Virus record (IMG/VR): IMGVR_UViG_2541047428_000017 | Length of the DNA stretch: 5,204 nt | DNA from: a virus | Lineage: Duplodnaviria > Heunggongvirae > Uroviricota > Caudoviricetes | Strand: one strand, 5' to 3' | Program-made: the position numbers and the translations under genes | The notes under the pieces: generated by a model | Told to the model about the DNA's origin: nothing | The model's input: the letters and a program-made list of their open reading frames with translations, nothing else | The model's database searches: none | Part shown: one piece after another, positions 1-5,204 of the stretch | How positions within the stretch are numbered: position 1 is the first letter of the stretch | Layout of the letters: each line of letters begins with the position of its first letter

Positions 1-40
1 GTTATTGGTGTGTCACGTTAACCGGAAAAGGGAAAAAGAC

Positions 41-238
41 ATGCTGAAACAGCAGGATATGACAGAAACCGCCAGAGTGGTGTTTAATGAATTAAGCGTT
101 ACCGACCCGGCGACAGTCGGGGAGATTGCGCAGAATACTTACCTTTCACGCGAACGCTGCCAGTTAATACTGACCCAGCTGGTTATGGCGGGTCTGGCAG
201 ACTATCAGTTTGGTTGTTACAGACGCCTTCAGTCCTGA
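41..238 (+). CDS. hypothetical small protein (65 aa); family not recognised
   Basis: ATG at 41 with AAGGGA about 8-13 nt upstream; frame runs to TGA 236-238. The same frame is stop-free back to position 2, so a longer protein entering from the left edge cannot be excluded. A frame-1 stop at 19-21 fits an upstream gene ending just before this start. Confidence 0.4.
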   Translation: MLKQQDMTETARVVFNELSVTDPATVGEIAQNTYLSRERCQLILTQLVMAGLADYQFGCYRRLQS

Positions 239-265
239 AGGCTTTTTTATTTGTGGTAAATGGGC

Positions 266-296
266 GGCTGGTGGGTGTAAGGGGCACCCACCAGCC
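266..296 (+). other. perfect 12-bp GC-rich inverted repeat (stem-loop), function unknown
   Basis: GGCTGGTGGGTG (266-277) pairs with CACCCACCAGCC (285-296) with no mismatch; 7-nt loop TAAGGGG. A T-run (244-249) lies 5' of the stem, not 3', so it is not a canonical intrinsic terminator on either strand. Confidence 0.55.
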
Positions 297-388
297 ATCT
301 GCTCATGCGTTGGGTTCACAAGCAAACCTCAGGCCCACTGCTTTGCGCAAAAGCAGAATGAGCCTATCAGAGACAGGCTTAATGATCC

Positions 389-1446
389 ATGCTTAATACT
401 GTAAAAATATCCAGTTGTGAGTTAATCAACGCCGACTGCCTGGAATTTATGCGGTCGTTACCCGAAAATTCTGTTGACCTGATAGTCACGGACCCGCCGT
501 ACTTCAAAGTGAAACCCGAGGGCTGGGATAACCAGTGGGCGGGTGATGAAGATTACCTGAAGTGGCTGGACCAGTGTCTTGCGCAGTTCTGGCGGGTGCT
601 GAAACCTGCCGGAAGTCTTTACCTGTTCTGTGGCCATCGTCTGGCATCTGACACCGAAATCATGATGCGTGAGCGGTTTAACGTGCTGAACCATATCATC
701 TGGGCAAAGCCGTCCGGACGCTGGAACGGGTGCAACAAGGAAAGCCTGCGGGCGTATTTCCCCGCCACAGAGCGCATTCTGTTCGCAGAGCATTATCAGG
801 GGCCGTATCGTCCGAAAGATGCCGGGTATGAGGCGAAGGGTAGGACACTGAAACAGCATGTGATGGCCCCGCTGATTGCTTACTTTCGTGATGCGCGCGC
901 TGTCCTGGGGATAACGGCAAAACAGATTGCAGATGCCACAGGAAAGAAAAACATGGTGTCGCACTGGTTCAGTGCCGGTCAGTGGCAGCTGCCGAACGAA
1001 AGCGATTATCTGAAATTACAGGCACTGTTTGCCCGGGTGGCAGAAGAGAAGCATCAGCGGGGTGAACTGGAAAGCCCCACCACCAGCTGGTGGATACGTA
1101 TGCCTCTCTGAACCGACAGTATGCGGAGCTGCAGAGTGAATATAAGCATCTGCGGCGGTATTTCGGTGTGACGGTGCAGGTGCCGTACACCGATGTGTGG
1201 ACGTATAAACCGGTGCAGTACTATCCAGGGAAACATCCGTGCGAAAAACCGGCAGAAATGTTGCAGCAGATAATCAGCGCAAGCAGTCGTCCGGGAGACC
1301 TGGTTGCAGATTTCTTCATGGGGTCGGGGTCGACAGTGAAAGCAGCGATGGCGCTGGGACGTCGTGCAACTGGCGTTGAACTGGAGACTGAACGTTTTGA
1401 GCAGACGGTGCGGGAAGTACAGGATTTAATCATTCGTAACGGATGA
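389..1446 (+). pseudogene. beta-class N6-adenine/N4-cytosine DNA methyltransferase, interrupted by a frameshift
   Basis: Frame-2 ORF 389-1111 carries motif IV DPPY (DLIVTDPPYF, nt 491-502). Frame-1 ORF (open from 1066, listed 1090-1446) carries the AdoMet motif I FxGxG (DFFMGSGST, nt 1312-1335). Order IV then I is the beta-class arrangement. Both parts are needed for activity; combined length is about 352 codons. The frames overlap at 1066-1111, next to a C4 run at 1075-1078. No SD ahead of 389, and no independent RBS for the second part. Confidence 0.75.
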
Positions 1447-1486
1447 GATTGCGGAGTTAATCATGCGTCGTTATTATTCAGCAATC

Positions 1487-1562
1487 GGCCCTTTAGCTCA
1501 GCGGTGAGAGCGAGCGACTCATAATCGCCAGGTCGCTGGTTCAAATCCAGCAAGGGCCACCA
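1487..1562 (+). tRNA. ileZ: tRNA with anticodon CAU, tRNA-Ile2 (lysidine) type or tRNA-Met; resembles the phage ileZ class
   Basis: Hand-folded cloverleaf: 7-bp acceptor stem GGCCCTT/AAGGGCC, U8-A9, D stem GCTC/GAGC with GG in the loop, anticodon loop CTCATAA, 5-nt variable loop, T stem GCTGG/CCAGC with TTCAAAT loop, discriminator A, encoded CCA. From memory it resembles E. coli ileX. Ile2 versus Met cannot be settled by eye. Confidence 0.85.
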
Positions 1563-1563
1563 A

Positions 1564-1625
1564 CCGCCACTAGCTCATCAGGAAAGAACGTCACCCTGTG
1601 CGAGATTCGGAGTCCCCGGTGGCGG
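1564..1625 (+). other. degenerate tRNA-like remnant (62 nt)
   Basis: CCGCCAC (1564-1570) pairs perfectly with GTGGCGG (1619-1625) like an acceptor stem and is followed by TA-GCTC as at tRNA positions 8-13, but no anticodon or T arm can be folded. Confidence 0.35.
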
Positions 1626-1642
1626 TCCATTATCGGTATTCT

Positions 1643-1719
1643 GCGTTGTTAGCTCAGCCGGACAGAGCAATTGCCTTCTAAGCAATCGGTCACTGGTTCG
1701 AATCCAGTACAACGCACCA
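1643..1719 (+). tRNA. tRNA-Arg (anticodon UCU, decodes AGA)
   Basis: Hand-folded cloverleaf: acceptor GCGTTGT/ACAACGC, D stem GCTC/GAGC, anticodon stem ATTGC/GCAAT with loop CTTCTAA, T stem ACTGG/CCAGT with TTCGAAT loop, discriminator A, encoded CCA. Confidence 0.88.
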
Positions 1720-2005
1720 CACCACACTTATCTGCCCTGACTCTCTTTTGCGGGCTTTTTATTACAGGAAAGACACCGGACAGTGAAATGTTAAATGCCT
1801 CACAATTCAGGCAGTTGACTGTTGCCTGACATGCTGAGCGTTTGTTAAAAAAATCCTGCATGATGAATCCCCCTGAGCGGCGGGGCATAATGACAGATGT
1901 TTGGTTGCGTATTGTATAGGCAAGTTGCGGATTCTGTCTGGTCATTGCAGAATTCACCGGGAGGCACCCGGCATCATGCTGTATACAGAGATTAGGCATA
2001 TATCC

Positions 2006-2031
2006 AGGCTTCTCATCGCAGGAGCCTTTTT
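2006..2031 (+). terminator. candidate intrinsic terminator (+ strand)
   Basis: 7-bp stem AGGCTTC/GGAGCCT (2006-2012 with 2021-2027, one G-U pair), 8-nt loop, then T5 (2027-2031). Confidence 0.35.
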
Positions 2032-2037
2032 ACATGC

Positions 2038-2063
2038 AAAAAAAAGCCCGAGTGGGTTCGGGC
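2038..2063 (-). terminator. candidate intrinsic terminator (- strand)
   Basis: GCCCGA/TCGGGC stem (2046-2051 with 2058-2063), 6-nt loop, flanked on the + strand by A8 (2038-2045), which is a U8 tract after the hairpin on the - strand. Confidence 0.45.
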
Positions 2064-2123
2064 AACAGCATGAGATACTTGCATTGTCATTTTTATCGTG
2101 TGGATTTTAACCAGGGTTTATAA

Positions 2124-2154
2124 GGCTGCGCAACTGCGCGGCCTTTTTCGTTTT
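2124..2154 (+). terminator. candidate intrinsic terminator (+ strand) upstream of the esterase gene
   Basis: 8-bp stem GGCTGCGC/GCGCGGCC (2124-2131 with 2136-2143, one G-U pair), loop AACT, then TTTTTCGTTTT (2144-2154). Confidence 0.55.
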
Positions 2155-2242
2155 GCGGGCTGCGGTTCTCCTCTTTTGATTCTCCTTGTGGCCGGACCGT
2201 GGCCCGCAACTGTTGAGGAAAATCCCGGAAAGGGGAGGAATA

Positions 2243-4180
2243 ATGACATTTAAACATTATGATGTTGTCAGGGCGGCGTCGCCGTCAGACCTTGCGGAAA
2301 AGCTGACACACAAACTGAAAGAGGGCTGGCAGCCGTTTGGTAGTCCTGTGGCCATAACCCCTTATACCCTGATGCAGGCGATTGCCGCGGAGGGGGATGT
2401 GACCACGCCAGTGGTTGTGCCCGGCACGGGGGATGGTGGCTATCCGGGAGTGGTCACCACGGAGCCAGATTATTACTACGTTATTCCACTGGCCGGGCAG
2501 TCGAACGGCATGGCTTACGGTGAGGGGCTTCCTCTGCCGCAGACATATGACCGTCCTGACCCGCGTATAAAGCAACTGGCTCGTCGCAGCACAGTGACGC
2601 CGGATGGCGCTCCCTGTAAATATAACGACATTATTCCGGCAGACCACTGTCTGCATGATGTACAGGACATGAGCCGTCTTAACCATCCGAAAGCTGACCT
2701 GTCGAAAGGTCAGTACGGAACCGTGGGGCAGGGGCTGCATATTGCCAAAAAGCTGCTGCCGTTTATACCGGCGAATGCGGGTATTCTTCTGGTTCCGTGC
2801 TGCCGTGGTGGTTCAGCTTTCACCACCGGGGCAGATGGAACATACAGTGACGTGACCGGTGCCTCAGAGAGTTCTACCCGCTGGGGTGTGGGCAGGCCGC
2901 TGTATAAGGATCTCATCGGTCGTACAAAAGCCGCGCTGGCAAAGAACCCGAAAAATGTGCTGCTTGCCGTGGTGTGGATGCAGGGGGAATTTGACTTTGA
3001 CGGAACGCCAGCAAATCACACAGCCCGTTTTACAGAAGTAGTGGAACAATATCGTACGGACCTTGCAGATATGGTGGGACAGTGCGCTGGTGGTTCTGCT
3101 GACGGTGTTCCCTGGATATGTGGAGACACAACTTATTTCTGGAAGCAGAAGAGCGAATCCACTTACCAGACGGTGTACGGCAGTTACAAAAACAAAACGG
3201 AAAAGAATATTCACTTTGTGCCGTTCATGACCGATGAGAACGGAGCAAATGTCCCGACGAACAAACCGGAAGAAGACCCGGATATTCCGGCATCAGGATA
3301 TTACGGTGCGGCCTCCCGGACGTCGGCAAACTGGACGTCAGCAGACCGTGCGAGCCATTTCAGCTCATGGGCACGCAGGGGGATTATTTCTGACCGTCTT
3401 GCCTCAGCGATTCTTCTCCATGCAGGACGGACGGCTGAACTGGTGGGTGGGGAACAGGTTGTGATGCCGCCGGATGAGAAGCCGTCACCGGACACACCAT
3501 CAACACCGTCAACGGACGGGAAATCAGTGACAACGCTGCTTTATTACCGTGCAACAGAGTCAGGTGGTTTACTGAATCCGCAGGGATGGGGAGCTGAAGG
3601 AGGGCGTGCATTGGTAGTTGATGATGCAGGTGCTGCAGGAGGTAAGGCGCTGAGGTGGACCAAACAGACAGGAAGTTCCTCGTGGTTTATGCAGCATGAT
3701 GCCGGTAATGGCGCAGACCTGCTGGAGAAGGGCGGGCTTATCAGTTGTCGTTTTAAAGTTGATGGCACACTGACAGCTAATCAGTACGCACTGGCGCTGT
3801 ACTGGCCGGTTTCTTCACTGCCTCAGGGTGTCACACTGGAAGGTAATGCCGGTCATAACCTGCTGGCGTCGTTTTACGTACAGAGCGATGCCACAGACCT
3901 TAATGTGATGTACCACAAGGGAAATGCTGGTCAGAACACGAAGCTGGGGTCATTCGGCGCATTTGATAACGAATGGCATACGCTGGGCTTCCGTTTTGCC
4001 GGTAACAACAGTATTGAGGTGACGCCGGTCATTGATGGTAAGGACGGGACGCCGTTCATGCTGTCACAGTCACCGGTCGGCACGTTTACGGCAGACAAAT
4101 TGCGCGTGACCGATATCACTAGCGGTGCGACATATCCGGTGCTGATTGAAAGTATAACAGTGGAAGTGAATAACCCGTAA
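2243..4180 (+). CDS. nanS-p: prophage NanS-p-type sialate O-acetylesterase (645 aa): N-terminal DUF1737-like region, SGNH/SASA esterase domain, Pro/Ser/Thr linker, C-terminal beta-rich domain
   Basis: ATG at 2243 with GGGAGG SD 4-9 nt upstream (the listed TTG at 2186 is less likely). GQSN catalytic-serine motif of the sialate O-acetylesterase family at nt 2495-2506 (Ser87). PST-rich linker PPDEKPSPDTPSTPSTDG at about nt 3466-3520. Length and position (after phage tRNAs, before the lysis genes) match the gene found downstream of stx in Stx phages. Confidence 0.88.
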   Translation: MTFKHYDVVRAASPSDLAEKLTHKLKEGWQPFGSPVAITPYTLMQAIAAEGDVTTPVVVPGTGDGGYPGVVTTEPDYYYVIPLAGQSNGMAYGEGLPLPQTYDRPDPRIKQLARRSTVTPDGAPCKYNDIIPADHCLHDVQDMSRLNHPKADLSKGQYGTVGQGLHIAKKLLPFIPANAGILLVPCCRGGSAFTTGADGTYSDVTGASESSTRWGVGRPLYKDLIGRTKAALAKNPKNVLLAVVWMQGEFDFDGTPANHTARFTEVVEQYRTDLADMVGQCAGGSADGVPWICGDTTYFWKQKSESTYQTVYGSYKNKTEKNIHFVPFMTDENGANVPTNKPEEDPDIPASGYYGAASRTSANWTSADRASHFSSWARRGIISDRLASAILLHAGRTAELVGGEQVVMPPDEKPSPDTPSTPSTDGKSVTTLLYYRATESGGLLNPQGWGAEGGRALVVDDAGAAGGKALRWTKQTGSSSWFMQHDAGNGADLLEKGGLISCRFKVDGTLTANQYALALYWPVSSLPQGVTLEGNAGHNLLASFYVQSDATDLNVMYHKGNAGQNTKLGSFGAFDNEWHTLGFRFAGNNSIEVTPVIDGKDGTPFMLSQSPVGTFTADKLRVTDITSGATYPVLIESITVEVNNP

Positions 4181-4193
4181 GCAGGAAAAAAAG

Positions 4194-4233
4194 GCCGCCG
4201 GGGCAGGGAAAACAAGGAGCCAGAACCGGCGGC
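4194..4233 (-). terminator. weak terminator-like hairpin, readable on the - strand
   Basis: 8-bp GC stem GCCGCCGG/CCGGCGGC (4194-4201 with 4226-4233) with a long 24-nt loop; the A7 run at 4186-4192 is a U-tract after the hairpin on the - strand. The long loop makes it doubtful. Confidence 0.2.
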
Positions 4234-4327
4234 AAATGTCGTTATATCCAAAGCAAAACATGCAGGACACTTTTTTAACCAACAGGTATTAACGATGTCA
4301 ACACCATATCAATAACCGGGAGGGATA

Positions 4328-4510
4328 ATGAGATTTGTACAGCTTATTTTATTGTATTTCTGCACGGTGGTGTGCACGTTATATCTGGTAAGTGGCGGGT
4401 ATAAGGTTATCCGGAACTATATACGCAAAAAGATTGATGCCGCGGCGGCGGAAAAAATCAGCGCCAGCCAGTCAGCCGGAACAAAACCCGAAGAGCCTCT
4501 CATTTCGTAG
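4328..4510 (+). CDS. hypothetical small protein (60 aa) with a hydrophobic N-terminal segment, possible single-pass membrane protein
   Basis: ATG at 4328 with GGGAGGG SD (4318-4324); N-terminal stretch LILLYFCTVVCTLYLV followed by a charged, Ala-rich tail; sits between the esterase and the holin. Confidence 0.45.
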   Translation: MRFVQLILLYFCTVVCTLYLVSGGYKVIRNYIRKKIDAAAAEKISASQSAGTKPEEPLIS

Positions 4511-4547
4511 CAACTTTCTTAACAACACCTTTCAACGAGAAAATCCC

Positions 4548-4817
4548 ATGTCAGAAATAAAATCTCTGGTCACTGCTGAAGCAGTGAAGGACGTCCTGCG
4601 CTCTGAAGAAGTCAGAAGCGCACTGAAACAGCAACTCCGCCAGAATCTTGAGGCGCGTCTTGATGCTGAAGTGGATGCCATTCTGGATGAGCTGCTGGGG
4701 GGACCGGCTGCTCCTGAGCCTGAAGACGGCGCGGGTGACAGTGCTGTTTCAGATGGCGTTGTGTCTCAGCCTGACGGTAGCAGTGAGCCTCAGCCTGGCG
4801 GCGAAATGATGATGTAA
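4548..4817 (+). CDS. hypothetical acidic small protein (89 aa)
   Basis: ATG at 4548 with only a weak GAGA SD. The frame is also open from GTG 4392 and ATG 4437, but those starts lack an SD and overlap the previous ORF. Acidic, Pro/Gly-rich C-terminus ending EMMM. Confidence 0.4.
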   Translation: MSEIKSLVTAEAVKDVLRSEEVRSALKQQLRQNLEARLDAEVDAILDELLGGPAAPEPEDGAGDSAVSDGVVSQPDGSSEPQPGGEMMM

Positions 4818-4892
4818 CCATACGCAGGGGCTGTCGGTGTGAGCTGATGCCCCTCCTGTTGTTGTGAGCTTCCGGATTGCGGGAGACGGGGT

Positions 4893-5108
4893 ATGTACCA
4901 GATGGAAAAAATCACAACGGGTGTGTCATACACCACGTCAGCGGTGGGGACGGGATACTGGTTACTGCAGCTGCTGGACAAAGTCTCTCCGTCCCAGTGG
5001 GTGGCGATAGGTGTGCTGGGGAGTCTGCTGTTTGGCCTGCTGACGTATCTGACTAACCTGTATTTCAAAATCAGAGAGGACCGTCGTAAGGCGGCGCGGG
5101 GAGAGTAA
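4893..5108 (+). CDS. S: S21-type class II holin (pinholin), 71 aa
   Basis: GGGAGA SD 7-12 nt upstream of ATG 4893. Two predicted transmembrane segments ([16 protein letters not shown] and [23 protein letters not shown]) and charged tail [13 protein letters not shown], close to phage 21 S as I remember it. Met1 and Met4 (MYQM) form a possible dual start. Confidence 0.85.
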
Positions 5109-5112
5109 AGCG

Positions 5113-5204
5113 ATGAAGAAAAAATACGAACTGGTTGTTAAAGGGATAAATAATTACCCGGATAAGATTACTGTTACTGTGGCACTGGAAATTGGTGGGT
5201 ATCC
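5113..5204 (+). CDS. 5' end of a downstream gene (first 30 codons; truncated by window end), product unknown
   Basis: ATG at 5113 with GGAGAG SD at -13 to -8, starting 4 nt after the holin stop. N-terminus MKKKYELVVKGINNYPDKITVTVALEIGGY is hydrophilic, not a Gly/Ala-rich SAR segment. Confidence 0.5.
   Translation, partial: MKKKYELVVKGINNYPDKITVTVALEIGGY

Follow-up and report, generated by a model that had tools for sequence, protein, structure and literature searches.

A probable structured leader RNA with a Chi-bearing stem upstream of M.EcoGII-family methylase genes in lambdoid prophages

Introduction

The com-mom region of phage Mu contains a toxic late DNA-modification gene that is preceded by a small open reading frame (ORF) and has RNA structure at its poorly accessible start site. 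Hairpins also serve as RNase III processing sites in phage polycistronic mRNAs, as in T7 R1.1 and the lambda N leader. At the DNA level, the RecBCD enzyme responds to Chi as a single octamer, for which no palindrome is needed. M.EcoGII and M.EcoGI are prophage-encoded, non-specific adenine methylases that stay silent in lysogens and do harm if expressed constitutively, and phage 1720a-02 was named as carrying a methyltransferase very similar to M.EcoGII (PMC5778455). Chi sites accumulate in lambdoid phages without their own recombination module; most lie on the top strand, and they cluster towards the right end (Zheng et al. 2025, PMC12315714), and 20 sites in the active orientation were counted in phage LLS (PMC12315714). 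In Stx phages, a short pR' transcript has been described as StxS (PMC7547250).

Here, we report an analysis of a 5,204-nucleotide stretch of viral DNA (IMG/VR record IMGVR_UViG_2541047428_000017; Caudoviricetes), referred to below as the window, in which a preliminary description had drawn attention to a perfect GC-rich inverted repeat at 266-296. Comparison of related sequences indicated that this repeat is very probably one helix, P1, of a conserved structured RNA leader of ~140 nt before a methylase gene of the M.EcoGII family. Neither this larger conserved structure nor the Chi octamer inside the left arm had been noted in that description. The locus may resemble com-mom of Mu in that a toxic phage modification gene is preceded by a small ORF and an RNA structure abuts its start. 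In contrast to com-mom, the small ORF product is winged-helix-like rather than a zinc finger and is dispensable for the presence of the leader, and a multi-helix leader takes the place of a single inhibitory hairpin.

Genomic context of the inverted repeat

The window belongs to a lambdoid prophage that is of the Stx-phage type but has no stx, and it represents the late regulatory region. The first 271 bases, when tested, matched E. coli O157:H7 prophages at 100% identity; they were present in 2124 of 5426 complete genomes of E. coli, usually as a single copy. The best phage match was phage 1720a-02, which was 93.8% identical over positions 1-1500 of the window. The small ORF (41-238, + strand) encodes a 65-residue winged-helix protein with a weak match to TrmB (PF01978, E 0.004, below the cutoff). 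At its end lies an intrinsic terminator, T1 (225-251, + strand), which consists of a stem at 225-242 and a T-run and is located 14 nt upstream of the leader. A T1-like hairpin with a T-run was present in 45 of 85 distinct upstream flanks under a strict scan and was absent in the Providencia and Morganella lineages, so that an obligatory unit of terminator plus P1 was rejected.

The gene that follows the leader encodes a beta-class N6/N4 DNA methylase (389-1446, + strand; PF01555, E 2e-43). In the window it is frameshifted by a 1-nt deletion in the A-run at 1071-1073, which reads AAA instead of the AAAA of intact relatives, and is thereby split into ORFs 389-1111 and 1090-1446; the frameshift is shared with one IMG/VR contig (L024). 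Database names for the methylase were generic only, with none naming M.EcoGII, and its link to that family is based on the published statement on phage 1720a-02. The window-type enzyme is probably a non-specific adenine methylase. Genes for tRNA-Met(CAU), tRNA-Arg(UCU) and small RNAs similar to STnc100 and to AgvB/AsxR come next, followed by those for a 664-residue esterase and a holin. The STnc100 match reached 175 bits at 1829-2037 on the + strand, and that of the anti-sRNA AgvB reached 56.6 bits (gathering score) at 2039-2098 on the - strand, with AsxR scoring lower. The STnc100-like RNA contains CUUCU in its terminator-proximal part and might be a candidate counterpart of the multicopy prophage sRNA HnrS (PMC13502914).

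A repeat search of the window revealed arms at 266-277 (GGCTGGTGGGTG) and 285-296 (CACCCACCAGCC), each of 12 nt, which are 100% complementary and separated by 7 nt. This was the sole perfect inverted repeat of at least 12 bp with a loop of 3-10 nt in the window. The longest comparable repeat in 300 dinucleotide-preserving shuffles was 11 bp and none reached 12 bp, which rules out a chance origin and bears out the preliminary view that a 12/12 repeat this rich in GC is hardly accidental. Its position between the first ORF and the methylase start at 389 was likewise as described. Folded as RNA, P1 (266-296, + strand) pairs 266-278 with 284-296; the perfect 12-bp stem is extended to 13 bp by U278.G284 around a loop at 278-284, with a free energy of -26.8 kcal/mol. 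REP and BIME elements occur as many dispersed copies per genome, whereas this element was found at a median of one place per E. coli genome having any, with a maximum of seven, and each E. coli copy was flanked by the small ORF and methylase gene of a prophage.

As a GC-rich, stable hairpin in a late regulatory region downstream of an antiterminator gene, P1 has the stem-loop expected of an intrinsic terminator, and it could be read as a second terminator without a U-tract or as the tR' of the late operon. However, no U-run was found 3' of P1, where the bases after the stem read ATCTGCTCATGCG or AUCUGCUCAUGCG, and a terminator scan of the window listed the 225-242 hairpin and did not list P1, in agreement with the earlier statement that this is not a standard intrinsic terminator. 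In addition, a canonical terminator is already present 24 nt upstream, and the hairpin is embedded in further conserved pairing for which a terminator would have no need. We consider a terminator extremely improbable.

The related proposal of a pR'/qut-tR'-like control region was correct in that relatives carry an antiterminator gene ~240 bp upstream of the small ORF. This gene, however, is of at least five unrelated Q or Q-like types, and Q is separated from the hairpin by the 65-residue ORF and its terminator. The tR' annotated in SfV is located between Q and the small ORF, with the hairpin beyond. Because of this position and the diversity of Q types, the hairpin is not part of pR'/qut-tR', which would lie directly after Q, before the first late gene, and be matched to the Q type. 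The locus does share with lambda tR'/6S RNA and with StxS (PMC7547250) the same late neighbourhood downstream of Q in Stx-type prophages. StxS and tR' immediately follow Q and have an intrinsic terminator at their end, whereas P1 is located further downstream, lacks a U-tract and is tied to the methylase rather than to the type of Q.

Conservation and covariation of the leader

We used the small ORF as an anchor in 80 viral contigs to compare P1 among close relatives. The left arm was nearly constant, and the right arm varied by transitions that gave G.U pairs, so that the palindrome proved to be conserved among close relatives as pairing; perfect 12/12 pairing is a property of one allele, that of the window. 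For distant loci, the search was anchored on the methylase with one genome per species, and viral contigs were added with a Providencia homologue as the starting point. Conservation was found to extend over the entire ~140 nt ahead of the start codon across Enterobacterales, from Escherichia to Providencia and Hafnia/Serratia-like lineages. A covariance model (R1) built from 21 Enterobacter-type sequences matched 94 of 98 methylase-anchored sources, once per locus and always on the + strand, and it recovered the whole leader of the window at 251-394 on the + strand with 111 bits and an E-value of 5e-25.

As evident from the alignment, 92.5% of all cells were paired, compared with 33-42% when the partners were slid. 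Compensatory change was present at 22 of 36 pairs over the leader, including all seven pairs of P4 and nine of the 13 pairs of P1, in which 95% of cells were paired; these counts overstate the number of independent events, since the sequences are related to one another and their alignment had been fitted to the model. Covariation across homologous phages had been proposed earlier as a check on the hairpin, and the compensatory changes in P1 provide it. Altogether, P1 occurred in 51 distinct versions, which had 21 different 5' arms and stems of 10-14 bp (12-14 bp in 44 of the 51), and the window allele was the most stable of all. In several lineages the two arms were wholly different yet complementary (GACTGTAAAGGTG/CACCCTTACAGTC, GGTGTGCATGATG/CATCATGCACACC, GGCAGAAGAGTG/CACTACTTCTGCC and GGCGGTATGGTG/CACCGGTACCGCC). 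In most genera, one of the arms contained a 1-nt bulge, and loop length ranged from 5 to 8 nt. Among non-standard pairs, G.U outnumbered A.C by 123 to 33 in P1 and by 97 to 6 in P4. This asymmetry points to RNA of the + strand and argues against a site in double-stranded DNA. An RNA-level role, which was one of the options listed in the preliminary description, is therefore the best-supported reading, since the covariation is strand-specific; the earlier interpretation as a whole was partly supported.

The same comparison bears on whether the repeat is a palindromic DNA operator for a dimeric protein, such as the small winged-helix product, that would act on a methylase promoter as the controller proteins of restriction-modification systems do. 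Operator half-sites also co-vary, 106 of 140 distinct loci have a small HTH-like ORF ahead of the element, and P3, a helix further downstream in the leader, has a perfectly palindromic apex in almost every lineage. The operator reading nevertheless fails because G.T "pairs", unlike A.C, are tolerated in the proportion given above, because the bulge and the variable loop leave no symmetric half-sites at a fixed spacing, and because the candidate regulator does not reliably accompany the element: 34 of 140 loci have kept the element but lack the small ORF. Moreover, a promoter scan found no promoter-like site between the terminator and the methylase. An operator, as suggested previously, thus appears very improbable. 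A promoter within TGTGRAAAUGGGCG was also rejected, as it had no acceptable -10 hexamer and the promoter scan found none. Com-like activation by the small ORF is weakened by the same 34 loci.

P1 was also found apart from the complete leader. In Xenorhabdus and Photorhabdus, leaders are short and have a P1 reduced to 8 bp that covaries, and in a PA11-type prophage P1 alone was kept, with all of its changes giving G.U, while the rest of the leader and the methylase were replaced. These cases indicate that P1 may have some role of its own. In the PA11-type locus (L005, 2640-2725), a near-consensus sigma-70 promoter (TTGATG, ~17 nt, TATAAT) comes after the hairpin and precedes a gene for a 237-residue HTH-domain protein.

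A search of Rfam 15 gave no + strand match at E<=1 over 251-394 of the window and none in seven divergent loci, and our literature searches returned no description of the leader. The leader combines a structure kept by compensatory substitutions with a fixed position and orientation 5' of one gene family, as expected of a cis-regulatory leader. It is a candidate cis-regulatory RNA motif with a dual-use stem that is apparently undescribed.

Architecture of the candidate leader RNA and its two possible folds

In the consensus fold, the + strand leader consists of a three-way junction formed by P0, P1 and P2, followed by P3 and P4. P0 pairs UGGGC (261-265) with GCCCA (333-337) and encloses P1 and P2 (301-323), in which GCUCAUG (301-307) pairs with CACAAGC (317-323). 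P3 (338-356) is formed by CUGCUUU (338-344) and AAAGCAG (350-356), and P4 (359-381) by UGAGCCU (359-365) and AGGCUUA (375-381). P4 ends 8 nt before the start codon; it is followed by GAUCC and then by the AUG at 389, which lacks a Shine-Dalgarno sequence.

The minimum-energy fold of the window is different. In particular, AUGGGC (260-265), which includes the 5' strand of P0 and A260, pairs with GCUCAU (301-306), so that the 5' strand of P2 doubles as the 3' strand of a 6-bp helix, P1a, and both P0 and P2 are destroyed. P1 and P1a together form a hairpin of ~19 bp with a 4-nt bulge on the 3' side. Each of the P0 and P1a pairings is possible in every lineage. P1a was 96-97% paired with variation on one side only, and P0 was 100% paired with one compensatory event (G-C to A-U in L103), while P2 displayed true compensatory changes (pair 58/81: UA 45, CG 29). 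In constrained folding, the extended hairpin lay at a median of 3.4 kcal/mol below the junction form and left the AUG region somewhat more paired. The helix that covers the start region showed little covariation.

The long hairpin is the form that would suit a site of RNA processing. P1 could act mainly as a processing or stability hairpin, either as an RNase III site in which P1 is stacked on P1a or as a barrier to 3' exonucleases; it would then divide the transcript into an upstream message and a methylase-tRNA-lysis message and let the leader beyond it fold anew. The locus is similar to T7 R1.1 and the lambda N leader in its long, stable intercistronic hairpin, its one-sided internal loop and its conserved stem length, which is held at 12-14 bp while the sequence changes. 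The great stability of the stem and the retention of P1 beside the upstream unit when the methylase is replaced also fit. By contrast with those sites, the lower stem here, P1a, is in competition with P0 and P2, for which the covariation support is better; P1a itself varies on one side only, whereas P2, with which it is mutually exclusive, shows true compensatory changes. RNase III sites comprise about two turns of coaxial duplex, often with an internal loop where the cut is made. P1 alone, at 12-14 bp, is short for RNase III, and P1a with its bulge is optional; cleavage here is putative. As the main function of P1, both parts of this reading appear unlikely, although processing is compatible with a role inside the leader rather than opposed to it.

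The leader can also be compared with riboswitch leaders built on three-way junctions. Like these, it has highly conserved junction sequences, a peripheral stem conserved in pairing only, mutually exclusive pairings and a fixed position 5' of one gene family. Unlike them, it has no match in Rfam, and neither a terminator nor a clear Shine-Dalgarno-sequestering expression platform is present. Two exclusive conformers are what a switch would look like, and the modelled folds lend this idea weak support. An ambitious reading would be that the leader is a new class of conformational-switch RNA that senses lytic growth and licenses the toxic methylase, with one arm of P1 doubly coded as a functional Chi site; we regard this as doubtful. 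Such a switch would alternate between the three-way junction and the extended P1a-P1 hairpin in response to a signal for which SAM or SAH, the methylase itself, RNase III and a ribosome terminating on the upstream ORF are candidates, and the toxic, non-specific adenine methylase would be licensed only when phage DNA is about to be packaged. If both the switch and the Chi reading were true, a single 12-nt stretch would be under selection as both RNA and DNA.

Several further features of the leader were observed. The apex of P3 (342-351, and likewise in L151, L170 and L201) is a perfect palindrome without an unpaired centre in almost every lineage, in the versions TTTGCGCAAA (that of the window), TTTAGCGCTAAA, TGTGCACA and TACGCGTA. 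The RNA tetraloop is therefore always self-complementary (GCGC, UGCA or CGCG), which is unusual for a hairpin loop and could reflect loop-loop dimerisation or a protein site at the DNA level. A GATC sequence (Dam site) at 384-387, directly before the start codon, was invariant in 44 of 44 aligned leaders, and the P2 loop contains a second GATC or a GGTC; the two sites may either pair with each other or play a part in connection with Dam methylation.

Other candidate features were rejected. Kissing of the P1 loop (UGGUAG/UGAUAA) with the P4 loop (CUAYCA), which are complementary in many sequences, was accompanied by no covariation, with 4.6 observed and 4.7 for shuffled partners. A mini-ORF at 260-280 (AUG GGC GGC UGG UGG GUG UAA, MGGWWV*) has no Shine-Dalgarno sequence, and its frame and stop are not conserved; its tandem Trp codons, which are made by the Chi sequence, are reminiscent of trpL. 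A frame of 27-33 residues is open in some lineages and is interrupted by stops or 1-nt indels in the window and the commonest type.

Association of the leader with the methylase gene

A leader-anchored scan of viral contigs with a P2-P0 segment pattern yielded 120 contigs, of which 111 had enough flanking sequence. A DPPY methylase ORF directly followed the leader in 107 of these 111 and was frameshifted in two more. The leader is found almost only before the M.EcoGII-family methylase gene, and it belongs to this gene rather than to the small ORF, which is dispensable.

The explanation that we favour is that P1 is a helix of a + strand leader RNA within the Q-dependent late operon and that it takes part in controlling expression of the methylase; we regard this as reasonably probable. 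For the narrower proposition that the leader regulates the methylase, the sequence evidence leaves the balance even. The leader would be transcribed on the + strand as part of the late operon and would gate the translation of the methylase message, its stability, or both, so that the toxic enzyme would be made only in lytic growth. P1 would be the rigid arm of the fold, and the AUGGGC on its 5' side would pair either with GCCCA, giving P0 and the junction, or with GCUCAU, giving P1a and the long hairpin with P2 broken. Methylases of the M.EcoGII family are present on very many E. coli prophages, including Stx phages, and the leader is an obvious candidate for their control, with its stem as a testable handle.

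Chi octamers in the P1 stem

We found an exact Chi octamer, 5'-GCTGGTGG-3', inside the 5' arm of P1 at 267-274 on the + strand, which is the top strand and carries the late genes Q, methylase and holin; this is the active orientation. A second exact octamer at 288-295 on the - strand is in the inactive orientation and exists only because the 3' arm of this allele is perfect. The G/U-rich 5' arm spells Chi on the strand where it is active when RecBCD enters lambdoid phage DNA at the right (cos) end. The window contains five Chi octamers, compared with 0.28 expected from its composition. In phage LLS, our recount gave 20 top-strand and three bottom-strand sites, and the homologous P1 octamer at 39318 is on the top strand, among these 20 and among the five rightmost sites. 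The Chi site as such has therefore already been counted in LLS (PMC12315714), while the leader itself is new to Rfam and to the literature searched. The two loci are alike in that the surrounding DNA is rich in Chi with a top-strand bias. The difference is that the octamer here is recognised inside the 5' arm of a conserved RNA stem, which relatives keep without Chi.

The late region around the methylase showed strong top-strand Chi enrichment in all lineages. Outside the hairpin, flanks of methylase-oriented loci contained 0.3-0.6 Chi sites per kb on the top strand and 0.02-0.24 per kb on the bottom strand, a ratio of ~3.5:1; the E. coli average is ~0.11 per kb per strand by our own arithmetic from a quoted literature figure. 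Flanking Chi sites were about twice as dense where P1 carries Chi. In the 120 viral contigs (L251-L370) together with loci L088-L249, 574 top-strand and 166 bottom-strand sites were counted in 922 kb where P1 has Chi, and 44 and 13, respectively, in 139 kb where it does not.

These numbers could suggest an element built from Chi, in which back-to-back octamers stop RecBCD degradation and start recombination from either direction and the hairpin is incidental. The exact octamers in both arms, the excess in the window, the Chi-rich, top-biased and right-end-clustered sites documented in lambdoid phages without recombination modules and the recombination junctions within the element (deletions at GT-rich microhomology and the L086 hybrid, see below) are consistent with this. 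However, the single octamer to which RecBCD responds requires no palindrome, and the excess of G.U over A.C is a signature of RNA. Because the stem survives with full compensation in lineages without any Chi and the opposite-strand octamer was present in only 5 of 51 distinct P1 sequences, compared with 27 of 51 for the top-strand octamer, a Chi-centred element is largely excluded as the primary function and is distinctly unlikely.

A second layer of selection over the RNA role is a separate matter. The Chi-bearing arm is identical from Escherichia to Morganella and Photorhabdus, and other lineages rewrite it. Wobble asymmetry alone can explain the invariance, since transitions in the G/U arm break pairs, whereas those in the C/A arm do not. 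In Chi-rich phages, it is plausible that the 5' arm is retained for Chi as well. A Chi site within an RNA stem offers a clean natural case for asking whether Chi in Chi-rich phages is selected, and related phages show the form of the stem where Chi is not required.

A second palindromic double Chi, CCACCAGCTGGTGG, was observed at 1080-1093, with overlapping octamers on both strands. It lies in methylase coding sequence (His-His-Gln-Leu-Val), and its top-strand octamer is allele-specific, because other alleles read CCACCAGCTGCTGG or CCACCAGCTGGTCAG. We therefore rejected it as a special element, and it is not the cause of the frameshift.

The start of Stx2c homology at 258 in megablast was considered as the mark of a mosaic boundary and rejected, as it reflects faster divergence of the homologous upstream small ORF. 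True recombination junctions in the element were a minority and comprised 14 loci deleted via GT-rich microhomology, the PA11-type prophage and the L086 hybrid. In the deletion class (L006, 2611-2650; L088, 2895-2925; and 12 further loci), homology stops exactly after the left arm, at GGCTGGTGGGTG|TGGTGGTTGTTGC. It looks as though the Chi-bearing arm recombined with TGGTGGCGGGTGTGTGG, a GT-rich near-repeat located downstream of the tRNA genes, with loss of the methylase, the tRNA genes and more. In L086 (1719-1883), the P1 5' arm is joined to a PA11-type 3' arm with 29 extra bases, followed by CACCAGCC and a normal leader, and this locus is a recombinant with its junction inside the hairpin.

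Follow-up and report, generated by a model that had tools for sequence, protein, structure and literature searches.

The window, that is, the whole stretch of 5204 nucleotides analysed here, carries at positions 389–1446 of the plus strand one beta-class N6/N4 DNA methyltransferase gene, which is broken into two open reading frames (ORFs) of 240 and 118 aa. The gene is very probably a pseudogene of an orphan adenine methyltransferase of the M.EcoGII type, which lost a single A and has been inherited in one sub-lineage of clade 8 of E. coli O157:H7. The elements of the broken gene are as follows:

389–1111 (+): ORF1, the N-terminal fragment of the methyltransferase by translation, 240 aa from the ATG at 389
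491–502 (+): catalytic motif IV, DPPY (GACCCGCCGTAC), by translation in the frame of the ATG at 389
1071–1073 (+): AAA, the mutation site according to the alignments, AAAA in every intact allele aligned
1072–1446 (+): the C-terminal 124 native codons, K229–G352, and the stop codon, in the −1 frame relative to ORF1
1312–1335 (+): motif I, FFMGSGST (FxGxG, S-adenosylmethionine binding), by translation in the frame of the GTG at 1090

ORF1 contains motif IV and consists of 228 native residues followed by 12 out-of-frame residues (SPTTSWWIRMPL) and a TGA; motif I lies in ORF2, which is called as 118 aa at 1090–1446 (+) with the GTG at 1090 as its start. A TGA at 1109–1111 ends the first frame, and the second is open from position 1066, after the TGA at 1063–1065, giving an overlap of 46 nt (1066–1111). 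The original prediction had placed the two motifs at these coordinates in different frames and had given the same limits for the overlap, and the translation reproduces both exactly.

The profile of the N6_N4_Mtase family (PF01555) is divided between the two ORFs. Its positions 1–106 match ORF1 (E = 3.6e-17, 63.5 bits) and positions 121–220 match ORF2 (E = 1e-24, 88.1 bits), whereas the intact 352-aa allele matches positions 1–219 as one stretch (149.1 bits). All three scores are far above the gathering cut-off of 26.7, which indicates that the split gene is real and not a chance pairing of frames. The order of motifs is that of the beta class, with DPPY N-terminal of FxGxG and the target-recognition domain between them; the two motifs do not stand on one uninterrupted polypeptide, because ORF1 ends at 1111, before motif I.

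We borrowed the domain boundaries for the window gene from the model of M.EcoGII (PMC11551740), in which the Rossmann domain is formed by residues 1–134 and 260–349, and a four-helix target-recognition domain with a helix-turn-helix occupies residues 160–237 and is accompanied by a charged linker. By these boundaries, the native part of ORF1 comprises the N-terminal half of the Rossmann fold with motif IV, residues of the dimer interface and the helix-turn-helix target-recognition domain, and the charged helices of the linker, together with the C-terminal Rossmann half and its motif I, are encoded in the segment 1072–1446. The break at codon 229 thus cuts the protein between the recognition domain and the linker.

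The original prediction explained the split by the loss of one base between the two motifs and proposed an alignment with intact homologues to locate the junction. We aligned the window with the intact copy of strain PV15-279 and with the copy of an Stx2a phage, and the alignment contained a single gap, which falls in an A run: the window has AAA at 1071–1073 and the intact alleles have AAAA (GGAAAAGCCCC). The deletion strikes codon 229 (AAG, Lys): the sequence is CTGGAAAAGCCCC in intact genes and CTGGAAAGCCCC in the window. The loss had originally been assigned to the C run at 1075–1078, four bases downstream of the actual site, with one C to be added. The run was located correctly, but it is C4 in all the copies aligned, the window included, and loss of a C is therefore ruled out.

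With the A restored, the gene becomes a 352-aa ORF (...QRGELEKPHHQLVDTY...) of the length predicted, which is identical to WP_000935548.1 of O157:H7 strain PV15-279; the repaired junction reads ...GELEKPHHQL... and not ...GELESPHHQL.... The intact gene is 1059 bp long and the frameshifted allele 1058 bp. Over 1058 bp, the window and six frameshifted loci show a single difference from the intact allele, AAA in place of AAAA, and AAA is found in all 17 of the frameshifted loci fetched. Since no other substitution separates the frameshifted from the intact allele, the deletion must be recent.

The distribution of the allele was examined by a megablast search of positions 389–1446 against 5426 complete E. 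coli genomes, which gave 346 records with at least 99% identity. The exact 1058-bp frameshifted allele is present in 26 of the 5426 genomes, and from the 27th listed match on, the alignments cover 1059 subject bases. Where a country is recorded for the 26 carriers, it is the USA, New Zealand, Japan, the UK or Korea. The annotation pipeline PGAP flags the gene as frameshifted, over the span corresponding to 389–1446, in all eight RefSeq loci inspected (H6437 twice, 2017C-4109, 28RC1, ERL03-1416, ATCC 43889, CEC01302 and PA2). With draft assemblies included, the exact 240-aa product occurs on 98 contigs, and the exact intact 352-aa protein on at least 999. Among the IMG/VR junctions, 1 is frameshifted, on a contig with another variant of the locus than the window's, and 25 are intact; a 36-mer spanning the frameshift junction had no match in metagenome contigs or in GTDB representative genomes.

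To relate the allele to lineage, we used the 35 closed clade 8 genomes with SNP genotypes (SG) listed in Table 2 of PMC9997748. The list of frameshifted genomes holds 15 of the 16 genomes of SG8_31B, SG8_32 and SG8_33 (5/5, 8/9 and 2/2, respectively). None of the 19 genomes of SG8_30 (12) and SG8_31A (7) carries the exact allele; 18 of these were scored by the exact-match list alone, and the remaining one, SG8_31A strain 93_161312, was inspected directly and has the same prophage with an intact 1059-bp gene. The exception is the closed SG8_32 genome CEC08123, which is absent from the 26 carriers; its methylase copy was not found in two stretches of 40–50 kb taken at guessed coordinates, which held other prophages. 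SG8_32 emerged from SG8_31B (PMC9997748), so the carriers form one branch. The SNPs in the 13-kb loci themselves carry no signal of descent, frameshifted and intact strains being almost identical there, because O157:H7 is so clonal.

The ORF is thus broken relative to intact orthologues, and the break is inherited within a clade, as in a lineage-specific pseudogene. The presence of the allele in many genomes and its restriction to a sub-lineage of clade 8 indicate a real, vertically inherited pseudogene. Of the origins originally considered, a recent inactivating mutation in a prophage methylase is the one that agrees with both observations, namely a difference by the indel alone and a confinement to one sub-lineage. 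The deletion would have a single origin in the ancestor of SG8_31B, SG8_32 and SG8_33 and would have been transmitted vertically since.

The host locus is a lambdoid prophage of E. coli O157:H7 without stx genes; it carries paa and, in strain 93_161312, adjoins ompW. In identical or nearly identical loci, the methylase is preceded by paa, hokD, a DUF968 gene, RusA, a DUF1133 Q-like antiterminator and a 65-aa ORF, in that order, and is followed by tRNA(CAT), tRNA-Arg, a sialate-esterase-like gene, holin, lysozyme and terminase. The RusA, Q-like, tRNA, holin, lysozyme and terminase neighbours constitute a lambdoid setting. Within the window, the neighbouring elements are as follows:

41–238 (+): conserved hypothetical ORF of 65 aa (WP_000917750.1), between the Q-like gene, which is outside the window, and the methylase
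225–250 (+): hairpin resembling an intrinsic terminator, GCCTTCAG-TCCT-CTGAAGGC, with a T run, directly upstream of the methylase gene
1487–1562 (+): tRNA, anticodon CAT, immediately downstream of the methylase (Met by ARAGORN, tRNA-Ile in RefSeq)
1643–1719 (+): tRNA-Arg with anticodon TCT
1829–2037 (+): sRNA STnc100 (Rfam, 175 bits)
2039–2098 (−): anti-sRNA AgvB (Rfam, 56.6 against a gathering cut-off of 56), overlapping a weaker AsxR match
2243–4180: 645-aa protein with domain matches to DUF1737, sialate O-acetylesterase (SASA) and DUF6645

The 65-aa ORF has no Pfam or NCBIfam match. The T run of the terminator (238–250) is polymorphic: most loci, the window among them, have T6, and PV15-279, F3113 and the majority of loci with the 645-aa esterase have T5. 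Between the two called tRNAs, at 1563–1642, there is a relic of a third tRNA, which corresponds to the middle tRNA-Arg of Stx2a phages. Against the Stx2a phage copy, 12 bp are missing from its middle, apparently with the anticodon arm, and several bases are substituted; it is called by neither ARAGORN nor Rfam. In the Stx2a phage, STnc100 stands directly after stx2B, and hence the stx slot of the window, from the tRNAs to STnc100, is empty. The 645-aa protein resembles the 'yjhS' 9-O-acetyl-N-acetylneuraminic acid deacetylase encoded downstream of stx2 in one Stx2a phage (locus L003). The paa prophage of most strains has a different esterase allele of 617 aa, with about 74% DNA identity over 2449–3388. 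In a third lambdoid prophage, in CEC08123 (locus L058, 45206–45919), a 237-aa helix-turn-helix protein lies between the 65-aa ORF and tRNA-Ile; we considered it as a relative of the methylase, and it proved to be unrelated, so the slot takes alternative cargo.

The window itself looks like a join of two prophages. Positions 1–2346 match the paa prophage of the carriers at 100%, the first mismatch to H6437 falling at 2347. Positions 2291–5204 are identical to a module of esterase, DUF1378, DUF826 and holin genes in a different prophage of the same strains, which in H6437 (locus L057) is about 216 kb away and has another antiterminator and no methylase. Since both prophages share 2250–2346 except for position 2290, the join must lie within 2291–2346, at the 5' end of the esterase gene. 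The right part differs by one mismatch from a variant found mostly in carriers, which account for 17 of its 23 best matches. The whole 5204-bp haplotype was in no collection searched; the best complete genome is PV15-279, with 99.9% identity and an intact methylase, and F3113 shares with PV15-279 a similar arrangement, likewise with an intact methylase. The join could be a real recombination or a short-read assembly chimera, and the verdict on the methylase is the same for either origin.

These features of the window bear on the possibility, also raised originally, that the frameshift is a sequencing or assembly error and that the source strain has AAAA and an intact gene. In favour of an error, the missing base belongs to a homopolymer, the full haplotype was not found elsewhere in the collections searched, the window resembles a join, and frameshifts of the error type do occur in the dataset. 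The example is strain 86-24 (locus L013, NZ_CP017251.1), which has five unique single-base deletions in its 13-kb locus, at about 9639–11715, and one more in common with FORC_044; its esterase, lysozyme and antirepressor genes are flagged as frameshifted by PGAP. These deletions look like assembly errors, unlike the shared A3 allele, which is found in identical form in 26 closed genomes from several countries and on 98 contigs, produced by different laboratories. For the Japanese genomes, assembly used ONT reads and was followed by polishing, and Illumina data had been generated as well (PMC9997748). The allele follows the phylogeny (15/16 versus 0/19), and a run of 3–4 nt is no typical hotspot of errors. 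Furthermore, with its left 2346 bp fully carrier-like and its right part matching mostly a carrier variant, the source strain most probably belongs to the carrier lineage. An error in the window is therefore very unlikely.

It is still less expected that the gene functions in its split form, either through a −1 ribosomal shift in the region 1066–1111 or through reassembly of the two halves into a split methyltransferase. The overlap of 46 nt would allow a −1 shift to restore the frame, both fragments are native in sequence without further decay, and beta-class enzymes are dimeric and build their Rossmann fold from two separate segments (PMC7544214; PMC11551740). However, the original prediction saw no slippery heptamer, and our search agrees: there is no in-frame X XXY YYZ between 1000 and 1111, and the sole XXXYYYZ (CCCGGGT, 1032) precedes the overlap and is not in frame. 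The only early start of ORF2 is a GTG without a Shine–Dalgarno sequence, and its first ATG, at 1258, comes just before motif I; no Shine–Dalgarno-like motif was found within 20 nt upstream of any in-frame start from 1066 to 1300. The two-frame arrangement is not conserved either, every other allele examined being a single ORF. Together with the occurrence of the exact 352-aa protein on at least 999 contigs, this shows that the family does not use frameshifting. We therefore rejected programmed −1 frameshifting, and the absence of further decay is explained by the recent date of the mutation.

A different kind of residual activity would be interference. Each carrier genome has 2–5 places matching 389–1446, that is, 1–4 further related methylase genes, which probably sit in Stx2a or Stx2c prophages. 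The 240-aa fragment keeps residues 97–110 and 116–140, which have been placed at the dimer interface (PMC11551740). Given the dimeric action of beta-class enzymes and these 1–4 further copies, the fragment could conceivably, after induction, bind DNA or pair with intact M.EcoGII-like enzymes encoded by co-resident Stx prophages, giving inactive heterodimers. We regard this as a highly speculative idea; if it were true, a toxic non-specific methylase would be dampened.

The third proposal was a phase-variable switch, in which the A3/A4 tract would change by slipped-strand mispairing, as in phasevarions. The two alleles do differ by 1 nt of a homopolymer within the methyltransferase gene, and the population contains both. 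Known phase-variable tracts comprise about 7 nt or more, or consist of multi-copy repeats. The tract here is 3–4 nt, and the longest homopolymers of the gene, three runs of A5, do not vary. The states are partitioned by lineage (15/16 versus 0/19, with 93_161312 intact) and not scattered. Exact frameshifted junctions number 26, as against about 1120 records at 95–99% identity, the band in which the A4 junction falls. Moreover, a silent late gene of a prophage (PMC5778455) offers no setting in which switching would regulate the host. The shortness of the tract and the lineage-bound states led us to reject phase variation, which we consider extremely improbable. Finally, a natural arrangement as two genes, each with a start of its own, has practically no chance of being correct, although gene callers report a pair of proteins and protein databases contain the exact sequence of each: the homologues, at 83–100% DNA identity, are single ORFs, one base in the alignment separates the ORF pair from a single ORF, and one Pfam domain, PF01555, is split across both fragments.

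We thus return to the loss of one A in a prophage methylase as by far the best explanation, and its consequences can be outlined as follows. One A was dropped from AAAA at codon 229, and translation from the ATG at 389 therefore stops after 228 native and 12 foreign residues. The predicted truncated product retains DPPY and the helix-turn-helix target-recognition domain, but neither FxGxG nor the second, C-terminal part of the Rossmann domain. With motif I and half of the catalytic fold gone, such a product should not be able to methylate DNA, as judged from the fold.

The relationship of the gene to M.EcoGII suggests what was lost. The intact O157 allele is identical to M.EcoGII at 325 of 350 positions (93%), the M.EcoGII sequence having been machine-read from supplement file 5 of PMC11551740 with a few reading errors. 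The methylase gene of phage 1720a-02, named as a very similar relative of M.EcoGII (PMC5778455), has 93.5% DNA identity to the window gene over its full length. M.EcoGII comes from E. coli O104:H4 C227-11, where a prophage encodes it, and is a non-specific adenine methyltransferase of DNA and RNA that has itself been shown to modify adenines whatever the surrounding sequence. [quoted passage not shown] In the lysogen, M.EcoGII and M.EcoGI are both silent, and constitutive expression of M.EcoGII is harmful (PMC5778455).

The intact gene stands where the late region begins, with the Q-like gene on one side and the tRNA/stx slot on the other, and this position suggests that it is expressed on induction only. 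The intact enzyme would then be made only after induction of the prophage, as part of a Q-dependent late transcript. In the lysogen, the O157 gene is presumably silent, as its position downstream of the Q-like gene and the terminator implies. By analogy with M.EcoGII, to which it is 93% identical, the intact enzyme would methylate adenines of the phage DNA without sequence specificity and so guard it against restriction.

It should be noted that the general importance of the finding is small, as it adds one more decayed gene to the prophage pool of O157:H7. The deletion of a single A nevertheless marks the SG8_31B/32/33 branch within clade 8 cleanly. It also illustrates that an enzyme of the M.EcoGII type, harmful if constitutive (PMC5778455), can vanish from a resident prophage without any other change, and strains that differ by this base alone are natural controls for the role of the methylase in the phage after induction. 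A literature search returned nothing relevant on this methylase frameshift. The pseudogene is already flagged in RefSeq; what is new here is the identity of the lost base, the relationship to M.EcoGII and the distribution in clade 8. The existing PGAP entries 'DNA-methyltransferase, frameshifted' have the same 1058-bp sequence (for example, E3164_RS15195 in H6437 and ARC77_RS28030 in 28RC1), and the annotation names none of these three.

Compared with known systems, the nearest relative of the window gene is WP_000935548.1 ('DNA-methyltransferase', 352 aa), encoded by this prophage in other O157:H7 strains; it is intact and identical except for the indel. The 'DNA methylase' genes of Stx2a-converting phages are also intact and have 93.6% DNA identity to the window gene. 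These phages share its gene order (Q, 65-aa ORF, methylase, tRNAs), but have stx2AB after the tRNAs, where the window has no stx genes.

Among solved structures, M.RsrI, CcrM, M.MboIIA, DpnA and the 'Methyltransferase' entries 9c3u and 8urk match both catalytic halves of the intact protein (E = 7.6e-24 to 5e-14). The matches of these beta-class structures are confined to the Rossmann segments, about residues 8–142 and 269–343, and no solved structure matched the central domain, in line with PMC11551740. The intact protein scores below every NCBIfam equivalog cut-off.

Phasevarions (mod/hsdS, simple-sequence repeats) likewise involve an on/off change by 1 nt of a homopolymer within a methyltransferase ORF, but the window gene differs from them in its tract of 3–4 nt, in having each state fixed by lineage and in being a late gene of a prophage.

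A close relative among characterised enzymes is M.EcoGII. Like its paralogue M.EcoGI and the intact O157 allele, it has the order DPPY, target-recognition domain, FxGxG; it has 349 aa against 352 aa for the intact O157 allele, with about 93% identity, and it is encoded by a lambdoid prophage, as is the window gene. The difference is that the window copy is frameshifted at codon 229 and has no motif I in frame. Judged by sequence and setting, the window gene is a member of the M.EcoGII family, but a dead one.

Follow-up and report, generated by a model that had tools for sequence, protein, structure and literature searches.

Between the two intact tRNA genes of the 5,204-nucleotide stretch of Caudoviricetes DNA analysed here (IMG/VR record IMGVR_UViG_2541047428_000017, hereafter the window) lies an element which, judged from its sequence, is an unannotated tRNA pseudogene, one more case within the well-known phage tRNA cluster. 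The reading which we favour, at a probability of roughly 85%, is that this relic descends from the middle tRNA of a cluster carried by lambdoid prophages, that it suffered a 12-nt deletion, and that it is now a passive passenger. Its value lies in the annotation and evolution of phage-borne tRNAs, and existing ideas are not overturned by it. We use the names ileZ, argN and argO for the tRNAs of the cluster, the middle one being called argN in phage 933W. The coordinates of the features are collected in Table 1.

Table 1. Features of the tRNA cluster in the window and of the middle slot in related loci
Feature	Position	Strand	Basis or remarks
Candidate sigma-70 promoter of the tRNA cluster	1449–1477	+	TTGCGG (1449–1454), 17-nt spacer, TATTAT (1472–1477)
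Intact upstream tRNA, anticodon CAT, ileZ type	1487–1562	+	ARAGORN tRNA-Met/Ile2(CAT); Rfam 70.9 bits; PGAP tRNA-Ile
tRNA relic (pseudogene), 62-nt body and encoded TCCA 3' end	1564–1629	+	Alignment to intact middle tRNAs
Acceptor-stem 5' strand, CCGCCAC	1564–1570	+	C1570 (tRNA position 7); most alleles have T
D-arm remnant, GCTC/ATCAGGAAA/GAAC	1573–1589	+	A1588 in place of G, pair with C1574 broken
Anticodon-stem 5' strand remnant (TCACC) and deletion junction	1591–1597	+	Alignment
Damaged T arm, CGAGA/TTCGGAGT/CCCCG	1601–1618	+	Two mismatched pairs, 1-nt loop insertion
Acceptor-stem 3' strand, GTGGCGG	1619–1625	+	G1619 (position 66); most alleles have A
Intact downstream tRNA-Arg, anticodon TCT, argO type	1643–1719	+	ARAGORN; Rfam 71.4 bits; PGAP
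Middle-slot anticodon variation, L006	396–472		About 180 E. coli genomes
Middle-slot anticodon variation, L007	395–471		As above
Middle-slot anticodon variation, L029			As above
Class B in L008 and L009	424–523		Interval of ~100 nt between both annotated tRNAs

Homology to the middle tRNA

The earlier note had stated that the clusters of Stx phages carry three tRNAs, and this is seen in the Stx2a phages PA21 and Stx2_EH2246, which possess Met/Ile-CAT, a 77-nt Arg-TCG and Arg-TCT tRNAs at the same site. Over the whole cluster these phages are ~85% identical to the window and 19 nt longer. Alignment against such clusters, as the note had proposed, revealed the relic to be colinear with the middle tRNA of PA21 and EH2246 along its full length, except for a 12-nt gap over the anticodon loop. 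Its position, too, is that of the middle tRNA: PA21, EH2246, SHP24 and others have theirs in the same interval, between the ileZ-type and argO-type genes on the downstream side of the methylase gene.

For global alignments of the 66-nt element, z was derived from 1000 shuffles and identity was calculated over retained positions. The closest alleles are those of L007 [95%, 61/64, z = 13.5] and L006 [94%, 61/65, z = 14.1], followed by the Arg(UCG) alleles of L005 and L032 [88%, z = 12.5–12.6] and of PA21 [85%, z = 11.3]; against the middle-slot alleles, none of the 1000 shuffles attained the observed score. The window's own ileZ [74%, z = 1.2] and argO [70%, z = 1.8] align far less convincingly. 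Since z is 11–14 for middle-slot alleles and 1.2–1.8 for the two neighbours, the relic is a homolog of the middle slot specifically and does not merely have a generic likeness to tRNAs. The suggestion that it might be a decayed middle tRNA is supported by these scores, by the full-length alignment with its single gap and by the shared position, and on this comparative basis we have shown positions 1564–1629 to be a decayed copy of that gene.

That the element might instead be a chance inverted repeat, or the remnant of an attachment site (a tRNA 3' fragment duplicated at integration), and not a decayed gene at all, is scarcely credible. Repeats of such geometry are indeed common, the window having 27 perfect 7-bp inverted repeats with loops of 30–80 nt where shuffled sequences have 14.8 +/- 5.2, and the 7-bp stem by itself is statistically unremarkable, not beyond chance. 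Both halves of a tRNA are present, though, in order and at the position of the middle tRNA, with 85–95% identity and the z-scores given above. An attachment-site remnant would hold the 3' part only, and was rejected on the presence of both 5' and 3' halves. The feature is thus real because of its homology and synteny, and not because of its stem.

Structure and lesions of the relic

The perfect 7-bp pairing of CCGCCAC with GTGGCGG to which the earlier note had drawn attention was confirmed directly (1564–1570 with 1619–1625). It reaches 8 bp with A1563–T1626, and TCCA occupies 1626–1629; the relic therewith possesses a 7-bp acceptor stem with discriminator base and CCA. Compared with most alleles this stem displays a two-sided change, from T7–A66 to C7–G66 (C1570 and G1619). 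A single nucleotide lies between the CCA end of ileZ and the start of the relic. The tRNA-like beginning of the interior, TA-GCTC, was found as described at 1571–1576. The D arm has three of its four stem pairs left, C1574.A1588 being mismatched, and the GG of its loop (G18 G19) is kept.

The anticodon and T arms had been described as unable to form, and this was upheld. No anticodon stem with a 7-nt loop is present in the relic: relative to the intact alleles 12 nt have gone, and with them the anticodon loop and the 3' side of its stem. In the T stem two of five pairs, A1603.C1616 and A1605.C1614, are mismatched, the latter replacing the conserved G53–C61, and the T loop (TTCGGAGT) has 8 nt, with one G more than the canonical 7 nt. 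Relative to the middle tRNA of the Stx2a phages the substitutions are T7->C, G24->A, G51->A, G53->A, T63->C and A66->G, of which G24->A accounts for the broken D-stem pair, while the variable loop and TCCA have been kept.

Because of the flanking CT dinucleotide microhomology the deletion can be placed in three equivalent ways. A single event of 12 nt, flanked by CT and spanning the anticodon hairpin, took away the loop together with the stem's 3' strand; that a CT repeat and a hairpin coincide at this point suggests replication slippage. The T-loop insertion, the loss of the G53–C61 and 51–63 pairs and that of one D-stem pair are additional lesions. As it has no anticodon loop the relic presumably cannot decode.

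RNA gene finders and fold statistics

ARAGORN, run in default and in relaxed (-ps) mode, called no tRNA at the relic; its default calls were the CAT and TCT tRNAs on either side. The relaxed mode, of the pseudogene-sensitive kind which the note had recommended, does rescue two milder decayed middle alleles (L113 and L070). The Rfam tRNA model RF00005 (gathering threshold 29 bits) gave no match to the relic at E<=10, whether the whole window was searched or, under laxer filter settings, an 86-nt slice. Nor did any Rfam family match the + strand of 1564–1625 at E<=10 in the whole window and the slice; as the similarity to a tRNA of homologous clusters is strong, neither of the two outcomes which the note would have taken as a refutation was observed. 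SMAD5-AS1_3 and rli47 were considered and rejected, their weak Rfam matches being meaningless and far under threshold, and an open reading frame on the minus strand (1578–1727) was rejected on anatomy. Among the genome matches listed PGAP annotates nothing at the relic, the adjacent tRNA-Ile being the only feature under the match.

The minimum-energy fold of the relic, at -20.5 kcal/mol, is no more stable than those of shuffled sequences (z = -0.89). Fold stability was accordingly discarded as a sign of structure, both for the relic and for the class B segments described below, neither being significant.

Variation of the middle slot

An anchored pattern scan of viral contigs yielded at least 120 loci, which together with loci fetched earlier and with L006 and L007, added by hand, brought the collection to 130. 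Among these 130 loci there are at least 61 distinct middle segments. They include many intact Arg(UCG) alleles, one UCU allele (L029), the UUU alleles of L006 and L007, an 80-nt state which we call class B, and the deletion of the window type. To these are added L113 and L070, called by ARAGORN in relaxed mode only, and L107, which has a broken anticodon loop. Rfam tRNA scores for middle alleles descend through 55.9, 54.8, 43.1, 42.9, 37.0 and 22.2 bits to no match, against 71–72.5 bits for ileZ and 62–71 bits for argO.

In the 83 loci with a full-length 77-nt middle allele the mean pairwise divergence, with anchor positions left out, reaches 7.7% in the middle tRNA, as against 0.4% in ileZ and 1.5% in argO, and the same loci contain 35 distinct middle alleles versus 4 of ileZ and 15 of argO. 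The middle slot evolves 5–19 times faster than its neighbours. By these measures it is much less constrained than ileZ and argO, and the relic appears at the far end of a spectrum of decay.

Most alleles of the middle slot read UCG as their anticodon; L029 has UCU, and L006 and L007 combine UUU with C33 (PGAP tRNA-Lys). The tRNA set of phage TL-2011c has been reported as Met-Pro-Arg (PMC7366253). The slot appears to shift its anticodon as well as to decay. Weaker constraint, changes of anticodon and several independent decays together suggest that the ileZ and argO types are needed far more than the middle tRNA, be it by the phage or by the host.

Class B (CCGCCATTAGCTTATCAGGAAGAGCAGACGACACGATAACAGGGTTGTTGGTGCGGGGGCGGGTCCCCGATGGCGG followed by TCCA) is the most common non-tRNA state of the slot, occurring in 31 of the 130 loci (for example L008, L009, L017, L023 and L028), and is missed by PGAP, ARAGORN and Rfam. 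It is predicted to fold as a cloverleaf with a mutated T loop and, where an anticodon arm would be, a 9-bp helix capped by a triloop; the stability of this fold does not reach significance (z = -1.29). The middle slot of L105 is a recombinant with a 5' part of the window type, a class B centre and a T arm of the intact type, and in L039 a deletion joins the 3' end of class B straight to argO. These two loci indicate that recombination and deletion act inside the small interval between ileZ and argO.

Genomic context and distribution

A lambdoid prophage of E. coli O157:H7 PV15-279 matches the window at 99.9% identity; for the tRNA region, identity is 100% with EDL933 and with numerous other strains. 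The genes follow one another in the order DUF968, RusA, DUF1133, a hypothetical protein, DNA methyltransferase, tRNA-Ile, the unannotated gap, tRNA-Arg, carbohydrate esterase, holin and lysozyme. Four SNPs distinguish the window from PV15-279 (2005, 2290, 3829 and 5186), and at 243, just past the hypothetical ORF of 198 nt (41–238), the window has one T more. An A run that is 1 nt shorter in the window (A3, within GGAAAGCCCC at 1067–1070) divides the DNA methyltransferase ORF in two (389–1111 and 1090–1446); PV15-279 has A4 there and an intact methyltransferase CDS of 1059 nt. Either the frameshift is genuine or the homopolymer was misread in sequencing. Downstream of the cluster there is a match to STnc100 (175 bits, 1829–2037, + strand), which ends 1 nt from a convergent match to the anti-sRNA AgvB (2039–2098, - strand), their terminators standing back to back. 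The AgvB match, at 56.6 bits, is just over the gathering score of 56, and the AsxR model reaches 46.8 bits, which is under threshold.

Of 5,426 complete E. coli genomes about 391, O157:H7, O111 and O121 among them, carry the relic allele at 100% identity, and 15 records of Stx2c-converting phages have it as well. Stx2c phages and roughly 7% of the complete genomes of E. coli thus harbour the prophage module, and where it bears the relic it gives two of the three rare-codon tRNAs supplied by Stx2a phages, the third being the unannotated pseudogene. Stx subtypes are known to differ in the set of tRNAs that precedes stx (PMC7366253, Zuppi 2020); no description of the relic was found in the literature searched.

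In 12 of 13 haplotypes with flanks 25–50% different the relic has the same sequence, in a comparison in which the search pattern fixed 25 of 67 relic positions. Among haplotypes bearing it (L134 and L151, for example), differences affect 20–44 of the 82 upstream positions, ~55 of the 109 downstream ones and as many as 6 of the 77 in argO. Relic and ileZ move among haplotypes as one block, which implies that recombination has its breakpoints immediately 5' of ileZ and within the spacer that precedes argO. The relic would then spread among prophages with ileZ as a recombination block, and most likely survives as a passenger, flanked by two tRNAs which are intact and strongly conserved. Its identity in flank-divergent haplotypes might be held against a pseudogene; recent origin and recombination explain it equally well. 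Invariance was rejected as a sign of selection on account of the single origin, of recombination through the near-invariant ileZ and of the positions fixed by the pattern.

The same invariance could be cited for a regulatory role. Small-RNA sponges derived from tRNA spacers exist in E. coli, and the fragment of ~66–80 nt between the tRNAs might act after processing as a regulatory RNA, for instance as such a sponge, in a locus which encodes AgvB; the AgvB match and STnc100 both lie within 500 nt downstream. We regard this as very improbable: there is neither an Rfam match nor significant structure, and the constancy of the relic across divergent haplotypes is explained by recent spread and recombination.

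Transcription of the cluster

A motif of the form TTGNNN/17 nt/TATTAT stands upstream of ileZ in about 115 loci with unrelated contexts, such as the end of a methylase gene, a terminator or other sequence, and in most loci a hairpin with a T-run follows argO, which is weak in the window. In a consensus scan of the window the candidate promoter scored below threshold, and the terminator-like site downstream of argO was likewise not called. Conservation of the motif across contexts, together with the hairpin and T-run after argO, suggests that the tRNA cluster is probably a transcription unit of its own with a dedicated putative promoter. The relic is then probably co-transcribed with ileZ and argO from this conserved candidate promoter just upstream of ileZ.

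Acceptor stem and persistence of the element

RNase P separates tRNAs in some polycistronic E. coli tRNA operons. The relic might be kept as a processing handle, its acceptor-like stem and NCCA still being cut by RNase P, which would free the 3' end of ileZ and separate the tRNAs. A perfect stem of 7–8 bp followed by TCCA, the two-sided change at pair 7–66, and a spacer of only 1 nt after ileZ are in keeping with this, as is the predicted fold, where a CGG/CCG hairpin of only 3 bp is stacked against the acceptor's 3' strand. In addition, three independent states which the RNA finders do not detect (the window type, class B and L007) all retain acceptor stem and CCA. We nevertheless consider such a role, which corresponds to the processing or structural element named by the note as its alternative, unlikely. 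An acceptor-stem mismatch or a G.U pair occurs in 17 of 61 middle alleles, including that of L018, which has the same deletion as the window and a C.A mismatch; the T arm, which RNase P normally recognises, is damaged in the relic; and the predicted fold, as noted, is no more stable than shuffled sequence. Covariation of the acceptor stem was rejected as a sign of selection, one pair only (7–66) having changed on both sides across alleles and mismatches being present in many of them. At this pair a C.A intermediate is found in L018, L006 and L105.

The middle element has also never been cleanly excised in the viral contigs. Spacings of 1–86 nt between the ileZ and argO anchors, searched with exact anchors (window 1540–1562 and 1650–1669), gave 0 matches in the 2.9 million viral contigs of IMG/VR, and the window type, with a spacing of 87 nt, is the shortest state in that scan. 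That the element is never wholly lost among clusters with these anchors agrees with a processing handle and counts to that extent against a pseudogene, as do the perfect acceptor stem attained through a two-sided change and the intact TCCA, which would also fit selection for RNase P cleavage. The lack of clean excisions is a weak argument, however, given the exact anchors and the rarity of precise deletions of ~80 nt. If the relic is a pseudogene, as we favour, its perfect acceptor stem and TCCA would be inherited, with no sign of present function.

One may go further and propose that the relic, and likewise the widespread class B, are retained as non-decoding tRNA-like modules which direct RNase P or release a regulatory spacer RNA. 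We think this distinctly improbable. If true, it would explain why the slot is repeatedly mutated yet never excised, and acceptor stem and CCA would still mature the adjacent ileZ and argO.

Comparison with related tRNAs and tRNA pseudogenes

With the Arg(UCG) middle tRNA of the Stx2a phages PA21 and Stx2_EH2246 the relic shares acceptor stem, D arm, variable loop, T arm and TCCA, at 85–88% identity. It differs in the absence of the anticodon loop (12 nt), in the additional base of the T loop, in the loss of two pairs from the T stem and of one from the D stem, and in a spacer after ileZ that is 8 nt shorter. Intact Arg(UCG) alleles score ~55 bits with the tRNA model, whereas the relic has no score.

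Its nearest relatives, at 94–95%, are the alleles of L006 (strain E2) and L007 (strain 2011C_4037), which ARAGORN and PGAP read as Lys(UUU). Common to all three are C7, the sequence of the D loop, the A51.C63 mismatch and the 1-nt spacer after ileZ; G66 is common to the relic and L007. Unlike the relic, both possess a 7-nt anticodon loop, CCTTTAA, with the unusual C33, and a normal T loop of 7 nt. L006 scores 37 bits and is annotated by PGAP, while L007 has a 1-nt deletion of its own in the D stem and is unannotated. The ancestral anticodon of the relic may have been UCG or UUU: these nearest relatives read UUU, yet the junction is best accounted for by a single 12-nt deletion from an Arg(UCG) allele like that of L005, and recombinant alleles such as L105 exist.

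Compared with tRNA pseudogenes of bacteria and phages in general, the relic displays the same homology to a functional tRNA, disabling lesions and residence in a slot with an elevated substitution rate. Nothing essential sets it apart, other than that its acceptor stem and CCA are unusually clean and that it is flanked by two intact tRNAs in the same orientation.

Follow-up and report, generated by a model that had tools for sequence, protein, structure and literature searches.

The 5,204-bp stretch of DNA analysed here (the window) carries an interval of 523 bp between a tRNA-Arg gene and a nanS-p-type esterase gene (positions 1720-2242), at the place where an Stx toxin locus holds stxA and stxB between the tRNA cluster and nanS-p. 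This raises the question of what such an interval represents in a prophage that has no toxin genes: an unoccupied toxin site, the scar of a deletion, the gene of a small protein, or a locus of another kind.

Genomic context and gene order

The window matches the chromosome of Escherichia coli O157:H7 PV15-279 at 99.9% and that of F3113 at 99.7%. Its counterpart in PV15-279 is a degraded lambdoid prophage, adjoining an ompW fragment and an integrase gene, which contains IS1203 insertions, several frameshifted genes, paa, nleC (as a pseudogene) and nleG7.

A small ORF (41-238) is followed on the plus strand by a DNA N6/N4 methyltransferase gene (389-1446) whose two halves both hit PF01555, one at profile positions 1-106 and the other at 121-220. 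Near position 1071 an A-run has lost 1 nt, visible as an alignment gap, and the gene is thereby split into ORFs 389-1111 and 1090-1446; in PV15-279 it is unbroken (1059 bp). The tRNA cluster, also on the plus strand, begins with a tRNA gene of the ileZ type with a CAT anticodon (1487-1562; Rfam tRNA score 70.9 bits), which is called Met by ARAGORN and tRNA-Ile ileZ by the RefSeq and Sakai annotations, and ends with argO, encoding tRNA-Arg(TCT) (1643-1719; ARAGORN; Rfam 71.4 bits). Between these two lies a third, degenerate tRNA (1563-1630, plus strand), recognised by its alignment to argN of 933W and phi296, in which a 12-bp deletion took out the anticodon loop; neither ARAGORN nor Rfam returned a call for this argN remnant. 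Downstream of the interval, the plus-strand gene at 2243-4180 encodes a nanS-p-type sialate O-acetylesterase of 645 aa (Pfam DUF1737, SASA and DUF6645), named "SASA family carbohydrate esterase" in RefSeq and syntenic with ST933Wp42 of 933W. Genes for a DUF1378 and a DUF826 protein stand between it and the class II (P21-type) holin gene S (4893-5108, plus strand; PF04971, 112 bits; RefSeq annotation), with which the lysis cassette starts. The order methylase, tRNAs, NanS-p esterase and holin, on which the original prediction was built, is the one obtained with ARAGORN, Pfam and the RefSeq/Sakai annotation.

Two convergent small RNA genes in the interval

The interval had been described as empty, but about 270 of its 523 bp are taken up by two small RNA (sRNA) genes, and only some 25-30 bp are vacant.

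The first sRNA gene, located on the plus strand (1829-2037), is a member of the STnc100 family and corresponds to the EcOnc28 copy of the Sakai prophage Sp9. It matches the Rfam family RF02076 over its full length (model positions 1-206) with 175.2 bits, for a gathering score of 47, and has its terminator at 2006-2033. The RNA is a homologue of EcOnc27/sRNA103 and is related to PasD, and RF02076 also matches 3' of stxB in 933W and BP-4795. When seven divergent STnc100-type copies were folded with RNAalifold, 34 consensus pairs were obtained, and at six of these the double changes are compensatory; the six include an A-U pair that the window's copy has in the long-range closing helix. EcOnc28 itself was described as an Hfq peak in Sp9 and as the plus-strand neighbour of EcOnc03 (Tree et al. 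2014 Table S2, PMC4104026), and is placed at about 1936-1981 of the window, assuming a constant 137-bp offset between the Sakai record versions.

EcOnc27, encoded by the Stx2 phage Sp5, has been reported as a discrete Hfq-associated RNA with a size of about 235/247 nt and was later equated with sRNA103; it overlaps the STnc100 prediction (Tree et al. 2014, PMC4104026; Sy & Tree 2021). Because of this reported size, a conserved block immediately upstream of the Rfam match (TTAAATGCCTCACAATTCAGGCAGTTGAC…; 1791-1828, plus strand), which is kept in 933W, BP-4795, phi296, OkiPb01712 (L006) and 23CRST047 (L007) and bounds the cargo slot described below on the right, is probably the promoter or the 5' part of the STnc100-type RNA. 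Were this RNA as long as EcOnc27 (about 235-247 nt), it would begin at about 1790-1800, on the right junction of the slot. A consensus scan for the promoters of both sRNAs gave weak sites with 9/12 matches, none of them convincing, and transcription from the sole consensus-like site on the plus strand (1826-1854, 9/12 matches) would start inside the Rfam model.

The second sRNA gene is arranged tail to tail with the first (the two end at 2037 and 2039), is located on the minus strand (2039-2098), and encodes EcOnc03, an anti-sRNA of the AgvB/AsxR family with its terminator stem at 2046-2063. Positions 2042-2092 on this strand are identical in 51 of 51 nt to the published EcOnc03 sequence (Tree 2014 Fig. 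S4). With the Rfam models of the family (RF02702/RF02703), the gene scores 56.6 bits for AgvB (gathering 56) and 46.8 for AsxR (gathering 63), the former barely over and the latter under its gathering score because the 5' region differs; with scores this marginal, family membership rests on the conserved 3' part and on the exact EcOnc03 match. The 3' two-thirds fit the AgvB/AsxR consensus nearly exactly, while the 5' part diverges from both. The hallmark of the family is present, namely a conserved 3' region of about 42 nt with a small hairpin, the terminator GCCCGAACCCAYUCGGGC and a U-tail, and both hairpins are found in the predicted fold (z -2.17). The Rfam span of 60 nt, with its 5' part predicted to be unpaired, also agrees with the family, whose members measure 51-60 nt and begin with 14-18 nt of variable, single-stranded sequence. 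Members of the family are encoded antisense in convergent pairs at the moron site, between PR' and the lysis genes, and the gene lies here between the antiterminator gene, as seen in L001, and the esterase and holin genes.

EcOnc03 has been characterised in strain Sakai, where it is encoded on the minus strand of Sp9, forms an opposite-strand pair with EcOnc28 and gives bands of 56, about 54 and 51 nt on northern blots (Tree 2014 Table S2, PMC4104026). It was crosslinked to Hfq and destabilised in a delta-hfq strain (Tree 2014, PMC4104026), and was the third most abundant of the unannotated Hfq-bound RNAs in Sakai (Tree 2014 Table S2, PMC4104026). Its sequence is exactly conserved in hundreds of genomes.

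Terminators

The three terminator-like hairpins that had been noted in the interval were all found by a terminator scan (2006-2027 on the plus strand, 2063-2046 on the minus strand and 2122-2145 on the plus strand), compared with 1.1 +/- 1.1 sites expected in shuffled sequences, and all three are backed by folding (z -3.87, -2.17 and -2.10, respectively). The first is the terminator of the STnc100-type RNA and the second that of EcOnc03. The third is an intrinsic terminator ahead of the esterase gene (AAGGCTGCGCAACTGCGCGGCCTT followed by a T-rich tail; 2122-2153, plus strand), which is unchanged in 933W, BP-4795 and phi296 (fold of -18.3 to -19.8 kcal/mol) and appears to overlap, on the opposite strand, the likely promoter region of EcOnc03. 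An inverted-repeat search with a seed of 6 returned zero repeats for 1700-2260, because the stems include G-U pairs or span no more than 6 bp; they are detected by the terminator scan and by folding.

The earlier reading of the interval, as a non-coding spacer and unoccupied toxin site that holds terminators only, would account for these three hairpins, for the absence of a conserved ORF and for the RefSeq annotation, which is blank here in all genomes listed. We regard it as very improbable in view of the full-length STnc100 match of 175 bits, the exact identity to the experimentally detected EcOnc03, the compensatory base-pair changes, the maintenance of the block at 76-83% across phages with differing cargo, and the Hfq crosslinks and northern signals recorded at the nearly identical locus of Sp9 (Tree 2014, PMC4104026).

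Coding potential

The statement that the interval contains no credible ORF was upheld: neither the 69-aa ORF with a TTG start (1901-2110) nor four other candidate ORFs gave a Pfam match, and the reading frames are not conserved. The counterparts of the 69-aa frame in 933W, phi296 and L008 contain in-frame stops and indels of 1, 2, 4 and 5 nt. A small protein, encoded either by this ORF or by a 116-aa ORF on the minus strand (1649-1999), might nevertheless be argued from PHROG matches to both ORFs (phrog_23494, E 5e-14, and phrog_27294, E 1e-18) and from the annotation of "ORF42" at the equivalent place in the BP-4795 record. The PHROG matches of the interval's ORFs are, however, to families of "unknown function" only, typical of gene-caller output over conserved non-coding DNA, and were taken as such artefacts; the ORFs moreover cross two terminators, and the minus-strand ORF extends into a tRNA gene. 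Together with the in-frame stops and non-triplet indels and the negative Pfam search, this makes a protein-coding role of 1720-2242 the least credible of the alternatives, and an exceedingly unlikely one.

Borders of the cargo slot and relation to stx

As judged from the flank alignments, the vacant slot is the stretch of about 30 bp between the tRNA terminator and the conserved block TTAAATGYCTCACAATTCAG, which begins with TTAAATG. The left border (1735-1760, plus strand; …TTTTGCGGGCTTTTT) is what is left of the terminator after the tRNA genes and aligns with the "terminator upstream of the stx genes" of 933W. Its 5' arm is mutated in both the window and Sp9, so that no stable hairpin is formed (z +0.32 for the fold of 1720-1790). 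The slot itself (1761-1790) holds a filler of about 30 bp (ATTACAGGAAAGACACCGGACAGTGAAATG).

Comparison with cargo-bearing loci defined these junctions. Between the window and 933W, homology extends through argO and the T-run at 1756-1760, breaks off, and restarts at about 1786-1800, downstream of stxB; with the Stx1 phage BP-4795 it restarts at 1786, so that the right breakpoint is shared. In OkiPb01712 a cluster of 1,345 bp, with four genes of which one encodes a TerB-family protein, is inserted between the points that correspond to 1760 and 1786 of the window, and stx2AB of 933W and the TerB cluster of OkiPb01712 thus occupy the slot between the same two breakpoints. In 23CRST047 nothing separates the T-run from TTAAATG, which indicates that the filler of about 30 bp at 1761-1790 is dispensable; here the equivalent of 1980-2242, comprising the anti-sRNA half of the sRNA pair and the esterase leader, has given way to an iraM gene encoded on the other strand. 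Sp9 and the stx-free phi296 are colinear with the window throughout, and both share the slot filler.

The BLASTN comparison of the flanks with Stx phages that had been proposed for this locus thus yielded breakpoints, at about 1760 and at 1786-1800, which bracket stx2AB, the right one also bracketing stx1AB. The flanking genes are those of the stx locus, with ileZ-argN-argO and the terminator on the left (argN being degenerate) and the sRNA pair, nanS-p and the lysis genes on the right. Between the tRNA cluster and nanS-p, the window has neither stxA nor stxB, and the gap from argO to the esterase gene measures only 523 bp. With Stx1A/B and Stx2A/B as tblastn queries, neither the window nor the 45-kb prophage region showed stx remnants (E of 0.67 at best); the same queries gave E=0 with the controls 933W and BP-4795. 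Of the proposed stx-free relative or unoccupied cargo site, the relationship to Stx phages and the absence of toxin genes were therefore sustained by the flank alignments and the stx searches, whereas the locus is not empty. The converse proposal, that this spacing is merely common among non-Stx prophages and unrelated to stx flanks, holds for the spacing, which is common, but not for the relationship to the stx flanks, which is clear.

Such a relationship could also have arisen by loss, the locus being a deletion scar left when stxAB was removed from an Stx phage ancestor, most likely an Stx1 phage. The right flank (1947-2424) is indeed 88.7% identical to 46 Stx1a phage records, and in BP-4795 the exact 51-mer of EcOnc03 is found some 297 bp past the 3' end of stx1B. 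Neither a fragment of stx nor a remnant of an stx promoter was found, however, and BP-4795 has no tRNA genes or methylase before stx1, so that a simple deletion cannot yield the arrangement of the window. Furthermore, the filler of about 28 bp is common, with one mismatch, to the stx-free Traversvirus phi296, a distant phage with 74% identity over the region, and the motif ATCTGCG, with which both cargo-bearing loci continue after the terminator, is missing in the window. We therefore consider a deletion scar improbable, if somewhat less so than an empty spacer.

The evidence from the sRNA genes, the terminators and the junctions argues strongly that 1720-2242 is the late-region moron locus of an stx-free lambdoid prophage of E. 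coli O157:H7 close to Sp9, composed of a vacant slot of about 30 bp, a convergent pair of sRNA genes of the EcOnc28/EcOnc03 type, and a terminator with the nanS-p leader, and we hold this reading with high confidence. The present analysis established which elements are present, that their RNA structure is conserved, where the cargo junctions lie, and that the interval has neither stx nor a credible ORF; Hfq binding, RNA sizes and 5' ends are taken from the literature on strain Sakai.

Distribution and related loci

Of 5,426 complete E. coli genomes, 491 contain the 523-bp interval as one contiguous match covering 80% or more of its length. The best match has at least 99% identity in 356 records and reaches 100% in several O157:H7, O111:H8 and other strains. 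Among the genomes listed, no RefSeq annotation was found under the interval match.

The sequence downstream of PR' is known to tolerate moron insertions and to carry convergent sRNA genes, with the stx2-bearing Sp5 as an example (Tree et al. 2014, PMC4104026), and the same organisation occurs in Sp3, Sp4, Sp9, Sp10, Sp11, Sp15 and Sp17 (Tree et al. 2014, PMC4104026), the stx-free spacing being that of Sp3, Sp4, Sp9, Sp10, Sp11 and Sp17, alongside the two Stx phages. In Sakai, eight or more prophages, the majority without stx, have been reported to bear convergent sRNA "dyads" at their moron sites (Tree et al. 2014, PMC4104026; Sy & Tree 2021). The architecture, both RNAs, and their association with stx-bearing as well as stx-free prophages are thus already published, and the interval is the known EcOnc28/EcOnc03 dyad locus of the Sp9 type, an arrangement that is common and not special to this prophage.

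The closest relative is Sp9 of Sakai (ileZ3-argO3, EcOnc28/EcOnc03, ECs_1781; PMC4104026), which has the same 523-bp layout and an identical EcOnc03. Its gene order (antiterminator, ECs_1779, methylase, ileZ3, argO3, gap, ECs_1781, S) is that of the window, and positions 1400-2400 are 99.3% identical without gaps. Sp9 differs in being only 90.6% identical over positions 1-3414 and in having, at the position downstream of the esterase gene, neither the DUF1378 and DUF826 genes nor the EcOnc33-like element of the window; the methylase gene is frameshifted in the window.

Phage 933W/Sp5 shares with the window the tRNA cluster, the terminator after argO, the convergent sRNA pair, the terminator and the esterase gene; its own order is argO, terminator, stx2A, stx2B, a gap of 486 bp, and the esterase gene. 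This gap contains Rfam matches to STnc100 (207.7 bits) and AsxR (88.1 bits), the latter starting 282 bp after stxB, as published, and placed like EcOnc03 in the window. In contrast to the window, 933W has stx2AB (about 1.3 kb) in the slot, an intact argN and no adjacent methylase gene; its anti-sRNA is AsxR, which targets FnrS and has another variable 5' region, and the dyad block shows about 76% DNA identity to that of the window. BP-4795 has an STnc100-type RNA, the identical EcOnc03 51-mer and a right flank with 83-89% identity from 1786 onward, but carries stx1AB almost directly after Q, with no tRNA genes or methylase upstream.

AgvB (EcOnc01a/b; Sp10 and Sp17) resembles EcOnc03 in its short length, its conserved 3' region of about 42 nt with a terminator, and its position in a convergent dyad. 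It is distinguished by its 5' region, which contains a CACAACA motif that mimics GcvB targets and that EcOnc03 does not have.

A third sRNA gene, similar to EcOnc33, was located 3' of the esterase gene (4186-4268), where the EcOnc33 northern probe matches exactly at 4234-4268. It ends in a terminator (GCCGCCGG…CCGGCGGCC followed by U7; inverted repeat 4194-4201/4226-4233), its fold has a z of -2.69, and the polarity of the probe together with the terminator points to the minus strand. The window can in this respect be compared with EPEC E2348/69, where PasD2, an esterase gene and PasA follow each other (Pearl Mizrahi 2021; Zhu, Shabalina & Storz 2026): in both, an STnc100/PasD RNA is located 5' and a short terminator-bearing sRNA 3' of the esterase gene. 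PasD has been reported to be related to STnc100, and PasD2 and PasA to flank the esterase gene (Zhu, Shabalina & Storz 2026 preprint). In the window the two sRNA genes are about 2,150 bp apart, compared with about 2,170 bp reported for PasD2-PasA; the likeness is one of arrangement, and the EcOnc33-like element may correspond to PasA.

Search for the target of EcOnc03

AgvB acts as a sponge by pairing with the R1 seed of GcvB, and AsxR pairs with the terminator loop of FnrS (Tree 2014, PMC4104026); for EcOnc03, no target has been published. The 5' regions of AgvB, AsxR and EcOnc03 were screened against 18 Hfq-dependent sRNAs of E. coli K-12 (NC_000913), scoring local duplexes of at most 28 nt with accessibility derived from unpaired probabilities, and 60 shuffles. 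An earlier scheme, based on full-length duplexfold and opening energies, was dropped after its positive controls failed and long spurious duplexes appeared.

The control pair AgvB-GcvB was recovered (-15.8 kcal/mol, z -3.3, 0/60 shuffles as good), whereas AsxR-FnrS was missed, so that the screen detects strong seed mimicry but not weaker loop interactions. Within this limited sensitivity, no convincing partner of EcOnc03 was found among the 18 core sRNAs: the best were GcvB (-4.9 kcal/mol, no better than shuffles with 13/60 as good) and MicA (-4.2 kcal/mol, 1/60). EcOnc03 was also paired with RNAs of the window, namely the STnc100-type RNA convergent with it, the RNA resembling EcOnc33 and the leaders of five genes, and none of these beat the shuffles.

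Proposed function of the locus

In the model that we propose, the two back-to-back terminators would end two convergent Hfq-binding sRNAs, the STnc100-type RNA on the plus strand and EcOnc03 on the minus strand. In the lysogen, each sRNA would be transcribed from its own promoter and end at its own terminator, and these terminators may at the same time shield the esterase and lysis genes. After induction, RNA polymerase modified by Q and starting from PR' would be expected to pass all terminators and reach the esterase and lysis genes. The STnc100-type RNA would act as a base-pairing Hfq sRNA. EcOnc03 may pair through its single-stranded 5' region with another RNA and neutralise it, a sponge activity that is proposed because its relatives AgvB and AsxR act in this way against GcvB and FnrS, respectively.

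Significance

What appears to be an empty toxin site of an E. coli O157:H7 prophage is a published locus of regulatory RNAs, so that the present work corrects a record rather than reporting a discovery. The locus is hidden by its annotation: RefSeq is blank in the genomes inspected, and phage records and PHROGs lay spurious small ORFs over both RNA genes. Scans of lambdoid late regions for vacant cargo sites or for novel small proteins will encounter such loci again. The useful outcome is a precise map of the junctions, together with a warning for annotation pipelines; the two junctions, the T-run of the tRNA terminator on the left and TTAAATGYCTCACAATTCAG on the right, provide a sequence handle to catalogue the cargo of this slot across prophages.

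A more speculative extension, to which we give a low probability, is that the sRNA dyad is not a mere passenger but defines and services the slot, and that EcOnc03 might neutralise an RNA outside the classical set of Hfq sRNAs. If this is true, the long STnc100-type RNA would have its 5' end at the TTAAATG block of the right junction, and any cargo landing in the slot, be it stx1, stx2 or TerB, would gain an sRNA and a terminator as a ready-made 3' end. Even a prophage free of toxin genes would then still rewire the regulation of its host.

Small RNA genes of the late region

A putative EcOnc33-like sRNA gene is located on the minus strand of the window (4186-4268), shortly downstream of the esterase gene, and was recognized by an exact match to the EcOnc33 northern probe at 4234-4268 and by a minus-strand terminator at 4194-4233 (GCCGCCGG…CCGGCGGCC, followed by U7). 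EcOnc33 was described as an Hfq-bound sRNA of ~71 nt and placed in the Sakai prophage Sp6 (Tree 2014, PMC4104026). Rfam holds no family for the element, which makes a third sRNA gene of the window, at ~2,150 bp from the STnc100-type RNA. This spacing agrees with that reported for the PasD2-esterase-PasA arrangement of EPEC, a likeness in layout.

The interval between argO and the esterase gene (1720-2242) displays a single mismatch to the prophage of E. coli O157:H7 PV15-279, at position 2005 (C in the window, T in PV15-279), directly 5' of the terminator stem of the STnc100-type RNA (2006-2027). The allele of the window is found in >300 further genomes with 100% identity.

The two sRNA genes of this interval and their equivalents are without PGAP/RefSeq annotation in all genomes listed, and the phage records place hypothetical ORFs over them (L004 3950-4177 and L003 3372-3802, the loci of phages BP-4795 and phi296): ORF42 in BP-4795, and three PHANOTATE ORFs in phi296. 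The protein families phrog_23494, 27294 and 24488 of PHROGs, listed with "unknown function", match translated non-coding DNA of the interval.

The published pairing of AsxR, the anti-sRNA of the Stx2 phage 933W, with FnrS was not recovered by a simple duplex-plus-accessibility model (L002 5985-6037 against the FnrS locus L011), in which Spot 42 and ArcZ outscored FnrS. Where members of this anti-sRNA family make contact at a terminator loop, in-silico predictions of their partners are therefore not reliable.

Methyltransferase, tRNA genes and repeats

The methyltransferase gene (389-1446) is divided over two ORFs because of a 1-nt deletion within an A-run at 1065-1075, which in the sequence comparison reads GGAAAG in the window versus GGAAAAG in PV15-279. 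Either half still matches PF01555, and the split could be a true pseudogene or a sequencing error in the homopolymer. A degenerate argN (1563-1630), called by neither ARAGORN nor Rfam, is placed between both tRNA genes and has lost its anticodon loop through a 12-bp deletion; the argN of Sakai Sp9 is in the same degenerate state, while that of 933W and phi296 is intact.

Directly after the small ORF 41-238, a terminator-like intrinsic hairpin (218-249) is followed by a T-run with one T more than in PV15-279. A perfect 12-bp inverted repeat with a 7-nt loop (GGCTGGTGGGTG / CACCCACCAGCC; 266-296) has no T-run on either strand, and is overlapped by a weak match to Rfam P26 (E 0.076).

Alternative cargo at the late-region locus

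The late-region locus of the window holds other cargo in two E. coli strains. OkiPb01712 carries, exactly in the stx slot, a four-gene cluster that includes TerB-family and DUF3927 proteins (L006 2256-3600), while 23CRST047 retains the STnc100-type RNA (132 bits) and possesses an opposite-strand iraM gene (L007 2450-3124) where the dyad's anti-sRNA half and the leader of the esterase gene would otherwise lie. Directly after the tRNA terminator, 933W (L002 4410-4418) and OkiPb01712 (L006 2258-2266) have the motif (T/G)ATCTGCG in common, which is absent at the vacant sites of the window, Sp9 and phi296. The cargo of the two loci with this motif is unrelated (stx2 in 933W versus TerB in OkiPb01712), and the motif itself may be the remnant of a shared insertion or recombination sequence.

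Follow-up and report, generated by a model that had tools for sequence, protein, structure and literature searches.

Does the short open reading frame (ORF) between the esterase gene and the holin gene of this stretch of phage DNA (5,204 nucleotides, hereafter the window) encode a protein, and if so, what might that protein do? An earlier note, made from the letters alone, had taken the ORF for the gene of a small membrane protein of no recognisable family, possibly a regulator of lysis. The window as a whole is 99.9% identical to a prophage of Escherichia coli O157:H7. Below we set out the evidence that the ORF is translated, the predicted shape of its product, the company that the gene keeps in related phages, and the roles that these observations make more or less probable.

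A protein-coding DUF1378 gene in the late region

The genes and signals of the window that bear on the question are the following.

2243..4180, + strand: nanS-p-type sialate O-acetylesterase gene (domains DUF1737, SASA and DUF6645; Pfam, RefSeq CDS, synteny in 80 viral loci)
4318..4324, + strand: Shine-Dalgarno sequence GGGAGGG, 3 nt 5' of the ATG (read from the sequence)
4328..4510, + strand: DUF1378 gene, 60 aa plus stop (PF07125, PHROG 494, WP_001213059.1, dN/dS)
4548..4817, + strand: DUF826 gene, 89 aa, product acidic and soluble (Pfam PF05696, E 1.2e-34)
4893..5108, + strand: S21-type class II holin (pinholin) gene, 71 aa, dual starts at Met1 and Met4 (Phage_holin_2_1, E 1e-32; RefSeq 'class II holin family protein')
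5113..5204, + strand: start of a DUF1327 / YdfR-family gene, cut by the end of the window (RefSeq at the identical locus)

Read from the sequence, the ORF at 4328-4510 (+) runs from an ATG start to a TAG stop and encodes 60 residues, MRFVQLILLYFCTVVCTLYLVSGGYKVIRNYIRKKIDAAAAEKISASQSAGTKPEEPLIS. Its product matches the Pfam family DUF1378 (PF07125) with 135.7 bits (E 5.8e-40; residues 1-59 on profile positions 1-59 of 59), against a gathering score of 25 bits used as the cut-off, and it matches PHROG 494 with an E-value of 1.7e-35. At a 100% identical locus, RefSeq calls the same ORF 'DUF1378 family protein' (WP_001213059.1). Where the earlier note had recognised no family, one can be named: DUF1378 / PHROG 494, which is already catalogued in Pfam, PHROGs and RefSeq without an assigned function. 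A literature search with the domain names and old locus tags returned a single passing mention of DUF1378, in which the domain is merely listed, and no functional study. Searches of NCBIfam, solved structures and defence-system profiles with the DUF1378 protein gave nothing significant, and no similarity to annotated lysis families was seen in PHROGs and Pfam.

The pattern of substitutions indicates that this frame is maintained. Across 25 distinct DNA alleles, with dS reaching above 1.5, the mean dN/dS is 0.15 and the reading frame is kept. The pN/pS ratio is 0.24 in the DUF1378 frame, while the two remaining frames have values of 1.6 and 1.9, with the same pattern in all three segments; among the three frames, purifying selection is confined to that of the 60 residues. 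Loss of the frame in homologous loci, the observation named beforehand as speaking against the gene, was not seen, save in one decayed copy from E. ruysiae. The profile match and the frame-specific selection together far exceed what an ORF of chance origin would display. Taken together, the results show that 4328-4510 is a genuine protein-coding DUF1378 gene, which a lambdoid prophage of E. coli O157:H7 carries in its late, Q-dependent region.

A competing call had to be weighed, namely that the real gene is an overlapping frame of 141 aa at 4392-4817, with a GTG start. Phage 933W and some other records are annotated along these lines: the reference record of 933W annotates a 148-aa ORF over the region and omits the DUF1378 ORF, PHROG 8301 (139 positions) spans long calls of the 4392-4817 type, and the protein P0185 is itself a 141-aa call of this kind. 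On the other side, 5' of the DUF826 ATG the alternative frames have pN/pS values of 1.2-11 versus 0.15-0.26 for the DUF1378 frame, the methionine of MSEIK/MPEIK is the start of DUF826 homologues in other contexts, and RefSeq now calls both short genes. On the frame-specific substitution analysis we reject the long frame, which is unselected, and we regard it as extremely improbable that it is the true gene. Older reference annotations such as that of 933W therefore omit the DUF1378 gene and report an unselected longer frame in its place.

The strong Shine-Dalgarno sequence that the earlier note pointed to is present in the allele of the window. The upstream sequence containing GGGAGGG is identical in 31 loci, and two more differ from it by one base with GGGAGGG kept. 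Other alleles carry weaker purine-rich sites, for example GGAGATGAATA or ACGGTAAGAAAT. The position noted for the ORF likewise stands overall, except that the holin gene is not adjacent: the DUF826 gene intervenes, 37 nt from DUF1378 and 75 nt from the holin gene. The DUF1327 / YdfR-family gene beyond the holin, whose full-length protein at locus L001 matches Pfam DUF1327 with E 5.4e-46, forms an insertion between the holin and the SAR endolysin.

Crude consensus scans of positions 4000-5204 returned no sigma-70-like promoter and no convincing terminator. The terminator-like hairpins in this interval are weak and none flanks the DUF1378 ORF on its own strand; one weak hairpin of this type, at 4479-4464, belongs to the minus strand. 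The same scan gave no promoter-like site in antisense orientation, and the ORF with its spacers (4181-4892) had no RNA-family matches. Judged from this context, DUF1378, for which neither a promoter nor a terminator was detected, is presumably expressed from the late transcript that also carries the holin, SAR endolysin and spanin genes.

Predicted architecture and topology

The product divides into three predicted segments.

4334..4399, + strand: transmembrane helix, residues 3-24, FVQLILLYFCTVVCTLYLVSGG (hydropathy, flanking charges, AlphaFold, conservation)
4400..4474, + strand: juxtamembrane basic amphipathic helix, residues 25-49, YKVIRNYIRKKIDAAAAEKISASQS, predicted to be cytoplasmic (charge, hydrophobic moment, model, conservation)
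4475..4507, + strand: variable C-terminal tail, residues 50-60, probably disordered (low pLDDT, variability)

Residues 3-24 form the single hydrophobic segment (19-residue Kyte-Doolittle mean up to 2.09) and the remainder is hydrophilic, with 6 Ala, 5 Lys and 5 Ile among residues 25-60. This agrees with the earlier description of one N-terminal hydrophobic helix followed by a Lys- and Ala-rich tail. Charges flanking the transmembrane helix amount to +1 on the N side and +4 on the immediate C side (residues 25-37), and the highest hydrophobic moment, 0.5, is reached in 18-residue windows over residues 16-39. The AlphaFold model consists of a single helix from residue 2 to 49 (mean pLDDT 71), with values of 85-87 over residues 1-20 and below 50 for residues 51-60. 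That the ORF encodes a small membrane protein is accordingly upheld by the Pfam and PHROG matches, the selection on the frame, the hydropathy and the modelled helix.

Conservation was assessed over 133 distinct core sequences and over 32 representatives below 80% identity. The transmembrane helix is the best-conserved part (L9, F11, L20, G23-G24 and a small C or S at positions 12 and 16), R29 is nearly invariant, and the conserved core across the family comprises the helix and a GG(Y/W)xxIR motif, with tails that vary in length and sequence. A one-sided conservation of the helix, which would be the sign of a single binding face, was not significant (P = 0.41). By the positive-inside rule, the protein is predicted to be a bitopic inner-membrane protein with its N-terminus out and its C-terminus in: two residues would lie in the periplasm, helix 3-24 would cross the membrane, and a basic helix with a floppy tail (36 residues, net charge about +3) would face the cytoplasm.

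One reading of this shape is that DUF1378 is a small membrane toxin, either of type I and similar to Hok, or forming holes itself as holins do, whose expression would kill or depolarise the cell. Its size, its single cysteine-containing hydrophobic helix and its charged C-terminus are typical of small membrane toxins and holins, and the prophage has a hokD toxin gene at another place. Holin-type architecture (one or more transmembrane helices, charged C-terminus) fits the protein as well, although the gene is not adjacent to the endolysin gene. Against such a toxin speak the failure to find an antisense promoter or a convincing terminator, the lack of RNA-family matches in 4181-4892, the open and strong ribosome-binding site, and the location of the ORF inside the late operon. 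Moreover, loci with DUF1378 already have a dedicated holin, in the form of a recognised holin or holin-like gene. We therefore consider a toxin very unlikely.

Gene contexts across the family

DUF1378 is a very small family, with 39 hits among 1.84 billion representative proteins. Its named members all come from Enterobacterales (Escherichia, Shigella, Klebsiella/Raoultella, Pantoea, Erwinia, Mangrovibacter and Cedecea), and the 60-residue product of the window agrees with the family pattern of about 59 residues in enterobacterial genomes and phages. Stx-like lambdoid phages have nanS-p, DUF1378, DUF826 and the pinholin gene one after the other, and 80 viral loci, with a holin of the S21 type, show this order without exception. 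The nanS-p gene is the usual upstream neighbour of DUF1378 in the E. coli lineage.

The distant members of the family, homologous to the E. coli group with an hhalign probability of 99.7%, occupy a different place. In 36 loci encoding 32 distinct proteins, DUF1378 directly follows holin, endolysin and Rz/Rz1, an arrangement also found in the deposited phages BUCT709 and EKP1. The ATG of DUF1378 overlaps the spanin stop codon (ATGA) in 26 of these 32 proteins, which suggests that in the distant members DUF1378 is translationally coupled to the spanin genes. Nearly all of the cassettes combine a two-helix pinholin-type holin with an endolysin carrying an N-terminal SAR-type segment, and the prophage of the window also pairs a pinholin with a SAR endolysin, although in strain PV15-279 the endolysin gene of this prophage is disrupted by IS1203. 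Two loci, L090 and L089, combine DUF1378 with a lambda-type holin or a soluble endolysin, so a mechanism strictly specific to SAR endolysins cannot apply. The link to lysis that the earlier note had raised as one possibility is strengthened by this context, in which distant members stand last in holin-endolysin-spanin cassettes and overlap of the spanin stop is usual.

Two further relationships were considered and rejected. The proteins P0115, P0130 and P0268, which resemble natural DUF1378-DUF826 fusions, are frameshifted or truncated gene calls and were therefore not taken as a sign of interaction between the two proteins, and the idea that the long tail of the distant members is a fused DUF826 domain is unsupported (hhalign probability 1%, E 0.05).

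DUF1378 is not always found near lysis genes. In Mu-like prophages, the trio of nanS-p, DUF1378 and DUF826 is inserted between gin and com-mom; these copies have a pN/pS of 0.18 and no downstream holin gene within the sequence examined. In Cedecea neteri a lone DUF1378 gene lies between tail-fibre genes and a Dam methylase gene, and in L093 it adjoins DUF551-type genes. The plaque-forming lambdoid phages mEp237 and HK225, whose Rz proteins are ~46-48% identical to class-B Rz, had no DUF1378 match, and DUF1378 is therefore not generally required for lysis.

These contexts bear on the possibility that DUF1378 is a moron, that is, a small inner-membrane protein for lysogenic conversion or superinfection exclusion, of benefit to the lysogen or infected cell (for example by stopping the DNA of other phages at the inner membrane), whose position on the lysis side reflects a permissive insertion site. 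Morons classically occupy the borders of lambdoid lysis cassettes, and proximity to lysis genes is therefore by itself weak evidence for a role in lysis. The occurrence of DUF1378 in accessory regions away from holin genes, its dispensability in related phages, the persistence of selection where no holin gene follows and the nature of its neighbour nanS-p, itself an accessory cargo gene, would all suit a moron. However, a moron would be expressed from the prophage and flanked by its own promoter and terminator, and no such signals were found for DUF1378 in the crude scans of 4000-5204; the overlaps of start and spanin stop in 26 of 32 distant members are the signature of an operon member and not of an autonomous gene. 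With about two residues in the periplasm, contact there with incoming phage parts would be impossible, and the protein had no match to known defence-system proteins. Small prophage inner-membrane proteins of the HK97 gp15 exclusion type occupy accessory positions and have their own expression signals; DUF1378 differs in having no detectable signals of its own and in its apparent translational coupling to spanins in the distant members. We judge a moron to be unlikely, and we note that to assign either lysis modulation or exclusion to DUF1378 is to infer.

The DUF826 gene, which usually follows DUF1378 downstream, raises another possibility, in which DUF1378 is the membrane anchor for the DUF826 protein in a three-gene cassette with a late role apart from lysis timing, such as localising or servicing NanS-p or assisting virion assembly. 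The three genes move jointly between lambdoid and Mu-like prophages, and 307 deposited phage records have DUF826 and 309 have DUF1378, with an identical organism breakdown, a near one-to-one co-occurrence; in L090 and L091 the DUF1378-DUF826 pair lies 3' of Rz. The charges are also complementary, +4 in the juxtamembrane helix versus -12 net in the DUF826 protein, the N-terminal half of which is helical. Against an anchor of this kind, most of the distant members are encoded after Rz/Rz1 without nanS-p and DUF826, and DUF1378 is therefore an independent unit in constant association with lysis cassettes. On this evidence we hold the anchor function to be unlikely.

Adjacency to Rz raises, in turn, the possibility of a partner of the spanins, which would bind the i-spanin Rz at its membrane-spanning part within the inner membrane and thereby modulate the disruption of the outer membrane, with which lysis ends. 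The i-spanin gene is the constant immediate neighbour of DUF1378 in the distant members, upstream and overlapping in 26 of 32, and directly 3' of DUF1378 in L092. Adjacency to Rz, however, follows simply from a position at the end of the cassette, and all Stx-type loci of E. coli, like the window, have the gene 5' of the holin and 1-3 kb from Rz. We know of no cytoplasm-facing regulator of spanins, and we consider a dedicated spanin partner rather improbable.

Candidate role in lysis and comparison with known systems

Because DUF1378 stands in or beside lysis genes in related phages, it probably helps to control lysis, a reading that draws on gene neighbourhood and architecture. We put at about even the chances that DUF1378 is expressed late and serves in the inner membrane as an accessory factor for lysis. 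Such a factor would be non-essential and would tune the timing or efficiency of holin and endolysin firing. Its conserved transmembrane helix would contact the pinholin, the SAR endolysin or the i-spanin Rz through their own membrane segments. For the E. coli lineage, we propose that the basic cytoplasmic helix may also dock the acidic DUF826 protein, and the two would then compose a membrane-tethered anionic cytoplasmic module with a layout like that of Mu releasin. Whether lysis would be faster or delayed cannot be told from the sequence.

A wider and more doubtful proposal is that DUF1378 represents an unrecognised class of phage lysis component, a membrane-tethered protein that sets the firing time of pinholin and SAR endolysin. 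In the Stx-type phages of E. coli it would work jointly with DUF826, and in Klebsiella-type prophages one longer protein would do the task; it would be functionally equivalent to the lysis proteins releasin and Lcc6, described below, while being unrelated to them in sequence.

Such a role would matter for toxin release. Shiga-toxin phages depend on phage lysis for the exit of both toxin and phage, so that a shift in lysis timing would be a shift in toxin release. In Stx-type prophages, the late operon includes DUF1378 at a distance of a few hundred bases from the holin gene, and the gene occurs in hundreds of sequenced Stx phages. If the protein is indeed a firing-time factor, it would share in setting both the time and the extent of toxin and phage release in Shiga-toxin phages.

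Antiholins and second holin-like components, small single-helix membrane proteins with genes in or beside lysis cassettes, are known to change lysis timing by binding the holin, as do RI of T4, Gp5 of mycobacteriophage Ms6 and XhlA of PBSX. The functional domain of T4 RI is periplasmic, and these proteins belong to other families and mostly have other topologies than DUF1378.

A closer likeness in layout is offered by the releasin of phage Mu, gp25 (DUF2730, PF10805), a small N-out/C-in protein with a cytoplasmic tail that experiments have shown to be required for lysis in a SAR-endolysin system (PMC9239132). A releasin is characterised by being needed for, or promoting, the release of a SAR endolysin from the membrane. 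Both proteins have an N-terminal transmembrane helix, an N-out/C-in orientation and few periplasmic residues (in DUF1378 by prediction, with two residues before helix 3-24), and both genes lie close to spanin genes in SAR-endolysin phages, the distant DUF1378 members directly after Rz/Rz1. Releasin is encoded at most five genes downstream of the endolysin; this trait is present in the 36 loci of distant members, whereas in the window DUF1378 is 5' of the holin. No homology was detected: a profile comparison (hhalign) gave a probability of 0.2%, and the DUF1378 protein had no DUF2730 match at E <= 0.1. The proteins differ also in size (60 aa versus 99 aa) and in their cytoplasmic part, which in DUF1378 is basic and 36 residues long and in releasin predominantly anionic and ~70 residues long; in the DUF1378 phages, an anionic part would have to come from the separate DUF826 protein. 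Moreover, a holin is present in DUF1378 phages and absent from Mu.

The second likeness is to Lcc6 (SO_4795) of the Shewanella phage LambdaSo, a protein of 65 aa that has been found by experiment to be required for lysis, both lysis and depolarisation of the membrane failing in its absence (bioRxiv 10.1101/2024.01.23.576932). In size and layout, Lcc6 as described is close to DUF1378: its transmembrane helix spans residues 5-22 and is joined to 43 cytoplasmic residues, compared with helix 3-24 and a tail of 36 residues in the 60 aa of DUF1378. Both occur in lambdoid phages with a pinholin, a SAR endolysin and Rz/Rz1, and the gene of Lcc6, like some copies of DUF1378, belongs to an accessory cluster apart from the lysis cassette. 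No Shewanella proteins are among the named members of the DUF1378 family, and whereas lysis depends strictly on Lcc6, functional phages related to those with DUF1378 do without the latter. The recent work on releasin and Lcc6 showed that holin, endolysin and spanin are not always the complete machinery, the missing step being supplied in each case by a small inner-membrane protein with a cytoplasmic tail. With a layout like that of releasin and Lcc6, abundance in Stx phages and the apparent translational coupling to spanins that is usual in its distant relatives, DUF1378 is therefore a cheap and well-defined candidate to test.

The late region and its DUF1378 gene

Over its whole length the window matches, at 99.9% identity, a prophage in E. 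coli O157:H7 strain PV15-279, and the region is the late part of a lambdoid, Stx-phage-type prophage that lacks stx.

Features of the window
389-1446: DNA methyltransferase, split in two ORFs (389-1111 and 1090-1446)
1487-1562: tRNA with anticodon CAT (tRNA-Met by ARAGORN, tRNA-Ile by RefSeq)
1643-1719: tRNA-Arg (TCT)
1829-2037, plus strand: STnc100-like sRNA (strong family match, 175 bits)
2039-2098, minus strand: AgvB-like anti-sRNA (56.6 bits, at the gathering score; second best, AsxR)
2243-4180: nanS-p type sialate O-acetylesterase
4194-4233: stable G+C-rich hairpin of 8 bp with a 24-nt loop, in the spacer 3' of nanS-p (arms GCCGCCGG...CCGGCGGC)
4328-4510, plus strand: the ORF, DUF1378 family
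4548-4817: DUF826 gene, between the ORF and the holin
4893-5108: S21-type class II holin
5113-5204: DUF1327/YdfR-family gene, between holin and SAR endolysin (9933-10277 in L001, the PV15-279 prophage locus)

What splits the methyltransferase is the loss of one nucleotide from an A-run near 1070, by comparison with the 352-aa CDS that is intact in NZ_AP018488.1; either the gene is a pseudogene or the sequence is wrong at this point. The CAT tRNA is probably a lysidine-modified Ile tRNA. The STnc100 and AgvB matches adjoin on opposite strands, between the tRNAs and nanS-p. The DUF1327/YdfR-family gene occupies an unusual spot inside a lysis cassette, an insertion that occurs in 13 related loci. 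Past the window end lie the SAR endolysin, then an antirepressor and Rz. Because an IS1203 insertion splits the endolysin (L001 10328-12174), the PV15-279 prophage is probably unable to lyse its host on its own.

The ORF runs from ATG to TAG and encodes 60 residues (MRFVQLILLYFCTVVCTLYLVSGGYKVIRNYIRKKIDAAAAEKISASQSAGTKPEEPLIS), with a Shine-Dalgarno sequence, GGGAGGG, at 4318-4324, three bases 5' of the ATG. The earlier note had described the frame accurately, including its length, its ribosome-binding site, its sole hydrophobic segment and its Lys- and Ala-rich tail; its placing of the ORF between the esterase and the holin is corrected in one detail, since DUF826 also stands between the ORF and the holin. 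The product matches Pfam DUF1378 (PF07125) over its full length (1-59 of 59; 135.7 bits, E 5.8e-40) as well as PHROG 494, a family of unknown function, and is named 'DUF1378 family protein' in RefSeq (WP_001213059.1). As a catalogued, annotated member of a domain-of-unknown-function family, the ORF is already known as a feature. The literature searched yielded neither a function for the family nor the comparative pattern reported here, namely its association with Enterobacterales lysis cassettes and its pairing with DUF826.

For selection analysis, 84 loci gave 26 distinct DNA alleles, 25 of which were used; a decayed E. ruysiae copy with a deletion and a frameshift was left out. The ATG start and an intact frame are present in all 25. 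Mean dN/dS is 0.15 (pairwise Nei-Gojobori), with dS up to saturation; between the window allele and Stx-phage alleles dS is 1.1-2.0 and dN 0.18-0.26. For the ORF frame, pooled pN/pS comes to 0.24, against 1.6 and 1.9 for the other two, and the contrast holds for codons 1-21, 22-39 and 40-59 taken separately. This segment-wise result matters because a longer frame (4392-4817, 141 aa, GTG start), an upstream extension of DUF826, overlaps the ORF. The ORF is a real gene under selection, and that it was mis-called is extremely improbable. The same substitution pattern rules out the 141-aa frame as a gene, its extension being non-coding and not under selection. The 933W reference record (L159, NC_000924.1) annotates the extended DUF826 frame at 3308-3754 as a 148-aa 'hypothetical protein' and leaves out the DUF1378 ORF; over-long calls of this sort appear to be gathered in PHROG 8301.

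Consensus scans of 4000-5204 found no sigma-70-like promoter and four terminator-like hairpins, all short, three of them on the minus strand and none flanking the ORF on its own strand. No Rfam family matched between nanS-p and the holin. A 160-nt region around the 4194-4233 hairpin folds better than shuffles (z = -2.8), and without a U-tract this hairpin is not a typical terminator. On the simplest reading, the ORF would be transcribed from the Q-dependent late promoter along with the lysis genes.

The predicted protein

The only hydrophobic segment of the product spans residues 3-24 (19-residue Kyte-Doolittle mean up to 2.09), and the rest is hydrophilic, with many Ala, Lys and Ile residues. 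Its N-terminal flank consists of two residues with a charge of +1, the second usually Thr elsewhere in the family, while +4 falls on the 13 residues C-terminal to the hydrophobic helix. The positive-inside rule predicts an N-out, C-in protein with virtually no periplasmic part. AlphaFold2, run on a 21-sequence alignment, models one unbroken helix over residues 2-49 (mean pLDDT 71), with pLDDT 85-87 over the membrane part and low confidence in the tail (51-60). The juxtamembrane stretch has an amphipathic character (hydrophobic moment about 0.5).

Comparison of 133 distinct core sequences, and of 32 representatives under 80% identity, shows conservation at L9, Y10, F11, C/S12, V15, C/S16, L18, L20, S/A22, G23, G24, Y/W25, I28 and R29; beyond about residue 40 both sequence and length vary. 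The conserved unit, judged from these alignments, is therefore the transmembrane helix with its cytoplasmic exit. A simple anchor would not usually show such a pattern, which suggests intramembrane contacts; conservation of the helix was not restricted to one face (P = 0.41). That this protein serves as a membrane toxin seems very unlikely.

Distribution and gene contexts

A word-indexed search of 5.8 billion proteins returned 132 clusters, the source-named ones all from Escherichia or Shigella, and a profile scan with HMMER, exhaustive over 1.84 billion representatives, gave only 39 proteins at E <= 0.001, many fragmentary. The members with a named source belong to Escherichia, Shigella, Klebsiella/Raoultella, Pantoea, Erwinia tracheiphila, Mangrovibacter and Cedecea. 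A survey of 185,579 species, one genome each, confirmed only two loci. Among 50,697 deposited phage records 309 carry DUF1378, with few exceptions Stx or related E. coli phages, and 307 carry DUF826, with an identical organism breakdown.

In E. coli and Shigella lambdoid phages the order is nanS-p, about 150 nt, DUF1378, 37-40 nt, DUF826, about 78 nt, S21-type holin. It is kept in nearly all of 80 IMG/VR loci examined and persists while identity falls to 53% for nanS-p and 48% for DUF826. In another O157 prophage (L031 2970-4695) the DUF1378 gene is identical, nanS-p is reduced to two fragments, and DUF826 is cut after 52 residues and followed by an ORF resembling the C-terminal DUF6645 domain of nanS-p.

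The trio of nanS-p, DUF1378 and DUF826 also stands in 17 Mu-like prophage loci, between the gin invertase and com-mom or, in a variant setting, a com-like gene and a cytosine methyltransferase; the esterase cassette has thus moved between unrelated phage types. The three genes form a single inserted block there, as in L084 2152-7289 and L135 851-5789. No holin gene was found 3' of the trio within the Mu-like locus sequence examined, and DUF1378 is still under purifying selection there (pN/pS 0.18, dS up to 1.4). A non-lysis role shared with DUF826 and nanS-p would account for their travelling together, but many DUF1378 loci have neither partner, and we consider it unlikely.

Distant members (50-91 aa, the longer ones with an Ala/Glu/Lys-rich helical extension) share homology with the E. 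coli group (hhalign probability 99.7%). Their gene lies directly 3' of holin, endolysin and Rz/Rz1 in 36 loci encoding 32 distinct proteins; for 26 of these proteins, the ATG and the stop codon of the spanin gene overlap (ATGA). Such overlaps are the usual sign of translational coupling, and here suggest coupling within an operon. The genes that follow are variable; in L090/L091, two of these loci, DUF826 again lies 3' (Pfam E 2.6e-15). The post-Rz/Rz1 placement recurs in the deposited 'Stenotrophomonas' phage BUCT709 and 'Elizabethkingia' phage EKP1. The phage records with Stenotrophomonas maltophilia (L085, OM816835.1) and Elizabethkingia anophelis (L160, OM284015.1) given as hosts have an enterobacterial-type pinholin, SAR endolysin, Rz/Rz1 and DUF1378. 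Their endolysins closely resemble E. coli prophage ones, and their host assignments look doubtful.

Other settings differ. In locus L092 DUF1378 lies directly upstream of an Rz-like gene, in L093 it adjoins DUF551-type genes, and in Cedecea neteri it stands alone, with tail-fibre genes on one side and a Dam methylase on the other. The accessory positions seen in Mu-like and Cedecea prophages would suit an autonomous moron with an exclusion or conversion function. We find this rather doubtful, as the ORF has no expression signals of its own, the distant genes overlap the spanin stop codon, and the protein is predicted to lack any periplasmic part. Action on the spanin side, to which the neighbouring spanin gene of distant members might point, is quite improbable; the E. 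coli gene arrangement does not fit it.

A candidate accessory lysis factor and its precedents

Nearly all distant-group endolysins open with one or two basic residues and then an Ala/Gly-rich segment of weak hydrophobicity, the signature of SAR endolysins. These SAR-type enzymes fall in three different sequence families; the accompanying holins are two-helix pinholin types. The window prophage has the same combination. Its holin matches Phage_holin_2_1 and begins MYQMEK, with dual starts at Met1 and Met4, an arrangement known from the S21 antiholin/holin pair; its endolysin starts MNAKIRYGLSAAVLALIAAGAPAP. The exceptions are L090/L091, with a lambda-type holin and a soluble lysozyme, and locus L089, with a soluble PF11860 muramidase. 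Both exceptions also encode DUF7940, a two-helix protein of 68-87 aa, located between endolysin and Rz (L089 4186-4449; L090 4271-4477). It matches a PHROG with a holin annotation, and does so even in L090 with its lambda-type holin.

The linkage of DUF1378 to lysis cassettes is conserved, as is its pairing with DUF826. From gene context, as with everything said here of function, we infer that DUF1378 is an accessory lysis factor that could advance or delay lysis. Expressed late, it would act at the inner membrane and influence the holin/endolysin step; an effect on the spanin step is less likely. The acidic DUF826 (net -12) may dock onto the basic helix of DUF1378 (+4). The lambdoid phages mEp237 and HK225, whose Rz is about 46-48% identical to the class-B Rz compared, have no DUF1378 match; the protein is therefore not generally essential, hence the term accessory. 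As a possible additional lysis component of Stx-type phages, which are medically relevant, DUF1378 is a well-defined candidate and easy to test.

Two proteins characterised by experiment resemble it in layout. The Mu gp25 releasin, a 99-aa N-out/C-in protein that has four residues in the periplasm and whose cytoplasmic domain is anionic, is encoded just 3' of the spanins and is needed for SAR endolysin release (PMC9239132). Membership of DUF1378 in the releasin family itself was rejected (no Pfam match, hhalign probability 0.2%). Lcc6 of LambdaSo, alike in layout too, has 65 aa, with a helix at 5-22 and a 43-residue cytoplasmic tail, and is strictly required for pinholin/SAR-endolysin lysis, acting at the holin level (bioRxiv 10.1101/2024.01.23.576932).

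Follow-up and report, generated by a model that had tools for sequence, protein, structure and literature searches.

Here we show that the open reading frame (ORF) at positions 4548-4817 of the window, the whole stretch of 5,204 nucleotides of phage DNA that was analysed, is almost certainly a bona fide protein-coding gene and a member of the DUF826 prophage family. It very probably belongs to a portable cargo module, made up of an esterase gene, a DUF1378 gene and the DUF826 gene, and not to the lysis cassette. The explanation that accounts best for the observations as a whole, namely a real gene, a member of this module and a product that acts as a binding adaptor, appears to us fairly probable. 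The 89-aa ORF itself is already known, as a routinely annotated member of a named family, and adds nothing to gene catalogues.

The window contains, in order, a small ORF, a DNA methyltransferase gene, two tRNA genes, the esterase, DUF1378, DUF826 and holin genes, and the start of a YdfR-family gene. The features discussed below are the following.

2243-4180, + strand: gene for a NanS-p-type sialate O-acetylesterase (DUF1737, SASA and DUF6645), the first gene of the module, assigned from Pfam and synteny.
4328-4510, + strand: DUF1378 gene, 60 aa (PF07125, E = 5.8e-40).
4529-4547, + strand: conserved translation-initiation region with a weak Shine-Dalgarno sequence, delimited by near-invariance in 28 distinct upstream sequences.
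4548-4817, + strand: DUF826 coding sequence, 89 aa and stop codon (PF05696, PHROG 311, PGAP coding sequence).
4548-4700, + strand: conserved helical domain, codons 1-51, which is the DUF826 domain proper (dN/dS of about 0.10, invariant residues, AlphaFold2 model).
4701-4814, + strand: disordered, acidic tail rich in Pro, Gly and Ser, with the hydrophobic tip MMM (composition, pLDDT, dN/dS of about 0.45).
4826-4854, + strand: hairpin of uncertain status in the 75-nt spacer between the DUF826 and holin genes (RNA fold).
4893-5108, + strand: gene for a class II (phage 21 S-type) holin, 71 aa (PF04971, E = 1e-32).

The ORF runs from an ATG to a TAA on the + strand, and the coordinates, the length and the letters given for it in a preliminary description of this DNA all match. 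Residues 1-73 of its product align with positions 1-73 of the 75 in the DUF826 profile (118.7 bits, E = 1.2e-34), above the curated gathering cut-off of 25 bits, and residues 1-89 align with positions 1-85 of 85 in PHROG 311 (E = 4.2e-38); NCBIfam gave no DUF826 match. The DUF826 core (R18, S19, R31, N33-E35 and R37-L46) is present in the window protein, 16 residue columns are invariant among 24 DUF826 protein sequences, and the conserved N-terminal core is kept even in members at 39-48% identity. RefSeq/PGAP has a coding sequence at identical coordinates in E. coli O157:H7 prophages (WP_001289717.1, "DUF826 domain-containing protein"), and the window protein is identical to it. The ORF had been described as a possible unannotated accessory protein of the late region; it is indeed a real late-region gene, but the existing PGAP coding sequence makes "unannotated" wrong. 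In the records of Stx phages, DUF826 homologues appear as hypothetical proteins, for example VT1-Sakai H0030 and P13374 ORF49, and the record note of H0030 compares its product to 933W L0106. In the searchable literature, DUF826 and DUF1378 receive only a passing mention, a single sentence in which DUF826, placed between nanS-p and S, is called a domain of unknown function (PMC10462455). The same literature yielded nothing relevant for L0106 with 933W or for ECs1208, ECs1209, Z1467 and Z1468, and no report of translation of the DUF826 ORF was found in it.

The pattern of substitution is that of a gene. The set analysed consisted of 30 distinct nucleotide sequences taken from IMG/VR viral contigs, GenBank phage records and one E. 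coli genome. Over codons 1-51 the pooled dN/dS is about 0.10 and the variable columns number 4/4/24 at the first, second and third codon positions; over the tail codons the corresponding values are about 0.45 and 17/23/29. An independent estimate from the Mu-like clade gave a dN/dS of 0.13 for the helical part and 0.23 for the tail. All length differences among homologues are of whole codons (a 12-codon deletion, a 4-codon insertion and others), giving variants of 74-101 aa. The preliminary description had named frame-breaking indels, or a lack of purifying selection, as what would speak against the ORF. Neither was seen: every indel is in frame, and the helical half is under purifying selection in both the lambdoid and the Mu-like sequences, so the coding reading holds.

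A helical N-terminal half and an acidic tail rich in Pro, Gly and Ser had been suspected from the letters, and the model and the composition bear out both. AlphaFold2, run with a 24-sequence alignment, predicts a short helix at residues 10-17 and a long one at residues 20-50, with block-mean pLDDT values of 88-98 over residues 11-50; past residue 51 the model is disordered, and pLDDT is below 50 at residues 60-85. Residues 52-89 contain eight Asp or Glu, no Lys or Arg, and 47% Pro, Gly and Ser. The whole protein has a net charge of -12, a pI of 4.06 and a GRAVY of -0.40, and no transmembrane segment was found in it, as none of its hydrophobic stretches is long enough to cross a membrane. The sequence and length of the tail vary by clade, and it is almost always acidic and free of Lys and Arg. 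Its C-terminal tip is hydrophobic across divergent clades (MMM, MML, TML, TTL or AMM) and is MMM or MML throughout the 30-sequence set. Distant DUF826 members match the Pfam profile at positions 1 to 51-54 only.

The long helix carries a hydrophobic residue at every fourth position (L26, L30, L34, L38, V42, L46 and L50), and its hydrophobic moment peaks near 90-92 degrees per residue, not 100, which suggests that the hydrophobic seam of the helix wraps round a partner or another copy of DUF826. A sequence search of the PDB with the family profile returned nothing credible (best E = 0.32), and a Foldseek comparison of the AlphaFold2 model with the PDB gave no match with E below 8, an expected outcome because the model is a single helix.

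The genomic context places DUF826 with the esterase. Among the 91 lambdoid loci of our first set, 85 have the order esterase, DUF1378, DUF826, holin, and the remaining six end at a contig edge or are without a detected holin; wherever a lambdoid holin was detected, it lies immediately downstream of DUF826 (90 of 91 loci). The order is still seen where the DUF826 protein shares no more than 39-48% identity with that of the window, and the window itself fits the module order, with the esterase, DUF1378 and DUF826 genes one after the other. A homologue that is 43% identical (P0119), found in 910 blocks of the collection index, occurs in Mu-like E. coli prophages. There the order is a tail-fibre assembly gene, the gin invertase gene, esterase, DUF1378, DUF826, a stem-loop with a T-run, com and mom, and the esterase consists of SASA and DUF6645 without DUF1737. 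All 33 Mu-like loci in IMG/VR are consistent with this order, 25 of them spanning gin or the esterase gene to com/mom, and none of the 33 has a holin next to DUF826. The Mu-like block occupies positions 15070-17647 of locus L107 and 2669-5246 of locus L103, and the L107 prophage is inserted in bcsA.

Wherever the flank of an IMG/VR locus is long enough to show it, the gene next to DUF826, on the upstream side, is DUF1378. A tblastn search of 50,697 phage records found 307 with a match to DUF826, 309 with a match to DUF1378 and 342 with a match to the esterase C-terminal domain (DUF6645), and the breakdown by organism name is nearly identical for DUF826 and DUF1378; a separate search with the esterase C-terminal domain gave only E. 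coli fragments. DUF826 and DUF1378 are essentially an obligate pair, which as a rule travels with the esterase gene in a block of three cargo genes. What puts a holin gene next to DUF826 is the insertion site in lambdoid prophages and not the gene itself. The ORF had first been described as lying immediately upstream of the holin gene. Its position is as stated, with the holin start at 4893, 75 nt past the DUF826 stop, but the link to the holin is positional only, as the Mu-like loci show. Moreover, in Stx1_499-type Stx1a phages a gap of 447 nt (L146, positions 3457-3903) with neither DUF1378 nor DUF826 separates the gene for a divergent NanS-p esterase, its C-terminal domain 38% identical, from that for a holin of the same type. 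Phages with an esterase and a pinholin but neither of the two small genes indicate that the pair is dispensable to both. The linkage of DUF826 to DUF1378 could also be one of block inheritance rather than function.

Taken together, these observations show a DUF826 protein of two parts. The first, of about 51 residues, is helical and strongly conserved, and is mainly one long amphipathic helix; the second is a fast-evolving, disordered, acidic tail, of which the composition and the hydrophobic Met/Leu tip are kept. Because it has neither a signal peptide nor a transmembrane segment, the protein is predicted to be soluble and cytoplasmic, and it may work as an adaptor through protein-protein binding. 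The helix would serve as the binding or oligomerisation surface, and the acidic tail with its hydrophobic tip might make a second contact, electrostatic and of low specificity. DUF1378, the constant neighbour, has a single transmembrane helix at its N-terminus and, towards its C-terminus, a basic part with a net charge of +3, and this basic cytoplasmic part would be the likeliest partner; the charge complementarity of the two proteins is weak support for binding. That DUF826 binds a partner, with the basic part of DUF1378 as the simplest candidate, is a tentative idea that we put forward with rather low expectation. The DUF826-DUF1378 pair would then be a dispensable accessory, either to the esterase module or to membrane events late in infection. 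Several observations sit poorly with an adaptor of DUF1378 or of the module: distant DUF826 members exist without DUF1378 or the esterase, the linkage could be mere block inheritance, and a DUF1378 homologue stands without DUF826 in the lysis cassette of Stenotrophomonas phage BUCT709.

It is conceivable, if doubtful, that DUF1378 and DUF826 make up a unit of two proteins, new to the literature, that accompanies the sialate esterases carried on virions. The pair does ride with NanS-p-type esterases in lambdoid prophages, including Shiga-toxin prophages, and in Mu-like prophages. Were such a unit real, it might be, for example, a device anchored in the membrane for release or targeting, or a pair of the holin/antiholin kind, and it would control when or how the esterase or the phage exits the cell, apart from the canonical holin-endolysin-spanin set.

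The position of the gene in lambdoid phages also raises the question of a role in lysis. DUF826 could be an accessory of lysis timing, that is, a cytoplasmic antiholin-like or holin-chaperone-like modulator of the phage 21-type holin, the acidic tail of which might bind the basic cytoplasmic C-terminus of the holin, possibly together with DUF1378. The constant place directly upstream of the holin gene in the lambdoid loci agrees with this, as do the charges, since the last 14 holin residues have a net charge of +3 against the -12 of DUF826. In phage BUCT709 (L148, positions 5001-5153), the lone DUF1378 homologue follows the genes for a lysozyme and an Rz-like protein, a location inside a lysis cassette that favours a lysis-related reading. 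However, purifying selection is just as strong on the Mu-like copies, which have no holin in their vicinity and are followed directly by a stem and T-run, as read from the sequence, and the Stx1_499-type phages use the same holin type without either small protein. The absence of a membrane-spanning stretch further means that DUF826 itself is not a holin or antiholin. We consider a lysis-timing function unlikely. An outright holin or antiholin identity was rejected: there is no transmembrane segment, the matches to holin-family Pfam profiles belong to the next ORF only, and an association confined to lysis cassettes is contradicted by the 33 Mu-like loci, where the gene lies between gin and com/mom.

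The region between DUF826 and the holin gene offers few regulatory signals. Folding of positions 4812-4895 gave -32.5 kcal/mol with z = -1.8, a weak and non-significant value, and a second stem lies near the holin start codon; the spacer hairpin may affect translation of the holin or may be what is left of a terminator. A scan of positions 4100-5204 found no promoter-like site and no convincing + strand terminator. The small RNA 24B_1 has an in-silico binding site reported "upstream of S and vb_24B_23" (PMC4426718); in the window, no complement of it was found within three mismatches, the best ungapped pairing being 8 nt, and this candidate was discarded. The holin N-terminus, MYQMEK, has in-frame Met codons at M1 and M4 (4893-4904 of the window), and the Stx1_499 record annotates a 68-aa form from the second Met. 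The S gene of phage 21 has a dual-start arrangement, and by analogy the M1 and M4 codons may be another; residues 2-3 of the window holin carry no extra positive charge.

NanS-p-type esterases are linked to the growth of enterohaemorrhagic E. coli on mucin sugars. They have also been linked to the virion: according to a 2026 preprint (bioRxiv 10.64898/2026.04.10.717836), the phi24B NanS-p homologue gp84 is a capsid decoration protein that forms a hexamer, attaches by DUF1737 to the centres of the hexons, and undergoes a delayed autoproteolysis once released. These two links make the small genes obvious candidates for accessory roles there. One such role would be that of a helper in the assembly or maturation of the esterase, with DUF826 as a small helical chaperone in the cytoplasm, or as a factor that keeps the esterase from being processed or active too early. 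In line with this, DUF826 and the esterase are inherited together in two phage backbones that are unrelated to each other, the phage-record counts of the two are close (307 and 342), and the phi24B esterase is a virion protein with delayed autoproteolysis. Among the rows listed for the phi24B virion proteome, gp84 is abundant, a downstream ORF at 26115-26705 has a single count and no ORF starts at 25xxx, the stretch that follows the end of gp84 at 25248 and that by synteny holds DUF1378, DUF826 and S; DUF826 gives few tryptic peptides. Absence from these listed rows is what one expects of a chaperone. It is also weak evidence against a role in the virion structure and against the label "head completion protein", which DUF826 homologues carry in two GenBank records and for which we found nothing in support. 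Set against an esterase helper are the Mu-like esterases, which are without the capsid-binding DUF1737 and still keep DUF826, the distant DUF826 members without an esterase, and the obligate membrane-protein partner DUF1378, which this role leaves unexplained. We judge it improbable, to about the same degree as a function in lysis timing.

A function against host defences has far less in its favour. The protein is strongly acidic (net charge -12, pI 4.06) and its gene is located where temperate phages collect cargo genes, so that one could think of an acidic DNA mimic or anti-defence protein of the Ocr or ArdA kind, or of a part of a prophage defence or exclusion system. However, DUF826 gave no PADLOC match and no sequence or fold match to solved structures, and its acidity resides in a fast-evolving disordered tail, not in a folded DNA-like surface. 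The timing of a late operon is unsuited to an anti-restriction gene, and the lambdoid location would thus bring the protein at the wrong time. Such a function is very unlikely.

The last alternative concerns the reading frame itself. The preliminary description had considered that the region might be an untranslated leader, or that translation might start at GTG 4392 or ATG 4437 instead of ATG 4548. It rightly called the Shine-Dalgarno sequence of ATG 4548 weak, since only GAG, at -12 to -10, is present. The frame upstream of this ATG is open for 45-66 codons in all homologues, which explains why some databases hold forms of 109-154 aa, and PHROG 8301 models a long form of the protein. GTG 4392, which would give a 141-aa product, and ATG 4437 are both in frame, as had been noted, but the start is not ambiguous, because the beginning of the profile and the variation in the DUF1378 frame both point to ATG 4548. 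The two upstream codons lie inside the DUF1378 gene, in a frame other than that of DUF1378, and the variable columns of the overlap at 4392-4510 number 16/12/24 in the DUF1378 frame versus 12/24/16 in the DUF826 frame; the third-position peak in the former indicates that only DUF1378 is constrained there. The DUF826 Pfam profile begins at M1 of MSEI, and the 141-aa form matches it only from its own residue 53. ATG 4548 itself is conserved among homologues, and the block CTTTC(A/G)ACGAGAAAATNCNATG before it is nearly invariant in 28 distinct upstream sequences, the remaining spacer being variable. In the Mu-like homologue, as read from the sequence, a strong AAGGAG stands in front of the equivalent ATG. 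Judging from these comparisons, the start codon is ATG 4548, and the peptide (M)SEIKSLVTAEAVK would be a marker of initiation there. With codon-position periodicity, a dN/dS of about 0.1 from ATG 4548 onward and in-frame indels also against it, the reading as an untranslated leader of the holin message or as a long form has next to no likelihood. Two database calls of unusual structure were noted: P0020, a chimera of 103 aa in which the holin N-terminus is joined to DUF826, and P0084, of 135 aa, in which the C-terminal part of DUF1378 is joined to DUF826. Both are probably artefacts of deletions or frameshifts in individual assemblies.

A profile search of 1.84 billion representative proteins gave only 49 DUF826 matches at E up to 0.001, and the named matches of the first protein search are all from Escherichia or Shigella. 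Among GTDB species-representative genomes, none of the 296 pattern matches was confirmed, so that the family is rare in such genomes, if present at all. Within E. coli, the 1-kb region at 4200-5204 is 100% identical to prophages in many O157:H7 genomes and matches 2436 of 5426 complete genomes (about 45%), the number of places per genome having a median of two and a maximum of 15. The most distant members are short-tailed and come from an enterobacterium whose rpoE-rseABC region shares about 85% identity with the E. coli one, so that the host is probably of a genus other than Escherichia. In these loci (L108, positions 6001-8944, and L109-L111), the DUF826 gene follows Rz/Rz1; next come four genes, for proteins of 178 aa and 287 aa, a Methyltransf_23 protein and a protein of 212 aa, and then the terminase gene, with neither the esterase nor DUF1378 present.

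Over its full length, the window shares 99.9% identity with a prophage of O157:H7 strain PV15-279. The DNA methyltransferase gene at 389-1446 is split in the window into ORFs 389-1111 and 1090-1446 by a frameshift near 1070, a 1-nt deletion in an A-run (GGAAAAG to GGAAAG), and is intact, at 352 aa, in the PV15-279 prophage; the split gene is either a pseudogene or the product of a homopolymer sequencing error. A second 1-nt difference from that prophage is located in a T-run at 243. Both tRNA genes lie between the methyltransferase and esterase genes, one at 1487-1562 with the anticodon CAT, called Met by ARAGORN and Ile by PGAP, and a tRNA-Arg (TCT) at 1643-1719.

Finally, DUF826 can be compared with known systems. 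Like antiholins and other regulators of lysis timing, it is small, is encoded beside a holin gene in a late operon and has a charge complementary to the cytoplasmic tail of the holin. Unlike antiholins, of which the longer S product of phage 21 is an example in lambdoid phages, it lacks a transmembrane segment and does not stem from the holin gene; its conservation extends to loci with no holin alongside, and the holin in turn occurs without DUF826. T4 gp57A is a small, all-helical, acidic phage assembly chaperone of about 80-100 aa, which DUF826 may resemble by analogy in its size, predicted helicity and acidity. The likeness to chaperones of this type might extend to the location of the gene beside that of a virion-attached enzyme and to the absence of the product among the virion rows listed for phi24B. 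However, no sequence or fold similarity to such chaperones is detectable, and DUF826 has a long disordered tail and a membrane-protein partner. With the DUF826 and PHROG 311 family, the window protein shares a near-full profile coverage, the length class and the position between DUF1378 and the holin gene, and as no difference was found, it is a member of that family.

Follow-up and report, generated by a model that had tools for sequence, protein, structure and literature searches.

The end of the window (the whole stretch of 5,204 nucleotides that was analysed) very probably falls inside a conventional lambdoid lysis cassette of pinholin, signal-anchor-release (SAR) endolysin and spanin, with an accessory gene, ydfR, in the slot after the holin gene. 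The window is a lambdoid prophage late region, in which the genes are ordered as follows: a DNA methyltransferase, two tRNAs, two sRNAs (STnc100 and AgvB), a NanS-p-type esterase, DUF1378, DUF826, the holin and a gene cut by the window end. The features with which the cassette begins are listed below.

4893..5108, + strand: S, the gene assigned to a 71-aa class II (phage 21 S-type) pinholin (ORF, PF04971, phrog_9876, phrog_20)
4902..4904, + strand: second in-frame Met codon (M4) of S, where S21 has its dual-start motif (read from the sequence)
5098..5103, + strand: GGGGAG, a Shine-Dalgarno-like sequence within the 3′ end of S, 9 bases 5′ of the ydfR ATG (sequence and alignment)
5113..5204, + strand: ydfR (DUF1327 family), the first 30 codons plus 2 bases, cut by the window end (translation identical to residues 1–30 of YdfR at locus L001)

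The genes beyond the window end were read from other genomes that are identical to the window over its last 905 bases. In a sequence search, positions 4300–5204 showed 100% identity to many E. coli O157:H7 chromosomes, and L001, used below, is one such identical locus. The nearest match to the whole window was a prophage of strain PV15-279 (99.9% identity; 4 substitutions and 2 single-base indels apart), in which IS1203 interrupts the lysozyme gene. In RefSeq, the identical O157:H7 loci are annotated in the order class II holin, YdfR family protein, lysozyme, antirepressor, hypothetical protein and lysis protein. The Pfam matches across the window and L001 were PF04971, PF07041, PF00959, PF10547, PF03245 and PF06085 (Rz1).

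The first-pass annotation, made from the letters of the window, had seen a pinholin of the S21 type ahead of the gene that starts at 5113, and this identification held. The ORF extends from an ATG at 4893 to a TAA at 5106–5108. Its product matched PF04971 (Bacteriophage P21 holin S) with an E-value of 1e-32 (112.3 bits; cut-off, 26; profile positions 1–63 of 64) as well as phrog_9876 and phrog_20, which are both holin groups, and it is 79% identical to each of K-12 EssD and EssQ. TMD1 (about residues 7–27) is weakly and TMD2 (residues 36–54) strongly hydrophobic, and the latter carries GVLGSLLFG, a conserved GxxxSxxxG pattern, the importance of which is known from the S21 literature. The summed insertion energies (+6.0 for TMD1 and −0.5 for TMD2) are nearly equal to those of EssD (+6.5 and +0.2). 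Judged from these characteristics, S is a phage-21-type pinholin. A difference is seen at the N-terminus. In S21, a dual start gives a longer antiholin form with an extra basic residue, and it is Lys2 that confers the antiholin character on this longer product; this is a trait of S21, not of the whole family. The S product of the window begins with MYQMEK, in which Tyr-Gln and no basic residue stand between M1 and M4, whereas EssD (DLP12) and EssQ begin with MKSMDK (Lys-Ser). The start assigned to the POCJ13 holin in RefSeq is the second Met.

At L001, 50 bp past ydfR, a gene for a 177-aa lysozyme is located (PF00959, E = 1.5e-24), the product of which is 90% identical to RrrQ and is predicted to be a SAR-type endolysin. 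It starts with MNAKIRYGLSAAVLALIGAGASAPEIL, where two basic residues (K4 and R6) are followed by a Gly/Ala/Ser/Thr-rich segment; the N-terminus (MNAKIRYGLSAAVLALIGAGASAP) is weakly hydrophobic and Gly/Ala-rich, and G/A/S/T account for 65% of residues 8–24 (GLSAAVLALIGAGASAP). Residues 9–174 align with the full-length R21 (3hde) and K-12 RrrD (4zpu), N-terminal segments included, and the E/D/T residues of RrrD (R21-type) have their counterparts in E35, D44 and T50, spaced Glu-8aa-Asp-5aa-Thr. The insertion-energy sum of the N-terminal segment is marginal at +2.7. This is near the value of RrrD (+0.1), although the predicted SAR segment is the less hydrophobic of the two, and far from the −3.8 of a genuine membrane helix encoded at the same locus. 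A Pro after Ala-Ser-Ala blocks signal peptidase I, and the lysozyme has Ala-Ser-Ala followed by Pro, so that the segment would probably stay uncleaved. Further downstream, L001 carries the gene of a P22-type antirepressor (ant), a 48-aa hydrophobic membrane ORF and Rz with an embedded Rz1. Rz (L001:8736-9203) matched PF03245 (E = 1.5e-39). The Rz1 lipoprotein ORF (L001:8956-9162), which lies in the +1 frame inside Rz, matched PF06085 (E = 5.6e-21) and shows ...LVVSAC... and a Pro-rich sequence; the pair has the structure of a two-component spanin. Accordingly, a predicted SAR lysozyme and Rz/Rz1, which had been proposed as the genes to look for further downstream, are both present in this identical locus.

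These genes decide a matter that the window leaves ambiguous. Within the window only, no endolysin-like N-terminus follows the holin, and a cassette with a different, non-SAR endolysin arrangement had been entertained, as could be an unusual endolysin encoded by the ORF at 5113. However, the full product of that ORF is a 114-aa DUF1327 protein with no lysozyme domain, and the R21-like lysozyme gene, encoding E35/D44/T50 and the Gly/Ala-rich N-terminus, comes next in the identical loci, followed by Rz/Rz1. Moreover, about 99% of Stx phages have a predicted SAR endolysin together with a pinholin (PMC8136144), which is consistent with the earlier statement that pinholins normally pair with SAR endolysins. 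A non-SAR arrangement is thus hardly credible.

The operation of the conventional cassette can be sketched by following the work on phage 21. The late transcript would express S, ydfR, R, ant, the 48-aa ORF and Rz/Rz1. S would build up in the inner membrane; TMD1, being weakly hydrophobic, would exit the bilayer, and TMD2 oligomers would form small pores, causing the membrane potential to collapse. Pores of the P21 holin S family measure about 2 nm; they depolarise the membrane, and the endolysin cannot pass through them. The endolysin, exported by Sec and tethered by its N-terminal segment, would be freed, refold into an active muramidase and cut the peptidoglycan, and the Rz/Rz1 spanin would act last by disrupting the outer membrane. 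In this scheme, the dynamic steps are taken from phage 21, and our analysis contributes the family memberships, the motifs, the gene order and the hydrophobicity pattern.

The second ORF begins with an ATG at 5113, 4 bases past the S stop, and is open to the window end, with the hydrophilic translation MKKKYELVVKGINNYPDKITVTVALEIGGY. Since the chance of 30 stop-free codons is about 0.24, as calculated from (61/64)^30, an open frame of this length is not significant by itself, and the case for a gene rests on external evidence. The window tail is identical to L001, where the complete ydfR (L001:6814-7158) has 345 bp and encodes 114 aa, the first 30 of which are those of the window ORF; the RefSeq name is 'YdfR family protein'. 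The full-length protein matched PF07041 (DUF1327) with an E-value of 1.7e-46 (156.8 bits; cut-off, 25) and phrog_406 with an E-value of 1.2e-64, and gave no match to NCBIfam or PADLOC. In the full 114 aa, Pfam revealed no lysozyme domain, and neither a membrane-grade nor an N-terminal signal-like segment was found, the best 19-residue window having a KD value of 1.18 and an insertion sum of +10.0. The remark that this gene starts unlike a SAR endolysin was therefore correct for the complete protein, which is not the lysozyme with a signal-anchor segment that it might have turned out to be. YdfR is a soluble cytoplasmic protein, and K-12 YdfR is listed as cytoplasmic (PMC13232886). Its identity as an antiholin or a membrane-associated lysis regulator of the S21-71, T4 RI or P1 LydB type was rejected for the lack of a TM or signal segment.

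In an AF2 model built on a 30-sequence alignment, residues 1–73 are predicted with confidence to form a beta-beta-beta-alpha domain (pLDDT of 72–91 in 10-residue blocks), and residues 74–114, with pLDDT below 50, are predicted to be a disordered tail. A double-stranded RNA-binding domain was considered for the N-domain and dismissed, as neither the alpha-beta-beta-beta-alpha fold nor significant similarity was seen. Foldseek comparison of the model with PDB and BFVD yielded nothing at E ≤ 0.001, and the sequence gave only chance matches (E > 1) in PDB. Pairwise dN/dS was 0.23–0.25 for the N-domain of ydfR, 0.10 for the holin and 0.08 for the lysozyme. These values indicate that ydfR encodes a real protein under purifying selection, which is more relaxed than that on the lysis genes.

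To see how ydfR is placed between S and R, the S 3′ ends and the downstream starts of the O157 type, POCJ13 and K-12 Qin were aligned. In POCJ13, which lacks ydfR, the lysozyme ATG is located 4 bases past the holin stop and is preceded by a GGGGAG that forms part of the 3′ end of S. Qin and the window type have ydfR in exactly this lysozyme-start slot. The GGGGAG at 5098..5103 may thus serve ydfR as its ribosome-binding site. The lysozyme genes displaced in this way, in the O157 type and Qin, share another start region, ATAAATATC(C/T)ATGAAC. The ydfR stop overlaps the rrrQ start in Qin (ATGA), while a 50-bp spacer separates the two genes in the O157 type, where R is left with no obvious Shine-Dalgarno sequence once ydfR is inserted. 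Promoter and terminator sites that might belong to ydfR itself occurred between S and R no more often than by chance (the level in shuffled sequences). Cassettes without ydfR are otherwise the same and complete, as in POCJ13 and in DLP12 (essD-rrrD-rzpD/rzoD), which argues against ydfR being a core lysis gene. We conclude that ydfR is a moron that is transcribed as part of the late operon and does not belong to the core lysis set.

The first-pass annotation had suggested that a small extra gene may sit between the holin and the endolysin, as in some cryptic prophages, and ydfR is this gene. Such an arrangement was known before, and annotations name the intervening gene as YdfR family (DUF1327) in K-12 as well as in thousands of genomes. 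The K-12 Qin cassette (essQ-ydfR-rrrQ-rzpQ/rzoQ, b1556-b1553) agrees with the O157 type in gene order and families, with 79% identity for the holin and 90% for the lysozyme, and in both ydfR begins 4 bases past the holin stop. However, Qin YdfR has 103 aa, with 47% identity (34/72) to the O157 protein in the N-domain and a different tail after residue 72; Qin carries neither the antirepressor gene nor the 48-aa ORF that lie between R and Rz at L001; and Qin is a cryptic prophage, whereas the window type is also found in inducible Stx phages. The experimental paradigm for a pinholin with a SAR endolysin is given by phage 21 and DLP12 (S21-R21-Rz/Rz1 and essD-rrrD-rzpD/rzoD). With DLP12, the window type shares the Pfam family of the pinholin (79% identity to EssD) and the GxxxSxxxG of TMD2, and with phage 21 and DLP12 it shares the fold family of the endolysin, its E35/D44/T50 triad and Gly/Ala-rich N-terminal segment, and an Rz with an embedded Rz1. 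The differences are that nothing lies between S and R in DLP12 and that the endolysin has 177 aa here and 165 aa in phage 21/DLP12, with 38% identity.

Among Stx phages, 933W-like phages and POCJ13 lack ydfR, whereas H-19B, BP-4795 and Stx1a/Stx2c phages carry it, within a neighbourhood common to Stx phages (nanS-p type esterase, DUF1378, DUF826, S, (ydfR), R, ant and Rz). Unlike these phages, the window has no stx genes, and the matching interval is occupied by the two tRNAs and the sRNAs STnc100 and AgvB. The YdfR proteins of BP-4795 (ORF47) and of the 18-kb H-19B record are each 99.1% identical to that of the window type. The order S-ydfR-R was also found in BP-4795 (S, ORF47, R, ant, Rz), mEp460, Evi and PhiR42_1 and in loci with the long allele described below. 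DNA resembling ydfR was detected in 2924 of 5426 complete E. coli genomes, at as many as 8 copies in one genome, and tblastn detected YdfR in 101 phage records. The survey of Stx phages (PMC8136144) and a further paper on such phages make no mention of ydfR.

The YdfR family is very small: a word-indexed search gave 282 matches, and when 1.84 billion representative proteins were searched with a profile, 92 clusters reached E ≤ 0.001. Nearly all of the named matches are from Escherichia or Shigella. The alleles are modular, consisting of a conserved N-terminal part of ~75 aa, a conserved middle segment (EKRPVILEAQ...GKLPG.ITGSLKTPP) and, in some alleles, a coiled-coil-like extension of 60–70 aa. 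Alleles of 60–96% identity share 36 invariant columns, and many truncated or fused variants exist in the databases. In E. coli lambdoid phages, ydfR is fixed at the S/R junction. The most distant relatives are stand-alone proteins of 72–76 aa that consist of the N-domain only, and their genes lie mostly outside lysis cassettes, at the following positions.

L006: a distant DUF1327 gene between tail genes M and L
L007: a distant DUF1327 gene after tail gene I
L010 and L011: distant DUF1327 genes between the tail chaperone and tape measure genes
L012–L014: distant DUF1327 genes between a GH19 endolysin/Rz-like pair and the terminase

In 7 of the 8 distinct contexts of these distant genes, a small convergent gene follows at ~10–50 bp. 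Four of the partner products are mutually homologous (phrog_10490), and others belong to phrog_25324 or phrog_18578. A pair of this kind is located between S and R in phage Evi (a 72-aa DUF1327 gene and a convergent phrog_25324 gene), and a long E. coli allele of 176 aa is likewise followed by a convergent gene (86 aa, phrog_2572). A common family for the phrog_2572 protein and the phrog_10490 partners of the distant relatives was tried and rejected (hhalign probability of 0.3%), and none of the partner genes matched a PADLOC defence model. When the window type was compared with the long-allele cassette, a deletion of ~457 bp was evident between flanks that align at about 90% or better; it removed the extension of ydfR and the whole convergent phrog_2572 gene, and the last two codons of the window-type ydfR come from the deletion junction. 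The 114-aa ydfR of the window is thus derived, by deletion, from a longer insert of two genes (176-aa ydfR plus convergent gene). The occurrence of the mobile unit at several late-operon positions is moron-like behaviour.

For the function of YdfR, we favour, tentatively, an adjustment of RNA turnover in the late lytic cycle, exerted by the N-domain through binding to the catalytic half of RNase E, to RNA or to both. This lead comes from one study (2026), carried out with overproduced, tagged K-12 YdfR (PMC13232886). There, K-12 YdfR was recovered in a two-hybrid screen, in which the full-length protein interacts with Rne 1-597 and residues 1–72 suffice for the interaction; Strep-YdfR co-purifies Rne 1-598 together with DNase-resistant nucleic acid, although a contaminant as the cause of the RNA retention was not excluded by the authors (PMC13232886). 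In the same study, overproduction caused no growth defect and altered few transcripts, and no effect on RNase E activity was demonstrated (PMC13232886). The interacting region of the K-12 protein corresponds to the conserved N-domain, in which 34 of the 72 residues (47%) are identical in the O157 protein. Phage modulators of RNase E or the degradosome are also known in Srd of T4 and gp0.7 of T7. Dip of phiKZ is a phage protein that targets RNase E by binding RNA-binding segments of its scaffold region (PMC4980113). If the K-12 result holds, YdfR would resemble Dip and the others in its mode of action, as a small protein of phage origin with RNase E, and possibly also RNA, as its target, but it has no sequence or fold relationship to them and, unlike Dip, is reported to bind the N-terminal half of RNase E.

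The position of ydfR may instead point to a lysis regulator, namely a cytoplasmic tuner of pinholin triggering or of endolysin production, kept beside S for that reason. In all of the E. coli and coliphage contexts that were looked at, ydfR starts 4 bases past the holin stop and precedes R, which fits such a role. Another timing input is also conceivable because the MYQMEK allele of S lacks Lys2. The lack of an obvious Shine-Dalgarno sequence at R in the O157 type and the coupling of R to the ydfR stop in Qin imply that ydfR at least alters the translation of R. In addition, a genetic screen cited in PMC13232886 tied ydfR to envelope integrity. However, YdfR has no transmembrane or signal segment, the distant DUF1327 genes among tail genes or near the terminase are remote from holins, the same types of S and R work without ydfR in isolated phages (POCJ13), the MYQMEK allele also occurs without ydfR, and the overproduced K-12 protein caused no growth defect. 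We therefore consider a regulatory role in lysis to be distinctly unlikely. That ydfR is a decaying remnant with no function is very improbable. The window allele is indeed a deletion derivative ending in two junction codons, its C-terminal 40 residues are predicted to be disordered, and truncated or fused variants are many; against this stand the dN/dS of the N-domain, the 36 invariant columns at 60–96% identity, the intact ydfR in virion-isolated or inducible phages (BP-4795, H-19B, mEp460 and Evi), and the stability and solubility of K-12 YdfR on expression (PMC13232886).

The convergent genes suggest yet another role, that of the constant half of a moron made up of two genes. DUF1327 would then serve its partner, for example as a late regulator or antidote of a cargo expressed in the lysogen, and the ydfR of the window would be a leftover. 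The convergent gene in 7 of 8 distant contexts with four homologous partners, the pairs of Evi and of the long allele, and the loss of the partner from the window type through the ~457 bp deletion are in its favour. On the other hand, the partners come from at least four unrelated families, which makes a specific protein-protein partnership hard to picture, and neither gene matches a PADLOC defence model. Furthermore, many prophages of O157 and inducible Stx phages have kept the partner-less 114-aa allele intact, at 97–100% identity, and this, with the purifying selection on the N-domain, argues for a function of ydfR's own. Service to a partner gene is, on balance, rather unlikely as the role of ydfR. 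It is compatible with the RNase E lead, and the two may be combined: the ~72-aa DUF1327 domain would be a late module that binds RNase E, in its catalytic half, and RNA and forms the constant half of a position-independent two-gene moron, in which the partner is swapped. This combination is, in our estimate, unlikely.

For the cassette itself, little is at stake, as it is a standard pinholin/SAR-endolysin/spanin system and the intervening gene is already annotated. The remaining interest of ydfR lies in its presence in more than half of the complete E. coli genomes and in toxin-converting phages, in the purifying selection on it, and in its transcription alongside the genes that time lysis and the release of Shiga toxin. 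Should the contact with RNase E be real, prophages would have in ydfR a widespread factor that influences the RNA turnover of the host, and the pairing of DUF1327 with a variable convergent gene would deserve a systematic look. If the combination of this contact with the two-gene moron is also real, Stx and other lambdoid prophages in about half of the E. coli genomes would carry, within the lysis cassette, a modulator of host RNA decay that has so far gone unrecognised and that may be linked to a cargo gene active in the lysogen. As modest additions to what was known, the deletion origin of the 114-aa allele and the variable convergent partners of DUF1327 were observed.

The insertion of ydfR, the DUF1327 gene between the pinholin gene (S) and the lysozyme gene, may alter endolysin expression independently of any activity of the YdfR protein, as judged from the sequences around the lysozyme start. 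One is that of the O157 type carrying ydfR (the O157:H7 prophage locus L001, 7159-7208), in which no obvious Shine-Dalgarno sequence is seen at the lysozyme start (…CCTGATAAATATCCATG). Another is that of the K-12 prophage Qin (L003:6055-6058), in which the ydfR stop and the lysozyme start overlap (ATGA), and this overlap suggests translational coupling of the lysozyme to ydfR.

In the prophage of strain PV15-279 (L002:10508-12354), whose genome is the closest match to the window as a whole, IS1203 splits the lysozyme gene that follows ydfR, and thus this copy is probably lysis-defective. Beyond the end of the window, an ORF of 48 aa (phrog_4906; L001:8582-8728) lies between the antirepressor and Rz genes. 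It has a single strongly hydrophobic helix (insertion sum -3.8), is a predicted small membrane protein within the lysis cassette, and might be of greater relevance to lysis than YdfR.

The N-terminus of the holin (window 4893-4904) is MYQMEK, while that of the K-12 holins EssD and EssQ is MKSMDK; the L017 allele carries MDQMEK. In the phage 21 holin S21, an extra positive charge makes the long form the antiholin. Since MYQMEK stands in place of MKSMDK, this charge is absent from the longer holin product. The MYQMEK allele was found both with and without ydfR.

Where a DUF1327 gene is of the stand-alone or long type, the next gene is nearly always small and convergent. The loci behind this observation are:

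L006:511-966
L007:1636-2160
L008:446-992
L009:93-616
L010:4001-4519
L012:705-1232
L015:503-1328
L017:3001-3739
L020:2501-3040

The partners fall into four or more families that are unrelated to one another (phrog_10490, phrog_25324, phrog_18578, and phrog_2572), and the insertion site of the pair varies within the phage late operons: among the tail genes, before the terminase, or between S and the lysozyme gene. Except for the DUF1327 model itself, neither the DUF1327 genes nor the partners gave a match in Pfam or PADLOC. The pair looks like a two-gene moron, of which one half is constant and the other is variable.

The features found upstream of S in the window are as follows:

389-1111 and 1090-1446, DNA methyltransferase, split, with the break at about 1070
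1487-1562, tRNA-Met (CAT), downstream of the methyltransferase (ARAGORN)
1643-1719, tRNA-Arg (TCT), downstream of the methyltransferase (ARAGORN)
1829-2037, + strand, STnc100 sRNA (Rfam, 175 bits, above the gathering threshold)
2039-2098, - strand, AgvB, prophage anti-GcvB sRNA (Rfam, 56.6 bits; gathering threshold 56)
2243-4180, NanS-p-type esterase of 645 aa (DUF1737, SASA, and DUF6645 domains)
4328-4510, small DUF1378 gene, after the esterase
4548-4817, small DUF826 gene, after DUF1378

Stx-type prophages have the esterase-DUF1378-DUF826 block as their standard arrangement before S. In L001, whose S-ydfR region is identical, both the esterase and rusA are truncated, and the esterase is fused next to rusA. 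The Stx phages carry stxAB in the interval occupied here by STnc100 and AgvB, whereas no stx genes were found in that interval of the window prophage.

The methyltransferase gene is intact (1059 bp) in PV15-279, and its split in the window results from a 1-base deletion, relative to that copy, within an A-run (GGAAAAG to GGAAAG). This is explained either by a true frameshift, making the gene a pseudogene, or by a sequencing error at the homopolymer. Finally, the tRNA at 1487-1562, tRNA-Met according to ARAGORN, is labeled tRNA-Ile by RefSeq in a near-identical locus, and the latter label would imply that the CAT anticodon is lysidine-modified.
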